Shown: positions 1 through 64,000 of the stretch, piece by piece
How the letters are laid out: each line of letters opens with the position of its first letter
Numbering within the stretch: position 1 is the stretch's first letter
Source: Candidatus Latescibacterota bacterium
GTDB lineage: Bacteria; Latescibacterota; UBA2968; GCA-2709665
DNA: 64,000 bases
Assembly (NCBI GenBank): GCA_965219995.1
Contig: CBDCOX010000002.1
Coordinates: 1,344,001-1,408,000, forward strand
Reading direction: 5' to 3'
Program-made: the position numbers and the translations under genes
The notes under the pieces: generated by a model
What the model was told of the DNA's origin: nothing
The model's input: the letters and a program-made list of their open reading frames with translations, nothing else
Database searches by the model: none

Positions 1-909
1 CGTATCATCCCGTCCAATGGATATGGGAAGATAATCGTCCTGGATGGTACGACCCGCGAGACGTTTCCCGATGGACGGCGGGTAGAGACCGACCACCTCG
101 GCCAGAGAATCACCACGTGGCCCGACGGCAAAAAGGAACTCCGGATGCCTGCCGCTTACGGCTATCCGGGTGAGCTGAAGACGGGGCTTGCAACGGTCGA
201 CCGGCTTCCTGATGCGGTCGACGTGGGCGAGGAACTGACGGTGACGGGACAGATCCACGGCGAAGTGGAAGGAATCAACGTCATGGCTTTCCTCGTGCCC
301 GATGGAGATGCGATCGAAGGCGACGTTCGCAGGGCGGAACAGCGGTTTCATGCGCGGTTCCGGTTCGGCGAGGCAGGGCACTGCCGCGTTCAGGTGCAGG
401 TTGTATTGCCCAAAGCGCGCACCTATACGGTTTCACACCAGTCTGTCATTGTCGGCAACCCCGATGTACTGGAAGACGAAGTCCTTGAAATTGTTCCCTA
501 TCCGGGGGACGAGGCCGCGCAGCTGTTTCTGATCGATCGAATCAACGCTTCCCGGAAGCGGATTCGACGCCGTCTGATATCCCCGCATCCCGAGTTGATG
601 CACGTGGCCCGCATCCGGCTTGAAGAGATGCTTGCACAGGGTATTGTGTCCCATTATTCCATGGCGGGACTGGACGTGGGTTGGCATACGACCTACCGGC
701 GGTTGCCCTTCCACCGCGTGAGTGAAAATGTGGCGAGAACCCGGTTTGTCGAAACGATGCACGCCGGCTGGATGCTGAGCGCGGGGCACCGTGCGAATAT
801 CCTGGCGAAGCACTGGACGCACGTTGGGGTGGCGGTTGCCGAGGCGGAGGAATCGGTCTGGGGCGTTCAGGTGTTCGGGCAGCGTTTCAACCGGAACCCT
901 TTGCGGTAA
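1..909 (+). CDS. CAP/SCP (cysteine-rich secretory protein family) domain protein, 5'-partial
   Basis: Frame is open from base 1 (RIIPSNGYG...PDGKKELRMP). C-terminal CAP motifs: INASR, HYS, ENVA, WMLSAGHRANIL...HVGVAV, VQVFG. Confidence 0.85.
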   Translation, partial: RIIPSNGYGKIIVLDGTTRETFPDGRRVETDHLGQRITTWPDGKKELRMPAAYGYPGELKTGLATVDRLPDAVDVGEELTVTGQIHGEVEGINVMAFLVPDGDAIEGDVRRAEQRFHARFRFGEAGHCRVQVQVVLPKARTYTVSHQSVIVGNPDVLEDEVLEIVPYPGDEAAQLFLIDRINASRKRIRRRLISPHPELMHVARIRLEEMLAQGIVSHYSMAGLDVGWHTTYRRLPFHRVSENVARTRFVETMHAGWMLSAGHRANILAKHWTHVGVAVAEAEESVWGVQVFGQRFNRNPLR

Positions 910-923
910 ACGCCGCTGCGCGC

Positions 924-946
924 CCCCTGTGCCCGGAGCACAGGGG
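924..946 (+). terminator. Stem-loop after the CAP gene
   Basis: CCCCTGTGC-CCGGA-GCACAGGGG perfect 9-bp stem, 15 nt after the stop codon. It is followed by an A-rich tract rather than a U-rich one. Confidence 0.5.
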
Positions 947-968
947 AAATAAAATTGGGAAAAAGCGC

Positions 969-995
969 TTGACAAAACAGACATCTGTCTGTTTT
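969..995 (+). promoter_or_regulatory. -35 box plus overlapping palindromic operator upstream of imuA (candidate SOS box)
   Basis: TTGACA at 969-974; AAAACAGACA-TC-TGTCTGTTTT perfect inverted repeat at 974-995. No clear -10 box. Confidence 0.65.
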
Positions 996-1060
996 TTTGT
1001 TTATGTGCGTTCCTTCAGGAACATGCGGAACCGTTTTCACTCCCGGGAAAGGTCGGCCAG

Positions 1061-1726
1061 GTGCAGGGCGTATCGGGCAATATCAAACGAAACCGCTTTT
1101 CAGCCTTGCAGGACGGCGGGTTGCAGCGCCTCCGGGCCGATCTGAACAGGATCAGGATCCGGACGAAAACGCCGTGCTGGTCGCTGGCGCAGTTGGCCGG
1201 GCGTCTTTGCGAACTCTCCTCCGATTCGGGAGCCGGGCTGCTCACGGCTGCCTTCGGGCTGGTGCTGGATGCGCAGTTCGGGCATGAGCCGGTGGCCTGG
1301 ATCACGGCCACGCCGGATACCTTTTTCGCCCCCGATGCAGCCGACAACGGCGTGGACCTGAATGCCCTCGTCGTCGTCCACGTGCCCGATGCCCGGTCCG
1401 CGGCGCGATCGGCGGACCGGCTCCTGAGGTCGGGCGCCTTCGGCCTGATGGTCATGGACCTGCACGCCGATCCCGCAATCCCGTTTCCGCTGCAGGCGCG
1501 CCTGGCCCATCTGGCGCGCGCCCACGAAACCGCCCTGCTCTGCCTGACCTCAAAAGCCAGGGAGACGCCTTCGTTGGGACCGATGGTCTGTCTGCGAGGG
1601 CAATCCTCCTGCCGGCGCCTGGGGATCGACCGCTTCCAGTACGACATCGAAATTCTGAAGGACAGACGTCATGGACCGGGCTGGCGCCACACCGAAATCT
1701 GCCGAGGGCCGGACGGCCTGCATTAA
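1061..1726 (+). CDS. imuA: ImuA, RecA-like mutasome protein (start uncertain)
   Basis: WSLAQLAGRLCELS, EPVAWI, FFAPDAADNGVDL, LLRSGAFGLMVMDL. First gene of an imuA-imuB-dnaE2 cassette. Confidence 0.85.
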   Translation: MQGVSGNIKRNRFSALQDGGLQRLRADLNRIRIRTKTPCWSLAQLAGRLCELSSDSGAGLLTAAFGLVLDAQFGHEPVAWITATPDTFFAPDAADNGVDLNALVVVHVPDARSAARSADRLLRSGAFGLMVMDLHADPAIPFPLQARLAHLARAHETALLCLTSKARETPSLGPMVCLRGQSSCRRLGIDRFQYDIEILKDRRHGPGWRHTEICRGPDGLH

Positions 1727-3173
1727 TATCCGGGCGCTTCCGCTGCAACTCCTGCTGAGGAGACACCCGGAGTGGAAGCGGAGGCCGGTCGCGGTGGTGG
1801 AAAAAGAGAATCCTCAAAGCCCCATCCTCTGGGTGAACTCAGCGGCCGGCCGGGCCGGCATCCGCACGGGAATGCGCTATGCCTCGGCCCTTTCGCTGGA
1901 CCGGGACCTGTGCGCGGGAACGGTTTCCGAGAGGGAAATCCAGGCCGCGGTGCGGCAGGTCCACCGGCTTCTGGACCGTTTCAGCCCCCGGATCGAGCCC
2001 TGCAACGACGAGCCCGGGATTTTCTGGGTCGACGCCAGCGGGCTCGACAAACTCCATGCTTCTCTCGAAGACTGGGCCATGCAGATCGACACCCGCCTCT
2101 CCCGGCTGGCGTTAAAGGCCAGTATCGTCGTCGGGTTCAGCCGTTTCGGCAGCTATGCCATCGCCAGGTCGGTGAGCCGGGTGACCGTGCTCCCTTCCCA
2201 CGAAATCGAGCAGGCGGAAAGCCGAATGGTGCGGCTGCTGCATCTGCAAATCGACCCGAAGCTGCGCGACCGGCTCGAAAAACTGGCGGTTCACACCGTG
2301 AGCGATTTCCTGGCGCTTCCCTCGGGCGGCATCGCGCATCGCCTCGGCGAGCAGGCCTGGAGCCTCTACCGTTTTGCGTCGGGAACGCTGTCGCTGCCGA
2401 TTCAATCCCGGAAGATCCCCGAGCCCCTCCGCGTCCGGATAGACCTGGACGAGCCCGAATCCAATGCCCAAAGACTCCTTTTCTGGATCCGGCGGCGGCT
2501 GGATCCCCTGTTGCGAGCCACGGCGGCAAGGTGCCAGGCGGTGACGGCCCTGCACCTGCACCTGCTGCTGGAAGACGGAGACCGTCATCGCCAGCGCATC
2601 CAGCCGGCAAGGCCGACCCTGGAGGCGCCGGTCCTGCTGGACCTGCTCGGTTTGCACCTGGAAACGGTCTCTTTCCGCGCGCCTCCGGTGGAATTGGCCC
2701 TGGAGGCGGAGGGCGTGTACGTCTCCGCCGAAACCCTGGACCTGCTGCAGCAGAATCCACGCCGCAATCTCGAGGCGGCCCTGGATGCGCTGGCCCGTGT
2801 CCGCGCCGAGTTCGGCCCCGATTCCGTGCTGTCGGCACGGCTCAAGCCGGGGCACCTGCCGGAAGCCCGTTTCGAGTGGCAGCCCTTCAGGAAGCTTGCC
2901 GCAGCCAGTCCCCGGCCGGTCCCCGTGCGTCCCCTGGTGCGGCGCGTCCAGGCCTGCCCCGGACTCCTGGAAGGGGCTTCCCTTTCCCTTGCGAAAAACC
3001 GGAAGCCGCCGTCGGGCGCGGAGTACTCGCCGGGACACACCATCAGTGGAGGATGGTGGCGCCGGGAGATCCGGAGAGACTACCGGTTCATCAACACCCA
3101 CCGGGGGGAACGCCTCTGGATCTATTACGACCAGCAGGCGCGCCGCTGGTACGCCCAGGGCCGCGTCGAATGA
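1671..3173 (+). CDS. imuB: ImuB, inactive Y-family DNA polymerase
   Basis: Y-family N-terminus ([28 protein letters not shown]); C-terminal GGWW...RDY...LWIYYD...WYAQG. Stop overlaps the dnaE2 ATG. Confidence 0.9.
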
Positions 3174-6100
3174 CCAGACCCGCCTCCAAACCGCCGCCCT
3201 ACGTGCCCCTCTGGTGCAAGAGCAACTATTCCTTTCTGGAAGGCGCCAGCCATCCCGAGGAACTGGTCGAGGCATGCCGGAGGAACGGCCTTTGCGCCAT
3301 GGCGCTCACCGACCGGAACGGCGTGTACGGAATCGTCAGGGCCCACGTTCAGGCCCAACAGGCGGGCATACACCTGATCGCGGGATCGCAGATCGGCCTC
3401 CAGGACGGATCGGAAATCCTGCTGCTGGCCCGGAACCGGAAGGGCTACGGCAATCTCTGCCGTCTGCTGACCGACGGGCATCTGCGTTCCTCCAAGGGAA
3501 CGTGTACGCCGGGCCTGGAGGACGTATGCCGCCGCAATCCCGGCCTGATCGCCCTGTGGATCGGCCGGGCCGGGCCGGAAGGCGGCCCGGAGCCCGTACT
3601 GGAACAGCTCAAAACGGCATTCGGAGACCGCCTGTACATCCTGCTGGCCAGGCACCGCCGGGCGGAGGAGGTCCTGCGGGAAATCCGGCTGCGGGAACTG
3701 GCGGACCGGTTCGGCCTTCCCACCGCGGCCGCCGTGGAGGTCCTCTATCATACCCCCGAACGACGGCGCCTGCAGGACGTCCTCACCTGTATCCGGGAAG
3801 GCGTGACCCTGTCCACGGCGGGCCGGAACATCCGGCCGAACGACCAGCACGCCCTGAAGCATCCGGACGACCTGGCCCGCCTCTTTGTGGATGATCCGGA
3901 GTCGGTCAGGCGGACCCGCGAAATTGCCGACCGCTGCTCCTTCTCGCTCCGGGAACTGCATTACCGCTATCCGCTGGAACGCGTGCCGGAAGGCAGGACT
4001 TCCATCCAGTACCTGCGCGACCGGACGTTCGAGGGCGCCGCGCGCCGGATGGGCGAAAAGTTCCAGGACCAGATTCCACAACTGGAGAAGGAACTCGAAC
4101 TGATCCGGGAACTGGAGTACGAAGGCTACTTCCTGACCATGTACGAAATCGTCGAGTACTGCCGCCGTCAAAAAATCATCTGCCAGGGCCGGGGGTCGGC
4201 CGCCAACTCGGCGGTCTGCTTCGCCCTGGGGATCACCAGCGTGGACCCGACCCAAGTGGAACTTCTCTTCGAGCGCTTTCTGTCCAGGGAGAGGGCGGAG
4301 CCTCCGGATATCGACCTGGATATCGAGCACAACCGCAGGGAAGAAGTAATCCAGCATATGTACGAAAAATACGGTCGGGACCGCGCCGCCATGGTGGCCA
4401 ACGTGGTGCGCTACCGGTACCGGTCCGCCATCCGGGAAGTGGGCAAGGCGCTGGAAATTTCGGCAACCAGCCTGGACCGCCTGGCCAAGCTGGTGTCCCA
4501 TGAAAACTGGAGCGATGCCTTCATCGCGCAGGCCGGTCTGGATCCTCAGAACCCGGCCCTGCGCCACCTCGCTTCCCTGGTGGAAGAGATCCAGGATTTT
4601 CCCCGCCACCTCTCCATACATCCCGGCGGCTTTCTGCTGGGCCATCGCCCCGTCCACGAACTGGTGCCCATCGAGAACGCCGCCATGGATGCCAGAACGG
4701 TCATTCAATGGGACAAGGAGGACGTGGAGCAGGCCGGTCTGTTCAAGGTGGACCTGCTGGGGCTGGGCGCCCTCACCCATCTGCATCTCTGCTTCGATCT
4801 CATGCGGGAGCACCGCGGGCAGGATATGTCCCTTGCCACCCTTCCCAGGGCCGATGCGGCGACCTTCGAAATGATCTGCCGAAGCGATACCGTGGGGGTG
4901 TTTCAGATCGAAAGCCGGGCGCAGATGGCCATGCTGGGGCGCCTCAAGCCGCGCAGCTATTACGACCTGGTGATCGAGATCAGCATTGTACGTCCCGGGC
5001 CCATCACGGGCGGCATGGTGCATCCCTATCTGCGGCGGCGCAACGGGGACGAGGAGGTCGACTATCCCCACCCTTCCCTCGTTCCCGTTCTCAGGAAAAC
5101 CCTGGGCATTCCACTGTTCCAGGAGCAGGTGATGCAGCTGGCCATGGTTGCGGCCGACTACACCCCCGGCGAGGCCGATCAGCTCCGGAGGGACATGGCG
5201 GCGTGGCGGCGTTCCGGACGCATCGAGCGGCACCACCGCCGCCTCGTCACCCGCATGGTCAAAAAGGGCATCGAACGTGAATTCGCCGAACGCATCTTCA
5301 ATCAGATTCGCGGTTTCGGCGACTACGGCTTTCCCGAAAGCCATGCCGCCAGCTTTGCCCATATCGCCTATGCCACCGCCTATCTCAAATGCCACCATCC
5401 GGCGGAGTTCGTCTGCGCCCTGCTGAACGCCCAGCCGATGGGGTTTTACGAACCCGCCACCATCGTCAACGACGCCGGGAGGCACGGGATTGCCGTGCGG
5501 CCCGTCTGCATACGCGAAAGCGACTGGGACTGCACCCTGGAGCCGGCCTCTTCCGGCACATCGCCCTCTCCGTTCGCCGTGCGGATGGGGCTGCGTTACG
5601 TCAACGGGCTGGGCGATGCGGACGGCCGCCGGCTCTCTTCCGCGGCGAAGGAGCGCCCTTTTCAGGACCTTGAAGACGTCGCCCGGCGCGGCGGGCTCCG
5701 CCAGGACAAGCTGGAGACCCTGGCCGAGGCTGGCGCCTTCGCGTGTTTCGGCCTGGACCGGCGCGGCGCGCTCTGGCAGGTGCACGGGTTCGCAACCCCG
5801 CAGGAGCCCGCGCTGCCAATGAACAACCGCGTTTCGCCGCCCCGGTTCCCTCCCCTGAGCGGGCTGGAGACGGTTGCCTGGGACCACCAGGCCGCCGACC
5901 ACAGCACGCGGGGACACCTCCTGAAACCGCTGCGCTCCGAACTGGCCGCCCGGAGACTGCCCACCGCGCGCCAGATCAACCGGATGCAGGACGGACACCG
6001 GGTCCGGTACGCGGGGATGGTCATCTGCCGCCAGCGCCCGGGAACCGCGAAGGGCGTTACCTTCATGACCCTGGAGGATGAAACGGGGTTTGTGAACCTG

Positions 6101-6277
6101 GTAATCTGGGAAAGGACGTTCAAGCGCTATTCCCTGCTGGCCAAAACGCTTTCGTGCATGGGCGTAACCGGAAAACTGCAGGTGGGAGAGGGCGTGACCC
6201 ACCTGGTGGTTGAGAAAATCTGGAAGCCGAAGCTGGATACGGGGGCGCCGCGCGCCAGGAGCCGGGATTTTCATTGA
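3170..6277 (+). CDS. dnaE2: Error-prone DNA polymerase DnaE2 (ImuC)
   Basis: ATG at 3170 (ATGA overlap). PHP domain [41 protein letters not shown] fold RQRPGTAKG, and the DnaE2 C-terminal signature SRDFH. Confidence 0.97.
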
Positions 6278-6337
6278 CACCACGCACCGTCAACGAAGAA
6301 TTCCCACTGATTAAATATGAAGCTGCCAGAAAAAAAA

Positions 6338-6375
6338 TTGCTTCCAATTCGAAGATATACTAAAATGTGTACACA
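6338..6375 (+). promoter_or_regulatory. Sigma70-type promoter of the MTase operon with a palindrome at the likely transcription start
   Basis: TTGCTT(6338-43)-17 bp-TAAAAT(6361-66), followed by the palindrome TGTGTACACA (6366-75). Confidence 0.55.
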
Positions 6376-6568
6376 ACAGAGCATAGAAGATAATCGAAAT
6401 GCTACCAGAAATCTCGTCGGCAAAGCCTAACACATTTCGCGCGGTATCACCAAGATACTAACGAATTCGTCTAATGCCTCCGCGCCAACAGATCTAAAGG
6501 AACTTTAACCGTAACTCAAAGCCAAAACCAGGGACGATTATGAAAGAAACAAAGGTGCCAATAACTCA

Positions 6569-7504
6569 ATGGGCTCACCAATCGCAATAGATAGTAAAGG
6601 TCATTTCGTGCACACCACCGGCAACCTAAAGATGCAAGATGAGAACGCGATGCAACTAGAAATGCCAATACCTAAGAAGGAATACACTGATCAAGTGCCG
6701 ATCTCACTAGGAGAATTCAACACTCAAAGAATCTATCTTGGGAACTTTCTCGAAATGTCAGCTTCACTGCCAGATCAAAGCGTCGACATAATCATCGCAG
6801 ATCCACCTTACAATGCTAGCAAGGGAGGAATGTGGTCGATGAAATACGGCACACTACCGGGTTTTGGCGGTACTTGGCAGAAAATTTCCCAAGTCTGGGA
6901 TAACATGACACTAGATGAGTACCTGGCTTTCACCCTCGGGTGGCTTTCCCAAGCCAAACGAGTACTTAAACAAACAGGATCAATGTGGGTACATGGAACC
7001 TATCACAATGCAGGAATAACAAATGTAGCAATGCAGATGCTCCGAATCGAAATTATAAATGAGATCGTCTGGTTCAAGCGTAACAGCTTTCCAAATCTTT
7101 CGGGCCGTAGGCTCACCGCGAGTCACGAAACGGTGCTGTGGGCGCACCGTGGTGGGAAGCGTTCTTACCGTTTCAACTACGAATATTCGAAATCGGGGGA
7201 TTTCTCAGATGACCAATTGAAGATCCCAGAAAAACAAATGCGAACAGTTTGGGATCTGCCAAATAACAAGCCCCGCTGTGAGTTGGCTTTTGGTAAACAT
7301 CCCGCACAAAAGCCAGTCAGGCTGGCACGCAGATTCATTCAACTTTCCGCTCTCCCAGGGGATGTGTGTCTTGTTCCGTTTGCCGGCTCCGGCAGCGAAT
7401 GTGTAGCGGCGAAACAACAAGGATTGCACTACATAGGATTCGAGACCAATCCCGATTATGTCGAACTCGCAACAAATAGATTGAACGCCGAGGACAGGCA
7501 ATGA
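6569..7504 (+). CDS. Site-specific DNA methyltransferase, N4/N6 beta class (M1 of a Type IIS system; true start may be 6632 or 6650)
   Basis: IIADPPYN (motif IV) precedes HPAQKP and PFAGSGS (motif I), the beta order. Confidence 0.92.
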   Translation: MGSPIAIDSKGHFVHTTGNLKMQDENAMQLEMPIPKKEYTDQVPISLGEFNTQRIYLGNFLEMSASLPDQSVDIIIADPPYNASKGGMWSMKYGTLPGFGGTWQKISQVWDNMTLDEYLAFTLGWLSQAKRVLKQTGSMWVHGTYHNAGITNVAMQMLRIEIINEIVWFKRNSFPNLSGRRLTASHETVLWAHRGGKRSYRFNYEYSKSGDFSDDQLKIPEKQMRTVWDLPNNKPRCELAFGKHPAQKPVRLARRFIQLSALPGDVCLVPFAGSGSECVAAKQQGLHYIGFETNPDYVELATNRLNAEDRQ

Positions 7505-8385
7505 TGGGTACAACAGCCTCATATTTCGATTTTGAAAAAGCGCCGATCTTTCAACATAGGAGAGTTAGCCAATCTACGCGCGGATATGTGCCGTCACTAG
7601 TCAAGTGGACCGGCAGCAAACGTAGTCAAGCTGCGCGGATTCTTGCCAGTGTTCCGGCACATGGTAGGTACTTCGAACCATTCTTGGGTGGAGGAGCACT
7701 TCTCTATTTCTTAGGAAACCGAGGTGCGGTCTGTGGGGATATATACCGCCCACTAATTGAACTTTGGGTGCTTGCACGGGACGAGCCGGACCGACTAATT
7801 GCCGATTACGCATCGCAATGGGAAGAATTACAGGCGAACCTTCCGGATTATTTCTATGCCGTGCGGAGACGTTTCAACGAACGCCATAGACCCGAAGACC
7901 TTAACTTCATAATGCGCACGTGTGTAAACGGAATAGTCCGCTTTAACAGATGTGGTGAGTTCAACAACTCTTTTCATCTTTCACGTAAGGGTATGTTACC
8001 AAGCCGCTACGAGGGAATCGTACGCAATTGGAACACACGGTTGCAAGGAATTGAGTTTCGAAACGCCGATTTCGAAGCAACGCTCGCAGATGCCAAGTCC
8101 GGAGATTTCGCATATCTAGATCCACCGTACCGAGGAAATAAGCAGCGTTACATTGGCAACCTAGATTTCCATCGGTTTTGCAACGTACTTGACGACCTGA
8201 ATCGACGAAAAGTAATGTGGGCGTTATCTTTCGACGGCTTCCGAGGCAACAGGACTTACGATCACGAAATTCCAGCTGAAATCTATAGTAGGAGAATTCG
8301 ACTTGACAGCGGATATAGTGCTGTATCAAAAGTTCTCAATGGACCAGTAGAGATGGTGACGGAAAGCCTTTATCTCAACTATTGA
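7501..8385 (+). CDS. Dam/D12-class N6-adenine DNA methyltransferase, alpha class (M2)
   Basis: KWTGSKR, YFEPFLGGGA (motif I), then YLDPPY (motif IV). ATGA overlap with the upstream MTase. Confidence 0.92.
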   Translation: MMGTTASYFDFEKAPIFQHRRVSQSTRGYVPSLVKWTGSKRSQAARILASVPAHGRYFEPFLGGGALLYFLGNRGAVCGDIYRPLIELWVLARDEPDRLIADYASQWEELQANLPDYFYAVRRRFNERHRPEDLNFIMRTCVNGIVRFNRCGEFNNSFHLSRKGMLPSRYEGIVRNWNTRLQGIEFRNADFEATLADAKSGDFAYLDPPYRGNKQRYIGNLDFHRFCNVLDDLNRRKVMWALSFDGFRGNRTYDHEIPAEIYSRRIRLDSGYSAVSKVLNGPVEMVTESLYLNY

Positions 8386-10414
8386 CCTTAATTGCGACGA
8401 AATCCTCCCACAAAGGCAGGCGCGCGAGGTCATTTACCAAGGCTTCGCCTGTGGCCGTATCCCCTCGCATATAGAGTGTACATCGTCTGCCACCTTGAGA
8501 AAATGCAACACCGATCTGGACATCCAGTGCGGTTTTTTCTGACAGACCACTAAATGGTTCACGAGAGTCACAGAGATAAGCACCCGCGGACACAAACACC
8601 GCCTTGGGAGGATTCCAAGTGTTTCGATAGATCGACCAAGGCCTATCCTTTTTTACACGAAAAATGCTGGGGGAAGACTTGAACAGCGCCTTAACATAGT
8701 TCGTCAGGCGTGGACCGATGTTCTGCTCCAAAGATCCAGCTCTTTCCTTGGATTCGATACACAAACAGATAGTATTTTCGAAGTTCGTGAATATAGCGAA
8801 GACATGGTCTGGTCGTTTTGCGCCTTGCGCTGATACCCTCGGCAATGTCAGCCACCGGTACTCTGGTTCGCTATTTCGCCACATAAACGATATACCTGAC
8901 CAATCACCACCTGGTGGATTGCACATTCCTTCCAACACCAGATCCTCTCCAAGAGCTTCGAAAGCGACGTGAAGCGCAGTGTCTACATCTTGCTCACCAA
9001 GACTGAACACCCTATCCTCGACGCAGAGCGGTATGGAATGGTAGTCTTGCACTCGGGCCCAATCGGCTTTCAGATACGCCCGAGGATAACTCACTGGCTT
9101 TGTCGCACTGTCGACGAGGATCGCGTCACTGACCGCAAAAATTGCCTCCCAAAGGCCATTAGTGTTCCCAAGGAGAACCGGATTCCTATATAGATTTCTC
9201 CAATGCGATTCCGGTGCAGGACCGTAAACGAAAGTCATCAGCTGAGAGTCTTCGCCCGCCAACATGCGGGTCAGAGGCGGGAGTCCGCGATCTGGTCGTG
9301 CATCGTCGCCACGCGGTTTAAATCCCATCACCCAAGCAATTGCCAAGTGTTCTTCTTGATTGCCAAGCCAGTCCGTGAATGCATCACTAAGGTCGGGGTA
9401 TAACCCACGCAGGCTTTCGCTAAAGCGCGATCTTTGGAATTTGGGCACAAACGATAGGGGAAGACTTGAGGACGCGAGACCCAAACTTGCTTTGGATCCC
9501 AAATCCATAAATAAACTGGCTGTTTCAGTCAAGGCCTTGATGTAAGCGGTTTTTTTCCATGGAAGTTTCACATTTTCCAAAAGAAAATCCGGCAGATTTT
9601 GCCCTGCGCAAATAGCCTTATACGCTTTCCTCCATTGAACAGCGCTAAGTCCGTCATTCCTTCTTCTTGAATTGGCGAGCAGCTCAACTAATGTAACACA
9701 TTTGTCTGCAAGAGCCTGGTTTGCTTGGGCAGTACCTTCTCCAAGTATAGCAAGTTTCAAATACTCTAGAAAATCGGCGTTACCGAATATCGGACCAAAC
9801 GATGTTATCGTATCACCCGTAGCGCCTGCGTTTGCGTTATATACTGGTAGGCATAATGTGTTTTGGTACAGGGTCATTGCGATGAAGCTGAACGGTACGG
9901 CGGGATTTGGCATTCTCGCTGCCTTCCTCTTGCGGTCCCCACCAAGTTCAAATCCACCGAGTTCAGCAACGAAAAAATATGGAATCTTCGCACTTGCAAA
10001 TGAAAATGCTCTGCCATGTCTTTGCCACGCTTGATTGCCAGCCGGCAAAGCTCCACAAAACTCAATCGCCGCGAATGGTTTCTCCTCGCCATCTTGTACC
10101 CTTGTCAAGATCGCATCCGCCGCTTCACGCAGCCTGCCGCCTGACCGATGTATATATTCCACGATGTCTTGGCTCCAGCGACGTTCTCCAAAACCGGGAT
10201 ATAGACGAAAACTCAATTCTCGATCCAAGAGCCGTACGAAATAGACTGGGCAAGTGACCGAAGAATCCGGTCCAACGATCTCGTCTACAAGATCTCCGAG
10301 ACCTGTGATAATGTAATTGAACGCACGGAGGCACTCGACTATGTTGTCACCGTGTATGTTAAATTCGCACAGCTCGACGACGTTGGCGCTGTTCTTCTTC
10401 ATTGCTAATGTCAC
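8375..10414 (-). CDS. Type IIS restriction endonuclease, BsmI/Mva1269I-like (two nuclease domains)
   Basis: 679 aa. Blocks IHGDNIVEC, AIEFCGALPAGNQAWQRHGRA, GFKPRGDDARPDRG, GMCNPPGGDWSG and RPDHV...IESKE match my recollection of R.BsmI. Convergent with and overlapping the MTase pair. Confidence 0.8.
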   Translation of the reverse strand: MTLAMKKNSANVVELCEFNIHGDNIVECLRAFNYIITGLGDLVDEIVGPDSSVTCPVYFVRLLDRELSFRLYPGFGERRWSQDIVEYIHRSGGRLREAADAILTRVQDGEEKPFAAIEFCGALPAGNQAWQRHGRAFSFASAKIPYFFVAELGGFELGGDRKRKAARMPNPAVPFSFIAMTLYQNTLCLPVYNANAGATGDTITSFGPIFGNADFLEYLKLAILGEGTAQANQALADKCVTLVELLANSRRRNDGLSAVQWRKAYKAICAGQNLPDFLLENVKLPWKKTAYIKALTETASLFMDLGSKASLGLASSSLPLSFVPKFQRSRFSESLRGLYPDLSDAFTDWLGNQEEHLAIAWVMGFKPRGDDARPDRGLPPLTRMLAGEDSQLMTFVYGPAPESHWRNLYRNPVLLGNTNGLWEAIFAVSDAILVDSATKPVSYPRAYLKADWARVQDYHSIPLCVEDRVFSLGEQDVDTALHVAFEALGEDLVLEGMCNPPGGDWSGISFMWRNSEPEYRWLTLPRVSAQGAKRPDHVFAIFTNFENTICLCIESKERAGSLEQNIGPRLTNYVKALFKSSPSIFRVKKDRPWSIYRNTWNPPKAVFVSAGAYLCDSREPFSGLSEKTALDVQIGVAFSQGGRRCTLYMRGDTATGEALVNDLARLPLWEDFVAIKVNS

Positions 10415-11049
10415 TTTGTTTCGCTGTTTATGTCAATTGCGATATCAAACCGAGAAAACGTCTTGCAGACTGTCTAGGGATAGTTGGACTCGACAAATCC
10501 TTCCACCGTCGCTTGTTTCGTATGCCGACCGAGGGAACAACATCAAATTTCCGCGTATAGCGTATACAGACGTGTCATTAACAGACTCAGGGCAGGATGC
10601 GCAAAACTCTGCATTCAGGACTCTTTATCGGCCTCACGTGGCGGCGCCTGAACGCGAGACGCGTTGTTTGTATCAGCTGTACCGACACTCTTGGGACACG
10701 CGTCTGATATCGCCGTTTGAACTTGATTAATCCTTCGCGATTTGCCAAACGTCGTTCGATGACTTCTGAATCACCGCAGAGTCTCGACACCGACTCCCGA
10801 TCCCTAGCGTTTCCACGCCAGACTCTTTTCCGTACCGGAACTAGCGGTGGCATCCAGTTGGCTGGAACAGCAGGCATATTATAGGCCAAAGCGAGTCATT
10901 GGGGAAGAAGCTTAATTATCCTGATATTCCAATGACTACAGGATTCCGCCCAACGGCAGTGCCTCGCATAAGCATTGGCTTCCATACCATTTTCGTACTT
11001 TTCCAAGCGCGTTTCCGCGACCGCCGCGACAACCGAAGGAGATCATCCC

Positions 11050-11736
11050 ATGTGCGGGCGTTTCACGCAGATGATGACCTGGCGCGAACTCCACGAGCTC
11101 TACGCCCTTGCCGAACCCCTGGAGACGACGGACCCGCAGCCCCGATACAATGGCGCGCCCACACAGGACTTCTCGGTCTGCCGCCTGGACGAACACGGCA
11201 ACCGGGTGATCGCCAGGCTCCGCTGGGGCCTGGTGCCCAGGTGGGCGAAAGACATCAGAATGGGCGCGCGAATGATCAACGCACGGTCCGAAACCGTCCA
11301 CGAGAAACCGGCGTTCGGGGCCGCCTTCCGCTCGCGTCGGTGCCTGGTGCCGGCCGACGGCTGGTTCGAGTGGCAGCGCGCCGGGCACGGGAAACAGCCC
11401 TACTACCTGGCGCTCGCGGACGCATCGCCCCTGTCCTTCGCCGGGCTGTGGGAACGCTGGAACAAAGGCGGCGAGGCCCTCGAGTCCTTTTCCATCATCA
11501 CCACCACCGCGGACGAGCCGCTTGCGGAGATCCACCACCGGCAACCGGCCATCATCAATCCGGATCACTTCTCGACATGGCTCGACGACGCGTCATCCGA
11601 AAACACGCTCCTCGACCTGGCCCGCCAGCCCCGCGCGGGACCCTACGAAATCCGCGCCGTCAGCACGCGCGTCAACAGCGTCCGAAACGACGATCCGGAC
11701 ATTCTATCCCCAATATCCCAGCAGCAGCTGTTCTAA
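11050..11736 (+). CDS. SOS response-associated peptidase (SRAP; YedK/HMCES family, abasic-site crosslinking)
   Basis: ATG at 11050 after a GAAGGAG RBS. N-terminal MCGRF, RYNGAPTQ, WGLVP, INARSET, RRCLVPADGWFEW, HHRQP. Confidence 0.95.
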   Translation: MCGRFTQMMTWRELHELYALAEPLETTDPQPRYNGAPTQDFSVCRLDEHGNRVIARLRWGLVPRWAKDIRMGARMINARSETVHEKPAFGAAFRSRRCLVPADGWFEWQRAGHGKQPYYLALADASPLSFAGLWERWNKGGEALESFSIITTTADEPLAEIHHRQPAIINPDHFSTWLDDASSENTLLDLARQPRAGPYEIRAVSTRVNSVRNDDPDILSPISQQQLF

Positions 11737-12012
11737 GCGAACCGGTGACGTCAGGCGGCCGAGACCGGAACGCTGAATGTGACTACGTCACATAAGACAT
11801 AAAATATCAACAACATATATCCAACGTAGAATAGAGGTCGAGAAGGACCTCTATTCTCGTTTTGGGTTGACCCACTGCAAAACGGTTTGTATATAATGAA
11901 TGATCGAACCGACAATCCATTCGCACATTCGCTCGCGCCTCTCCATTCACCATCTTCGCAATCCTGACTGCTTTTCCGACCAGTTCCTTCCGCTTTTCCC
12001 CGGGTGTCCGAC

Positions 12013-13488
12013 ATGGCGAAAACGTGCATATATGCGGCAATCGTCGTCTGCATATGTACGGCCACGTGCCATGCCTACCGCCTCGTCGGGTCGGAAGCAC
12101 TGTCAGATGCCCTCGTCGCTCATCACTATTCCATCAACGCCACCCTCGACGCGGTCATCGTGGTTGATAAGACAATCCCGACTTTCGAGTACCAGACTTT
12201 CTATGCCATGGGTTCCGCTGATGAACCGGAGGGACAGCAGGGCGAACTTCATTTCCTTGAGCACATTATCGCAGATGCCGGCAGCCGCCCGCCGGGCGAA
12301 CTCGCAGAGTTGATTGGCGCCAATGGCGGACAATATCACGCAACTACAGACTTGAATCTTACCAATTTCAGGTTGAGATTCCCCAGGGACAAACTGCCGG
12401 TCGCGGTCGAGATAGACCGGGATGGATTCTACAGTACGGTGATCAACAATGAAGTTGTGGAAAAGCAACGACAAATTGTGTTGACTGAACTCAGAAGAAA
12501 CCTTGCCAGGTCGAGCAGGAGGTTTTCCAGTCAATTCTGGGGGATGGTCTACGGAAGAGACAAGCTCGAGGGCGTCGGCACCGAGGCACTGATAAATGAT
12601 ATCACGCCAGGGGACCTGAAACAACTCTTCCATAACGTCTTTCGCAGGAAAAGGCGTCTGATTGTGGTAATCGGCGATATTGACGTGGCTGACGTCCTCG
12701 CTAGATTGGTCGAGGCCTTTCCCGCCGGGAAGATGGAACCGAAACGTGGTTCTAGTTTATCACGGTTTCCAAGTCCCGATGTGCTGGGCGAGAGATATCA
12801 GAAGGAATTCGAACACATCAACAGGTCCAGGTTCAGAAAGACCTGGCACATACCCGAACTCGGCCATCCAGACTACGCAGGCGCAGTCATTCTGGCTTCG
12901 ATCCTGGAAAGGTCGTCAAACTCGCTACGGACCTCTCTGTTGGATTCTCAGATTGCGAGCAGTTTCAGTGTGTGGATTGACAGCCAAAGGGGATTCGGCC
13001 TATTGAGTCTCAATGCCGTGATGGCCCCGGTAGCATCCACCGAAGCTATCGAGAACGCGATTAGTGATACGTTAAATAAGATAAAGACACACGGAATCAC
13101 CGAAGATGAGCTCGAAGCGGCGAGGAATACCGAGTTGCGGCATCTATATTCCGAGTTTTACGACAGATCGGAACTGGCAAAGGGGTTCGGCGCGGCATTC
13201 GCACACACTGGCGACCCTCTTCTCTATGCGAGATTGGTCCCCCAGATCCGGCAGGTACTCGTCGACGACATTCAGCGAATTGTCAACGAACACTTCATCC
13301 AGGAGAACGCCATCACGCTTTCCTGGACAATGAAGGAGAAACACCCGCCGTGGGCCCAACTCGTCGTGGTTGTTGTCCTTATCTGCGTGCCTGGCGGGAT
13401 CCTGATAGCCGCAATCCGTGTTGTCAGAAAACGCACATCCGGCCGTGAGAATGTTGACGATGAAGAGACACGCAAATACCATTGTTAG
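12013..13488 (+). CDS. M16 (pitrilysin/insulinase) zinc peptidase, catalytic subunit, with signal peptide and C-terminal TM anchor
   Basis: HFLEH inverted zinc motif and a downstream E (IVLTEL). N-terminal signal peptide. C-terminal LVVVVVLICVPGGILIAAI followed by RVVRKR. Confidence 0.85.
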   Translation: MAKTCIYAAIVVCICTATCHAYRLVGSEALSDALVAHHYSINATLDAVIVVDKTIPTFEYQTFYAMGSADEPEGQQGELHFLEHIIADAGSRPPGELAELIGANGGQYHATTDLNLTNFRLRFPRDKLPVAVEIDRDGFYSTVINNEVVEKQRQIVLTELRRNLARSSRRFSSQFWGMVYGRDKLEGVGTEALINDITPGDLKQLFHNVFRRKRRLIVVIGDIDVADVLARLVEAFPAGKMEPKRGSSLSRFPSPDVLGERYQKEFEHINRSRFRKTWHIPELGHPDYAGAVILASILERSSNSLRTSLLDSQIASSFSVWIDSQRGFGLLSLNAVMAPVASTEAIENAISDTLNKIKTHGITEDELEAARNTELRHLYSEFYDRSELAKGFGAAFAHTGDPLLYARLVPQIRQVLVDDIQRIVNEHFIQENAITLSWTMKEKHPPWAQLVVVVVLICVPGGILIAAIRVVRKRTSGRENVDDEETRKYHC

Positions 13489-14803
13489 AATTGGGCTGTT
13501 CAGTGTTGTTTGCACGCTACCGGCACCCGCCCGCGTACCCAACCATCACGTATTCTATGAACGTGACTACCGTGCGCCGGTTACGACGCTGGAGATCGTC
13601 TTCCTGGGAGCCGGCAGGAGCGCGGTCGGCCCGTCAAAGACCGGACTGGCGGTCACGGCCGCCGCACTGATCGAGGATTATTCAAAAGAACATGGATACA
13701 CGGCTCGACTGGAAACATTAGGCGCACGGCTTAAAGTCAGAACGTATTTTCGATACCAGACGATGGACCTGTCCTGCTTGTCCGGGAATTTCGAAGCTTC
13801 CGTAGGAATCGTGAACGACCTGATGCGGCGGATGGCTGTCACGGGGCCCGCACTTGAAGAGACAAAGGGGAAATTACGCAGATCGTACGAGAAAACCGTA
13901 GATTCCGGCAGCCATGATATCCTGAGGAACTACGCGCTTGCACGGTCGGTCGGTGTAGGAAAATGGTTCTCACGGGAAGCAATGAAGCAAATCACATTGG
14001 AGGATGTCAGTGAGTACTGCGCACGGTTTCTGAACGCGGAAGTTGTGTTCTTCAAGGCAGTCTCGAACCTTGACTCCACGGAGGTCGACGCATCGCTTCG
14101 TCCAATCACGGGCGACCGCCGGCAAGAGGGTTTCGTCTGGTCGCCCGGAACACCGAAAGCCGAACGCCTTCCAGGGCACTCCGCGTTCGTGTTCGAGCAC
14201 TACTCGCATCTGAAGAACGTCTACTGTTACTGGCTCATCCCAATTGGAACGGTCGGCGAGGAAAATTACATTCCCAATATGGTGTCCTGGACGCTTGGAC
14301 GCGGTGGCACCCGCGGCTTGCTCTTCAAACAACTGCGTGAAGAGGCGGGACTGGTTTACGGTACATCCTGTTCCTATCTAAGTGAAGACGACGTCAGGTT
14401 CCTGGAGATTTCCGCCGACCCACGACTCGAAAACAGCGAGGAACTGTTGACAAGCGTGCAGGAGATGATCGTCGGGCTTGCCGACAGACCTGACTTCTGG
14501 ACCTCTATAGCGCAGTTGCGCGAGAACCCGGACGCCATCGAAGCCCATCTACATGGCGAATATGCGCCGCGGCGCAAGCTGAACCGTGCGGTCGACAGGG
14601 CCATCTTCAACTATCCTAGCCGGGCAGACGGCATCAAATCCGTCACGGATGCCGAGATACGGTCATTCCTCGAAAAATACTTTGTTACGGAGAATATGGT
14701 ATTGATGCTGTTCGGGCCGAAGGACCATATCATTGAAATTCTGGAAAGACATTGGCCGGATATCACGATTCACGTACAGCCCGTAGAGAAGGCTATCGAA
14801 TAG
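13460..14803 (+). CDS. M16 peptidase non-catalytic partner subunit
   Basis: Overlaps the upstream M16 gene. GLAVTAAALI replaces HxxEH; M16_C motif LFKQLREEAGLVY; signal peptide. Confidence 0.75.
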   Translation: MKRHANTIVRIGLFSVVCTLPAPARVPNHHVFYERDYRAPVTTLEIVFLGAGRSAVGPSKTGLAVTAAALIEDYSKEHGYTARLETLGARLKVRTYFRYQTMDLSCLSGNFEASVGIVNDLMRRMAVTGPALEETKGKLRRSYEKTVDSGSHDILRNYALARSVGVGKWFSREAMKQITLEDVSEYCARFLNAEVVFFKAVSNLDSTEVDASLRPITGDRRQEGFVWSPGTPKAERLPGHSAFVFEHYSHLKNVYCYWLIPIGTVGEENYIPNMVSWTLGRGGTRGLLFKQLREEAGLVYGTSCSYLSEDDVRFLEISADPRLENSEELLTSVQEMIVGLADRPDFWTSIAQLRENPDAIEAHLHGEYAPRRKLNRAVDRAIFNYPSRADGIKSVTDAEIRSFLEKYFVTENMVLMLFGPKDHIIEILERHWPDITIHVQPVEKAIE

Positions 14804-14823
14804 GCGACGCCCCCAACCCACCT

Positions 14824-16206
14824 ATGTCCCGCCCGCAATCGCCCTCCCGTCCCGAATCCACGCCCTCCGATCAGGCGCCGGTGCTTCCGCAGGTCTGGGC
14901 GATCGCATGGCCCGTGGTGGCCGCGTCGATGCTGGACGCCATGGAGGGGCTTGTCGACATTGCCATGGTTGGACAACTGGGTCCGGCCGCGATCTCGGCG
15001 GTGGGGCTGAGTCGCCAGGTCCTGTTCGTGATCATGGTCATGGCGATATCGGTCAGCACCGGATCCCGGACCCTCGTCGCGCAGTTCTACGGCGCGGGCA
15101 GGCACGGCGACCTCAGCCGTACGGCCCAGCAGGCCATCCTCATGGGAATTCTGCTTTCGGGGGGGCTGGCTCTCGTGGGGAGCATGATCGCACGGCCGGC
15201 ACTCGTCCTGCTCGGTGCACAGGAAGACGTGCTCGTCCACGCCGTGCCGTTCATGCGCGTCTACTTCGCTGGCATCGTCTTCATGATGCCCAACTACATC
15301 ATCGGCGGAATATTCGGCGGCGCCGGGGATACCCGGACGCCGTTGAAGATTTCCTGTCTCATCATCTGTCTGAAGATTCCGCTCTCCTACGGTCTGATCT
15401 TCGGGGCGTGGGGTCTGCCCCAACTGGGCGTGACCGGCGCGGCGCTGGGCAGTGTCGTCTGTCGGGCCGTCGGCTGCGCCATCGGCGTGTACCTGCTCAC
15501 GTCCGGACGGGCGCGGGTGCATATGCGGTGGAACTGGCGGCTTCCGTTCAACCGGGACATCATCGGTCGGATGATGCGCATCGGCGTGCCTGCGGGGATT
15601 CAGGGTTTCTTCCGCAACGGCGCCCGGATTCTGATCTATCGCGTTGTGGGATGGACGAGCCGGCCCACCGCTGCCACGGCCGCGCTCACCATCGGCTTGC
15701 AGATGCGGATGATCGGCATCATGCCGGCCCTTGCGTTTTCCGTGGCGGGCACCGCGCTGGTCGGGCAACGCCTGGGCGCGCGGCAGATCCGCGAAGCCGA
15801 ACGCTTCGCATTAAACACGATCCGGCTGTGCATGACGTTCATCACCGTTTGCGCCGTCCTCATCTGCGTCTTCGCGCGGGAGATCGTGGACCTGTTCACG
15901 GATTCGGCGGCGGTGATCGACATGGGAACCGTGATGCTCCTGTACTTTACGGTCGCACAGGTCTTTTCCGCGTTGTCCATCGTCGCCGGGGGCGTCCTGG
16001 CCGGCGGCGGTGAAACCAGGCCCCTGCTCTACTATACGATTGTGGCGCAGTGGCTGGTGATGCTGCCGCTCTCCTACGTCCTGGCGTTTCTGCTGAATAT
16101 GGATGCCGTGGGAATCTGGATCGCCTGGTTCATCGGCGGCGTCGCGCAGGGGATTCTGGCGTGGGCCCGGTATCGGAAGGGCGCGTGGAAGCAGACGGTC
16201 ATCTGA
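14824..16206 (+). CDS. MATE family efflux transporter
   Basis: IAWPVV...DIAMVGQLG, GAGDTRTPL, LGVTGAALGS, about 12 TM segments. Confidence 0.95.
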   Translation: MSRPQSPSRPESTPSDQAPVLPQVWAIAWPVVAASMLDAMEGLVDIAMVGQLGPAAISAVGLSRQVLFVIMVMAISVSTGSRTLVAQFYGAGRHGDLSRTAQQAILMGILLSGGLALVGSMIARPALVLLGAQEDVLVHAVPFMRVYFAGIVFMMPNYIIGGIFGGAGDTRTPLKISCLIICLKIPLSYGLIFGAWGLPQLGVTGAALGSVVCRAVGCAIGVYLLTSGRARVHMRWNWRLPFNRDIIGRMMRIGVPAGIQGFFRNGARILIYRVVGWTSRPTAATAALTIGLQMRMIGIMPALAFSVAGTALVGQRLGARQIREAERFALNTIRLCMTFITVCAVLICVFAREIVDLFTDSAAVIDMGTVMLLYFTVAQVFSALSIVAGGVLAGGGETRPLLYYTIVAQWLVMLPLSYVLAFLLNMDAVGIWIAWFIGGVAQGILAWARYRKGAWKQTVI

Positions 16207-16209
16207 TGC

Positions 16210-16388
16210 GAATGCGGGGCGACAATGCGAGATGATGTGGCTAAGCAAAGACGGGCGCCCACAAGGGACGCACCTACGCAGAGACCCGCCGCCTCGTCCG
16301 CCAGCCGCCTGCCGCGTTCGTAATCTGCGTCTCCCCTCGTCCTCCACGCCTCGTCCAACAGTTGCGCAATTTTCTGTATCCTTGACAT
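16210..16388 (-). pseudogene. Possible truncated TPR-like gene remnant
   Basis: ATG at 16388 with a purine-rich RBS. MSRIQKIAQLLDEAWRTRGDADYERGRRLADEAAGLC looks helical/TPR-like, then runs antisense into the MATE gene. Confidence 0.3.
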
Positions 16389-16417
16389 GTACACCCTTTC
16401 TCTCTGGCGACCGGGAA

Positions 16418-17164
16418 TTACCGTTTTCTCGGCGTGTAGAACAGCAGAGTACCGATCTGCTCGTATCCGATCGAGGCATACAATAGTGCGCCCGTATGGG
16501 TCGCGGTCAAGACGGCCAGCTGCGAGCCGTTCGACCGGTCGTCGCGCAACATTCCGCACATCAACGCCCGGCCGATCCCCCTGCGCCGGGCCGCGGGCGC
16601 GACGTGCATGTTCGAACACCACGTTGCGGAATCCACGACGATGCTCTGGACCCAGCCCACGGGCTGCCCGTCTTCCAGCGCGACGTATTGCCTGAGCAGA
16701 GCGTCCGGGGAAAGGTGTTCCGGCAGAATCTGCCTGATCCGCGTCGTCCGGTTCAATCTGTCCGCCAGTTCGGCCGTGAGGACACGCTCGATGGGCAGTG
16801 GATCCACGGCGCGGGGTATGCGCCGCAGACGATGCACCATGACCGGTTCTGTCGAATTCAGGCGATAATTCAAAGCTTTGAAGTCTGCCCTCAACCCCGC
16901 GTCGGATTCCCCCTCGGCGCAGATCGCGCAGATGCCGAACTGGCCCCGGGTGTTCCTCGTAGCCACCCTGTGGATCTCTTCCGCGTCAACGCCATGGGCG
17001 ATCCACTCCTCCCTGCGATAGGTGCCGCGCTTTCTCGGGGCATCCCTCACCACCCAGAGGGGACCCTCCCGGCTCGCGGGATATGGATGCGTAAAGCTCC
17101 TGGTAAAGCTGAAGCCGCGGGCGAAAACTTCCAGAGCCCGTTGCATGAGCGCGTTTTCGGGCAC
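16418..17164 (-). CDS. GNAT family N-acetyltransferase
   Basis: MHVAPAARRRGIGRALM acetyl-CoA motif; ATHTGALLYASIGY. Confidence 0.9.
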   Translation of the reverse strand: MPENALMQRALEVFARGFSFTRSFTHPYPASREGPLWVVRDAPRKRGTYRREEWIAHGVDAEEIHRVATRNTRGQFGICAICAEGESDAGLRADFKALNYRLNSTEPVMVHRLRRIPRAVDPLPIERVLTAELADRLNRTTRIRQILPEHLSPDALLRQYVALEDGQPVGWVQSIVVDSATWCSNMHVAPAARRRGIGRALMCGMLRDDRSNGSQLAVLTATHTGALLYASIGYEQIGTLLFYTPRKR

Positions 17165-17333
17165 GGTGTCCTATCTCCCCCGTATCGAAATCACATGAAC
17201 CGGGCAGTCGTCCGGCATGCGTCCAGATAAAACTGGACTGCGGCCGGGACGCCCCATAGTTTTCGAAGACAGCGGAAACGATCCTGTTTCAGAAACTTCG
17301 GAGAGTTTATAATCTAACGCGGTCTACCCTTCG

Positions 17334-17867
17334 ATGCAAAATACTCCTTCATCGCTCCCGGGGAAATCCCAATCGCGCCCGGCTCGTGCGGGCGGTCCAC
17401 GGCTTCGGCCCGGCGATCGTCTGGGGGTCGTTGCCGACTCCCACGGACTTATGAGACCGGAAGTGCTGGAACTCCTCAAGGACGTCCACGCGATCGTCCA
17501 CGCGGGCGACGTTGGGAAAATTCACGTCCTGGAGCAATTGGAGCGAATCGCGCCGGTGTACGCGGTCCGCGGCAACGTGGATCGGGTTCCGCCGTGCAGC
17601 GACCTCCCCGAAAACCTGGTGCTGTCCGCCGGCAGGAGTCGAATTCTGGTGACCCACGTCCTCGAAGACGCGGACGTCGCGGGTTTCGATCTGGTGGTGT
17701 GCGGCCATTCTCACAACCCGAAAATCAGCATGTCCGGATCGACGTGCTGCCTGAATCCGGGCAGTATCGGACCCCGTCGTTTCAAGCTGCCCGTCTCGAT
17801 GGGGTACATCACCCTATCCCCCGACGGTGCGCTGGTTCCACAACTGAGAACCGTGGAGATAGAATAG
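17334..17867 (+). CDS. YfcE/MJ0936-family metallophosphoesterase
   Basis: ADSHG, HAGDV, VRGNVD, TH, GHSH, NPGS motifs. Confidence 0.9.
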   Translation: MQNTPSSLPGKSQSRPARAGGPRLRPGDRLGVVADSHGLMRPEVLELLKDVHAIVHAGDVGKIHVLEQLERIAPVYAVRGNVDRVPPCSDLPENLVLSAGRSRILVTHVLEDADVAGFDLVVCGHSHNPKISMSGSTCCLNPGSIGPRRFKLPVSMGYITLSPDGALVPQLRTVEIE

Positions 17868-17908
17868 TGGTTCACCGGTTGACTTAAATCCGAGGAAGGA
17901 GTCCTGAA

Positions 17909-19579
17909 ATGAAGAGCGGTGACACGAAAGCGGATGGCACTCACGCCGACTGGGTCATTTCCCGAATGACCAGGCCACGTGAGTTGGAGGCTTCAGCCGA
18001 CGACATGCGAAAAAAAGGCGCGGGCGCGGAGGTCTGGGCGATGTTCATGGCGACGATACGGGGCGACCTGGATACGATTCAAAAGCTTGTCGAGTGCAAC
18101 CCGGACCTCCTCCGCTGCGTCCACTACTACACCCAGCCCATCAAGTTCGCGGTCCGGGAGGGTCACGCCGAGGTCGTGCGTTTCCTGTTGGATAACGGCG
18201 TGAGCCCCTTCTACCGGACCCGGATCTTCCACGAATCGCTGGTCGACCTGGCGGCGGACCGGGAACACGGAGAAATCGTCAGAATCCTTGAAGAGGCCAT
18301 CAGCAGAAAGAGCGGGGGCTACACCCGGGAGACGGAGCCCCTCGCAAACGAACTCCTCGAATCCGTCCGCACAAGGGATTACGAAAAGACGGCGCGTATT
18401 GTCCAAAATTCTCCCGAACGCGTCAGATTGAGCAACGCGAACGGGACGACGGCGCTCCACGAGGCGGTTGAAATTGGCGACTTCCACGCTGCGAAGCTGC
18501 TCCTGGACAACGGTGCAGACATTCAGGCCCAGGCGGGCACGGGCTTCAGCGTGGGCCGGAAGCCAATCCACGTGGCGCTCTATGCAGGATGGCGGGACCG
18601 GATTCTCATACGAAAGAAAGCGGCGCTGGCGGGCTATCTGGTCGGCCGGGGCGCGGACTACAATATTCTCGTTGCCGCCGCGTTCGGCGATACCCGGCGC
18701 GTCCGGGAGTTTCTGGACGCGGATCCCTCTCTTGCCAATTTTCGCGACACCTGCGACAGGCCGCCCATATCCATCGCGGCCGGCCGGGGCCATCACGACA
18801 TCGTGGAACTTCTGCTTGAACGAGGCGCCGATCCGAACGCGGCGGAACCGGACGCGCCCCGCGGCAAAGCCCTGCTGGAGGCCGTATTTCACGGCCATAT
18901 CGCCACCGCCGAACTGCTCCTCCATCACGGCGCGGACCCCAACGGCAACGTGGACTCGACAGGTACGGCATTTGTTCATGCCAGAAAGCACCCGGAACTC
19001 TATGAACGGATGAGATCACACGGCGGGAGGGAGGATATCATCCCGCCCATCCGCGGGGCGGTAAACGCCAACGACCTGGCAGCGGTGGACGAAATACTCA
19101 CACAGAATCCCGATGAGATCGTGGACGCGCCGCTGGGAAATCCCGCGAAGCGCGGCAGGTTGGAGATGGTGAAGCTTCTGCTGAAACACGGCGCCGTCGT
19201 ATCCGACGAGAATCACGCCGGCCTCTTCCGGGTCTACGAAACCGCGAAATTCTTCCTTGACAGGGGAGCAAATCCCAACTACAGAAACTGGCAGGGGATC
19301 ACTTCTCTCCACATGATCGCGCACGAGGGCGACGTTCAAAGAGCCGGCCTTCTGCTCGACTACGGTGCGGCAATCAATGCAATAGAACCGGAATACTGCG
19401 CCACGCCCCTCGGCCTGGCGTGCCGGGCGGGCCATGCGCCAATGGTCGAATTCCTCCTCGCGCGCGGGGCGGACGCCGGCCTTCCACGCGAGCATCCGTG
19501 GGCGCGGCCCGTCGCGTGGGCGGAGAAGAGGGGACACACGGCGATTGTGGGGTTGCTTCAGGCACACGGCGCCGGATAG
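17909..19579 (+). CDS. Ankyrin repeat protein
   Basis: Many ankyrin repeats (GTTALHEAV, GHHDIVELLLERGADPN, TPLGLACRAGH). RBS GAGGAAGGAG. Confidence 0.92.
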   Translation: MKSGDTKADGTHADWVISRMTRPRELEASADDMRKKGAGAEVWAMFMATIRGDLDTIQKLVECNPDLLRCVHYYTQPIKFAVREGHAEVVRFLLDNGVSPFYRTRIFHESLVDLAADREHGEIVRILEEAISRKSGGYTRETEPLANELLESVRTRDYEKTARIVQNSPERVRLSNANGTTALHEAVEIGDFHAAKLLLDNGADIQAQAGTGFSVGRKPIHVALYAGWRDRILIRKKAALAGYLVGRGADYNILVAAAFGDTRRVREFLDADPSLANFRDTCDRPPISIAAGRGHHDIVELLLERGADPNAAEPDAPRGKALLEAVFHGHIATAELLLHHGADPNGNVDSTGTAFVHARKHPELYERMRSHGGREDIIPPIRGAVNANDLAAVDEILTQNPDEIVDAPLGNPAKRGRLEMVKLLLKHGAVVSDENHAGLFRVYETAKFFLDRGANPNYRNWQGITSLHMIAHEGDVQRAGLLLDYGAAINAIEPEYCATPLGLACRAGHAPMVEFLLARGADAGLPREHPWARPVAWAEKRGHTAIVGLLQAHGAG

Positions 19580-19645
19580 CGGGATGTATCGATCCTGGAA
19601 GAGGGTGGCGGACGTGCGTGCCGACAGTCCGTTCGACCTCCCGGG

Positions 19646-20356
19646 TCAGCGACGTCGGCGGGAACCCCACCACCTGGCGATAGGAAATGGAACATAGACA
19701 AAAGAGAACATAGCCAGGCCGACGACATCGAGAACAGCGAGGTACCACGGCCAAGGGAGGAAGAAGAAGGGAGATACGGTGCCCCAGGGGGGCTCGGAGA
19801 GATACATGTAGTTCGCATCGCAGAGGTAATTGACAACCGCGACAACCGCCGCCAGTATGTGGAGCCCGGCAAACGCCCTCCAGAGCCCACCCCGCGTCGG
19901 CCGCATGTTCAGGCCCCACGTGGCGTACAGGACCCCCGCAACAATGCCGGAATGCGAAATGAAATACTGGAAGAATCGATACTGTGGAAAGTCAACCGCC
20001 AGGTTGCCCGGCGTGACAACCGCGTTCGCCGACCCGACCAGGCCCCAGAAGTAGGCGATCTCGTACACCTTCTGATTGCGAGTCAGCAGGGTGATCGACG
20101 TCAGAAAGATCGCGATACCGCACAGGTGGAGAGGCAGGAAATAACGCAGGAATATGTCGAGGCCATAGCCGGTAATCCGGAAGCCCCAGTGGATCAGCTC
20201 GTTGCCGAGGAGGAGGACCGCAAGCACAGATCCGATCGCGGCGGCCGTCCGAGGGCCGGCCCGCTTCGCGATCAGCGAGAGCAGCACCGGAAGGGCCACC
20301 GTTAGCGCCATCACGACCAGATGCGGCGGCCCGAACGTCCGAAAGCCGCCGGTCAA
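19646..20356 (-). CDS. YwaF/TIGR02206 (TMEM164-like) integral membrane protein
   Basis: TTG at 20356 overlaps the upstream stop. FGPPH, LPLHLC, YFISH, ANYMYL, PWPWY. Confidence 0.88.
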   Translation of the reverse strand: MTGGFRTFGPPHLVVMALTVALPVLLSLIAKRAGPRTAAAIGSVLAVLLLGNELIHWGFRITGYGLDIFLRYFLPLHLCGIAIFLTSITLLTRNQKVYEIAYFWGLVGSANAVVTPGNLAVDFPQYRFFQYFISHSGIVAGVLYATWGLNMRPTRGGLWRAFAGLHILAAVVAVVNYLCDANYMYLSEPPWGTVSPFFFLPWPWYLAVLDVVGLAMFSFVYVPFPIARWWGSRRRR

Positions 20357-22314
20357 CGCGCCCACCCCTCGCCGGAAGCCAGGTCTCTTCCCACACGCCA
20401 CGTCGTTCCCGACACGTCGACGGTCATCTCCACGCGGTCGTCCCCTGCGCGGGCCTCCGCGGGCAATTCGGCCGAAACGCCCGGCGGCTCCGTGCCGCGG
20501 TAGGGAACGATCACCGTGGCGAAAACCGTTGGCGCCTGGTTGTCCAGGGCGAACCGGAACGCCTTGCGCGGCATGCGGTAACCGTACTCCCACGCGAACC
20601 AGCCGGTCTCTTCGACGATTGACGCGGCGCATCCGTCCGCCGCCTGCACCAGAACGTTGGCGTCGTCGAATCCCGTGAACGCCCGGTTTCCCCCGCCGTC
20701 GAACGTGACGTCTCCAGGCGCGAACTGGTAGTGAATGTCCAGCTGACCGGGCGCGGCGCCGATCGCCTCGTCAAGCAACACGAAGAAACGCCGGTCCACG
20801 AACCAGACGGAACGCCGGTGGGTCAGACCGGGATACGACCCGTTCTCCACCGCGAGGACGTCTGAGTCAGCCCCTTCCGAGACCCACATCAGGTGACGCG
20901 CATCGTCGGCGATGTCCCCGCCGTCCAGGGTCAGGGTCTGATGTACCGAGGTCTGCCGGTGCCACGCGCGCGCCTCCCCGTCCCGCCCATAGGTGTAGAA
21001 ACCGGTATCAGACATCAGCCAGCGGCCGTACGCGTACAATTCGAACGTCCCGTTATCGGGCTGGTCGTGGCTCGAAATCGCGGGCGGAGAACAGTGCAGT
21101 GCCAGGTAGACCTGATCGGGGCCCCAGGCGTTGCGCATCACGTAGAAGCCGGCCTCTTTGAACGCGTGGCTCTTCCGGTCCGGCAGGGCGTCCAGGTGCA
21201 GGTCTGCCCGCGCCGCGTACTTGGGATCGCCCAGCAATTCGGTCGCGTTCACCAGTTCGTCGTAGAGCGGCCACTCTGTGCGGTCGTCCATGGTTTTCAA
21301 CGGACGCGAGCCGTCCCCGAACATGGGCGGACCCAGATCCGGGGTTGCGATCCAGAAAATGTAGTCGTACATCTTTCGGACACGCTCCAGGAACGCCGCC
21401 GGTATCTCGATGTCGAACGCGTCAAGGCGACCGAAGATCTCCACGGCGTCCCTCAAAACGCCCTGGTGATAGCCGAAGGACCACTCTCTCTGCACCCCGT
21501 CCTCCGTCGTCTGCCCCAGGATGTTTTCTTCGACGCGCGCCAGCCCCAATTTCATCCACTCGCGAGACTCCCGGAACTCGCTGAACGTGTACGCGGCATT
21601 GATGAATCCACGCTGTTCGAACACGGCCTTGTTGTGGATGAGGCCCATCGGAATCAGCTTTGTTTTCGTCTGGTGGTCGTAAAGGCTCGCGAGCAGCACG
21701 CCCAGAAACTCCGGCGTGAACGCCTCGGCCTGAACCAGGCCGCGAAACGCCGCGCAGATGTTCGTGGCCCGGATGCCCGTCTGCAGGTCCAGCCACGCGA
21801 ATCCTTTCCAGAACTTGTAAACGGGATGGGTTCTGGTGTGTTTTTCGAGGGGATGCTTCGATATCCAGTCGGTCGCCAGATCGACGAATGCCCGCCCGTA
21901 CTTTTCGTCCCGCGTCGCCGCATAGGCGTTGACGAGCGGCGCGGCCCAATAGAAACGATAGAGGACGCATACCCATTCGATATCCCCGGGCGGGTCCCAC
22001 TCCCAGTCCATTTCCTCGCCGTACTGCGCCTCTTCGTACGGCCCCCACTGGAAGATGCGGCGGCAGATCTTGTCCGCCGCTGTATGATCGCCGTCTCCAC
22101 GGGATTCTTCCAGCGGGTATTTCCCCCGGTAATAGTCCAGCAGCGCGGCGAGTGCGCTCAACCGGTCGCCGGCATCGGCAGCGCGTTTCACCGCCTCCAG
22201 CCCCGCTCCTGTCAGGTCCAGTTTTTCAAGAATGTCTTTCGGGTCCAACGACGAAAGCGGCATCTCATGATCGATCTGATCCGCGCCCGCGGGGCGCTCT
22301 ACCAGGTAGGTCAT
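20353..22314 (-). CDS. Heparinase II/III family glycosaminoglycan/alginate lyase
   Basis: ATG at 22314 with RBS. DGVQREWSFGYH, GFYVMR, HDQPDNGTFEL, HQTLTLDG, HRRSV. Confidence 0.9.
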   Translation of the reverse strand: MTYLVERPAGADQIDHEMPLSSLDPKDILEKLDLTGAGLEAVKRAADAGDRLSALAALLDYYRGKYPLEESRGDGDHTAADKICRRIFQWGPYEEAQYGEEMDWEWDPPGDIEWVCVLYRFYWAAPLVNAYAATRDEKYGRAFVDLATDWISKHPLEKHTRTHPVYKFWKGFAWLDLQTGIRATNICAAFRGLVQAEAFTPEFLGVLLASLYDHQTKTKLIPMGLIHNKAVFEQRGFINAAYTFSEFRESREWMKLGLARVEENILGQTTEDGVQREWSFGYHQGVLRDAVEIFGRLDAFDIEIPAAFLERVRKMYDYIFWIATPDLGPPMFGDGSRPLKTMDDRTEWPLYDELVNATELLGDPKYAARADLHLDALPDRKSHAFKEAGFYVMRNAWGPDQVYLALHCSPPAISSHDQPDNGTFELYAYGRWLMSDTGFYTYGRDGEARAWHRQTSVHQTLTLDGGDIADDARHLMWVSEGADSDVLAVENGSYPGLTHRRSVWFVDRRFFVLLDEAIGAAPGQLDIHYQFAPGDVTFDGGGNRAFTGFDDANVLVQAADGCAASIVEETGWFAWEYGYRMPRKAFRFALDNQAPTVFATVIVPYRGTEPPGVSAELPAEARAGDDRVEMTVDVSGTTWRVGRDLASGEGWAR

Positions 22315-22573
22315 TTCCCTTCCCTTGATGACGGTTTTCGCGCGATGGGCTCCAGGTCTACGCAGTCGCCTTCGGACTGCGTTGCGCACGTAACTTACGC
22401 CCCGGCCGGCGCGTTGGCAATACAATTGTTGGATATCTTGACGGAAGGGAATACAATGGTTAGGCAGATTCGGCAGGACGACAAACGAGAGGCTGGATCT
22501 GCCGGTTGGAGACGTAGAAGGGAAACTGCTTGCCAGATTCCGAAACGCCGATGGGTAGATTTGAAAGTATTAC

Positions 22574-22602
22574 TTGCAAATTTAACATCGTCGCAGTACA
22601 TT
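22574..22602 (+). promoter_or_regulatory. Sigma70-type promoter (near-leaderless) of the AAA ATPase gene
   Basis: TTGCAA-17 bp-TACATT, with the ATG about 10 nt downstream and no RBS. Confidence 0.55.
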
Positions 22603-22612
22603 CGCTGATGCC

Positions 22613-23794
22613 ATGGTTACTCGAGAGATTACAGACAGGCTGGTCGCACTATTCAAACAATACCCCTTTGTCACCGTGACCGGCCCGCGGCAGTCGGGCA
22701 AGACCACGCTCTGCCGCGCCGCGTTTCCCCATCTCGAATACGTCAACCTGGAAGCACCGGATCAACGTCTCTTCGCCGAGTCCGATCCACGGGGTTTTCT
22801 TTCCCACGTCGGCGATGGGGTTATTCTGGATGAGATCCAGCGCGTTCCGCAACTCCTTTCCTACCTCCAGGTCCTGGCAGACGAAACAGGCCGAAACAGT
22901 CTGTTCGTTTTGACCGGCAGCGAGCAGTTCAGGATTTCCGATACGATCAGTCAATCCCTGGCGGGTCGTACGGCGCTGCTTTGCCTCCTGCCATTCTCGC
23001 TGGACGAACGGAGACGCGCGGGCGCCAGCGGCGAGGTCGACGACATCCTGTACTCCGGATGTTACCCCCGGATTCACGATCAAAAACTCGAACCCAGACA
23101 GGCGCTCGGCGACTATTTCGAAACCTATGTCGAGCGAGACGTGCGCCGCATGGGAGAGGTCCGCAATCTCTCCGGCTTTCGTCGATTCGCGCGGCTGTGC
23201 GCCGGGCGCGTGGGCCAACTTCTCAATGTCTCGTCACTTGGCGCCGACGCGGGCGTTTCGCATACTACGGCGCGCGAGTGGCTTTCGATTCTGGAAGCCA
23301 GCTATGTTGTCTTTCAGCTCCCGCCATTCTACGCCAACATACGCAAACGCCTGACGAAGTCACCCAAGCTCTATTTCTACGACGTCGGTCTGGCGAGCTA
23401 TCTGATCGGTATCGAACATGCGGATCAGATTGCAACCCACCCTCTGCGCGGCGCGCTGTTCGAAAACGCCGTCGTCTCCGAGGCAATAAAGTATCTGTTC
23501 AACCGTGGCCGCCGTTCCAATCTCTCATTTTTCCGCGATACCCGGGGTCTGGAGTGCGACCTTCTCTACGAGCGGGGCAGTCGAATCGGCGCAATTGAGA
23601 TCAAGTCCGGCGCGACCGTGGCATCCGATTACTTCGACTCGCTGAATCGGGTCGCAAGACTCCTGCCGCAGGTCTCCGACAGAGGATTGGTCTATGGGGG
23701 CGCGATGGGTCAGTCCCGCAGCGACGTTGAAGTGGTGACGCTCGCCGACGTCGGCGACCTGCTCGAGCGGTTCGACAATCGGACCGGGGGATGA
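22613..23794 (+). CDS. AAA_14 ATPase with DUF4143 domain
   Basis: GPRQSGKTT, ILDEIQ, LTGS, TYVERDV, KSPKLYFYDVG, LFEN, ECDLL...IEIKS. Confidence 0.93.
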   Translation: MVTREITDRLVALFKQYPFVTVTGPRQSGKTTLCRAAFPHLEYVNLEAPDQRLFAESDPRGFLSHVGDGVILDEIQRVPQLLSYLQVLADETGRNSLFVLTGSEQFRISDTISQSLAGRTALLCLLPFSLDERRRAGASGEVDDILYSGCYPRIHDQKLEPRQALGDYFETYVERDVRRMGEVRNLSGFRRFARLCAGRVGQLLNVSSLGADAGVSHTTAREWLSILEASYVVFQLPPFYANIRKRLTKSPKLYFYDVGLASYLIGIEHADQIATHPLRGALFENAVVSEAIKYLFNRGRRSNLSFFRDTRGLECDLLYERGSRIGAIEIKSGATVASDYFDSLNRVARLLPQVSDRGLVYGGAMGQSRSDVEVVTLADVGDLLERFDNRTGG

Positions 23795-23895
23795 ACGACC
23801 CCGTCGAAATCCGCACTGGATCAGCAATCCCGGGACTGTGGTGCGAAGGCGACGTCATACGCTTCTAAATGACTGGAAAACAGGGATATATATTC

Positions 23896-24894
23896 ATGGA
23901 TATAATTCGTCTGGGTCTCGTCGGTTCGGGCGGCATGGCGCACAGCCGCGCGCAATCCTTCGCGGATATGGATGGATGCAGGTTGACGGCCCTGGCCGCC
24001 CGAAATCCGCATACCGGCGCCGAACTGGCCGAACGGCATTCACTGCCGCTGCTGGGACATTGGGAGGATCTGATCGGCCGTTCCGACGTGGACGCTATTG
24101 TCGCCTGCACCAATAACGACAGCCACGGTCCGATCGCACGGGCCGCGCTGGAGGCCGGCAGACCCGTCTTTCTGGAGTACCCGATCGCACGCCATGTTGA
24201 CGAGGGAGAAGGCCTGGTCGGACTGGCTCGGGAAACGGGCACGGTCCTGCGCGTGGCCCATCCGGAAGTCGTGTCCGGCGCCCACCGGCAACTCAAAGAG
24301 ACCGTCGGTACGCTGGGCGATCTGCTGGCGGCGGTATTCACGCGCCTGACCCCGGGGAGAGGGACGCGGCCCGAGGTGTTGTTCAATCTCCCGGCTTCCG
24401 GGCCGCCGAGTCTCTTCTTCGTCTATCAGGTCTACCCGCTGGTCGATCTGTTCGGCCCCGCGTCGTGGGTGGAAGGGTACGCCCATTACGACGGAATGGG
24501 CGGGAACGGAACCTACCAGAGCTTCGTCAACCGGGTCGCAGCGGGGTTTGCCGGCGGCGGTACGGCCGAATGGACGTGGGCCGGCGGAATATCAATCGGG
24601 AAGGCCGAACAGTACCAGCGGATCGTGATGGAGAACGGAACGATGATCCATGAAGGCGGAGGCTGGCGGCTTTCCGCCGCTGACGGCAGCGAGGAGCAGC
24701 TTTCGTCACCGGGACAGGAGACGTCGCTGGAAAACCTGTTTCTCGAAGAAGTGCGCGGCACTCGGGTTGGATGGCGAGCAGACCTGGACACGGCCCTCGA
24801 CGCCATTCGCATCGGACTGGGTGCGGAGGAGGCCGCGAACCGTGGCGGGCGCGTGCATCTCGTGGATGGCGGAACCGGAGCCGGAGAAAGATGA
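23896..24894 (+). CDS. Gfo/Idh/MocA family oxidoreductase
   Basis: LGLVGSGGMA Rossmann motif, DVDAIVAC, H...ALEAGRPVFLEYP. Confidence 0.88.
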   Translation: MDIIRLGLVGSGGMAHSRAQSFADMDGCRLTALAARNPHTGAELAERHSLPLLGHWEDLIGRSDVDAIVACTNNDSHGPIARAALEAGRPVFLEYPIARHVDEGEGLVGLARETGTVLRVAHPEVVSGAHRQLKETVGTLGDLLAAVFTRLTPGRGTRPEVLFNLPASGPPSLFFVYQVYPLVDLFGPASWVEGYAHYDGMGGNGTYQSFVNRVAAGFAGGGTAEWTWAGGISIGKAEQYQRIVMENGTMIHEGGGWRLSAADGSEEQLSSPGQETSLENLFLEEVRGTRVGWRADLDTALDAIRIGLGAEEAANRGGRVHLVDGGTGAGER

Positions 24895-24915
24895 CCTTAC
24901 CCCACGGAGGCCCCA

Positions 24916-27651
24916 TTGAAACTGATCGGTAACGCAAGCCGCATTGTACGGTCGATCGCGGCGGCGACAAGGATCCTTGCCCTGGTCGCCGCGGTCGCCT
25001 TCGCGCCGTCGCAGAGCCGGGCCGGCGAAACCTTTTCCTTCGCCCTGATCGGAGACGTGCCGTACGCCGATGCCGACAGTATCCGGTTCGCAAGGTTGAC
25101 CGACATGGTCAACGCGGACGACGACGTACAGTGGGTCATCCACGCGGGCGACATCAAACGTGGCGGACAACCGTGCACAGATGCGGTTCTGGAAGGTCGT
25201 CTGGAAAGGTTCAAACGCTTCGATGACCCGTTCATCCTTACGCCGGGCGACAACGAATGGACGGACTGTCATCGCAAGATCGCCGGCCGCTTCGATCCGC
25301 TGGAACGCCTCCGGAAACTGCGGTCGCTGTTCTACCCCCGTGCCGGGATGACGCTCGGCAAGCGGATGATGCGGGTTGAATCCCAGGCGTCGTTTCCGGA
25401 ATACAGCGAGTTCATCGAGAACGTCCGATGGGAACGGGCCGGGGTTCACTTCGCAACCGTTCACATCGTAGGGAGCAGAAACGGGCTGGCTGCGTTTCAG
25501 CGCCGGGACTCGACCGAGGTCGGATCGATCCCCATGAGAACGGAACGGCACGACAGGGCGGTCGAGCGGCGCACCCGGGCAGGGATCGTATGGCTTCGCG
25601 AAGCCTTCGCCGCGGCAGGTGAATCGGGCAAGGGTCTCTTTCTAACCCTTCATGCCACGATGGGACTGGAGCAGAAGCCGAAACCGGACCCGCCTCACTT
25701 TAAGGGGATCCTCGACGTGTTGCGCGAGGAAACGGAGCGATTCGGACGTCCCGTGGTGCTGGCGCACGGCGACTCCCACTATTTCCGGATCGACAAGCCG
25801 CTTCGGCGCAAGGGGGGCGGGAAACGCATTGCGAATTTCACCCGCGTGGAGACGTTCGGCGCCTCCGACGTACACTGGATCGAGGTAACGGTGGACCCCG
25901 CCAGCGAGAACGTGTTCCGATTCGAGCAGAGAATCGTGAAGGAAGAACGGACGAACGGAAGTCAACGCGAATCCACGGAGAGGACCGGGATGAACATCGA
26001 AAAACGCGGCGAATCGGAACGAACGCCGCAGGAGATCATCGACGCCATGCACCGCCCCGCGTGGTGCGCAGAAACGGATGCGGGGCGCCTGTATTGGGAA
26101 CTCATCGGCGCCGCAATCCGGAACGACGCCGACGCCCTGCGCGAACGCCTGGGCAGGGATCCGAACCGCGCCAGACTGCAGTTCTGGTATACTCCGCCGG
26201 TTCACTTCGCGGTACGGGAGGGCAATCTCGACGCGACACGGGTGTTGTGGGAAGCCTATGCACACGACGAGGTGGCCGAATTAATCGCCATGGCCGACGA
26301 CCGCGGCCACACGGCAGTGGCCGATTATCTCCGCAATGCTGTCGGCGCCAGCGTGGCGTCGGATCTTCCGCTGCACGAGGCCGTGAAAGCCCGAGACCAC
26401 GAGAAGATCCAACGCCTTCTCGAAGATTCGGACGGGATCGCATCACAACGGGACGCGGAAGGCAGGACCGCGCTGCACGTTGCGGTTATCGAGGGCGACG
26501 AAGCGGCAGTTAAGGTTCTTCTCAAGAGCGATATCGCGGTCGACGCGACCGACCATGCCGGTTTTCGCGCAGTGCACCATGCCCGATGGCGCGACCTGAT
26601 GTGGCACCGGTCAAGGGTGAACCCGGAACTGGCGGAACTGCTTCGAAAGGCAGGCTCCCGCGACAGCCCCACGCTGGCCGCCGCGAGGGGCGACCTGGAT
26701 GCCGTTCGCGCGTTCGTCGCGGCTGATCCCGCGGCCGTGAACGACGGCGACAGAATTCAGAAGCGTCCGCTCTCGGCCGCCGTGGAGCACGGTCATCGGG
26801 AAATCGTCCGATTTCTGCTGGACAACGGCGCGGACCCCTCCCTGCCGGAGGGTCGCCTGTGCCCCTACGGGTCGTCGCTGATGACCGCCACGGTAGCGGA
26901 CGACCTGGAAGTCGCCTCCTGGCTTCTGGAAGCCGGCGCAGATCCGAACGGTCACGTCAACTCCTCGGGGTCGCCCGCGATCCGCGCCCACTCGGACGCC
27001 ATGCGGGGTCTCCTGTACGGTTACGGAGGGCGCGCCTCCGGGGCGTGGGGGTACGTGCAGCGCGGCGATCTCGAGACCGTGGCAGCAATATTGCGCTATA
27101 CCGACGATCCGTTTTCGGATGAGGAGAGCGAGTACCTGACCACGCCCTACACCGCCGCGATCAGCGGCTGCGGACGCAGGGAGGACCGCGGAGAATCCAC
27201 GGATGCCCACGAGGCGATGTTCGACATGTTCCTTCAGCGCAACCATCCGATGCCCCGCGTACTCACGGCATGCAAGACCTATCTCTACCACGTGCCGCGC
27301 ATGACGCGCCGGCTCCTCGAAAACGGCCTGGACCCGGACCTGCCCGACTGGCAGCGGCGGACGCCGTTGCACGACCTCTGCCGCGGCAACCGGGCCGTGG
27401 CCGACGCCGCCGCGATGGTTCGTTTGTTCCTTGAGTACGGCGCGGATATCAACGCGATCGACGAGGAAGACCGGTCCACTCCGCTGGGGATTGCCGCCCG
27501 CGAGGGAAACACCGAGCTGGTCGGCCTTCTTCTGGACAGCGGCGCCGATCCCAACGCAGCGGGCGCCGAATGGGCAGCGCCCCTCGCCTGGGCGCAACGA
27601 CGCGGTCATGCGGAGATCGCGGAGATGCTCAGGGACGGGGGTGCGCGGTAG
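24916..27651 (+). CDS. Secreted-type calcineurin-like metallophosphoesterase in frame with an ankyrin repeat protein (internal RBS+ATG at 25990)
   Basis: Signal peptide, GDVPY, HAGDIK, PGDNEWTDC, HGDSH. From 25990 a ~553-aa ankyrin array follows. Confidence 0.8.
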   Translation: MKLIGNASRIVRSIAAATRILALVAAVAFAPSQSRAGETFSFALIGDVPYADADSIRFARLTDMVNADDDVQWVIHAGDIKRGGQPCTDAVLEGRLERFKRFDDPFILTPGDNEWTDCHRKIAGRFDPLERLRKLRSLFYPRAGMTLGKRMMRVESQASFPEYSEFIENVRWERAGVHFATVHIVGSRNGLAAFQRRDSTEVGSIPMRTERHDRAVERRTRAGIVWLREAFAAAGESGKGLFLTLHATMGLEQKPKPDPPHFKGILDVLREETERFGRPVVLAHGDSHYFRIDKPLRRKGGGKRIANFTRVETFGASDVHWIEVTVDPASENVFRFEQRIVKEERTNGSQRESTERTGMNIEKRGESERTPQEIIDAMHRPAWCAETDAGRLYWELIGAAIRNDADALRERLGRDPNRARLQFWYTPPVHFAVREGNLDATRVLWEAYAHDEVAELIAMADDRGHTAVADYLRNAVGASVASDLPLHEAVKARDHEKIQRLLEDSDGIASQRDAEGRTALHVAVIEGDEAAVKVLLKSDIAVDATDHAGFRAVHHARWRDLMWHRSRVNPELAELLRKAGSRDSPTLAAARGDLDAVRAFVAADPAAVNDGDRIQKRPLSAAVEHGHREIVRFLLDNGADPSLPEGRLCPYGSSLMTATVADDLEVASWLLEAGADPNGHVNSSGSPAIRAHSDAMRGLLYGYGGRASGAWGYVQRGDLETVAAILRYTDDPFSDEESEYLTTPYTAAISGCGRREDRGESTDAHEAMFDMFLQRNHPMPRVLTACKTYLYHVPRMTRRLLENGLDPDLPDWQRRTPLHDLCRGNRAVADAAAMVRLFLEYGADINAIDEEDRSTPLGIAAREGNTELVGLLLDSGADPNAAGAEWAAPLAWAQRRGHAEIAEMLRDGGAR

Positions 27652-27698
27652 GCGGACCGGAAGCAGACCGATCAACCCGAAACGGGAAGCTATTGCAT

Positions 27699-28265
27699 AT
27701 GGCCGACAAAATCGAGACACAGCCACGATTCCTCGCGCTCCTGCGGGGCATCAACGTGGGCGGGAAGAATATCGTCCCGAAAGATGCGCTCAGGCAGTGC
27801 TTTGAAGACCTGGGGCACCGCAGCGTCCGCACCTACATCCAGAGCGGCAACATCCTCTTCCGGTCCTCCGAAAACGACGTCGTCGCGCTGACCGGCGAGA
27901 TCGAACATGCCCTGTCGGTTCGATTCTCATACAACGCCCGCGCCGTCGTCCTGTCCCGCGGGACGTTTCGAGCCGCGGTCGACGCGGCCCCGGAGGACTG
28001 GGGACGCGACGATGACCGCATGCACCATGCGCTGTTCACACTGGCGGGCGCCGTGCCCGATCGAATGATCGCGAAACTCCGGGCGCCGAACCCGGAATGG
28101 GAGACCGTTACCGCCGGTCCCGGGGTGATCTACTGGTCGGTGTCCAGGGCGCACCCGACCCGGGCGACCTGGGTGAAGCTGCCGGCGGCACCGGAATACA
28201 GGCAGATCACCGCCCGAAATCACAATACAGTGTTCAGACTCAGGGAACTCTTCGAGGAAATTTAG
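27699..28265 (+). CDS. DUF1697 family protein
   Basis: ALLRGINVGG, VRTYIQSGNI, TARNHNTV. Confidence 0.92.
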   Translation: MADKIETQPRFLALLRGINVGGKNIVPKDALRQCFEDLGHRSVRTYIQSGNILFRSSENDVVALTGEIEHALSVRFSYNARAVVLSRGTFRAAVDAAPEDWGRDDDRMHHALFTLAGAVPDRMIAKLRAPNPEWETVTAGPGVIYWSVSRAHPTRATWVKLPAAPEYRQITARNHNTVFRLRELFEEI

Positions 28266-28269
28266 TCAA

Positions 28270-28599
28270 ATGACAGGGGACGAGAAGCTTACCGGGCGGA
28301 TACGGACGATTCTTTCTCAGGAGGAGGGATTCTCAGAGAGAAGGATGTTCGGCGGCGTCTGCTTCATGATCCACGGGAACATGTGCGCGGGGACATGGAA
28401 GGGATCGCTGATCGTCCGGCTCGACAGGGCCGATCACGATGAGACGCTCGCGCAACCGCACGCGAAGGCGTTCGACGTCACGGGCCGGGTCATGAGAGGA
28501 TGGGCGATGGTAGGGCCGCCGGCGATCGAATCGGATGAAGGCCTTGAGGAATGGGTGTACAGGGCGGCCGATTACGTACGGACGCTCCCGCCCAAATGA
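28270..28599 (+). CDS. TfoX/Sxy N-terminal domain protein
   Basis: ERRMFGGVCFMIHGNM, GRVMRGWAMV, ends LPPK. Confidence 0.88.
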   Translation: MTGDEKLTGRIRTILSQEEGFSERRMFGGVCFMIHGNMCAGTWKGSLIVRLDRADHDETLAQPHAKAFDVTGRVMRGWAMVGPPAIESDEGLEEWVYRAADYVRTLPPK

Positions 28600-28639
28600 C
28601 GGGGACGGCAGCGATCCGAATCGGCGGAAACCGGCGCCC

Positions 28640-28960
28640 CTACTGCAACGGCGAAAAGGACGTCGGGACGAGCACGTCGGAGACCACCTCGTCAACGATG
28701 GGTCCGTTGGCTTCGGTCCGTTCCCGGGCCGCGATCCATTCGGGGTCCGCGCGGAATGAATCCCACGCTGTTTCCATCGCCTCTTCGCTTTCGAATGCGC
28801 AGAGGTAGATGAGTTCGTTGGCATCCCTTCTCGTCCAGAAACCGACGACTTTGATTCCGTGCCTTTCGAAGATGCCAAACGTGGTACTATTGAACCGGTC
28901 GAGGATATCCGGCATCCGGCCTTCGGGGATTCGGTAGGTGCGGTGTTCGTAGATCATCAT
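28640..28960 (-). CDS. NIPSNAP family protein
   Basis: IYEHRTY, FERHGIKVVGFW, AWDSFRADPEW, LVPTSFSP. Confidence 0.93.
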   Translation of the reverse strand: MMIYEHRTYRIPEGRMPDILDRFNSTTFGIFERHGIKVVGFWTRRDANELIYLCAFESEEAMETAWDSFRADPEWIAARERTEANGPIVDEVVSDVLVPTSFSPLQ

Positions 28961-29118
28961 GTCTCTCCGTCGTGTTCAGGTTCCTGGGTTCGTTCCATCG
29001 ATGCCTTGCCATGGTAACAGGAATTCAACCTGATGGAAAGGCCCATCTTGCCCCGCCGAAGCGAAAAGGCGATTTCAATTCATCCAAGCGTCAGCAAACC
29101 CGCGAGGATTCCTGGAAC

Positions 29119-30627
29119 GTGAGAACAGACAAACGAGGTGGAATCTGCTTTCGCGTGGACGACAACAAACCGGCACGACAGTGGATTGAGTTCGCGGACC
29201 TCTTCAACCGGCACGGTTTGAAGTTCTGCGCCGCGCTCTGTCCGGGAAGAATGGCCGGGGACGAATCCTACATAAGTCTCGTCCGGACGTTACAGGACCA
29301 GGGGCACGAGATCATGGACCACACGCCCCTTCACAGCGTGGACAAGATCCCGCTCCCCAGCGTCGCGGATGCGGATACCTGGCAGGGGAAAGACGGCGTC
29401 GACCACGTGGATGACACGCTCGTCTACCTGACCTACGCCGGAATTGACTCGGCCTCGCTTCCGGAGGGTCGCGCGGATATCTCGGGCAACCTGATGACGG
29501 GACGTACGCCACGCGACCTTGCCGACACCAACCAGACGAGGTTCATCGCCGTCTACTTCCCGTGTATCGGACGCGTATTCCGGTTCAGACAGATGGAGCA
29601 TTCGGGCGGTACTGCCCTGGCGTTGCGCAGCTTCTGGGACGAAGACAACGTCGATCTGGGAGAACTTCGGGATATCGCCTACCACAAGCTTGGCAAATCC
29701 GACGTTCGGATGACGCCGGCCGCCCGCAGGCTTCTGGCCGAATCGTCGCTCAGGCTGTTCGACGAGCTTGGTCTCGATCGACCCTATACGTGGATTCAGC
29801 CGGGGTCCGGAGGGTGTTCGGATTTCTGGCGCGCTGACGTCAAAGCGTCTTTCGGCGATCTGTACGGATACGCGGCCGCGGCAACCTACCCGGACCGGTC
29901 GCACAAGTGCTTTAGCGAAGCCGATCCCGACGGGGACAAATGCTTCGGCATGCAGTGGGGCAACTTCGACGATGAGGCGCGGGACCTGAACTGGAACCTG
30001 AAACGAATTGCAGACGGAATCGCCAAACGCCATATTCTGGTCGGCCACAGCCACTTCTGGGAACACGCCATGCCGGACGGCTGGCAAGGCTATCTCGAGC
30101 GGGTTGACGGGATCCTTTCCTGGTGCGGGCGCAACCGGGTCCCAGTCAGGACCTATTCGGAGTGGGCCAGGATCCTATACCGTGGCAGACCGGACTCGAA
30201 CGTAAACGTGTTTCCGGACCTGAACGTCGATCTGGATGCAGACGGTATACCGGACGGTTACGATAGGTTGTCGGCGGAAGTGGTCCGAAGCGAGGGCGAT
30301 TCCGTTGGCCCGCTCGTTTATCTGGCAGTAAGGGATGCCGGGCCGATCTGCAAAGTGGAAAGCTTGGGCGGACTCGCAAAAGGCGCGAATACTTTCTCGG
30401 TCCGAACCTGCGGGCGGCCGGGCGACGCCATTGAGGCGACGTTCAGGTTCTTCGAAGTCGGATCGATGGAGAAGCACGTGTTTTCAGTGGCAGGCCCCGA
30501 ATGGACCGAACAATCCGCGACTATCGAGGTGTCGTCGGAAGCATCTCTCGTGAATGTCTCCATCGAGTGCACACGTACCGGCGGCGGTTTGAGGTTAGGC
30601 GGGATGCGATTGAGCGCGTCCGAATGA
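29119..30627 (+). CDS. Polysaccharide deacetylase (NodB/CE4-like) domain protein with an insertion and a C-terminal beta-rich domain
   Basis: GTG at 29119 after GAGG. ICFRVDD, GHEIMDHTPLH, YTWIQPG, ILVGHSH. Confidence 0.7.
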   Translation: MRTDKRGGICFRVDDNKPARQWIEFADLFNRHGLKFCAALCPGRMAGDESYISLVRTLQDQGHEIMDHTPLHSVDKIPLPSVADADTWQGKDGVDHVDDTLVYLTYAGIDSASLPEGRADISGNLMTGRTPRDLADTNQTRFIAVYFPCIGRVFRFRQMEHSGGTALALRSFWDEDNVDLGELRDIAYHKLGKSDVRMTPAARRLLAESSLRLFDELGLDRPYTWIQPGSGGCSDFWRADVKASFGDLYGYAAAATYPDRSHKCFSEADPDGDKCFGMQWGNFDDEARDLNWNLKRIADGIAKRHILVGHSHFWEHAMPDGWQGYLERVDGILSWCGRNRVPVRTYSEWARILYRGRPDSNVNVFPDLNVDLDADGIPDGYDRLSAEVVRSEGDSVGPLVYLAVRDAGPICKVESLGGLAKGANTFSVRTCGRPGDAIEATFRFFEVGSMEKHVFSVAGPEWTEQSATIEVSSEASLVNVSIECTRTGGGLRLGGMRLSASE

Positions 30628-30721
30628 AGTCCGGAACTTCAGAATGTAAGCAAGTCCGGCGCAGGCTCGGGCGTGTCGGACGAAAGGAAAGAATGGCGTA
30701 TCTACCGAACAGGAGCGATTG

Positions 30722-31861
30722 ATGTCCACAACAACCGACGCCTTTGATCTGCTGATTACGGCCGGCCGCGTCTTCTGCGCCGAGACCGGCCTGGACGGGC
30801 CGGGCGCCGTGGCCGTACGCGGCGACCGCATTGTCGCCTCGGGCCCGGGCGTAAGCGGCGCAGCGTCCCGCACCCTCGACTTTCCGGATGCCCTGCTTCT
30901 GCCGGGGCTGGTGGATATGCACGCGCATCCGTCTCGCGGCGGCTCCCGGTTCGGCGTCGATCCGGACGTGCACTTTCTCCCGCGCGGCGTCACCACCTGC
31001 ATGTCGCAGGGAGACGCCGGCGCCCTCAACTGGCCCGCCTACCGGGACGCGGTCGTCCGCGGATGCCGCACCCGGGTGAGGCTGGCCCTGCACCTCTCGA
31101 AGACCGGCGAAACGCCGCCGGATCACTGCTTCGAGCAGCTCGAGAACGCCGACGTCGACCTCTGCGTGGATACTCTCGCGGCTGGTGGAGGCGATATCTG
31201 GGGCATCGCGTTCAACACCGTACTCGAACCCAGGCTCGCCCACGACCCGAAGGAGATTATGCGCCGCGGCGTGGAGGCCGCTGAACGCAGCGGGCGCCCC
31301 ATCCTCTACGGGCCGCGCTTCAACGTGGACTTTCCGCTCGCGGAACAGCTGGCGTACCTGAGGGCGGGGGACGTTTTCACCTATACGTTCAGCCCCCGCC
31401 CGGACAATATCATCGAGGGCGGCAAGGTGCGGCGGGCCGTCCGGGAGGCCAGGGACCGGGGCGTCCTGTTCGACGGATGCCACGGGGCGCAGTCGTTCAG
31501 CTTCGCCCACGCGGAACCGGCCATCGCGGAAGGATTCTACCCCGACACGATTTCCACCGACCAGTACATTGCACACGTCGGCGCCGATCCGCCGCACCAC
31601 CTCCCGAGGACTATGTCGAAGTACATCGCCGCCGGCATGCCCGAAGCGGAAGTCTTCGCGCGGGCGACGGCTAGGCCCGCCGAGTTGCTGGGCCTGGCGG
31701 GAGAGGTCGGCACACTTGCACAGGGCGCATGTGCCGACCTGGCCGTCCTCCAGTGGAACCCCGACGGACGTCTGATCGACGTGCAGGGCGCGGAACGCCG
31801 CGGGGGATCCTGGGAACCGCTGGCCACCTTGAAATCGGGCGAGTTTGTGTCGACCGGATGA
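30722..31861 (+). CDS. Metal-dependent amidohydrolase (dihydroorotase/deacetylase-like)
   Basis: LPGLVDMHAH, RGVTT...GDAG, DGCHG.SF, DTISTD, ATARPAELLG, ADLAVL. Confidence 0.88.
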   Translation: MSTTTDAFDLLITAGRVFCAETGLDGPGAVAVRGDRIVASGPGVSGAASRTLDFPDALLLPGLVDMHAHPSRGGSRFGVDPDVHFLPRGVTTCMSQGDAGALNWPAYRDAVVRGCRTRVRLALHLSKTGETPPDHCFEQLENADVDLCVDTLAAGGGDIWGIAFNTVLEPRLAHDPKEIMRRGVEAAERSGRPILYGPRFNVDFPLAEQLAYLRAGDVFTYTFSPRPDNIIEGGKVRRAVREARDRGVLFDGCHGAQSFSFAHAEPAIAEGFYPDTISTDQYIAHVGADPPHHLPRTMSKYIAAGMPEAEVFARATARPAELLGLAGEVGTLAQGACADLAVLQWNPDGRLIDVQGAERRGGSWEPLATLKSGEFVSTG

Positions 31862-32068
31862 ACTGGATGATTCAATATACTTCCCCGGTAAATATGCCGT
31901 TGAAGGGGATGATTGCCTTGGCGAACGATACTGCCAAAATTTTCATGTCGACGCTTGAATTTCCCGCGGGCGCCAGATCCGGATTCGGTCTCTGCCTTCC
32001 ATCCGAAAGCGAATTGTCGCGTCCACAAGACCCGCATGTCAAATCCTATCGATCGGAGGAAACCCACT

Positions 32069-33019
32069 GTGAGTCAGGAAGTGATTATGGTCGTCGGTTT
32101 TTTGCTCGGCGCCTATTCTATCGTAGGAAACGACGCGATCCAGACCCTCGGCACCTTTCTCAGTTCGAACGCGAGACGCCCGTGGTGGGTACTCTGGATC
32201 TTCGCCTGCAGTATTCTGGTGTTGGTACTCGTGTACGGATGGTGGGTCCACGACGACGTCTCCTACGGCAGGCTGGAGAAAATCCCCGAACCCGAACAGT
32301 GGACGTGGATCTACTGCGTCCCTCCGTTCGTTCTGCTCCTGCTGACCCGTTGGGGCATCCCGGTGAGCACCACGTTTCTGACCCTGACGATCTTCGCCCC
32401 GAAGGCACTGCCGAGCATGCTGATCAAATCGCTGGCCGGGTACGCGACCGCCTTCATTGCGGCCATCCTGATCTATCGATGGGTCACCCGCGGGCTCGAG
32501 TCCCGATTTCACAAAACGGAGGGTCCCACGAGCGGCTGGTGGGTCGTCGCGCAATGGTGTTCGACCGGTTTTCTATGGAGCCAATGGCTGATACAGGACC
32601 TGGCAAACATCTTCGTCTTCCTTCCACGCAGCCTCAGTGCGGAATGGTTCTTCTCGGCGGTCGTCGTCATGCTGGCCCTGCATGCCATTATCTTCTACAA
32701 CCACGGTGGCGCAATCCAGAAGGTGGTCCTGACCAAGACGAACACCACCGACATCCGGTCTGCCACATTCGTTGACCTGATCTACGGCATTGTGCTGTTC
32801 CTGTTCAAGGAGGTATCAAAGCTTCCGATGAGTACAACGTGGGTCTTCGTCGGCCTTCTGGCAGGACGCGAGATCGCGGTCTCATGGAACCAGCGGCACC
32901 GGGGACGCAAGGAAGTGACTCGGCTGGTGGCAACGGATTTCGCCAAGATCACGGGCGGACTGCTCGTCAGTATCGGTCTCGCCTACCTCCTGCCCGAACT
33001 ACAGGCGATGTTCGGTTGA
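32069..33019 (+). CDS. Multi-pass membrane protein, phosphate/sulfate permease (PiT)-like
   Basis: GTG after GGAGG. AYSIVGNDAIQTLGTF, GIPVSTTFL, QDLANI, PMSTTWVFVGLLAGRE. Confidence 0.75.
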   Translation: MSQEVIMVVGFLLGAYSIVGNDAIQTLGTFLSSNARRPWWVLWIFACSILVLVLVYGWWVHDDVSYGRLEKIPEPEQWTWIYCVPPFVLLLLTRWGIPVSTTFLTLTIFAPKALPSMLIKSLAGYATAFIAAILIYRWVTRGLESRFHKTEGPTSGWWVVAQWCSTGFLWSQWLIQDLANIFVFLPRSLSAEWFFSAVVVMLALHAIIFYNHGGAIQKVVLTKTNTTDIRSATFVDLIYGIVLFLFKEVSKLPMSTTWVFVGLLAGREIAVSWNQRHRGRKEVTRLVATDFAKITGGLLVSIGLAYLLPELQAMFG

Positions 33020-33065
33020 TGGACGGCAGGTTGATTCGGGCCCGGATAGTAAAGGGAGAATTTGC

Positions 33066-34355
33066 ATGAGATACCATGCACCGAGGACAGACGCGCAAAT
33101 CGAGGCCGCCTTCACGCAGGCCTCCGAACAGTACGCGGCCCTTGGCGTGGACGCACGGGCAGCGGTGGATAGGGCGCTGGATGTGCCCATCTCGCTTCAC
33201 TGCTGGCAGGCCGACGACGTGGCGGGGTTCGAGACGAAGGATGAAGCCGTGGAAGGCGGCGGCATCATGGCCACCGGGAACTATCCGGGCAGGGCGCGAA
33301 ACGGCGAGGAGCTTCGAGCCGACCTGAAGCAGGTCATCCGCCTGTTGCCCGGCCGGCACCGCGCGAACGTCCACGCGTCCTACGGCGATACGGGCGGCAA
33401 GGTCGTGGACCGGGACCTCCTGGAACCCGAACACTTCGCCGGATGGATCGCCTGGGCAATAGAAAATGACGTCGGGCTGGACTTCAACCCCACGTATTTC
33501 GCCCATCCGAAGGCGAACGACGGGCACACCCTGGCCCATCCTCACAAAGACATACGAGAATTCTGGATCCGGCACGGCGTTGCCAGCCGGAGAATCGCCG
33601 AGGCTATGGGCACCGCGCTGGGCGACGAGTGCGTGAATAACCACTGGATCCCCGACGGGGCCAAAGACCATCCCGCGGACCGTCACGGGCCACGCGAACG
33701 CCTCGTGGCGTCGCTCGACGCCGTCCTGGACCCCGGGCTGGGCATCGGGCCGGCCTGCGTGGACGCCGTCGAGGGCAAGCTCTTCGGCCTGGGCGTGGAA
33801 GACTACACGGTGGGCTCCAACGACTTCTACGCGAACTACGCCCTGTCGCGGGGCGCCGTCCTCTGCCTGGACATGGGCCACTTCCACCCGACCGAATCCA
33901 TCGCCGACAAGATCTCCGCGCACCTCCCCTTCCACGAGAAGCTGCTCATCCACACCAGCCGGCCCATCCGCTGGGACTCGGACCACGTCGTACTCTTCGG
34001 CGACGACGTACGAAACGTCTTTCTGGAAGTGGTGCGATGCGGGGCGCTGGACCGCGTGTACGTGGCGCTGGACTTCTTCGACGCCAGCATCAACCGCGTC
34101 GGCGCGTACGTGATCGGCACCCGCGCGACGCGGAAAGCCATCCTCTTCGCGCTGCTGGATCCTACGGAAAGTCTAAAGGAACTGGAACGGGAAGGGAAGC
34201 TGGCGCAGAAACTCGGCCTGATGGAAGACATGAAAACCATGCCGTTTGCCGCAGTCTGGGACATGGCCTGCCTGAAATCCGGCGTCCCCCCCGGCGCCGC
34301 GTGGATTCCCGAAATGGAAGCCTACGAAGAACAGGTTTTGTCACTGCGGGGATAA
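33066..34355 (+). CDS. rhaA: L-rhamnose isomerase
   Basis: ISLHCWQADDV, TGNYPGRAR, LDFNPT, WIPDG, EGKLFGLG, DMGHFHPTE, SRPIRWDSDHVV, LDFFDASINR. Confidence 0.96.
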   Translation: MRYHAPRTDAQIEAAFTQASEQYAALGVDARAAVDRALDVPISLHCWQADDVAGFETKDEAVEGGGIMATGNYPGRARNGEELRADLKQVIRLLPGRHRANVHASYGDTGGKVVDRDLLEPEHFAGWIAWAIENDVGLDFNPTYFAHPKANDGHTLAHPHKDIREFWIRHGVASRRIAEAMGTALGDECVNNHWIPDGAKDHPADRHGPRERLVASLDAVLDPGLGIGPACVDAVEGKLFGLGVEDYTVGSNDFYANYALSRGAVLCLDMGHFHPTESIADKISAHLPFHEKLLIHTSRPIRWDSDHVVLFGDDVRNVFLEVVRCGALDRVYVALDFFDASINRVGAYVIGTRATRKAILFALLDPTESLKELEREGKLAQKLGLMEDMKTMPFAAVWDMACLKSGVPPGAAWIPEMEAYEEQVLSLRG

Positions 34356-34362
34356 AGAAAAT

Positions 34363-34400
34363 CGCGGATCGGCGTGTGTAACAACCCACACCGGTCCGCG
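34363..34400. terminator. Imperfect hairpin between convergent rhaA and hicB
   Basis: CGCGGATCGGCGTG...CACACCGGTCCGCG, with G-U pairs and a mismatch. Confidence 0.45.
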
Positions 34401-34463
34401 TTCCCTATCGGCTTTGATTCTCTTGAACACCCTACCGAATCAACCGGAAATCCCTTCCTTAAG

Positions 34464-34652
34464 TTACTTTCCGCTGATTTCCGTTTCGAGCTCGTCGAAA
34501 TATAACCTGATCGCTTCGGCGACCAGGTCACGCACCTCGTCCTTCGTCTCTCCCGCCACGCCAATCCCCGGAAGTTCCGGTACATACGCCCCGTAGGATC
34601 CGGGGCCGTCATTCTCTACGATGACCAGATATTCAGCCTGGGGCGTCTTCAT
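34464..34652 (-). CDS. hicB: HicB-like antitoxin (orphan; no hicA seen)
   Basis: YLVIVE...YGAYVPELPGIGVAGETKDEVRDLVAEAIRLY. Confidence 0.85.
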   Translation of the reverse strand: MKTPQAEYLVIVENDGPGSYGAYVPELPGIGVAGETKDEVRDLVAEAIRLYFDELETEISGK

Positions 34653-34787
34653 TTTCTGTGTTGTTCTCGTTCAAACCGGCGTTGATCGAACCATTCTTCC
34701 AAGCGATTGGTCTGTGTGTGCAGGATTCTATCCCGCGTTTTCGGTCGGAAGTAAGCGAACAAATGGTCATACGTAGCGTGACCTGCT

Positions 34788-37700
34788 TCAGGTGCCAACC
34801 GAATTGTAAGCGAGGTTGAACACGATGTCGGTCATCAAACGCTTGAAGTCCTTGTCGTCCATATACCGCTTGAACAGTTCGGTGTCATCCTTCATCACTC
34901 CGGTCATCACGCGCAGCAGCGCCTTGTCGTGCTCGATCCGCGCATTCTGCCGGTCGGAGTTCACCCTGGCGTTTCGGAACGCGGTGTCGGCGGCCACGCG
35001 GGCGGGAATGGTTTCAATGATGAGCTGTTCCACGCGGTCGCGATCTTCCCATTGAATATCACCGAAGTGTTCGTTGAAGTCCCGAAGTATGTTGGAAAGC
35101 CGGTCCAATTCCAGCTCCGGTTGATGTCCTCCACCCGCCGCCGGTACCGGATCGATCTCCGCATCCTCGTCCGGCAACAGGATATGTTGCATCGCCCGCT
35201 TCTCGACCCGGTAGCTGTCCAGATCGATCGCATCGAGGATCCCTTTGGAAAGGTCCTCCTCCTCGGGAGCGGGTAACTTCGGGACCAGGAAGTTGAGGAA
35301 AATCGAACGCTTTTCCCATTCCGCATCGTTGTATGGAAGAATGGATGAAAGAAAGGCGTAGGTCCGCACGAAAGCCTTGGCCCTGCCCTTGAACGCGACT
35401 TGGCCGTCTTCGTCCAGATCGCTTCGATAGACCGCAACACAAGCATCCAGGATTGGATCGAGACGGTCGCGCTCGGCCCCTTCCAGGTAGAGCTGCACAA
35501 ATTCGTCAATCTGCACATCCGAATAGACCTGTGCGCCGTCCAGGTCCGCCTGCAGGTCATGGAGCTTGTTCGGGTCGGTCTCGTCGGCCAGAATCGTCGT
35601 CCGGTAGAAGTCTGCGAAAGCGTCGCGGATGGTGTCCGTATCGTTAAGAAAATCAAGTACGAACACATCGTGCTTCTTCGGCTGAGCGCGGTTCAGGCGG
35701 GAAAGCGTCTGCACGGCCTTGATGCCGGACAGCGTCTTGTCCACGTACATCGTGTGCAGCAGGGGCTCGTCATAGCCGGTCTGAAACTTGTCCGCGCAGA
35801 CCAGGAACCGGTAAGGGTCCTCCCGGAATCGCCCGGCGATCTGCGTCGAGGGCAGGCCGTTCAGAGACGCCTCGCTGACCTTCCCACCGCCGTATTCGTG
35901 CTCCCCTGAGAAGGCAACCAGAGCCTGGTACTGGCTTTTCCGCTCCTTTAGATAGTTTCGGATCGCGTGATAGTACTGAATCGCGCGCTCAATGCCGTTT
36001 GTAACGACCATAGCCCGCGCCGATCCGCCGATCTTTCCCTGCTTCAACACCTGGTCGTGGAAGTGGTCGACCATGATCTCGGCCTTGAGCCGAATCGCGT
36101 GGTCGCTTCCTTCAACGAACCGACGCAGCTTCCTCTGTGCTTTCCGGATGTCGAACTCGGGGTCGTCTTCAACTGTCTTGGCGAGCTTGTAGTAGCTGTT
36201 CACGGGCGTGTAATGGGCGAGAACGTCGAGGATGAATCCTTCCTGAATGGCCTGCTTCATGGTGTAGCTATGGAAGGCCCGATGGCTCACCGTACCGTCG
36301 GGCTGCGGGTCCGGCGCGCCGAAGATCTCGAGCGTCTTGTTCTTGGGCGTGGCGGTAAACGCGAAATAACTGGCGTTGGGCAACAGTTTCCGCGACTCCA
36401 TCAGGCGGTTGATCCGGTCCTCGAAGGTATCCTGATCGTCATCTTCTCCCGCTTCCGACAGCGCCTGCGCCATGGCCGCGCTGGTGCGTCCCCCCTGGCT
36501 TGAATGGGCTTCGTCGATGATGATGGCGAAGCGCTTGCCCCGCTGTTCGTTCCCGATCTCGTCCAGGATGAACGGAAACTTCTGGACCGTGGAAATGATG
36601 ATCTTCTTTCCGCTTTCGATGAAACGGCGTAGATCTCCCGAGGCGTCTGCGTGCCCTACCGTCGCCGCCACCTGGGCGTACTGTTTGATGGTGTCGCGGA
36701 TCTGCCGGTCCAGGATGAGCCTGTCCGTGACGACGATGATCGAATCGAAGACAGGAGCGTCGTCCTTCTCCAACCCGATCAACTGGTGGGCGAGCCAGGC
36801 GATCGAGTTGCTCTTCCCACTGCCGGCGGAATGTTGGATCAGGTAGCGCTGCCCGGCGCCTCGTGCGGCCGCATCGTCCAGCAGGCGTCGTACCGCGTCG
36901 AGTTGATGGAAGCGCGGCCAGACCTGGGTCCTTCGGTTCTTACCGCTCTTCTCGTCCTTCGATGCCACCACTTGCGCGTAGTTCTCGAGGATGTTCGCCA
37001 GACTCTCGCGAGTGAGAACTTCCCGCCATAGATAGGCGACCGCGAGACCGTTCGGGTTGGGCGGATTGCCCGCGCCGTCGTTCCAGCCGCGGTTAAAGGG
37101 AAGAAACCACGACGCCTTCCCCTTCAGGTCCGTGCAAAAACGCACCTCACGCTCGTCCAGCGCGAAGTGCGCGATACACCGCCCGAATCCAAACAGCTTT
37201 TCTCGCGGGTTCCGGTCTTTTCGATATTGCCAGACTGCATCGTCCACCGTCTGTTTGGTGAGGCTGTTTTTCAATTCGAACGTGAACACGGGCATCCCGT
37301 TGATGAACAGGCCGATGTCCAGCGCCCGCTGCGCCTCGTCCCGGCTGTAGCGAAGCTGGCGGGTGACCGTGAAGCGGTTTTGTTCGAAGCGTTCCTGCGC
37401 GCTGGGGTTGTCGGTCGAAGGCGTGCCGTAGAACAGATCCAGGTACAGCGGTCCGTGCTTGATCCCGTTGCGCAGCACGTCGATGGTGCCGCGCTTGTTG
37501 ATCTCGCCCTGCAGCCGATTCAAAAACGCGCGCCGCGTCGGTCCGTCCTCGGAAAGCGAGAGCGACTCGGTGGCTTCGGGCTGGGTTATACGCAAGAATG
37601 CCGACAGTTGCACCAGATCGACGCAATACTCCCGATCGTAATCGTGGGGATTGCCGCAACTCCAGCCAACGCCCCCATAGCCGACATGGGGTTCTGCCAC

Positions 37701-37790
37701 GGTGCCCGTGGTCGGCGGCTCGCAGGCATTGCCCGTCAAGCCGGTGCAAATCAGGCGTTCAAGTCCGCGTTCGGAGGTGTCGGTGGGCAT
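34788..37790 (-). CDS. hsdR: Type I restriction enzyme subunit R
   Basis: LDIGLFINGMPVFTFELKN nuclease motif, HSAGSGKS, DEAH, FTATPK, KFQTGYDEP, QTLSRLNR. Confidence 0.96.
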   Translation of the reverse strand: MPTDTSERGLERLICTGLTGNACEPPTTGTVAEPHVGYGGVGWSCGNPHDYDREYCVDLVQLSAFLRITQPEATESLSLSEDGPTRRAFLNRLQGEINKRGTIDVLRNGIKHGPLYLDLFYGTPSTDNPSAQERFEQNRFTVTRQLRYSRDEAQRALDIGLFINGMPVFTFELKNSLTKQTVDDAVWQYRKDRNPREKLFGFGRCIAHFALDEREVRFCTDLKGKASWFLPFNRGWNDGAGNPPNPNGLAVAYLWREVLTRESLANILENYAQVVASKDEKSGKNRRTQVWPRFHQLDAVRRLLDDAAARGAGQRYLIQHSAGSGKSNSIAWLAHQLIGLEKDDAPVFDSIIVVTDRLILDRQIRDTIKQYAQVAATVGHADASGDLRRFIESGKKIIISTVQKFPFILDEIGNEQRGKRFAIIIDEAHSSQGGRTSAAMAQALSEAGEDDDQDTFEDRINRLMESRKLLPNASYFAFTATPKNKTLEIFGAPDPQPDGTVSHRAFHSYTMKQAIQEGFILDVLAHYTPVNSYYKLAKTVEDDPEFDIRKAQRKLRRFVEGSDHAIRLKAEIMVDHFHDQVLKQGKIGGSARAMVVTNGIERAIQYYHAIRNYLKERKSQYQALVAFSGEHEYGGGKVSEASLNGLPSTQIAGRFREDPYRFLVCADKFQTGYDEPLLHTMYVDKTLSGIKAVQTLSRLNRAQPKKHDVFVLDFLNDTDTIRDAFADFYRTTILADETDPNKLHDLQADLDGAQVYSDVQIDEFVQLYLEGAERDRLDPILDACVAVYRSDLDEDGQVAFKGRAKAFVRTYAFLSSILPYNDAEWEKRSIFLNFLVPKLPAPEEEDLSKGILDAIDLDSYRVEKRAMQHILLPDEDAEIDPVPAAGGGHQPELELDRLSNILRDFNEHFGDIQWEDRDRVEQLIIETIPARVAADTAFRNARVNSDRQNARIEHDKALLRVMTGVMKDDTELFKRYMDDKDFKRLMTDIVFNLAYNSVGT

Positions 37791-38148
37791 GCCATCAAGT
37801 ACCCGTCAAGTAAATTGAAATCTCCAACTTGCTGAAATAACGCAAATTGTGAACTTGATCGACTCAAGGAAAGCCGATTTGACAGTAAATCATCAAGTAA
37901 ATTCCAGGATTTCGGCCCTGGTCCACCAGGGTCCGTATCGCATCTGCCTGTGGGCTGTCCTTCTCAACATTGAGTCCATTCCGACAAGTTCCGTGTTTTA
38001 CATTCCCGAAAAACGTCATATTATAACTGTATCATATGAAATACGAACAAAACCGACATAAGTTGCTGACAAATAAGGTAAGTAAATTCAGATGCTTACG
38101 AAATATACAAATTCCAAACTTATGTAGAACTTATAACATAATTGCGTT

Positions 38149-38905
38149 TTAAACTTCCTCAGGCATAATGTCAATTGGCGTGCGTCCCGGGAACCAGCGA
38201 GCGGAACTGGTGTTTCCTTTTTTGTGGATCTGTCCTTCAACCCTTAAATCCTGGATCAACCTCTGGACCTGAACATACGAAAGAGCTGGCAGTACTTGAA
38301 CGAGTTCACGTAATCGACTCCCTTCTTTCCGGTTATCTTGAATGTGCTTCAGCAACAACATCTTATTCGTCCGACGGTCCAATCCACGCTTGCGCGTGTA
38401 GACTCCCGCCTTACCGATGTGCCGGTAGAATCGCCGGGACAAAAGCAGCCGTGCGCTCCGCCCACGACCCGAGCGTACGATGATCCCCCGTTCCAGCAGA
38501 GGTTCGATCCTCGGTTTAAGGTCGTCGGAAATTGGCTGTTCGCGATGGACGAAATCGACCAATAATAGATCGTCAAGTCCAAACAAGGCGACCTGTTCCT
38601 GCCCGATCTCCTCCAAAAAGCGTAAAAACTCCGGGTCTTGAATGTCACCGCGTAATGTGAGCCATACGGTGTGCGCGTCAGTATGGGAGAAGTCTGGCAA
38701 CGGCTTACTCTGCTGAATACACTCGCGAAATATGCTGTCAAACCCCTGTCCGGCCCGTTCAACCAAACCACATTTGCCGAGAACTTCCGCGATACGGCGA
38801 TTACGTGGATTTTGTTGTCGAAGGATATTCTCAGAGGTTATGCCCGGTGGGAAACCACCAGGACTCACGATCTCAATGCGCCGAGGGTACTGGCGTCTGA
38901 TGCAG
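38149..38905 (-). pseudogene. 5'-truncated ATP-binding/RecG-C-like protein (HATPase_c_4 + wHTH; AlbA/Schlafen-type family)
   Basis: RQYPRRIEIVSPGGFPPGIT...PRNRRIAEVLGKCGLVERAGQG is normally an internal domain. Similarity starts abruptly near 38905 with no N-terminal domain. Confidence 0.75.
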
Positions 38906-39031
38906 TGATTTATACACCCTCGACGAGGGGGTGGTAGGAAAGTGCGCTTTTGGCTTGTTTAGTCCCTCTGATGCAATTCCGGATGATTTTCGAACGCAAT
39001 GAACGGCGTTTCTGACCGCGGATTTCAGAAC

Positions 39032-39454
39032 CTACACGTTCGTGTACGGGTTGATGACCCGGAGGCCGTTGTAGTCCTGTTCCGTACTCAACTCTTCGGA
39101 ATAAACGGCGTCGCAGCCCAGGGCGAGGGCCGCGGCGAGAATTGCGCCGTCCCAATAGGACAGCCCGAAACGTTGGCTGATGGCGATTGCTGCAATGAAC
39201 AAACTGAGAGTGATGTCCTGCACCGGAAAGTGACTAATGCTCTCGATGAATTGCAGCGCGTGGTCCTGGGTGATCGCTCCAGGACGGCTGGAGCGCGTAG
39301 ACTGGTGATAGAACTCCTGGAGTACCTGGACGGACAACGCAAGATCTCCCTCTTCCAGCAGCCGTTGAGCCGAACGCTGCTTGCCGGCTTCATCAGGAGC
39401 GGGGCTGGCCGCGTATATCAGAACGTTCGTATCGACAAAGCGCACGGTGCTCAC
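39032..39454 (-). CDS. vapC: PIN-domain toxin (VapC)
   Basis: FVDTNVLIYA, SVQVLQEFY, LSYWDGAILAAA, YSEEL, INPY. GTGA overlap with the antitoxin. Confidence 0.93.
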   Translation of the reverse strand: MSTVRFVDTNVLIYAASPAPDEAGKQRSAQRLLEEGDLALSVQVLQEFYHQSTRSSRPGAITQDHALQFIESISHFPVQDITLSLFIAAIAISQRFGLSYWDGAILAAALALGCDAVYSEELSTEQDYNGLRVINPYTNV

Positions 39455-39792
39455 CCGCTCTCGGGATCCTGGCGTTCGACAGCGGCCGCTGCCTCGGCTT
39501 CGGCCCTTGCCGTGGCCCGGTCGTACAGCTCCTCTCGAGACAGGTTGTCGGCGGCCCTGAATCCGGGTGAAGTGGTGCGAATTTTCTCTATGACCTCGCT
39601 CAACATCCTACGCCGACGCTTGGCCTCCGGCTCCGTGACCGTCCCGTTGTCGGCTGCGCCGCCTGCGCGGTCCGATGCCAGACTCTTCAGGTAGTCTCGC
39701 ACGAGGGCCGATACCGACGTGTCCAATTCTGCCGCACGGATGCGCGCGAGCCGATGTGTCTCTTCGTCGACGGATACGGTGATATTTCTCAT
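39451..39792 (-). CDS. Ribbon-helix-helix antitoxin (VapB-like)
   Basis: MRNITVSVDEETHRLARIRAAELDTSVSALVRDYL, LSREELYDR. Directly upstream of vapC. Confidence 0.88.
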   Translation of the reverse strand: MRNITVSVDEETHRLARIRAAELDTSVSALVRDYLKSLASDRAGGAADNGTVTEPEAKRRRRMLSEVIEKIRTTSPGFRAADNLSREELYDRATARAEAEAAAAVERQDPESG

Positions 39793-39803
39793 AGTCACAG
39801 CCT

Positions 39804-39815
39804 CACAGTTCTGTG
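39804..39815 (-). promoter_or_regulatory. TA autoregulatory operator CACAG-N2-CTGTG
   Basis: Inverted repeat immediately upstream of the antitoxin ATG. The same motif (N3 spacer) lies at 40404-40416, upstream of a paralogous antitoxin remnant. Confidence 0.6.
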
Positions 39816-39831
39816 TATCACAATATACGCA

Positions 39832-40002
39832 TTAGCCGGCCGAATACCCGCGACCGGGCGGGCGGCCATCCTGATCGGCAGTGTCAAACAGGTATCCATT
39901 GGCCAACCGGTCCCACCCCTTTTCTGCCGCCGTATCGACTGAGTGTCCGGGGAATTCCCGCCTGAGGGGCCTGGGCGTACCGTGATCAAACGGTATCTTC
40001 AA
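39832..40002 (-). pseudogene. Truncated DUF5615 PIN-like toxin
   Basis: Hand translation from TTG 40002: MKIPFDHGTPRPLRREFPGHSVDTAAEKGWDRLANGYLFDTADQDG... stops after 56 aa. Overlaps the DUF433 stop codon. Confidence 0.75.
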
Positions 40003-40234
40003 GGCTGCTCACCGGCACGGGCGCCTTCAGGGAGTCGGCCACGTATTGCAGGACGGCTCTCACCTTCCATTCGTCGACGGGCGCGAACCACTCCATGAAC
40101 TCCTCGATGGTGGCGCCGGCCTCCAGGTTCTCAAACAGGACGGATACGGGCAGTCTGGTGTCGGTGAAGAGCCAGGCGCCGCTGACCTTGCCCGGGATTC
40201 GCTCCACCCCAGGGCACTTAGACCAATCAATCAT
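39986..40234 (-). CDS. DUF433 antitoxin
   Basis: MIDWSKCPGVERIPGKVSGAWLFTDTRLPVSVLFENLEAGATIEEFMEWF. Confidence 0.9.
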   Translation of the reverse strand: MIDWSKCPGVERIPGKVSGAWLFTDTRLPVSVLFENLEAGATIEEFMEWFAPVDEWKVRAVLQYVADSLKAPVPVSSLEDTV

Positions 40235-40392
40235 ATTCTCCCGTCCTCTGCAGCTGTGTGCTCTTCCGCTGATTCTTCGGCGTCCGCCAAGCGTCTGTGG
40301 TCAAGCCGTAACGGTGAAGTGGTTTAACACAACCGTATCCGTCGTGCGAGCCGCTCGGTCAGCCCGTCGACGGATACGGTTATGTTTTTCAT
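40231..40392 (-). pseudogene. Degenerate paralog of the 39451-39792 antitoxin
   Basis: Reads MKNITVSVD-GLTERLARRIRLC*-TTSP...GRI*. The N-terminus and TTSP match the intact copy; the middle is replaced by an inverted duplication. Confidence 0.7.
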
Positions 40393-40475
40393 GGCCACAG
40401 CTTCACAGTTTCTGTGTTGTACAATTTAGCCAAGGATTGGTCGATGGGCAACAGTGCGGTCGGCGCCGGTTCCCG

Positions 40476-40503
40476 GTAGGGGCGACCGGCCGGTCGCCCC
40501 TAC
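40476..40503. repeat. GTAG-type REP palindrome
   Basis: GTAGGGGCGACCGG|CCGGTCGCCCCTAC, a perfect 28-bp palindrome that contains the hsdS stop codon. Confidence 0.8.
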
Positions 40504-41930
40504 GTCGTTGGATGATCTGTCATGTGGTCTTCTGACGACTCTTGGGCGTCGCCAGAGACGTCGTCCTCACGCAATTCAGCCGCCTCCTCGCGCACGTCCA
40601 GCTTTCCAGTGACGACATCGGAGACCAAGCGGGTTCGGTACTCACGGAGGAGCTCGATCTGACGGTTAGCGCGGCTAGCATTGGTGTTCAGCCTTGAGAT
40701 ACGTGCTTCGATCTGTCGCACGATTAAGCCTTGCTCACAGACCGGCGCAATCGCAATTCCTCTAGAACCGATTCTATCAACATTGAGATTGCCCTGTGTA
40801 TTTACTGGCGCCTCGCGTACCAACTCCGGCTTCATTGCTTGAAATACATAGAACAGATAGTCTCGCTCCACGCCTTTTCGAGGGACGAATCCGACAACAC
40901 TGTCTGGAAAGCACGCCTCGAAGTCGAGAACTGCGACATCGCCAATGTTCGCGGCGATTGTCATTGCAAGCGTCCCGGCAGGGAACATCTGGCTCACGGC
41001 GAGTCCATTGTCGTTGAGGGTCTGCATGTACCTTGTTATAGCCTTTTCCGCACGAGCTACATCGCCCGTTTGAATAAAGGGATACGGCCCGTCATAGAGA
41101 GAGGCGTCGTTTCGTGGCCTGTGTGTGAACTTTCCCCTCAATATCTGCGCCGTCTGTTTCACTCGTGTCAATTTCCAATGCGCCGGCACCTCTCCCAGCC
41201 ACTCCACACCGGAGTTCTTGTATGCCGGGTACGGCCGACCGGTTCGGACGTCGATCTGGCCCGTGACGGCCTGGTGGATGATGGCCTGTTTCTGCACCTC
41301 CAGCAGCGCAATCAGCTTCTGTTTGGCGCGGATGTAGCGCTGGATGCGCCTGTCGGCGTGGTCGAGGAAGCGGACGATAGCGGTTTGTTCGGTGAGGGGC
41401 GGGAGTGGGAGCCACACCGATTTGATGCCAGTGTGAGAGAGCCCATATCTGGTTACGCCTTTCGCCTCGATATGGAATTGATAGGCCAGACCTTTGCTCT
41501 GCAAAGCACGGAGCAAATAACCGCCCGCGAGCTCATCAGTTCGTGGACGCAGCATCGCCAAATGATAGCCTGAAATAAGATCGGTCGCAGGCTTAGTTAC
41601 CAATGCTGGCACTCCAATATCATCCCATGTCTCGGAGTCCTTGGTGATGAGGACATCATCTTTCTCAAGTCGGAAACGATCAATCTCCTCATCGGTAGCG
41701 GTCGCCTGCATGAAGTTAATCTGTTCATTGATGTAGTCATTCTTGTAGACATCAACATAGTTACAAAGACGGACCCGCTCCTCATCCTCTCTTACGTGTT
41801 TATCCACGTTGCTTACTCGCATATCTATTACATTCTGAAGACGTCGCACCTCCCAATGTGCCGGAATGCCTCCGAGCCATTCGACGCCAGAGGGTTTGTT
41901 TTCTGGATAGGAGTGGGGAAATTGAGCCAT
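40500..41930 (-). CDS. hsdS: Type I restriction enzyme specificity subunit
   Basis: Two TRDs, each preceded by SGVEWLG.(I/V)PAHW; PLPPLTEQTAIV; EYRTRLVSDVVTGKLDVR. Confidence 0.96.
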   Translation of the reverse strand: MAQFPHSYPENKPSGVEWLGGIPAHWEVRRLQNVIDMRVSNVDKHVREDEERVRLCNYVDVYKNDYINEQINFMQATATDEEIDRFRLEKDDVLITKDSETWDDIGVPALVTKPATDLISGYHLAMLRPRTDELAGGYLLRALQSKGLAYQFHIEAKGVTRYGLSHTGIKSVWLPLPPLTEQTAIVRFLDHADRRIQRYIRAKQKLIALLEVQKQAIIHQAVTGQIDVRTGRPYPAYKNSGVEWLGEVPAHWKLTRVKQTAQILRGKFTHRPRNDASLYDGPYPFIQTGDVARAEKAITRYMQTLNDNGLAVSQMFPAGTLAMTIAANIGDVAVLDFEACFPDSVVGFVPRKGVERDYLFYVFQAMKPELVREAPVNTQGNLNVDRIGSRGIAIAPVCEQGLIVRQIEARISRLNTNASRANRQIELLREYRTRLVSDVVTGKLDVREEAAELREDDVSGDAQESSEDHMTDHPTT

Positions 41931-41938
41931 TAGAGACC

Positions 41939-42886
41939 TTATACTACTGGGATTCGCATCGTTGTCGATATGCCCCTGCTATAGTCGCCGACAAGATCGC
42001 CGTGTTGCCCTAACACGTAGAATGGATTTACGGCAATCGACACGGAAGAGTTCATATGCAAGGGGAAGTCACGAGGAAACAAACGTATCAATTGGCACAT
42101 CTCGTGAGCACGGGGATCACTGTTGGTTGACGCTACTGATTCGAGCGTTTCTTTAATCCGGTTTACGAGATATAATCCGGAAAACAGAGAAAAGAACTCC
42201 ATGTAGGAGAACACTCCGAACTTTATTCCGTCAATCATGGAGAACCGTGAATCGTTGTCCTCATCAGGTAGAACCGGCCCTACAATTGGTAGCCTCTCGT
42301 TGGTATGGGCCCCCTTCTTGACGGCCATGAGGTATAGAATGGATCGTGCGTCGAATTGCATTTCGTTAATATTCAGCAGCTTCGTTTTCATCCACTTACT
42401 GAACTTGACAGTTGTGGTCGAGGTATCAAACGGGCTAGAAAGAATAGTCCTACTTTCCGATTCATGGTAAATCCCATACAACGCATGCAATGAAACTGTA
42501 TGATCAAATGGAGGGATCTTAAGAGCGCGTGAAGATCCATCGGCGAAGTTTAATACACACTCTTGCCCTTTGAAAGACTGCGTTGCACGTAACGTCTTAG
42601 CGTTTTCTGGAGGCGCTTTCATAGGATGCATTTCGGGATTGACTATACATCGCTTCAACAACGACCCGTTTCCGTCCAGGAGTATCTTTCTAAGGGCGAC
42701 CGATATCTGTCTCGTTTTCGCAAGCATGAGGGTACCGGAAGGAGAATGCCGACGAGCGATCTGTCCGAACTCTTCAAGAGCAGTTGCAATCTCCGATACG
42801 CATTCTAATAGTATGAGAACCGTGGTCTGATGCACACTCGGGCGAATCTGCCACAGCATTGTCTGCCAGCTATTGTCGGCTTTCAT
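41939..42886 (-). CDS. Hypothetical protein (315 aa) embedded in the Type I R-M operon
   Basis: Long AT-richer ORF. Its ATG overlaps the TGA of the hsdM-tail copy, and it ends 8 nt before hsdS. Confidence 0.75.
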   Translation of the reverse strand: MKADNSWQTMLWQIRPSVHQTTVLILLECVSEIATALEEFGQIARRHSPSGTLMLAKTRQISVALRKILLDGNGSLLKRCIVNPEMHPMKAPPENAKTLRATQSFKGQECVLNFADGSSRALKIPPFDHTVSLHALYGIYHESESRTILSSPFDTSTTTVKFSKWMKTKLLNINEMQFDARSILYLMAVKKGAHTNERLPIVGPVLPDEDNDSRFSMIDGIKFGVFSYMEFFSLFSGLYLVNRIKETLESVASTNSDPRAHEMCQLIRLFPRDFPLHMNSSVSIAVNPFYVLGQHGDLVGDYSRGISTTMRIPVV

Positions 42887-43098
42887 TCTTCAATCCCTTC
42901 GGAGGCAACCTCTCGTCCGGTTAACTCCGCTAAGAGCACCTCCGCCGTATTTTCAAGCGCCAGGATTTCAGCCCGAATCTCCTCCAGTGTCCGCATTGGT
43001 TGTGGTCTGTCGAAATATCGCATAAAGCTGATCTCGTATCCGATTATTACACTGATCGATTGGTACCACGCGTCAGTGGCAGATGGCAGGCCCGCGCG
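42883..43098 (-). pseudogene. Diverged duplicate of the hsdM 3' end
   Basis: RAGLPSATDAWYQSISVIIGYEISFMRYFDRPQPMRTLEEIRAEILALENTAEVLLAEL versus HsdM REVLPYAGDAWYQQDSVKIGYEISFTRYFYKPQPMRTLEEIGADIRALEKETEGLLGDL. An in-frame TAA lies upstream at 43123-25. Confidence 0.9.
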
Positions 43099-43122
43099 GC
43101 ATTGGCTACCAAATGGGCTGAA

Positions 43123-43449
43123 TTAGCCATGATTTTCTTGAGTTCTATTGGTATTCCACTCTTGCATCTCTTGAGGAAGCTTCGAAGAGGGTTTTGACGC
43201 AAGATTGTTAAAAATACTCGACTATCCTCGAGCGATTGGTCAACCCCAACCCTGTGATCGCAGTAGTAAGCCAATGCCGCATATACATCTGAGAGGGTTA
43301 AATCGTAATCACCGACAATTTCGTCGGCGCTCGTGCCAGATACCGATATTTACCACGGTAATTCGATGACCGGCAATACGAGGTTTGCCGCCTAAAATAC
43401 CCGGGGTGATCTCAATATGCTGATTCTGGATTTCCGTCGTCCTTTTCAC
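43123..43449 (-). pseudogene. Frameshifted DUF433 gene
   Basis: QHIEITPGILGGKPRIAGHRITVVNIGIWHER / frameshift / ADEIVGDYDLTLSDVYAALAYYCDHR. Confidence 0.8.
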
Positions 43450-43558
43450 CTTCAGTTGAGTTTGGCGCCGGTCACGGAGCCCTCACGTTCATCGCCGACA
43501 TTAAAGAACAACCTGGGTCAGGGCATCACTCGCTCTTGCGCTTTCGTTTCCCTTCGGG

Positions 43559-43774
43559 TCAGCCGTCGCGACGATTTGTTGGCTGGACCTGCGTTGATTC
43601 GCGTATCCGCGCGGCCATTGCTTCCAGCATGGGGTCGGAATACCGCCTGGAATTGAACCACTCCACCGTTTCCTTTGCAGTCATGTCGGCGGTTTCGGCA
43701 GTATTGCGGGCGCGGGCCTTGCGCATGAATTCGACACAGTCGAAATTCTTCTTGTGGCTGGGGCTTTCAGACAT
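43559..43774 (-). CDS. Small PIN-associated partner (putative antitoxin), copy 2
   Basis: MSESPSHKKNFDCVEFMRKARARNTAETADMT...RYSDPMLE; clear paralog of 44039-44242. Confidence 0.7.
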   Translation of the reverse strand: MSESPSHKKNFDCVEFMRKARARNTAETADMTAKETVEWFNSRRYSDPMLEAMAARIRESTQVQPTNRRDG

Positions 43775-43855
43775 GGACGATTTTCTCATGGGCTCGATTG
43801 TCGATCGTGGCGTATCCATTGACGCCGTTGCAGAGCACGATGTGCATGAATCCTT
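43768..43855 (-). pseudogene. Eroded 3' remnant of a second PIN gene
   Basis: FMHIVLCNGVNGYATIDNRAHEKIVHV* resembles the PIN tail FRHMVN...YNAVN...GYEELNVLSPEAISY. Its stop overlaps the start of partner copy 2. Confidence 0.45.
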
Positions 43856-44038
43856 CTATGCGGGAAAAGGCTCTAGGTCGGGGATCATGGAGTTACCCAT
43901 AGAGAGTATCTCGTACTTCGCGATTGAATAAACCAAAAAGACCCGCAACGTCGGCAATGATTCAGTCAAGCGTCCCGACTCGCTCGTCCCGATGCCTCGG
44001 TACGGTCTCGCCGTGCCGGCTGCTTGTCAAGCCATTGA

Positions 44039-44242
44039 TCAGGGTTCATTCTCTTTGTCTTTTTCCGATTCGCGCAATGGCGCCGCCAGTCGTTCCAGAA
44101 CAGGATCTTCATAGCGATACGTGCGATAGTACTGGATTCGCTCTGCAGGGCTCATGCCGGCTGTTTCTGCGGCAATCCTCGCACGAACCTCACGCACAAA
44201 GCGGATGCAGTCGAACCTCTCGGTTGCGGTATCATTTGTCAT
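44039..44242 (-). CDS. Small PIN-associated partner (putative antitoxin), copy 1
   Basis: MTNDTATERFDCIRFVREVRARIAAETAGMSPAERIQYY. Start overlaps the end of the HsdM-PIN gene. Confidence 0.75.
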   Translation of the reverse strand: MTNDTATERFDCIRFVREVRARIAAETAGMSPAERIQYYRTYRYEDPVLERLAAPLRESEKDKENEP

Positions 44243-46673
44243 AGCTGATCGCCTCCGGGGATAGGACGTTCAGTTCCTCGTACCCCATTTGCCGGTTGAC
44301 TGCGTTGTACAACCGGTTTCGTCGCCAGTTCACCATGTGCCTGAAATTCCAGCTTGCCATAACGTCGGCCTCAGCCAGGGTTACCAGGGCGATATGCTCC
44401 GCGTCGGCGCGGTTCGCAAGGCCAAGAGCCCCGGAACCAATGTATGCGTCCGCAAGCCGTTCTGCCTCATCTGTGAGAAAGAGCATCTCTTTGTTCGCAG
44501 CGGGAATCTGATCGATCACATTGCGCACGCTTTCTGGTGCCCCCGCCAGTTCCCTGAGAATGACTTCTGAATAAACGAGGATAGCATCTCCGCGCTTGAA
44601 CTTATCAAACAACTCCATGGATGCCTCACGGACCTCCTCGTCCAGACACCCGCCGATCACCGAGGTGTCCACGTAGATGCGCGGCTTGCCGTACACAGCC
44701 GGCGGTTCCCGCACCATCGGCAGGTCGCCGAGTAACCCCTCGGTCTCTTTCTCCAGCGCTCTGATATCCGCCCCGATCTCCTCCAACGTCCGCATCGGCT
44801 GGGGCTTGTAGAAGTAACGCGTGAAGCTGATTTCGTAGCCGATTTTCACGCTGTCCTGTTGGTACCAGGCGTCACCCGCGTAGGGCAGGACCTCCCGCTT
44901 CAGGAAAGCTTTGATGCCGCCCTCGTCTTGCAGCGGAATCTGTTCTGTGTCGCGCAGGTCTGTGTCCGGTTCGTACTCGACGACGGTCGGCTTGCCGTCG
45001 AGAGTCGCCTCGAACCGGCCGCGCAGCGGGTCGGCTTCCGTGCCTCTCTTGTGGACCTTTTTGATGACGGGCTGCGCGGTTTCGCTACGCTCGAAAGTCT
45101 CCTTTAACTTCTTGATTTCGGAGGCCTTATAGGCGCGGTTGGGGTCAATCCCTTCGAGCCGTAGCGGTCGTTCGACCGTGACCTTCCAGTAGCCAAAGGC
45201 GGCGTTGTCGAAGATCTTGCTCTGTTCGGTTTCCTCGAACGCCAGAAAGGTGTCGCAGATGCGCTGGATGTCTTCCTCGCCGAGTTCGCAGTTCTTTTTC
45301 CCCAGGTTCTTGCGCAACGGTCGGTACCACTCGGTGGCATCGATCAGCTGCACTTTGCCCCGGCGATGCTCCGGCTTATTGTTGGTGAGTACCCAGACGT
45401 AGGTGGCGATGCCGGTGTTGTAGAACATGTTGAGCGGCAGGGCGACGATCGCTTCCAGCCAGTCGTTCTCGATGATCCAGCGGCGGATGTTGCTCTCGCC
45501 CTGCCCGGCATCGCCGGTGAACAGGGAACTGCCGTTGTGCACCTCGGCGATGCGGCTGCCGCCCTCCTTCACCTTGGATAGTTTATTGGCGAGAAAGAGC
45601 ATCTGCCCGTCGCTGGAACGTGTGACCAGCGAATATTCGGGATCGTCCGCGTGCTCAATCACAAAGCGCGGGTCCCGCATTTCCTTCTTGCCGCCCATGC
45701 GTTCCAGATCGGTCTTCCAGCTCTTGCCGTAGGGCGGATTGGAGAGCATGAAGTCGAACTCCCGGGACGGGAAGGCGTCGTTTGCGAGGGTGGAATGCTC
45801 CGGTCCGCCCACGATGTTATCGGCCGCGTCTCCTTCACCCTTCAGCAGCAGGTCGGCCTTGCAGATGGCGTAGGTCTCGGCATTGATCTCCTGGCCATAC
45901 AGATGGGTGGAAACCTGTTTGTCGCGCTCGGCGGCGAGTTGCTGAAGTACGTCTTCTGCCACGGTCAACATGCCGCCTGTACCGCATGCGCCGTCGTAGA
46001 TCAGGTAGGTGCTGGATGTAATCTCGTCAGCGACGGGCAGAAAGACCAGCTTCGCCATCAACGTGACGGCGTCGCGCGGGGTCCAGTGTTCGCCCGCCTC
46101 CTCATTGTTCTCCTCGTTGAATCGACGGATCAGCTCCTCGAAGATGGTGCCCATGCCGTGGTTGTCCAGGCCGGCGTGCCTGACCGTTCCGTCGCCGTTC
46201 TGCACAGGATCCGGGCTCAGGTTGATGTCGGGGGACGTCAGCTTTTCGATCAGCGTACCGAGGGCGTCGGCCCTGGAGAGCCGCGGGATCTGGATCCGGA
46301 ACTCGAAGTTTTCAAGGATGTCCTGGACGCTGGGCGAGAACCCGTCGAGCCATGCTCTAAAATCGGCCTCGAGCTGCTGGCGATTGGCGCGGGCGCGCAG
46401 GTCGCGCAGGGTGAACTTTGATGTATTGTAAAAAGCCTGTCCCGCGACTTGTCGCAGGGTTGCGTCCTGCTCGACAACCCCGGCCTTGTCGAGGTTGGTC
46501 TTCATGTCGAGGACGGCCTGCTTGCTGTCTTCCAGCACCGCGTCCAGCCGGCGCAGTACGGTCATCGGCAGAATCACGTCCCGGTACTTGCCGCGCACGT
46601 ACAGGTCGCGCAGAACGTCGTCTGCGATTCCCCAGATGTAGTTTGCGATCCAGTTCAGGTTGGCATTGCTCAC
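44232..46673 (-). CDS. hsdM: Type I restriction-modification methyltransferase subunit M with a C-terminal PIN domain fusion
   Basis: YRDVILPMTVLRRLD, GEHWTPR, DGACGTGGM, SNPPYG, FYNTGIATY. After the normal C-terminus it continues KPRIYVDTSVIGG...RELA...ADAEHIA...SWNFRH (PIN, 44232-44687). Confidence 0.95.
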   Translation of the reverse strand: MSNANLNWIANYIWGIADDVLRDLYVRGKYRDVILPMTVLRRLDAVLEDSKQAVLDMKTNLDKAGVVEQDATLRQVAGQAFYNTSKFTLRDLRARANRQQLEADFRAWLDGFSPSVQDILENFEFRIQIPRLSRADALGTLIEKLTSPDINLSPDPVQNGDGTVRHAGLDNHGMGTIFEELIRRFNEENNEEAGEHWTPRDAVTLMAKLVFLPVADEITSSTYLIYDGACGTGGMLTVAEDVLQQLAAERDKQVSTHLYGQEINAETYAICKADLLLKGEGDAADNIVGGPEHSTLANDAFPSREFDFMLSNPPYGKSWKTDLERMGGKKEMRDPRFVIEHADDPEYSLVTRSSDGQMLFLANKLSKVKEGGSRIAEVHNGSSLFTGDAGQGESNIRRWIIENDWLEAIVALPLNMFYNTGIATYVWVLTNNKPEHRRGKVQLIDATEWYRPLRKNLGKKNCELGEEDIQRICDTFLAFEETEQSKIFDNAAFGYWKVTVERPLRLEGIDPNRAYKASEIKKLKETFERSETAQPVIKKVHKRGTEADPLRGRFEATLDGKPTVVEYEPDTDLRDTEQIPLQDEGGIKAFLKREVLPYAGDAWYQQDSVKIGYEISFTRYFYKPQPMRTLEEIGADIRALEKETEGLLGDLPMVREPPAVYGKPRIYVDTSVIGGCLDEEVREASMELFDKFKRGDAILVYSEVILRELAGAPESVRNVIDQIPAANKEMLFLTDEAERLADAYIGSGALGLANRADAEHIALVTLAEADVMASWNFRHMVNWRRNRLYNAVNRQMGYEELNVLSPEAISYDK

Positions 46674-46840
46674 TTTACCGCTACTCCTCGAAATAGGACT
46701 GCAGATTTCCTGGCAGCTTTGGGCTTGTATGACTTCCTTTCAAACAAGACAAAGGCGGATCGCCCATAGGGAACCCGCCGTGATGCCAAGTGAGTTTACC
46801 GCAGCAGTTTTCCGTCGGCGTGATACATGATGACTATCTG

Positions 46841-47158
46841 TCACCTGGTCCCGGCGGCAAGGGCAACTACAAAGATGAACAGATAGATGAACATAAACAC
46901 AAGGATGCTGGCGGCCAATCCTAACCATGCACCGCGTATCTGCTTGGTTTTCATACGGTCACAGTAGGCGCGTTCGAACGCCACCCCATCTTCTGCTTCC
47001 CGTGATCTTTGAAGAAAAATGAGTGGAACACGAGGCTCGATAAGGTGGGCAACAAAAACAGCCGGCAGCCACGTTAGAAAACCGAAGAGACCCCATAAGA
47101 ATACAGACTTATCATCTGCTACCAGCCTGCCTTCGCTCGAGCCTCTGTCGCTGTTCAC
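46841..47158 (-). CDS. Small two-TM hypothetical membrane protein
   Basis: GTG at 47158 after AAGGAGG; two hydrophobic segments. Confidence 0.65.
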   Translation of the reverse strand: MNSDRGSSEGRLVADDKSVFLWGLFGFLTWLPAVFVAHLIEPRVPLIFLQRSREAEDGVAFERAYCDRMKTKQIRGAWLGLAASILVFMFIYLFIFVVALAAGTR

Positions 47159-47195
47159 TGTGTCCTCCTTGCTGTAGAAATTCTTGCGTCGCCGA

Positions 47196-47214
47196 CCCTT
47201 CGACAAGCTCAGGG
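47196..47214. repeat. REP-like motif CCCTTCGACAAGCTCAGGG
   Basis: Matches, from memory, a widespread bacterial intergenic repeat. Single copy in this window, near the right edge of the R-M island. Confidence 0.55.
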
Positions 47215-47373
47215 AGCGGCTTAGTTCGCGCGAAAATTTCAATCCGGGTGAGTCGACGGCTGAATATGTACTTTCAGGTTCTGGGACATCACACCAAGTG
47301 GGGTTTCTGTTACAATGCTCGACATCTTACTGTCTTCGTATCCCGTGTTTTCGCCAAGGATGTGTGCCTTCCC

Positions 47374-48549
47374 TCACCCCCGGTTTCCTCCTCCCCACGC
47401 GGACGAGAACTGGTCGCCGTCGATGAATCTGGAGGGGCGGAACGGGTGCAGATCGAACGCAGGTGTCCGGCCGAGGATCATGTCGGTCAGCGAATCGGCG
47501 ATGGGAGGTCCCAGCTTGAACCCGTGTCCGCTCCCGCCGAAGAAGGCGTAATAACCATCAAGTCCGGGTTCAGGCCCGACCAGGGGATGCCAGTCGTCGG
47601 TAATCGTATAGACCGACGCCCATCCCTTCACGTATTCGCAATTCCGGAACGCCGGCACGCGTTCGAAGGTCCCGTCCTCGATGCGGCGGCGCGTGGGTTC
47701 ATCCAGGTCCGGATCGTACGCGTCGACGTCCATCGGCTCCACCTCTTTGGGAAAACTCAGGCCGGCCAGCAGCCCGTTGTCGCCGTCGGGTCGGAAGTAG
47801 ACTCTCAGATTGGGATCCGAAACCACCGGAAGCGGCCCGTATCCCTCCGGCAGGCGCAAGACCAGATCGCTCTCCCGGCTCCATCGCAGCGAATAGTTCA
47901 GCCCCACGGACAGTCCCATCCGGCGCCCCCAGGGACCCGCGGCGTTGATCACCAGACCGGTCCGGATTTCGCCGGCCTCGGTTTGCACCCCGGTCACCCG
48001 GTTGCCGGACAGGCAAATCCGCGTTGCCCCCACCCCCTCGTAACACGCCAGCCCCCATTCCTTCGCCCGCGTCACCAGGCTCCGGACCGTCTTGACGGGG
48101 TCCGCATACCCGGAAGCAGGTTCGTAGATGCCCGCGACGATCCCGTCCGTGTTCACACCGGGAATCAGCTCCCCGATCTCGACCCTGTCCACCTCCACGG
48201 CGCCGGTGCCGTTCCGCTGCTCCGCCTCGAGCACCGCCCGTCCCGCCGCGGCGGTTTGCTCGCCCAGAACACAGATATATCCCGTATTGCGAAAGTCGCA
48301 GTCTCCTCCCAGCGCCTCCTCCCCGTTCGCGAACATCTCCAGCGCCGCCGCGGACAACCGAATGGTCAGGTCATTCGTGTAAAACGTGCGGATCACAGCG
48401 GCCGAATGCCCCGTACTCACGGCGGCCAGCGACCGTTTTTCCAGGAGAACGACGTCGCCGAGGCCCTTTTTCGCCAGAAAATGGGCCGCGCTTGCCCCCA
48501 TGATCCCTCCGCCGATCACCACCGCATCTGCTGTCGTACCCATTCGCAT
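47374..48549 (-). CDS. FAD-dependent oxidoreductase (DAO/sarcosine oxidase beta-like)
   Basis: VIGGGIMGAS, STGHSA, INAAGPW, TDDWHPLVG, GSGHGFKLGP. Confidence 0.92.
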   Translation of the reverse strand: MRMGTTADAVVIGGGIMGASAAHFLAKKGLGDVVLLEKRSLAAVSTGHSAAVIRTFYTNDLTIRLSAAALEMFANGEEALGGDCDFRNTGYICVLGEQTAAAGRAVLEAEQRNGTGAVEVDRVEIGELIPGVNTDGIVAGIYEPASGYADPVKTVRSLVTRAKEWGLACYEGVGATRICLSGNRVTGVQTEAGEIRTGLVINAAGPWGRRMGLSVGLNYSLRWSRESDLVLRLPEGYGPLPVVSDPNLRVYFRPDGDNGLLAGLSFPKEVEPMDVDAYDPDLDEPTRRRIEDGTFERVPAFRNCEYVKGWASVYTITDDWHPLVGPEPGLDGYYAFFGGSGHGFKLGPPIADSLTDMILGRTPAFDLHPFRPSRFIDGDQFSSAWGGGNRG

Positions 48550-48608
48550 TGCTCCCGTGCCATTCTTAACATCCCGAAATACCGGCCTGCCAATCCCGCC
48601 AACACCGG

Positions 48609-49010
48609 TCAGACCTTGACGAAGACCATCGTCACCTGCGACCCGCCAAGGCTCGAAGCCAATGTCAGTTCATTCCCGTCGACGGTCGCATTGGTACCGA
48701 TCAGGCCCAGTGTCGCCGACTCCTGGAACAGAATACTTGAATCCTGTATGGTGTAGGTTCCGTCGGAGTACCGGTCTTCAAGCTGAAGCGTCGGAATGCT
48801 CAGACTCATCGAAAAGTCGCCCGTTGTGGACAGAACAAGCGTACCGGTCGCTTCCGGCGGTCGGAGTGTCTGGGTCTGCGCACCGCCTGTCAACTGTATT
48901 TCGCGCAGCGTATACGTCCCCGCGAGCGTATCGTAGTTCAGCGAATTGTCATCCCCGCACGACACCAGAAACAGTGCCACGACAGTCAAAAGCGGAAGAA
49001 TCTTCCTCAT
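48609..49010 (-). CDS. Lipocalin-like lipoprotein
   Basis: Lipobox LVSC; LAGTYTL...GTYTI beta-barrel pattern. Confidence 0.75.
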   Translation of the reverse strand: MRKILPLLTVVALFLVSCGDDNSLNYDTLAGTYTLREIQLTGGAQTQTLRPPEATGTLVLSTTGDFSMSLSIPTLQLEDRYSDGTYTIQDSSILFQESATLGLIGTNATVDGNELTLASSLGGSQVTMVFVKV

Positions 49011-49055
49011 CGTGCACCTCCGGACCCGTTGTCACACATGAAATTCGAGACGTCG

Positions 49056-49919
49056 TTAACGAATGATTTCCTCCAGATAGGCCTTGGCCGCAAGCAACCC
49101 CTCCTGATTCAGGGCGGTGCTGCCCATATACCGGTCGTCTTCGAGCTCAATTGCCAGTGGCCCGTCGTAGCCGAATTCCTCGAGCCGCGCGACAATCCAT
49201 ATCCAGTCGGCGTCGCCCCAACCGGGTATGCAGTAGCGCCACCAGCCTTCCCCGTGGCCGTACCGCTTGCCGAAACTCTGTCCCAGGCTGCCGTACAGAT
49301 ACAGGCCGTCAGCCAGCAGTTCCGTATCCTTGGCGTGCACGTGCCGGACGCGATCACCGAATTCCATCAACAAGCGCTGATAGTCCACGCCGATGCGGAT
49401 GAAATGGGAGGGATCGTAGCAGATCCCCAGATGAGGCGAGGGCACGACCTCGAATACCGCCCGAAGCGTCTCGGGGGTACATCCCAGGTTGCCGTACCCC
49501 GGCGCACCACCCGGATAGGGTTCGATGGCGAGGTACACGCCCTGCTGTTCCGCGAATTCGACCACACCGGGATAGACCTCCTTGAAGACGCCGAAACTCT
49601 CGGATCGGGACTGCATCGGGTCGTCCGGCGCCAGACACAGGAAGACCACGCCGGAACCGTGGTCGCCCGTGGCCCGGATGCGATCCTTCATGGCCGAGAC
49701 CGCCGCGCTTCGCACCTGCGCGTCCTTGCTCAACAGGGCCCCTCCCACGCCCCAGTCTACCGTTCCGATCGCCAGACCTGCATCGTCGAAAACTTTTCGA
49801 ATTCTCCCATCGACTTCCGGGACGTCCACAGATCCGAATCCGCACTCGCTCGCCCAGGCCGCCACACCCTCGAGGCCCAATTCCCTTCCCATGGGTGGAA
49901 TCCGCATCCCAACGTGCAT
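49056..49919 (-). CDS. Sugar phosphate isomerase/epimerase (AP endonuclease 2 TIM barrel)
   Basis: ATG at 49919 after GGGAGG. LAIEP, YDPSH, HVHAKD, PGWGDADW, LAIELED. Confidence 0.9.
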   Translation of the reverse strand: MHVGMRIPPMGRELGLEGVAAWASECGFGSVDVPEVDGRIRKVFDDAGLAIGTVDWGVGGALLSKDAQVRSAAVSAMKDRIRATGDHGSGVVFLCLAPDDPMQSRSESFGVFKEVYPGVVEFAEQQGVYLAIEPYPGGAPGYGNLGCTPETLRAVFEVVPSPHLGICYDPSHFIRIGVDYQRLLMEFGDRVRHVHAKDTELLADGLYLYGSLGQSFGKRYGHGEGWWRYCIPGWGDADWIWIVARLEEFGYDGPLAIELEDDRYMGSTALNQEGLLAAKAYLEEIIR

Positions 49920-49990
49920 ATTGCCCTCCCGAAAAAAACGTGAGAAGATCTCCAATGAACCCGGCCCGGACCCCGTCTGGAGGAATCCGT

Positions 49991-50896
49991 TTAAACCTTC
50001 CAGAGTTCCGCGACGTCGGACAGGATGGTATCCAGTTCGGCGTGATCGTGCGCATCCAGCGGGCGGGTCGCCGCCGTCCTTACGTATGCCGAGCGAATCA
50101 CCCCGCGGCGGCGCAGCACTTCCTTGTATGCGTGTACGCTGTGAAGCATTTCGAAATTCAACAACGGCAACAGGCGGTTGAAGACTTCCCTGGCGCCGGA
50201 CACGTCGCCCGCCTGCCAGGTATTCCAGACCGCGGCGTGCACGTCGGGAACGTCGCATGCGGGCATCGTACCCGCGGCGCCCCGCCTCATTTCATCCAGC
50301 ATGAACCGGCCGGCCGCACCGCCGAACACGCCCTCGACCGACTCTCCGCAGGCCACGATATCGGCCGAAACCGAATGTGTGACCGGGGGGACTTCCTCCT
50401 TGATGTAGCGCACGCTTTCGATCTCGCGGGCAAGTCGGCCCAACAGCGCGGGCGACATCGGAACCCCGATCGGCAACGGATAGTTCTGTATGAATACCGG
50501 CAGCCCCGTCGCCCCCGCGATCGCCTCGTAATACGCCTGCACGCCATCGGCCGGGGGCTTGGAAATATACGGCGGCAACGCCATCACCGCGTCCGCCCCC
50601 TCGGCCTCCGCGTGTTTCGCGAACCACACGGCCACCGGGGCGCTCACCCCGGACACGCCGGCGACGAAAGGCAGTCGCCCCCCCACCGCCCGGCCTATGA
50701 CCTCGATCACCCGCAACCGTTCGGGATCCGAAAGCGCGCTGAATTCGCTCGCGTTCGCCGGCGAGACCAATCCGTGCGCCCCCGCCGCGATCGAAAATTC
50801 CACGACGCTGCTCAATCCCTCTTCGTCGAGCGAACCATCGTCTGAAAACGGCGTTGCCAGGATGACAAACACCCCCCGAAACGGCCGCCCCGCCAT
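49991..50896 (-). CDS. DapA/NAL family aldolase
   Basis: TPFSDDG, ANASEFSALS, ALPPY, IQNYP, YIKEE (Schiff-base Lys). Confidence 0.92.
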   Translation of the reverse strand: MAGRPFRGVFVILATPFSDDGSLDEEGLSSVVEFSIAAGAHGLVSPANASEFSALSDPERLRVIEVIGRAVGGRLPFVAGVSGVSAPVAVWFAKHAEAEGADAVMALPPYISKPPADGVQAYYEAIAGATGLPVFIQNYPLPIGVPMSPALLGRLAREIESVRYIKEEVPPVTHSVSADIVACGESVEGVFGGAAGRFMLDEMRRGAAGTMPACDVPDVHAAVWNTWQAGDVSGAREVFNRLLPLLNFEMLHSVHAYKEVLRRRGVIRSAYVRTAATRPLDAHDHAELDTILSDVAELWKV

Positions 50897-50934
50897 TCAT
50901 CGCCCTTTCAATCGGGATTCTGCGACTGACCCTT

Positions 50935-51096
50935 GTGTCCTGTCCCAAAAATACCTCACCATTCTTCCGCCGATTCATCCCGTCTCGCAGCGTTGCCATC
51001 GCTCGCCGACCTGGCCAGGTCGCCTGCGCTCTGGCGCCTTGCGAGCCGGGCGACTCGACGGCCGAATTCAGGCAACTTATTTCCGGGACAGAACAC
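50935..51096. mobile_element. 162-bp MITE with 19-bp terminal inverted repeats
   Basis: Left end GTGTCCTGTCCCAAAAATA; right end reverse-complements to GTGTTCTGTCCCGGAAATA (16/19). Internal palindrome CGACCTGGCCAGGTCG. No ORF. Confidence 0.8.
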
Positions 51097-51162
51097 TAAA
51101 CCCCATTCAATGGTAAGGCGGAGAGGCCAGATGTCAAGCGGAAAATCCCCGTGATATTTCCA

Positions 51163-51191
51163 TTGACTTGCCCCGGACCCCAACCTACAAT
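51163..51191 (+). promoter_or_regulatory. Sigma70 promoter
   Basis: TTGACT-17 bp-TACAAT, 40 nt upstream of the ATG at 51231. Confidence 0.75.
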
Positions 51192-51230
51192 ACCCATTCC
51201 ACGGACCCGAACACCACGTGCCGCGAACCG

Positions 51231-51968
51231 ATGCAGATCGACCCGAAAAGACTTCGTGAGCTCCACGCCTTCATGGACAGGCTCAAACCAGTCGGTCCAC
51301 CGAGGGCGGCGTTTCTCCGCAGGGGGGCGAGCCGTCTCACCCGTCCCGGCGGCAACCTGGTTGTGATGGATGCCTCGTTCAATCCCATGACCGTTGCCCA
51401 CGAAGCCATGCTGAATCGCGCTTCCGACGCCTGCCGTGCCGGCGAAGCCCTCCTGCTGCTGTCTCACGCAAACGTGGACAAGAGCGTCTACGGGGCGACG
51501 CTGGCGCAGCGCCTGGCCATGCTCGACCATTACGCGGAATCATCTCGAAACCTCTCCGTCGCCGGTTGCAGCCATGCCAGATTCGTCGATAAGGCACACG
51601 CCCTCGGTCCACTCTACCCGAAATCGACCGTTCTGTATTTCGTGGTCGGATACGACACCCTGCTGAGGCTGTTCGACCCCCGGTATTACAGCAATTTCAG
51701 GGATGAACTGTCCGCATTCTTCGCCGGCGCACGCGTCGTCGCGGCCAACCGCGCCAATACCGACCCGGACGCCCTGAGGAGGCTGAGAACGAGTCCGGAA
51801 TTCGGCGCATTTTCCGACAGAATCCATTTCATCGGCCTGGACGACAATCATTCGCGCATGTCCTCCACGGAAGTCAGGGCGCTCAAGAAAGCAGACGCGC
51901 GGATCGGTCACCTTGTTCCGTCCCGCATCGCGGAAGCCATCGACGCGCTGGACCTGTATGGCGACTGA
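51231..51968 (+). CDS. Nucleotidyltransferase, NMN adenylyltransferase (Pof1-like)
   Basis: DASFNPMTVAH, NVDK, RFVDKA, VGYDTLLRLFDPRYY, MSSTEVR. Confidence 0.8.
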   Translation: MQIDPKRLRELHAFMDRLKPVGPPRAAFLRRGASRLTRPGGNLVVMDASFNPMTVAHEAMLNRASDACRAGEALLLLSHANVDKSVYGATLAQRLAMLDHYAESSRNLSVAGCSHARFVDKAHALGPLYPKSTVLYFVVGYDTLLRLFDPRYYSNFRDELSAFFAGARVVAANRANTDPDALRRLRTSPEFGAFSDRIHFIGLDDNHSRMSSTEVRALKKADARIGHLVPSRIAEAIDALDLYGD

Positions 51969-52065
51969 AGGCGCGCCCCGGCGTCAGCGAAAGGCTGCAA
52001 TGCCTTTTCCGCGCCGACAATCTCGAACCTGAAAATCCACACAAGGACTCATTGGAGGCCCGTAC

Positions 52066-53697
52066 ATGAACGGTGCGGATCTGCTGGCTGCGGAACTAAT
52101 GAAGAAGGGCGTCGCCTTTGTCGCGACGCTGTGCGGACATGGGCTGGACGACCTCGACGATGCCTGCGACCGGGCGGGAATGCGGCTTGTGGACGTGCGC
52201 AATGAACAGGCCGCGGGGTATATCGCCGAGGCCGTCGGACGCCTCAGCCGCAACGTGGGCGTCTGCGCGGTCAGCAGCGGCGTGGCGCACGTGAACGCGC
52301 TCACCGGCGTCTGCAACGCCCACTTCGACGGCGCGCCGATGCTGCTCATCACCGGAAGCGGATCCGCGGGCACCGCCGGTCTCGGACACTTTCAGGACCT
52401 CGACCAGGTTGCCATCGCGGCGCCCCTGTGCAAGTACGCGGAGACCGTCCGCCATCCGGAGCGGATCCCGCAGATGCTGCACGAGGCCTTCGAAGCCGCC
52501 GTTTCCGGAAGGCCCGGACCCGTGCACCTGACCGTTCCGCAGAACGTGCTGGCCGCCGACGTTCGCGCCGACGCGGTCCATCGGGTTCACGACTCCCGCC
52601 ATCCCGCCCCCACCCTCGCGCCGGGGCGCCCGGAGGATATCGACCGGATCGCCGACCTGCTTGAACGCTCCGACCGCCCCCTTCTGATCGCCGGAGGTGG
52701 CGTACACTATGCGGACGGCGGCGCTGCGCTGGTTGAATTCACAACCACCCTTGCCGTTCCGGTGATGGTACCGATCTGGGACCGCGGCGCGATACCGCGG
52801 CCCATCGATCCGTATATGGGCGTCGTGGGCGCGGCGAGCGGCGGCCCCCGCCTTCTGCCCGACGCCGACCTGGTGCTGATGGCCGGGGCGACCTGCGATT
52901 ACCGTGTGGGCTACCTTCAGCCGCCCGCCGTGCATCCCGAGGCAACCATTGTGCGCATCCACGCGGATGCCTTCTGCCTCAATCAGGGCGCAGGCGCCCA
53001 CTTGCGCGTGGCGGCCGATCCGGGTTCCGCGCTCAATCAGTTGACCGAAGCCGCGCGAGCAAGAGAATTCGCGCCCAGGACCGCCTGGCTCAAGGAAGCC
53101 GCCAGGCGCCGGAACGCGTATCGCCGGAGGTGCATGGAGGCCCGCAAAGCAAACGGCCTGCACGCGCTCGACATTATCCAGGCGGTACAGACCGTCCTGA
53201 CTGACGACACCGTCGTCGTCATCGACGGCGGCAACATCGGGCAGTGGGCGCACCAGATCCTCTGCGACCGGTATCCCGGCCACTGGCTCACCTGCGGCGC
53301 CAGCGGCGTTGTGGGCTACGGGATTCCGGCAGCGATGGGCGCCCGCCTGCTCTATCCCGACCGGCCGATTATTCTCATTTCAGGGGATGGGGCGCTCACG
53401 TTCACCGTCGCCGAACTCGAGGCCGCCGCCCGCCAGAATCTGCCCTTTGTGGTCCTGCTCGCGGACGATGAAGCCTGGGGCATCACCCTCACCGGGCACG
53501 AGGCGCGTTACGGCCGCGGGATCACCTCCGAACTGGGTCCCATCCAATACGCGGGCATGGCGGAAGCTTTCGGCGCACAAGGGTTTCGAATAGAACACGC
53601 CGATCAGATCCTTCCCGCGCTTCGGGACGGCCTCGATGCGGAGACGCCGACACTCATCCATGTGCCGGTTGCCCGGAGCAGTCCCGCCGACAAATAG
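52066..53697 (+). CDS. Thiamine pyrophosphate-dependent enzyme (acetolactate synthase-like)
   Basis: VRNEQAAG, GRPGPVHL, DADLVL, IDGG, GDGALTF TPP motif. Confidence 0.92.
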   Translation: MNGADLLAAELMKKGVAFVATLCGHGLDDLDDACDRAGMRLVDVRNEQAAGYIAEAVGRLSRNVGVCAVSSGVAHVNALTGVCNAHFDGAPMLLITGSGSAGTAGLGHFQDLDQVAIAAPLCKYAETVRHPERIPQMLHEAFEAAVSGRPGPVHLTVPQNVLAADVRADAVHRVHDSRHPAPTLAPGRPEDIDRIADLLERSDRPLLIAGGGVHYADGGAALVEFTTTLAVPVMVPIWDRGAIPRPIDPYMGVVGAASGGPRLLPDADLVLMAGATCDYRVGYLQPPAVHPEATIVRIHADAFCLNQGAGAHLRVAADPGSALNQLTEAARAREFAPRTAWLKEAARRRNAYRRRCMEARKANGLHALDIIQAVQTVLTDDTVVVIDGGNIGQWAHQILCDRYPGHWLTCGASGVVGYGIPAAMGARLLYPDRPIILISGDGALTFTVAELEAAARQNLPFVVLLADDEAWGITLTGHEARYGRGITSELGPIQYAGMAEAFGAQGFRIEHADQILPALRDGLDAETPTLIHVPVARSSPADK

Positions 53698-53721
53698 GCG
53701 TGGCAATTAAGATCGTCTGAC

Positions 53722-55830
53722 TCACATGACGCCGTACCAGCCATACTGATCTTCCGGAACCAGCACGAAATTGGACCGCGCCGCGGGATACCATGTGTCC
53801 GGGTTCTTCTCCCGGTGATCGTCCACGGCGCGGACCTCCACGTAATACATCCGATTGGCCTCCGGCACCTTCCAGACGACCGACGTGTCACCGGTCGTAT
53901 CGGACATCACCTCCTCCCGACACGCCCGATCCGAGAACACGCGGACGTCGTATTCGATCCTGCCGCCGCCCATCTTTATGGCACGCGCCCAGTTCAACCG
54001 GACCTCGTCCCGGCCGGCGCGCTGCGCGGGCAGCGGCAGAGGGAACGTTGGCGGATGCGCCTTTTCGGCACCCAGATAGTACGAGTAATACGGTTCCGAC
54101 CCCCAGATGCCGAAAACGTACCCCAGAATCCAGAACCGGTCCTCGCTTTCGAGCAGTTCTGGATCATACGCGAAACATTCCTGCGCGAAGCCGTCGGCGA
54201 AATAGATGTCCGACTTCAGCTCGGCCACGGACAACACACGGCCGGCTTTGTGCGGCTGGTTGGCGCCGAAAAACAACGCGTCCACGATGTGGTCGCTGCC
54301 GTCGTACGTGGCCTCCGCGACCACGTGGTGGGACAGACCCACTGATCGCACCGGAATGCCGAGGGCTTCCAGAATAGCCACCGTGACCGTGACGCCCTGG
54401 CCGCACCTCGCGTCGTGCCCCTCCAGAATGGCCACCGGATCCTTCGTGTCGGGTATCTGAATCGGATTGTAGTACAGCGTCCGGTTCACGTATCCTGCAA
54501 CCTGCCTGACGGCCTCCGCATCCGTAGAAGCACCGCCGGTGATGGTCTCGGCAAGATGCCCGAGGTACTCCGCCCGGTCGGTCCCGGCGGCGCGGCGGAT
54601 CAACTCGGCTTCCTTCCCGGGCGGGTAATCCGTTGCCGGACCCTCCATATTCACAGTGGGCGGCGTCCACGGCAGTTGCGGCAGGTACAACGACCTCTTT
54701 GCGCCGTAGGTCCGCCGGTACCGGCCCAGATGCGCCTGCCTGTCGAAAGCCGTGTCCGGAACGCCGAACCCCGGCTCCTGTCCGGCCGGCTCGCTCTGCA
54801 TCACAAGCCAGGACCCGAAGACCTCGCCCGGTGTGCCGGGTTGCGTGTACGGGACCGTCGTGCCCGTAATGGCGAACCGCTCGCCATCCGTCCAGTGATA
54901 GCAAAGCAGCGCGAAGCCGTCCGGCTGTTCCGGAGCCGCCAGGTAGTCGAAGGTCCCGGCGTCCGGGTCATATACGAGAAAGCGGTCCAGAAACCTGGGT
55001 GGCCCGCCGTCGATTGTCAGCGGTCCGTCGGGGACTACAATCCGGCCGGTTTCGGGATCCAGCCGGCTCGGATGCATATAGGTGCTCAGGCAGATGTACG
55101 CACGGCCCCCGTAACCGAAGCCCCCGCCCATGAAGCCGTAGATTTTCCCGTGGTCCGGCGTCGAAATCCCTTCTCCCCAACGACCCCGGCCCGGCTCCAG
55201 CGGAAAGATCCGTCCCTTCGAGACATCCCATACATAGAGCACGCCGCGGTGCAGGAGGTGCCCCGACAAAGCGGCCTCCGGGCAGGGCCCCGGGCGCTCG
55301 TCTATGAATCGTTCCGAGCCGGGATCGAACCTGATGATTCGCGACGGGTCGCACAGCGGGGAATGGACCATCCCCTCAACGCACCATCCGCCCGCCAACT
55401 GCCCGGAAAACGGGCAGTCCACAACCCGCGGTTCAGCCAGCGGGCCGTCCAGAACCAGAATCCTGGACTCCGACCGCTCGAACAGCAGCACTTTACCGCC
55501 AGGTGTCTTCAGTCCATACCAGACAATGGGCCTCGCGCCCGGGATTTCCCGTTTTTCACAGGTCCGCCGTTCGGGGTCGAAAACCAGGTAGTACGGAACG
55601 TCCCCAAGGGTGAGCACCAGCTTCTCCTCCCAGGCAATGACCTGGACAATCGACCGACCGGCCATCTCGGGCACGGGAATCTGAACCGTCTCCGCCGTAC
55701 GCAAGTGATGACCCGTCAATCGGTTGCGACCACATCCCTCCCAAAGCCAGTCCGCGGTGTCGACGTCCACGCCGAACGGCCTTCCGGTCCGGATTTCGTC
55801 GTGTCTGTACAACCACACCTGATCTCTCAT
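53722..55830 (-). CDS. Beta-propeller + transglutaminase-like + FnIII-like protein
   Basis: ATG at 55830 after GAGGGG. Putative triad in ARCGQG / HHVVAE / HIVDAL; C-terminal LNW...YYVEVRAVD. Confidence 0.7.
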   Translation of the reverse strand: MRDQVWLYRHDEIRTGRPFGVDVDTADWLWEGCGRNRLTGHHLRTAETVQIPVPEMAGRSIVQVIAWEEKLVLTLGDVPYYLVFDPERRTCEKREIPGARPIVWYGLKTPGGKVLLFERSESRILVLDGPLAEPRVVDCPFSGQLAGGWCVEGMVHSPLCDPSRIIRFDPGSERFIDERPGPCPEAALSGHLLHRGVLYVWDVSKGRIFPLEPGRGRWGEGISTPDHGKIYGFMGGGFGYGGRAYICLSTYMHPSRLDPETGRIVVPDGPLTIDGGPPRFLDRFLVYDPDAGTFDYLAAPEQPDGFALLCYHWTDGERFAITGTTVPYTQPGTPGEVFGSWLVMQSEPAGQEPGFGVPDTAFDRQAHLGRYRRTYGAKRSLYLPQLPWTPPTVNMEGPATDYPPGKEAELIRRAAGTDRAEYLGHLAETITGGASTDAEAVRQVAGYVNRTLYYNPIQIPDTKDPVAILEGHDARCGQGVTVTVAILEALGIPVRSVGLSHHVVAEATYDGSDHIVDALFFGANQPHKAGRVLSVAELKSDIYFADGFAQECFAYDPELLESEDRFWILGYVFGIWGSEPYYSYYLGAEKAHPPTFPLPLPAQRAGRDEVRLNWARAIKMGGGRIEYDVRVFSDRACREEVMSDTTGDTSVVWKVPEANRMYYVEVRAVDDHREKNPDTWYPAARSNFVLVPEDQYGWYGVM

Positions 55831-56017
55831 CGATCGACCCCTCGTTCGCCGCAGTCCCGGCCGTAATCCACGATCGGGAACGGCACGCACGGCGGCCGGC
55901 AGGACACCCCGGCCGTTAAAACCGTTGACAAACCAAAAATACTCACTAACTTATGCCGATCTTCAAATCCCGTCACCATCCGCTGAACGCTGACATCTCA
56001 CATCAGCGAGGCTCACT

Positions 56018-56710
56018 ATGGGTGTGATTACCGTATCAAGAGAATACGGCAGCGACGGACGATCGGTCGCGCAGAAAGCCGCCGACCTGCTGGGCTATCT
56101 TTGCATGAACAAAGACCTGCTCGTGGAAGTGGCAAACGAAGCCCAGGTACCGGTCTCGGAGGCCGAACGTTTCGACGAGCGGCCGGAACATCCCGCGATG
56201 CGCGTGATCCGAAAATTCCTCACACCCGGGCACCCGGAAGCCATCACCGGCCTCTCGGAATACGAATGGTGGGCAACCGCCACCGTCCCCGAACTGACCG
56301 GGCGAAGCAATTCCGGTCTGCCTCTGCCGGATGAAGAGGCCTTTGTGAACATCACGCGCGAAGTCGTCACGCGCCTGGCCGAGCGGGACAACGTGGTCCT
56401 GGTGGGTCGGGGCGGGCAGGCTCTGCTGAGAGATCGACCCGCCACGCTGCATCTGCGGGTGGTCGCCGCGATCGACTATCGGATTCAGGTGGTTATGAAA
56501 CGGGAAGAACTGGATGCCGACGCCGCGGCCAAACGCATTCGAAAAATGGACGAAAACCGGAAACGCTATATCAAGAGGCACTACGGTATTGCCTGGAACA
56601 CCGCGGAAAATTACCACCTGACGCTCAATACCAGCCAGACCGGTATCGAAGGGGCCGCCAGCATCGTCGCCGAAGCCATGAGATATATGGTGAAGTCGCG
56701 GCAAAACTGA
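56018..56710 (+). CDS. Cytidylate kinase-like family protein
   Basis: ITVSREYGSDG, VVLVGRGG, RKRYIKRHY, YHLTLNTS. TTGACA at 55925. Confidence 0.9.
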   Translation: MGVITVSREYGSDGRSVAQKAADLLGYLCMNKDLLVEVANEAQVPVSEAERFDERPEHPAMRVIRKFLTPGHPEAITGLSEYEWWATATVPELTGRSNSGLPLPDEEAFVNITREVVTRLAERDNVVLVGRGGQALLRDRPATLHLRVVAAIDYRIQVVMKREELDADAAAKRIRKMDENRKRYIKRHYGIAWNTAENYHLTLNTSQTGIEGAASIVAEAMRYMVKSRQN

Positions 56711-56747
56711 CGGCCGAGGTCCGGAAGTTCGAAGAACGCACAAAGAT

Positions 56748-56777
56748 GCCCCGGGGGTCCCTCCGGGGCGTTTTTTT
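56748..56777 (+). terminator. Rho-independent terminator
   Basis: GCCCCGGGGG-TC-CCTCCGGGGC followed by G and T7. Confidence 0.8.
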
Positions 56778-56798
56778 GCGAACCGATCCTGCGCGGGC

Positions 56799-57239
56799 TC
56801 ATGCTTCTTCCGCGAGCAACTCCACCAGCAGCTCCAGCGCCGCGATATAGCCCCGCCATTTGAATCCCGCAACCTGCCCCGCTACAATCGCTGAAAAGCA
56901 GGACCGGCTCCGGAACGCTTCCCTCGCATGAATATTGGACAGATGCACTTCCACCGCGGGCAGCCGGCTGTCTTCGATCGCATCGCGCAGCGAGTATCCG
57001 AAACCGGTCAGCCCACCGGGATTGAGAATGATCCCCCGGACACGGTCCCGCTCCGCCTGGACCTTATCGACGAGAACGCCTTCGTGGTTGGACTGCAGAA
57101 ACTCCAACTCGCAGTCCAGCGCACACGCACGTTCCTCGAGCCGGCGGTGAATCTCGTCCAGCGTAACATCCCCGTAGTGTGCCGCCTTCCGCCTTCCGAG
57201 CATATTCAGATTGGGGCCCTGGAGTACCAGAATTCTCAT
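56799..57239 (-). CDS. aroQ: Type II 3-dehydroquinate dehydratase
   Basis: GPNLNMLGRR...YG, QSNHEG, ILNPG, EVHLSNIHAREAFR. Confidence 0.96.
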   Translation of the reverse strand: MRILVLQGPNLNMLGRRKAAHYGDVTLDEIHRRLEERACALDCELEFLQSNHEGVLVDKVQAERDRVRGIILNPGGLTGFGYSLRDAIEDSRLPAVEVHLSNIHAREAFRSRSCFSAIVAGQVAGFKWRGYIAALELLVELLAEEA

Positions 57240-57266
57240 GTAGACGTCTCCGTTGGAAGTTGCAGG

Positions 57267-58340
57267 CTAGAGATACCTGGCGCGGCCGTCTCGCAGGGCC
57301 GCGACAACGTCTCTGACACGCTGGGCACGGTCGCGCCGGCAGATCAATAACGCATCCGGCGTATCGACGACGACCAGACCCTCCACATCCACGAGGGCGA
57401 TCAGCTTGCCATCGACGCCATACGCGGTGACGTCCCGCGAGTCCAGATTCAGCACGTCGCCGGAGATCAGATTGCCCTCGGCGTCGACGGGAAGGATGTC
57501 CGACAACGCGCCCCAGCTGCCGATGTCGCTCCAGTCGATATCGGCTTCGAGGGTGGCCACACTGGGGGCTCTTTCGATGATGGCATTGTCAATGGCCACT
57601 TCCTTCATACGGGGATATTCCCGTTCGATCGCGGTTCTTTCCGCTCCCGTGCCCACCGCTGCCCGAATACGCATCAGAATCCGGTAAAGGTCGGGTTCGA
57701 ACTGTTCGAACAGCGCCAGAACCGTCCGCGCCTTCCAGACGAACATATTGCTGTTCCAGAGATAATCTCCACTTTCCACGTACCCCCTTGCGGTCGGTTC
57801 GTCGGGTTTCTCCCTGAACCGGGCCACGCCGTACACCGGCACTCCATTGACCCGCCTTGCGACGCCGCCCTTCTGGATGTAGCCGTATCCCGTTTCCACG
57901 CGGGTGGGTTTCACCCCCAGCGTAAACAGGGTATCGGGGTCCTCCTCCGCGGCTTCTCCGGCCGCACGGAGCAGACGGCAGAATTCCTCCGGCTTTCCGA
58001 TGTGATGGTCTGAGCCAAGGCTGGCCACCGTGCAGCCCGGGTACCGGCTCTCGAGCAGCACGCATTCGAGCCCCACGGCCGGCCCCGTATTGCGTAACGC
58101 GGGTTCGACGATCAGTCCGGTCGAGGGGAGTTCGGGGAGTTGCTCCCGAACCAGCGCAACCAGATCGTTGCCCGTTGAAACGAGGAGATCGCGGACGCCG
58201 ACCAGTGGCCGGATCCGGTGTACGGCCTCCTGCAGCATGGTCCGTTCGCCGACCATGCTATGGAACTGCTTGGGGCGCGTCGTCCGACTGAAGGGCCACA
58301 GACGTGTGCCGAAACCGCCGGCCCGAATCACGAATTTCAT
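57267..58340 (-). CDS. manC: Mannose-1-phosphate guanylyltransferase
   Basis: AGGFGTRLWPFSR...PKQF, EPALRNTGPA, SDHHI, ETGYGYI, FREKP, WNSNMF, WSDIGSW. Confidence 0.92.
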   Translation of the reverse strand: MKFVIRAGGFGTRLWPFSRTTRPKQFHSMVGERTMLQEAVHRIRPLVGVRDLLVSTGNDLVALVREQLPELPSTGLIVEPALRNTGPAVGLECVLLESRYPGCTVASLGSDHHIGKPEEFCRLLRAAGEAAEEDPDTLFTLGVKPTRVETGYGYIQKGGVARRVNGVPVYGVARFREKPDEPTARGYVESGDYLWNSNMFVWKARTVLALFEQFEPDLYRILMRIRAAVGTGAERTAIEREYPRMKEVAIDNAIIERAPSVATLEADIDWSDIGSWGALSDILPVDAEGNLISGDVLNLDSRDVTAYGVDGKLIALVDVEGLVVVDTPDALLICRRDRAQRVRDVVAALRDGRARYL

Positions 58341-58870
58341 GGGTCTTCCCGTTGTCCGGGCAATCCCCCGATTGCCTGCCGACTCACTCTTACAATGCTG
58401 ATGGCGCCTCGGGTCGTCGCGTCTTCTACCGCAAAATACACGTCCGAAGAACCGGATCCCTCTGTCGCAAGCGCCAGATTCAGCGCGTATCCGGCGTTTT
58501 CGACGAGGTCCAGGTCGCTCACGCGGTCCAGCGCAACCCAGTGCAGCCGGCCTTCGTTACAGGGCGTCAACTTCTCACGATCGGTTTGCCCCGTAAAAAA
58601 CACCACGGTGGTGACGTCTTCGCCTTCCGGCCGGGTGAGCACGACGCGCATCTCGAGGTTCTCGATATCCGCCGCTCCGATTCCGGCTTCTTCACCCACC
58701 TCACGGAGCGCGGCCATTTCCAGATCCGCCATCTCGTCCGGTTCCACCCGTCCGCCGATCCCTGTCCACCGGCCCGGCGCAAAACCCTTGTGAGGCGCGC
58801 GCTCGAGTAACAAAACACGGTTTTTCCGAAAGAGAAAAACCGTCACATAGACATTCAGACCCGTACCCAT
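58337..58870 (-). CDS. NUDIX hydrolase
   Basis: GIGGRVEPDE...AALREVGEEAGI Nudix box; CNEGRLHW. Confidence 0.9.
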   Translation of the reverse strand: MGTGLNVYVTVFLFRKNRVLLLERAPHKGFAPGRWTGIGGRVEPDEMADLEMAALREVGEEAGIGAADIENLEMRVVLTRPEGEDVTTVVFFTGQTDREKLTPCNEGRLHWVALDRVSDLDLVENAGYALNLALATEGSGSSDVYFAVEDATTRGAISIVRVSRQAIGGLPGQREDP

Positions 58871-58948
58871 TCCCGCCTCGAGGATAATCGCCGTCCGGGA
58901 ATCGGGACAGCGGGGCGACGGGGTCCCGGATTCCGACCGGTCGCGCGG

Positions 58949-59824
58949 TCAGGCGCGCACGTCCGCGCCAGATTGCGGGTTCAGCAGAAGGGAAAACAGC
59001 CTGGCCAGCATCTGGCGCATTTCGCTGCGCGGCACGATCATATCGACAAATCCATGCTCCAGGACTTTTTCCGCGCGCTGGGCGCGACGCAGGGCTTCCA
59101 GTTCCTCCTCACCCACCGAACTTCCGGTTATCCGCTCGCCCGTAAAGCCGATCAACGCGTTGGGTTCCGCAATGTTGATATCGCCGATCAGCGCATAGCT
59201 GGCCGACACTCCTGCCGTCGTCGGATCGGTCAGGATGGAAATGAACAGAAGCTCCTCGTCTGCGAACCGGGCCAGTCTGGCGTTGATTTTCGCCAGCTGC
59301 ATCAGAGAGAGCGCGCTTTCCATCATCCTCGCACCACCCGAGCGACAGATCAGGATCAGCGGCAGGCGCTCGGTGATACAGCGGTCGATCAGCCGGCAGA
59401 ACCGCTCTCCCTCCGCCGAAGACAGGGTACCCATGATGAACGACGGCTCGTGTATGCCCACGCCCGCGCGCCAGCCATCGAGCTTACCGATGCCTACACA
59501 GACCGCCGCATCCAGCCCCGTGGCCTTGCGACCTTCCCTGATTCGATCGGCATATCGCTTTCTGTCTTCGAAATTCAGGGGATCGGCGGACTTCACTTCC
59601 CTGGCGATTTCCTCGAAAGTACCCGGATCCAGGATGTGATCCAGATACTCTTTGTAGCTTATTCTGAAATGCGCGCCGCAATGGGGACAGATCCCGTATT
59701 CCTGCCGGACCTGCTTGCTGTAGAGCGTCTGGTGGCAACGTTCGCACTTGATCCACAGATTGTCGGGCATCGTCCGCCGGACAAGCGTCTGAATGCCGGA
59801 TTTCAATCGATCGAACCAATTCAC
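58949..59824 (-). CDS. accD: Acetyl-CoA carboxylase carboxyltransferase beta subunit (divergent)
   Basis: LWIKCERC...CPHC zinc finger, DPLNF, SGGARMME, DPTTAGVSAS, AEPNALIGF, HGFVDMIV. Confidence 0.88.
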   Translation of the reverse strand: MNWFDRLKSGIQTLVRRTMPDNLWIKCERCHQTLYSKQVRQEYGICPHCGAHFRISYKEYLDHILDPGTFEEIAREVKSADPLNFEDRKRYADRIREGRKATGLDAAVCVGIGKLDGWRAGVGIHEPSFIMGTLSSAEGERFCRLIDRCITERLPLILICRSGGARMMESALSLMQLAKINARLARFADEELLFISILTDPTTAGVSASYALIGDINIAEPNALIGFTGERITGSSVGEEELEALRRAQRAEKVLEHGFVDMIVPRSEMRQMLARLFSLLLNPQSGADVRA

Positions 59825-59952
59825 GATGAATTTTCCCTGTAAGGTCCTGCTGAATTACCCTGCCTTCAGGGTCCAGATCCCTTCCGGGCGGAACGCGAAA
59901 TATACCCCCATGAGCAGTTTGACACAAGAAAATTAAACCATAGCAAGCAGTT

Positions 59953-60039
59953 AGCAGTCCATTGAAAAAGTCGCTCTGCAGGCGAGGCATGGTGTCCCGT
60001 CCCGGAAATATGTCACCATTCATCCGCCGATTCATCCCG
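59953..60039. mobile_element. MITE remnants: partial copy of the 50935 element preceded by another IS-like end
   Basis: 59992-60039 matches 50935-50982 at 42/48 nt. 59953-59972 AGCAGTCCATTGAAAAAGTC resembles an IS1182-type end. Confidence 0.65.
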
Positions 60040-60081
60040 CGAAGAGATCCGGAAACGCATCCCGGTCATATAGAATTTCTA

Positions 60082-60110
60082 TTGACATACTTTCGCAAAT
60101 CTTATAGTTT
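60082..60110 (+). promoter_or_regulatory. Sigma70 promoter of the lysR gene
   Basis: TTGACA followed by TATAGT (15-bp spacer) or TAGTTT (17-bp spacer). Confidence 0.55.
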
Positions 60111-60253
60111 CCCTTCGTAATTCACCGACCGATGCCGAGGAACGTCCGCTCGTCGCGGCGCCCTGATTCCGTGAGGACCCGAAGCCGTTTCGCACGACCG
60201 GCATCACGAACGCATCCGGAAAACGTCCGTCACACCGAACGGGAAACCGGCTT

Positions 60254-61138
60254 GTGCTAACCGAGAGTCTGAAGGTCTTCTGCGACCTCATCGAAACCCA
60301 GAGCTTTTCCAAAACCGCCGTACTCAATGACGTCAGCCAGTCGGCTGTGAGCCAGCAGCTGAAGAGCATCGAGAAACGACACGGGCGTCAACTCGTACAG
60401 CGGGAAAAGAGGCGACTTTCCCTTACGGCGGAAGGTGAAATCTTCTATGGCTACGCCCGGGAAATCGTCCGCCGCTTCGATGAAATGCAGCACCGCATTC
60501 AGGCCTTGAGCGGCGAGGTTTCCGGTACGGTTCGACTCACCGCCATCTACGGCGTGGGCATGATGGAACTGGCGCCATATCTGAAAACCTACCTCAAATC
60601 CCATCCGGGAGTGAACCTGCGACTGTCATATTCTCAGGCCGGACACATCTACGACAATGTGGCAAGCGGCCAGATCGATCTGGGCATCGTCGCCTTTCCC
60701 CGCTCTCAACGAAACGTGGACGCGGTCCCGTTTGCGCAGGACCGTATGGTCGTGATCTGCTCCGTGTCCAACCCGCTCAGCGTGCAATCGTCCGTCAGTC
60801 CGGGTCAGCTGGCCGACCATCCGCTCATTCTGTTCACACCCGAGGCGCCCACCCGGACGGCCGTCGACCGCCATTTCAGGAAACACGGCGTGACCCTCCG
60901 ACCGGTCATGGAACTGGACCACATCGCAACCCTGATCCACGCCGTCGAGGTTGATATCGGGATCTCCCTCGTGCCTGCATCGGCATTGAGGCAGGGACGA
61001 TTCAAAGACACCCTCAAAGCGCTTCCGCTCCAGGGCAAGCCGCTGATCCGAACCCTCGGCGTCCTGCAACGCAGGGGCCGCAGTTTTTCCATGGCTGCGC
61101 AGAAGTTGATGGAGACGCTGTCCCGCGGCCAACAATGA
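60254..61138 (+). CDS. LysR family transcriptional regulator
   Basis: LKVFCDLIETQSFSKTAVLNDVSQSAVSQQLKSIE HTH, LTAEGE, IDLGIV. Confidence 0.95.
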   Translation: MLTESLKVFCDLIETQSFSKTAVLNDVSQSAVSQQLKSIEKRHGRQLVQREKRRLSLTAEGEIFYGYAREIVRRFDEMQHRIQALSGEVSGTVRLTAIYGVGMMELAPYLKTYLKSHPGVNLRLSYSQAGHIYDNVASGQIDLGIVAFPRSQRNVDAVPFAQDRMVVICSVSNPLSVQSSVSPGQLADHPLILFTPEAPTRTAVDRHFRKHGVTLRPVMELDHIATLIHAVEVDIGISLVPASALRQGRFKDTLKALPLQGKPLIRTLGVLQRRGRSFSMAAQKLMETLSRGQQ

Positions 61139-61207
61139 GCTGCCGCAGTGATCCCGCCATGTCGAAAACCCGCGGGAACGGCCGCATGGCGCAGATAAGG
61201 AGCCCGT

Positions 61208-61768
61208 ATGTCGATACCGAGCCGGGATGAAGCCTTTCAACTGTTGTGCGAACACACCAGGAATCCGAATCTGATCAAGCACATGCTGGCTGTCGAAGCC
61301 GCAATGCGGGCCTATGCGCGCAGCTTCGGACAGGACGAGGACCTGTGGGGCATCACGGGGCTGCTGCACGACTTTGATTACGAAAAACACCCGGACCCCG
61401 AAGAACACCCGATGGTGGGCGTCGGCATCCTATCGGAAAAGGGATATCCTCCGGAAGTCCTCCACGCCATCAAATCCCACGCCACCTATCTTGGCGTGCC
61501 CAGGGACAGTCTTCTCGACAAGGCCCTGTTCGCCGTGGACGAACTCACCGGGTTTATCGTGGCCGTAACGCTGATGCAGCCTTCCAGGAAGCTGGCGGAC
61601 CTGAAGACCTCGTCCGTACGCCGGAAGCTGAAGCAGAAGGGATTCGCGCGGGCGGTCAGTCGGGAGGACATCCACGCCGGGGCAACGGAACTGGGTGTGG
61701 ACATGGACGATCACATCGCATTCGTACGCGATGCAATGGCCGGCATCGCTCAGGAACTGGGCCTGTAG
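61208..61768 (+). CDS. HDIG-type HD-domain hydrolase
   Basis: KHMLAVE, GLLHDFDYE, HP, AIKSH, AVDELTG. Confidence 0.92.
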   Translation: MSIPSRDEAFQLLCEHTRNPNLIKHMLAVEAAMRAYARSFGQDEDLWGITGLLHDFDYEKHPDPEEHPMVGVGILSEKGYPPEVLHAIKSHATYLGVPRDSLLDKALFAVDELTGFIVAVTLMQPSRKLADLKTSSVRRKLKQKGFARAVSREDIHAGATELGVDMDDHIAFVRDAMAGIAQELGL

Positions 61769-61880
61769 CAGTCGGACCGTGGGTCACACGGCTTCCCCGG
61801 GCCTGCCCGGGCCGAAATCACAGACAGGCCTCGGAATCTACGGGGGCGGCGGTCCCCGCCTCGGGGGTCTCTCACACCGG

Positions 61881-64000
61881 CTACCTTTTCAACACATACA
61901 GCACGCCGTCTTCGGATGCAGCGGCAATCTCGGGGATGCCGTCACCGTCCACATCCGCGGCAGCCATCGTCAACAACGGCCCGCCCGTCCTGAACCTCGC
62001 GACCGTCCGTCCGTCTTCGTTGGCGAGCAGGTGTACCACGCCATCCCCGGTGCCAGCGACGACTTCGGGTTTGCCGTCGCCGTCGAAGTCACCCACGGCA
62101 ATACAACGCACGACTTCCCCCAGGTCCGCCCGCCAGACGAGGGTACGTCCGTCGCCCTTGATCACATACACGTTGAAACTCATCGAAGACGCCACCACCT
62201 CGTCCAACCCATCGGCGTCCATGTCGACCGTCACGACCTGCGTCACCTCATCCCCCGTGTTGAACTGCCACAGGAGTTCGCCGCCGGCGTTCAGGGTGTG
62301 GACATGCGTATCGGCCCCCGCGAAGATCACTTCCTTGCGTCCGTCGCCGTCCAGGTCTCCCGCCGCGGCGGAATTGGTCCGAGGACCCGTCCGCGGATGG
62401 TAGGACCACCGGATCTCTCCGCTGCCGTCAATGCAGTGCCATCTGTGATATTCGGTTCCGGCAATTACCTCATCCCTGCCGTCGCCGTCGATGTCCGCCG
62501 CGCATCCCTGCGTGGATGAGTGTACCGTCATCTGATACCACAGCAGCTTGCCATCGTGGGTGAACGCGTAGTATCGCCAGGACTCCGCCCCCGCGATCAC
62601 CTCCAGTTTACCGTCCCCGTCGATATCGCCGGCAAAAACGGTTTTCAACATCGGCTTACGGTAGTACAGAGGGATTTCGTAGTCCCATTTCAACTCTCCC
62701 CTTGCGTCGAGCACGTAGATCTTCGTATCGGCAGACCCGGCAATCACCCGGGTCCTGCCGTCCCGCGCCAGATCCGCCGCCCACACGGACCGGACCTCGC
62801 CTCCCGTACCGAACCGCCAGAGGGCTTCGCCGTCGCGCAGCGCACAGACCGACGCGCCCCGGCCGCCCGCCACCAGTACGTCCGACCCGTCTCTCAGAAG
62901 ATCGGCCCGTTGCACTGAAAGAAACGGACCCTCCTCAGCATACGCCCACAACGCCTTCAACCGGCCCACGCGACCCCATCGGGGCCGGATCAGCGCCGGC
63001 TGAGCAACTTTCGGGCGGACCGTACGGACGGCCGCCTCGCGCAAGGCCATCACGGCGTCCGGCACCAGGGCGAATCGATGGTCTCCCTTCCGCAACGCGA
63101 ATGACACCATCCCGTCGGAAACCGACGCATCCACGGGTTTCCCGTTGACGGTGACACCGGAACGACCATCCGACCACAGACACAGCCGCGTGGCCTGCCG
63201 GACCGAGGCGCGCCCTTCTCCTCGAACCGGATCGTACTCGACGGAAATCGGGTGCTCCGATTTCAGCTGTACGCCGCCCCAGGAGACCAGCGTGCCGTCC
63301 ACAACCGCAATCCCGGACGGAGACACCATAAACTGCGCGGCGGCCACGGTGGGTCCATCGGGAATTTCGACCGGAACATCGCTCTCCCCCACGCCGGCGA
63401 ACATGACATCCTCGCCTCCGTCGATCCGGACCGCCCCGTCGGCCAGCTGCACCAGTTTCAGCCGCCGCGCCGCCGAATCGCCGGCGCAGTAGAGCAGATT
63501 GAAGAACCGGTACGTCTCGCCCGCCTTCAAACGAACGTCCACGATCTGCTGCAGAATCCGCACGACCGGTTCCGCGTGCGGATAGTCCGTCCAGTTGGCG
63601 CCGGTCTCGTGGTCGTCCTCCAGCTTAAGCGACGGTCCCTTCAGTCCTTCGATATAGAACCGCTCCCCATCCTGTTCCACCGCGAGCCCGCCGCCTCGCA
63701 GAGTCACGTTGCCCAGCGTCTGCCATACCGCCCGGAAACCGTAATCGTCGTCCGACAGCGCTTCCATCTCGTCGATGACGAGGAAGAACCGGCCCCGGCT
63801 CCAGAGAATGTTGCGGTGCCAGTCCACCCCGCTATAGTTGCGAAGTGTCGTTTCGGAAAATCCCGAACAGCCCAAATCCGCGGCGCGCTCGAGCTCGACA
63901 AACGGGGGGATTTCGGCGGACTGTCCATCCCTGAAAACCAGCACCCCGTTGTGAAATTTGGGCAGGGACTTGATATAGTCGCAGTCGGCCAGCCAGATCC
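61881..64000 (-). CDS. Large protein (5'-partial): heparinase II/III-like C-terminal region plus FG-GAP/PQQ beta-propeller
   Basis: Frame is open to the window edge (IWLADCDY...FHNGV, WHRNILW...FFLVIDE). About 7 DxDGDG.xEV repeats at the C-terminus. Confidence 0.82.
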   Translation of the reverse strand, partial: IWLADCDYIKSLPKFHNGVLVFRDGQSAEIPPFVELERAADLGCSGFSETTLRNYSGVDWHRNILWSRGRFFLVIDEMEALSDDDYGFRAVWQTLGNVTLRGGGLAVEQDGERFYIEGLKGPSLKLEDDHETGANWTDYPHAEPVVRILQQIVDVRLKAGETYRFFNLLYCAGDSAARRLKLVQLADGAVRIDGGEDVMFAGVGESDVPVEIPDGPTVAAAQFMVSPSGIAVVDGTLVSWGGVQLKSEHPISVEYDPVRGEGRASVRQATRLCLWSDGRSGVTVNGKPVDASVSDGMVSFALRKGDHRFALVPDAVMALREAAVRTVRPKVAQPALIRPRWGRVGRLKALWAYAEEGPFLSVQRADLLRDGSDVLVAGGRGASVCALRDGEALWRFGTGGEVRSVWAADLARDGRTRVIAGSADTKIYVLDARGELKWDYEIPLYYRKPMLKTVFAGDIDGDGKLEVIAGAESWRYYAFTHDGKLLWYQMTVHSSTQGCAADIDGDGRDEVIAGTEYHRWHCIDGSGEIRWSYHPRTGPRTNSAAAGDLDGDGRKEVIFAGADTHVHTLNAGGELLWQFNTGDEVTQVVTVDMDADGLDEVVASSMSFNVYVIKGDGRTLVWRADLGEVVRCIAVGDFDGDGKPEVVAGTGDGVVHLLANEDGRTVARFRTGGPLLTMAAADVDGDGIPEIAAASEDGVLYVLKR

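Follow-up and report, generated by a model that had tools for sequence, protein, structure and literature searches.

Within the 64,000-nt stretch of Candidatus Latescibacterota DNA analysed here (the window), the methyltransferase gene of a Type I restriction-modification (R-M) locus continues in frame into a PIN domain and is followed by a small partner gene. The cognate hsdS and hsdR share the locus and the strand with hsdM-PIN, and the features of the locus are as follows.

44232..46673, minus strand: hsdM-PIN, an uninterrupted 813-aa frame with a GTG start (open reading frame list)
44724..46673, minus strand: HsdM body (up to about residue 650), comprising HsdM_N, N6_Mtase and a C-terminal helical tail that ends ...GYEISFTRYFYKPQPMRTLEEIGADIRALEKETEGLLGDL
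44682..44723, minus strand: linker, about residues 651-664, PMVREPPAVYGKP..., containing an internal ATG at 44717
44232..44681, minus strand: VapC-like PIN domain (residues 665-813) and stop codon, assigned from AlphaFold, Foldseek, VIA and homologues
44039..44242, minus strand: cognate small partner, 67 aa, a probable antitoxin (open reading frame whose homologues follow the PIN gene)
43559..43819, minus strand: orphan "partner2", with a likely start near 43765 and about 50 nt of a displaced PIN 3' end upstream
42922..43098, minus strand: scar, a displaced HsdM C-terminal tail with its own stop (tblastn, translation)
41939..42886, minus strand: 315-aa low-GC ORFan (GC 0.47-0.50) between the cassette region and hsdS
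40500..41930, minus strand: hsdS, 476 aa, with two target-recognition domains (Pfam Methylase_S; PADLOC Specificity_I, 5.1e-91)
34788..37790, minus strand: hsdR, 1000 aa (NCBIfam TIGR00348, 1.8e-57, below the curated cut-off; PADLOC REase_I, 1.7e-43)

A promoter and terminator scan of positions 41500-47400 returned signals no better than those of shuffles.

The fusion protein and its junction

The fusion begins with an intact HsdM of Type I, continues through a linker of 14 residues and ends in a tail domain of about 150 aa. Pfam places HsdM_N (PF12161) at residues 9-145 (3.3e-19) and N6_Mtase (PF02384) at residues 171-483 (3e-54) of the fusion protein, and the PADLOC model MTase_I (PDLC03029) matches the HsdM body at 2.3e-238, while the NCBIfam hsdM equivalog scores 97.9, below its cut-off of 242.75. 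Motif I (DGACGTGG) and motif IV (NPPYG), which a first-pass annotation of this DNA had described as intact, are invariant across 29 aligned fusions, and the linker is conserved in the same alignment. That annotation had also read the HsdM C-terminus as normal and followed by a linker, which is correct because unfused relatives stop just beyond this point, 10-15 residues past ...ETEGLLGEI; the strings that it had picked out (VDTS, RELA, ADAEH, SWNF and FDCIRFVR) are all present, as is the internal ATG at 44717. In relatives the codon at the position of this ATG is ATG, TTG, CTG or, in L012, part of GCG-ATT, and a start codon is thus not conserved there; in the window a GAGG precedes the ATG at a distance of about 18-21 nt. 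A separate PIN product initiated at this ATG, considered on these two grounds, is possible.

The claim of an in-frame HsdM-PIN fusion is borne out by the single 813-aa frame and by contigs from three sequencing runs that cross the junction without indels; the annotation had named a stop or an indel at the junction in raw reads as what would overturn the claim, and these contigs show no indel. The contigs of run X1 (44066-45420) and run X2 (44000-45420, depth 87) have 0 differences from the window, of which X1 or X2 may be the source sample, and that of run X8 (44000-44811) has 10 substitutions and 0 gaps. The junction is genuine, and assembly error is ruled out. The wider supposition that sequencing or assembly error, or a recent stop loss, joined two genes to leave a read-through artefact or decaying junk could draw on the M-V at the junction, which could be an old start codon, and on the existence of degraded forms, among them HsdM with a cut-short PIN beginning (P0400, P0426), PIN attached to parts of HsdM (P0012, P0020, P0022) and orphan pieces. 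However, the contigs of X1, X2 and X8 bridge the junction, the frame is open in 105 clusters, down to 48% PIN identity, at least 102 of 103 fusions retain the D, E, D and N of the candidate active site, and the fusion occurs in Latescibacterota, Pseudomonadota and Acidobacteriota. This supposition is largely refuted, and we attach almost no weight to it.

The HsdM-PIN fusion is not a one-off and is recurrent across bacteria. The search for the architecture in other genomes that the first-pass annotation had recommended found PIN-tailed HsdM in at least 105 clusters (90% identity), with PF02384 present in 104 of the 105. Among the 120 closest HsdM clusters, 37 are at least 800 aa long (fused) and 81 are unfused, and fused open frames are found in 9 of the 15 genomes of the genus, the window's included. 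In a PIN tree of 201 of 367 domains, from which rows at least 70% identical had been removed, all but one of the 32 non-redundant fused PINs belong to one starred clade of 54 rows, in which unfused and orphan copies are also found; a second tree was built from 85 of those 201. A strict single clade of fused PINs (38 rows) was rejected (p-AU 8e-10), and the history is therefore more tangled than one capture. The annotation had known of no described HsdM-PIN fusion, and the available portions of the literature likewise yielded no account of one; as far as found in those portions, a swappable HsdM-PIN and partner module is apparently undescribed.

The PIN domain and its partner gene

The tail domain of the window has no Pfam or NCBIfam match of its own, even at E up to 10. 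Among 59 homologues, at E<=0.01, Pfam PIN (PF01850) is matched by 34, PIN_3 by 24 and PIN_12 by 13. A PDB sequence profile search with the PIN alignment gave nothing below E 0.2, neither NCBIfam nor PADLOC holds a model for the fused PIN domain or its partner, and hhalign found no significant similarity between the PIN profile and the VapC that the window itself encodes (probability 0.13). The AlphaFold model of the tail (pLDDT 93.6, pTM 0.87) has the predicted alpha/beta/alpha sandwich and parallel sheet of a PIN fold; Foldseek gave nine matches to it with E<=1e-3, of which eight are VapC or PIN proteins, and in VIA all 50 of the 50 matches listed were PIN proteins (Z 10.2-13.1, the top one being VapC21 at Z 13.1). 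By its homologues' Pfam matches and its predicted fold, the tail is a VapC-type PIN domain. The earlier identification as PIN is thus upheld through homologues and fold, and the domain's own sequence contributes no Pfam or NCBIfam match to it.

The candidate active-site residues, assigned by secondary-structure order and motifs and not by superposition, are D669 (103/103 fusions), E708 (102/103), D757 (102/103) and N776 (103/103), a degree of conservation which suggests that selection acts on the candidate site. It had been stated that the family's active-site residues are kept; this holds for Asp, Glu and Asp and fails at the fourth acidic position, where every one of the 103 fusions has Asn. 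Of 235 free-standing forms, 224 likewise have Asn there and 5 have Asp. Because the fourth canonical acidic residue is Asn family-wide, PIN catalysis is taken here as an assumption.

The 67-aa gene reported earlier as overlapping the hsdM-PIN stop codon does so by 11 nt, its ATG lying at 44242 and the TGA at 44234-44232, and it encodes the FDCIRFVR string; with a GGAGG 9 nt upstream of the ATG, the partner is translationally coupled to hsdM-PIN. In 75 of 80 loci (L011 added by BLAST) a partner homologue lies 3' of PIN, usually with an overlap of 8-17 nt, which answers the earlier call to look for the downstream partner elsewhere and gives these 75 loci the conserved small gene adjacent to a toxin gene that marks a type II toxin-antitoxin pair. 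Antitoxin or DNA-binding Pfam families were absent from 40 partner sequences, the Atlas names the partner clusters only as "hypothetical protein", and a VapB-type DNA-binding, autoregulating antitoxin is not indicated, there being no such Pfam family and the order being toxin-first. In the folded model of a natural PIN-partner fusion protein, which gave no interface, the partner part is predicted as three short helices (pLDDT 84-92). Pairwise identity of PIN correlates with that of the first partner at r=0.90 and that of HsdM with the partner at r=0.51 (45 pairs from 10 loci, which are related and not independent), and among 367 PIN proteins there are 10 natural PIN-partner and 4 partner-PIN fusions. 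This co-variation and these fusions suggest that PIN and first partner are linked, and the 67-aa protein is the probable antitoxin of the PIN domain.

Homologues of the PIN domain number 2831 cluster representatives at E<=1e-3, mostly of 150-160 aa; the genes around free-standing PIN and partner pairs are heterogeneous, as they are around toxin-antitoxin pairs, and the window's genome has a second, free-standing copy of the pair. These data show the PIN domain and the 67-aa gene to be a captured copy of a very common free-standing two-gene module in which PIN comes first. As the module has a dedicated partner and stands free in thousands of clusters, a self-contained toxin-antitoxin pair is indicated first. 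The module resembles VapBC in its VapC-type fold (Z 11-13 to many VapC structures), in the Asp, Glu and Asp of its active site and in being a two-gene unit scattered through genomes. It differs from VapBC in that the toxin gene comes first, the partner has neither a VapB-like DNA-binding domain nor a Pfam family, the fourth acidic residue is Asn, and a 650-aa enzyme is fused to the toxin. Apart from its fused members, the work reveals a large unnamed family of PIN and small-partner gene pairs, the partner of which is without family assignment.

It is also conceivable, although quite unlikely, that the PIN domain serves the restriction enzyme as a working accessory, acting for example on RNA, R-loops or flap DNA met in translocation, with the small protein as a specificity or assembly factor and not an antidote. 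The conserved candidate catalytic residues and the lack of an antitoxin-like family for the partner would suit such a role, as would the presence of DNA flap nucleases besides RNases in the PIN-like superfamily, described in the available part of PMC5499597. However, the top structural matches are VapC toxins and not FEN-like nucleases, most HsdM relatives do without a PIN (the 81 unfused clusters above), the same PIN and partner pair is found in unrelated contexts, and PIN alleles diverge fast and get swapped, a behaviour typical of conflict modules rather than of the core parts of an enzyme.

Cassette turnover on HsdM

Across 406 pairs, the PIN domain is less conserved than HsdM in 398 (medians 54% vs 79%, r=0.23). 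Near-identical HsdM proteins in sister species bear differing PIN alleles, each with a co-varying first partner, and beyond that partner lie orphan partners, orphan HsdM-tail and PIN pieces and tail scars; the sister species have 2-4 partner paralogues. Arrays or orphan tail and PIN pieces are found in G001, G006, G009, G014 and the window; G001 holds an orphan HsdM-tail, PIN and partner, and tail scars are found in G006 and the window. In the window, partner2 is 45% identical to the first partner and 67-71% identical to the first partner of another PIN allele in sister species, and its region has 83% nucleotide identity to L096 over the 3' end of PIN-B and partner B, while the scar is the equivalent of HsdM residues 593-651, at 68% identity. 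These patterns suggest that PIN cassettes turn over on a conserved HsdM, and the differing PIN alleles on near-identical HsdM, together with the orphan partners, tail and PIN pieces and scars, appear to be what is new here. The orphan partners could be neutral recombination debris instead of selected immunity.

The locus thus has the layout of a polymorphic toxin, namely a variable C-terminal toxin on a conserved carrier, an adjacent protective gene and orphan copies downstream. In CdiA-CT/CdiI and Rhs systems, a large conserved protein ends in a variable C-terminal toxin whose cognate protective gene lies directly downstream, orphan tips retain a stretch of the conserved region, and extra orphan protective genes occur. 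The HsdM-PIN locus shares this layout, including the orphan tips and orphan protective genes. However, HsdM is a cytoplasmic enzyme without a secretion or delivery apparatus, and no secretion-related domain was found by Pfam or PADLOC in the fusion protein or the other scanned genes of the locus; any conflict would therefore be intracellular, between alleles or with mobile DNA, and not between cells.

A model for the tethered toxin

Restriction-suicide coupling is a long-standing idea for which, to our knowledge, there is essentially one worked example, PrrC, and Type I R-M loci otherwise tolerate their own loss. The best reading of the present locus, to which we give somewhat less than an even chance, is that of a captured toxin-antitoxin cassette which stabilises the hsd locus. 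This model proposes that the PIN domain is a toxic RNase, with the small three-helix partner as an antidote coupled to it in translation; if so, each M2S or R2M2S complex would bear two tethered toxins, both of which the partner would keep silent. Upon loss of the locus or the cassette, the stable tethered toxin would outlive the partner and the cell would be harmed, so that losing or replacing the hsd locus would be difficult. PIN cassettes may be swapped via the conserved hsdM 3' end, and recombinants may survive only if the old partner is kept, which would explain the orphan partners, orphan tail and PIN pieces and tail scars. This addiction model would also be compatible with a second use, that of a fail-safe under phage attack. 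However, a plain addiction module does not require covalent fusion, and since the fusion is strictly retained in about a third of the HsdM subfamily, it may have a function tied to the R-M complex, a point in favour of a guard of the PrrC kind.

PrrC is described in the available parts of PMC3506569 and PMC3710099 as an RNase toxin that is encoded in the EcoprrI (hsdMSR) Type Ic operon and associates with the R-M complex; like the PIN domain here it is an RNase toxin tied to a Type I system, and it is the model for immunity-suicide coupling. By analogy, it may be proposed, as the first-pass annotation did in its main suggestion and although we regard this as unlikely, that the intact M2S or R2M2S complex keeps the PIN inactive and lets it go when a phage anti-restriction protein or other insult disturbs the complex, upon which the freed PIN would cut host or phage RNA and abort the infection, with the partner as co-inhibitor or sensor. 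The PIN directly follows HsdM's C-terminal helices, which in M.EcoKI reach the HsdS coiled-coil and make minimal contact with that coiled-coil when Ocr is bound (PMC2647291, seen in part). There is strict retention of the candidate catalytic residues and of the fusion itself (103 fusions; 37 clusters among the 120 closest to this HsdM), the linker is conserved, and PrrC-EcoprrI and the immunity-suicide coupling hypothesis set out in the available text of PMC3506569 provide a precedent. However, PrrC, a separate protein with HEPN and ABC-ATPase parts, is masked by the R-M complex and lacks an antidote gene, whereas here the PIN is covalently attached to HsdM and comes with a small partner gene of its own. 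Neither a HEPN nor an ABC ATPase regulatory part, the latter being the N-terminal ABC-type NTPase of PrrC and RloC, was found by Pfam or PADLOC in the fusion or the partner. Further, the module has a dedicated partner and stands free in most genomes, such that the R-M complex is not needed as inhibitor, and a guard does not predict orphan partner arrays. Given the orphan partners and displaced cassettes, an addiction module, the other option that the first-pass annotation had offered, fits better than a PrrC-like trigger by Ocr or ArdA.

A further proposal, possible but doubtful, is that in this widespread Type I family HsdM carries a polymorphic PIN toxin that switches by cassette, with the arrays arising from antidotes kept against old toxin that is still loaded. 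Cassettes of tail, PIN and antidote would enter by recombination at the conserved 3' end of hsdM, and as the old methylase complexes would still be loaded with toxin after a switch, the matching antidote would have to stay, so that antidote arrays build up; a toxin placed beside the HsdS coiled-coil might also report attacks on the complex. If true, this proposal would provide an intracellular counterpart of the CDI/Rhs orphan arrays and a mechanism of allele-level addiction and exclusion for Type I R-M loci.

Links between R-M systems and toxins have been noted before. In the passages of PMC5499597 available, Matelska et al. (2017) report PIN-type toxin-antitoxin genes co-transcribed with Type I R-M subunits and state that a direct interaction between the two was not demonstrated; their cases are PIN nucleases encoded by neighbouring genes inside hsd operons, whereas here the PIN is fused, and an HsdM-PIN fusion is not mentioned in those passages. 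Makarova et al. (2012) describe, in the portion of PMC3506569 available, Type I and III R-M proteins that similarly carry or adjoin predicted toxin domains, with toxin-like HEPN, Sir2, ParB and REase domains on R-M subunits and DUF4145 on HsdR; that portion names no case in which a PIN is fused to the M subunit and combined with a dedicated partner and with cassette turnover. With a covalent and recurrent fusion, the physical link between R-M system and toxin need not be inferred, and naturally occurring series of alleles, antidotes left as orphans and sister enzymes without the fusion are ready-made controls for the questions opened here, namely whether the tethered toxin stabilises the locus, excludes competing alleles or fires when the complex is attacked.

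Two other elements of the window lie near the module. The 315-aa ORFan, which had no match in Pfam, NCBIfam, PADLOC or the Atlas and was absent from 60 relatives, is counted with the locus, and its membership of the module is only putative. A separate VapBC pair lies in the window between hsdS and hsdR.

The fused gene and its junction

In the window, the hsdM-PIN gene is read as one frame, and its end is overlapped by the gene of a small partner:

44232..46673, minus strand: hsdM-PIN fusion, single open frame of 813 aa, GTG start, stop TGA at 44234-44232
44039..44242, minus strand: partner gene, 67 aa, ATG at 44242, 11 nt inside the end of the fusion gene

A GGAGG lies 9 nt upstream of the partner ATG. 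Within the fusion, Pfam places HsdM_N at residues 9-145 and N6_Mtase at residues 171-483, and in PADLOC it matches PDLC03029, a model of Type I methyltransferases, at 2.3e-238. The first-pass annotation had described this locus as a Type I methyltransferase joined in frame to a PIN RNase domain and followed by a coupled small gene; that description of fusion and partner is accurate, and all of the strings it quoted are found in the translated sequence. Since body-only relatives (at most 690 aa) terminate in ...ETEGLLGEILGASQQPIST or similar, the HsdM of the window is complete ahead of the linker.

A stop or indel at the junction, near 44700-44750, was sought in contigs of four public sequencing runs compared over 44000-46700, and those of three bridge it: a piece from X1 (44066-45420, 0 differences), one from X2 (44000-45420, 0 differences, depth 87) and one from X8 (44000-44811, 10 substitutions, 0 gaps). 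The source sample of the window may be among them, as one or two of the runs, but X8 in any case comes from another strain, in which the frame is kept. The protein-database evidence for a real junction outweighs these contigs. When the PIN region was used as query against proteins of 447-1423 aa only (1394 candidates, E<=1e-3), at least 105 clusters matched, 104 of them with N6_Mtase and with PIN identities to the window from 100% down to 48%, so that the architecture recurs; the protein searches give minimum counts, limited by word-sharing filters and caps. Where NCBI names the fusion proteins, 'N-6 DNA methylase' is the sole name. A search for HsdM relatives scored 8000 candidates, and the 120 best matches to the HsdM body, 86-100% identical over residues 1-640, comprise 37 of at least 800 aa, 81 of at most 690 aa and 2 between. 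Of 15 species genomes of the window's genus, 9 (the window's counted) have fused open frames of at least 825 aa, as does one genome of another family, and the full fusion is present in species-representative genomes of Latescibacterota, Pseudomonadota and Acidobacteriota. Among fusions of these phyla the HsdM body is strikingly conserved (70-97% identity), which suggests a very mobile Type I system.

The PIN tail and its partner family

One detail of the first-pass annotation needs amending: the C-terminal 160-170 residues of the fusion themselves match neither Pfam nor NCBIfam, with E values up to 10 allowed, and the PIN assignment comes from homologues and from the fold. Free-standing relatives number at least 216 (88-282 aa) in a word-indexed search, and an exhaustive search returned at least 2831 cluster representatives at E<=1e-3 and at least 900 at E<=1e-10, mostly of 150-160 aa. 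Among 59 aligned members, Pfam PIN was matched in 34, PIN_3 in 24 and PIN_12 in 13. The AlphaFold model predicted from a 59-member alignment is confident (pLDDT 93.6, pTM 0.87); its 9 Foldseek matches at E<=1e-3 are VapC/PIN proteins except for one cyclodehydratase, and upon VIA re-alignment all of the 50 matches listed are PIN proteins, the top one among them being VapC21 (Z 13.1, rmsd 3.0, 124 residues aligned). From strand and helix order and from motifs, without superposition, the following candidate active-site residues (fusion numbering) were assigned:

D669, after strand 1: D in 103/103 full-length fusions
E708, in the helix that follows strand 2: E in 102/103 full-length fusions
D757, where the long helix begins: D in 102/103 full-length fusions
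N776, after strand 4, where VapC has Asp/Glu: N in 103/103 fusions

H760 is also kept in 103/103 full-length fusions. The earlier view that the domain retains the active-site residues of its family therefore stands for the three canonical acidic residues but not for the fourth. The free-standing family has the same residue pattern, with Asp at the fourth site in 5 of 235, and several natural PIN-partner fusion proteins carry SWDF or SWDY there. The near-invariance of the candidate residues argues that the PIN domain is under purifying selection in the fused state, with a putative active site whose fourth residue is Asn. The fusion is a covalent one, of a complete HsdM with a VapC-like domain in which residues of catalytic type are conserved.

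With a profile built from the two partner copies of the window and one other, a homologous small ORF was found directly after the PIN gene in 75 of 80 loci (one genome per species), and BLAST added one more (locus L011). The partner gene and the PIN stop usually overlap, by 8-17 nt. The family yielded no consistent Pfam match among 40 members and has no model in NCBIfam or PADLOC, and its Atlas neighbours are 'hypothetical protein' clusters only. PIN and partner are naturally fused in a single chain in 14 of 367 PIN-bearing proteins (10 PIN-partner, 4 partner-PIN), and in the model of one of them, P0248, the partner part is predicted as three helices (pLDDT 84-92). The nearest neighbours of free-standing pairs are heterogeneous: of 126 scanned, most are housekeeping genes, about 5 are restriction/defence genes, and transposases and further toxin-antitoxin genes are few, a mix that fits the distribution of mobile toxin-antitoxin pairs.

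The genome of the window holds a second, free-standing PIN (G000:C2:3268969-3269427; locus L002 1495-2128) (158 aa, 42% identical), overlapped by the gene of a partner of 57 aa. Three fused loci (L013:6688-7458, L019:6955-7836, L061:6728-7432) have a second, downstream PIN joined to a partner domain in chains of 234-293 aa, in which TWCG or SWDY replaces SWNF. The same PIN family also stands behind regions without a Pfam family (440 aa in L033:1232-2995, 270 aa in protein P0269) and is joined to a DUF2283 domain in L051:3373-4188.

Turnover of PIN and partner cassettes

Among 29 fusions, median pairwise identity is 79% for the HsdM body versus 54% for the PIN domain; PIN identity is below HsdM identity in 398 of 406 pairs, the two are weakly correlated (r=0.23), and PINs only 58-60% identical occur on some enzymes whose HsdM bodies share 91% identity. 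First-partner identity at ten fused loci tracks the PIN (r=0.90) more closely than the HsdM body (r=0.51), a comparison that is descriptive only, as the loci are related. The small partner co-varies with the PIN and is translationally coupled to it, and elsewhere the two form a module that stands free. Between hsdM-PIN and hsdS, four sister species carry the following:

G009: the window's PIN allele, then four partner genes
G006: allele B (~60% identical) and the partner belonging to it, then partners of two other types, another B-type partner and a displaced HsdM tail
G014: allele B and two partners
G001: a third allele and its partner, then an orphan piece, then a tail remnant

The orphan piece of G001 consists of the last 60 residues of HsdM and a PIN 92% identical to that of the window, together with the partner of the window's allele (97% identical). 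Similar remnants lie in the window itself:

43559..43819: second small gene, which shares 67-71% identity with allele B's first partner, with ~50 nt of allele-B PIN 3' end ahead of it (83% nucleotide identity to G014)
42922-43098: scar, a displaced tail of HsdM (68% identity) that ends in a stop codon of its own

In the PIN tree, 31 of 32 non-redundant fused PINs fall in one well-supported clade of 54 that also contains orphan and unfused copies, one fusion (P0302) lying outside, a topology in line with repeated exchange. These comparisons show PIN and partner cassettes turning over while the HsdM that carries them stays conserved.

A strict clade of the 38 fused PIN rows was rejected (p-AU 8e-10). 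Among HsdM relatives, P0470 (759 aa) continues into a GmrSD_N (DUF262) segment, and P0400 and P0426 have the first ~20 PIN residues only, then a stop.

Possible roles and neighbouring genes

The PIN domain would be a toxic RNase and the partner its antidote. The most likely use of the fusion, proposed tentatively, is stabilisation of the hsd locus. Type I systems tolerate their own loss via restriction alleviation; if the tethered toxin is stable and its antidote decays sooner, losing or replacing the locus would come at a cost. Cassette swaps would run through the conserved hsdM 3' end, and recombinants would survive only if the old antidote were kept, a requirement that predicts the observed orphan partners and scars. 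According to passages of Kennaway et al. (PMC2647291), HsdM C-terminal regions reach the HsdS coiled-coil, so that every methylase complex would have two PIN domains next to it. There the PIN would adjoin a part of the complex that, in the same passages, loosens on Ocr binding, and this placement, together with the strict retention of the covalent HsdM-PIN link, favours the main rival, the PrrC-like guard of the first-pass annotation, in which the RNase is activated when the restriction-modification system is attacked. However, the PIN module has its own dedicated partner and also exists free-standing, and such a guard seems rather unlikely; stabilisation and guard roles are not mutually exclusive.

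Restriction-toxin coupling is established as a hypothesis, with PrrC as the establishing case, in the relevant passages of Makarova et al. 2012 (PMC3506569) and Anantharaman et al. 2013 (PMC3710099). Excerpts of Matelska et al. 2017 (PMC5499597) describe PIN genes co-transcribed with Type I subunits and state that direct TA/R-M interaction had not been demonstrated; section 17 mentions no fusion, and Supplementary Figure S7 might show one. The present arrangement is a variant within a familiar category, that of Type I systems with an attached toxin-antitoxin or abortive module; the attachment here is a covalent fusion with the M subunit, and the cassettes are polymorphic. The text returned by full-text literature searches, including passages of an EVE-domain paper and of an embedded-defence preprint, held no HsdM-PIN fusion, in agreement with the first-pass annotation.

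Further genes of the locus are as follows:

41939-42886, minus strand: 315-aa ORFan between the cassette region and hsdS, low GC (0.47-0.50)
39986-40234, minus strand: DUF433 gene between hsdS and hsdR
39832-40002, minus strand: 56-aa ORF following the DUF433 gene
39451-39798, minus strand: VapB-like gene between hsdS and hsdR, of a separate VapBC pair
39032-39454, minus strand: VapC gene (Pfam PIN 2e-11), paired with the VapB-like gene
38149-38868, minus strand: 239-aa ORF in a low-GC stretch just upstream of hsdR, with a HATPase_c_4 C-terminal domain only

The ORFan, which matches no family of Pfam, NCBIfam, PADLOC or the Atlas and did not turn up in 60 related genomes, could be an embedded defence gene. 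The 56-aa ORF may be a truncated PIN-like partner, and the 239-aa ORF, whose HATPase_c_4 is a 'RecG C-terminal'-type putative regulator domain, appears to be truncated. In locus L008 and in sister species, the same place is taken by similar VapBC and DUF433 genes.
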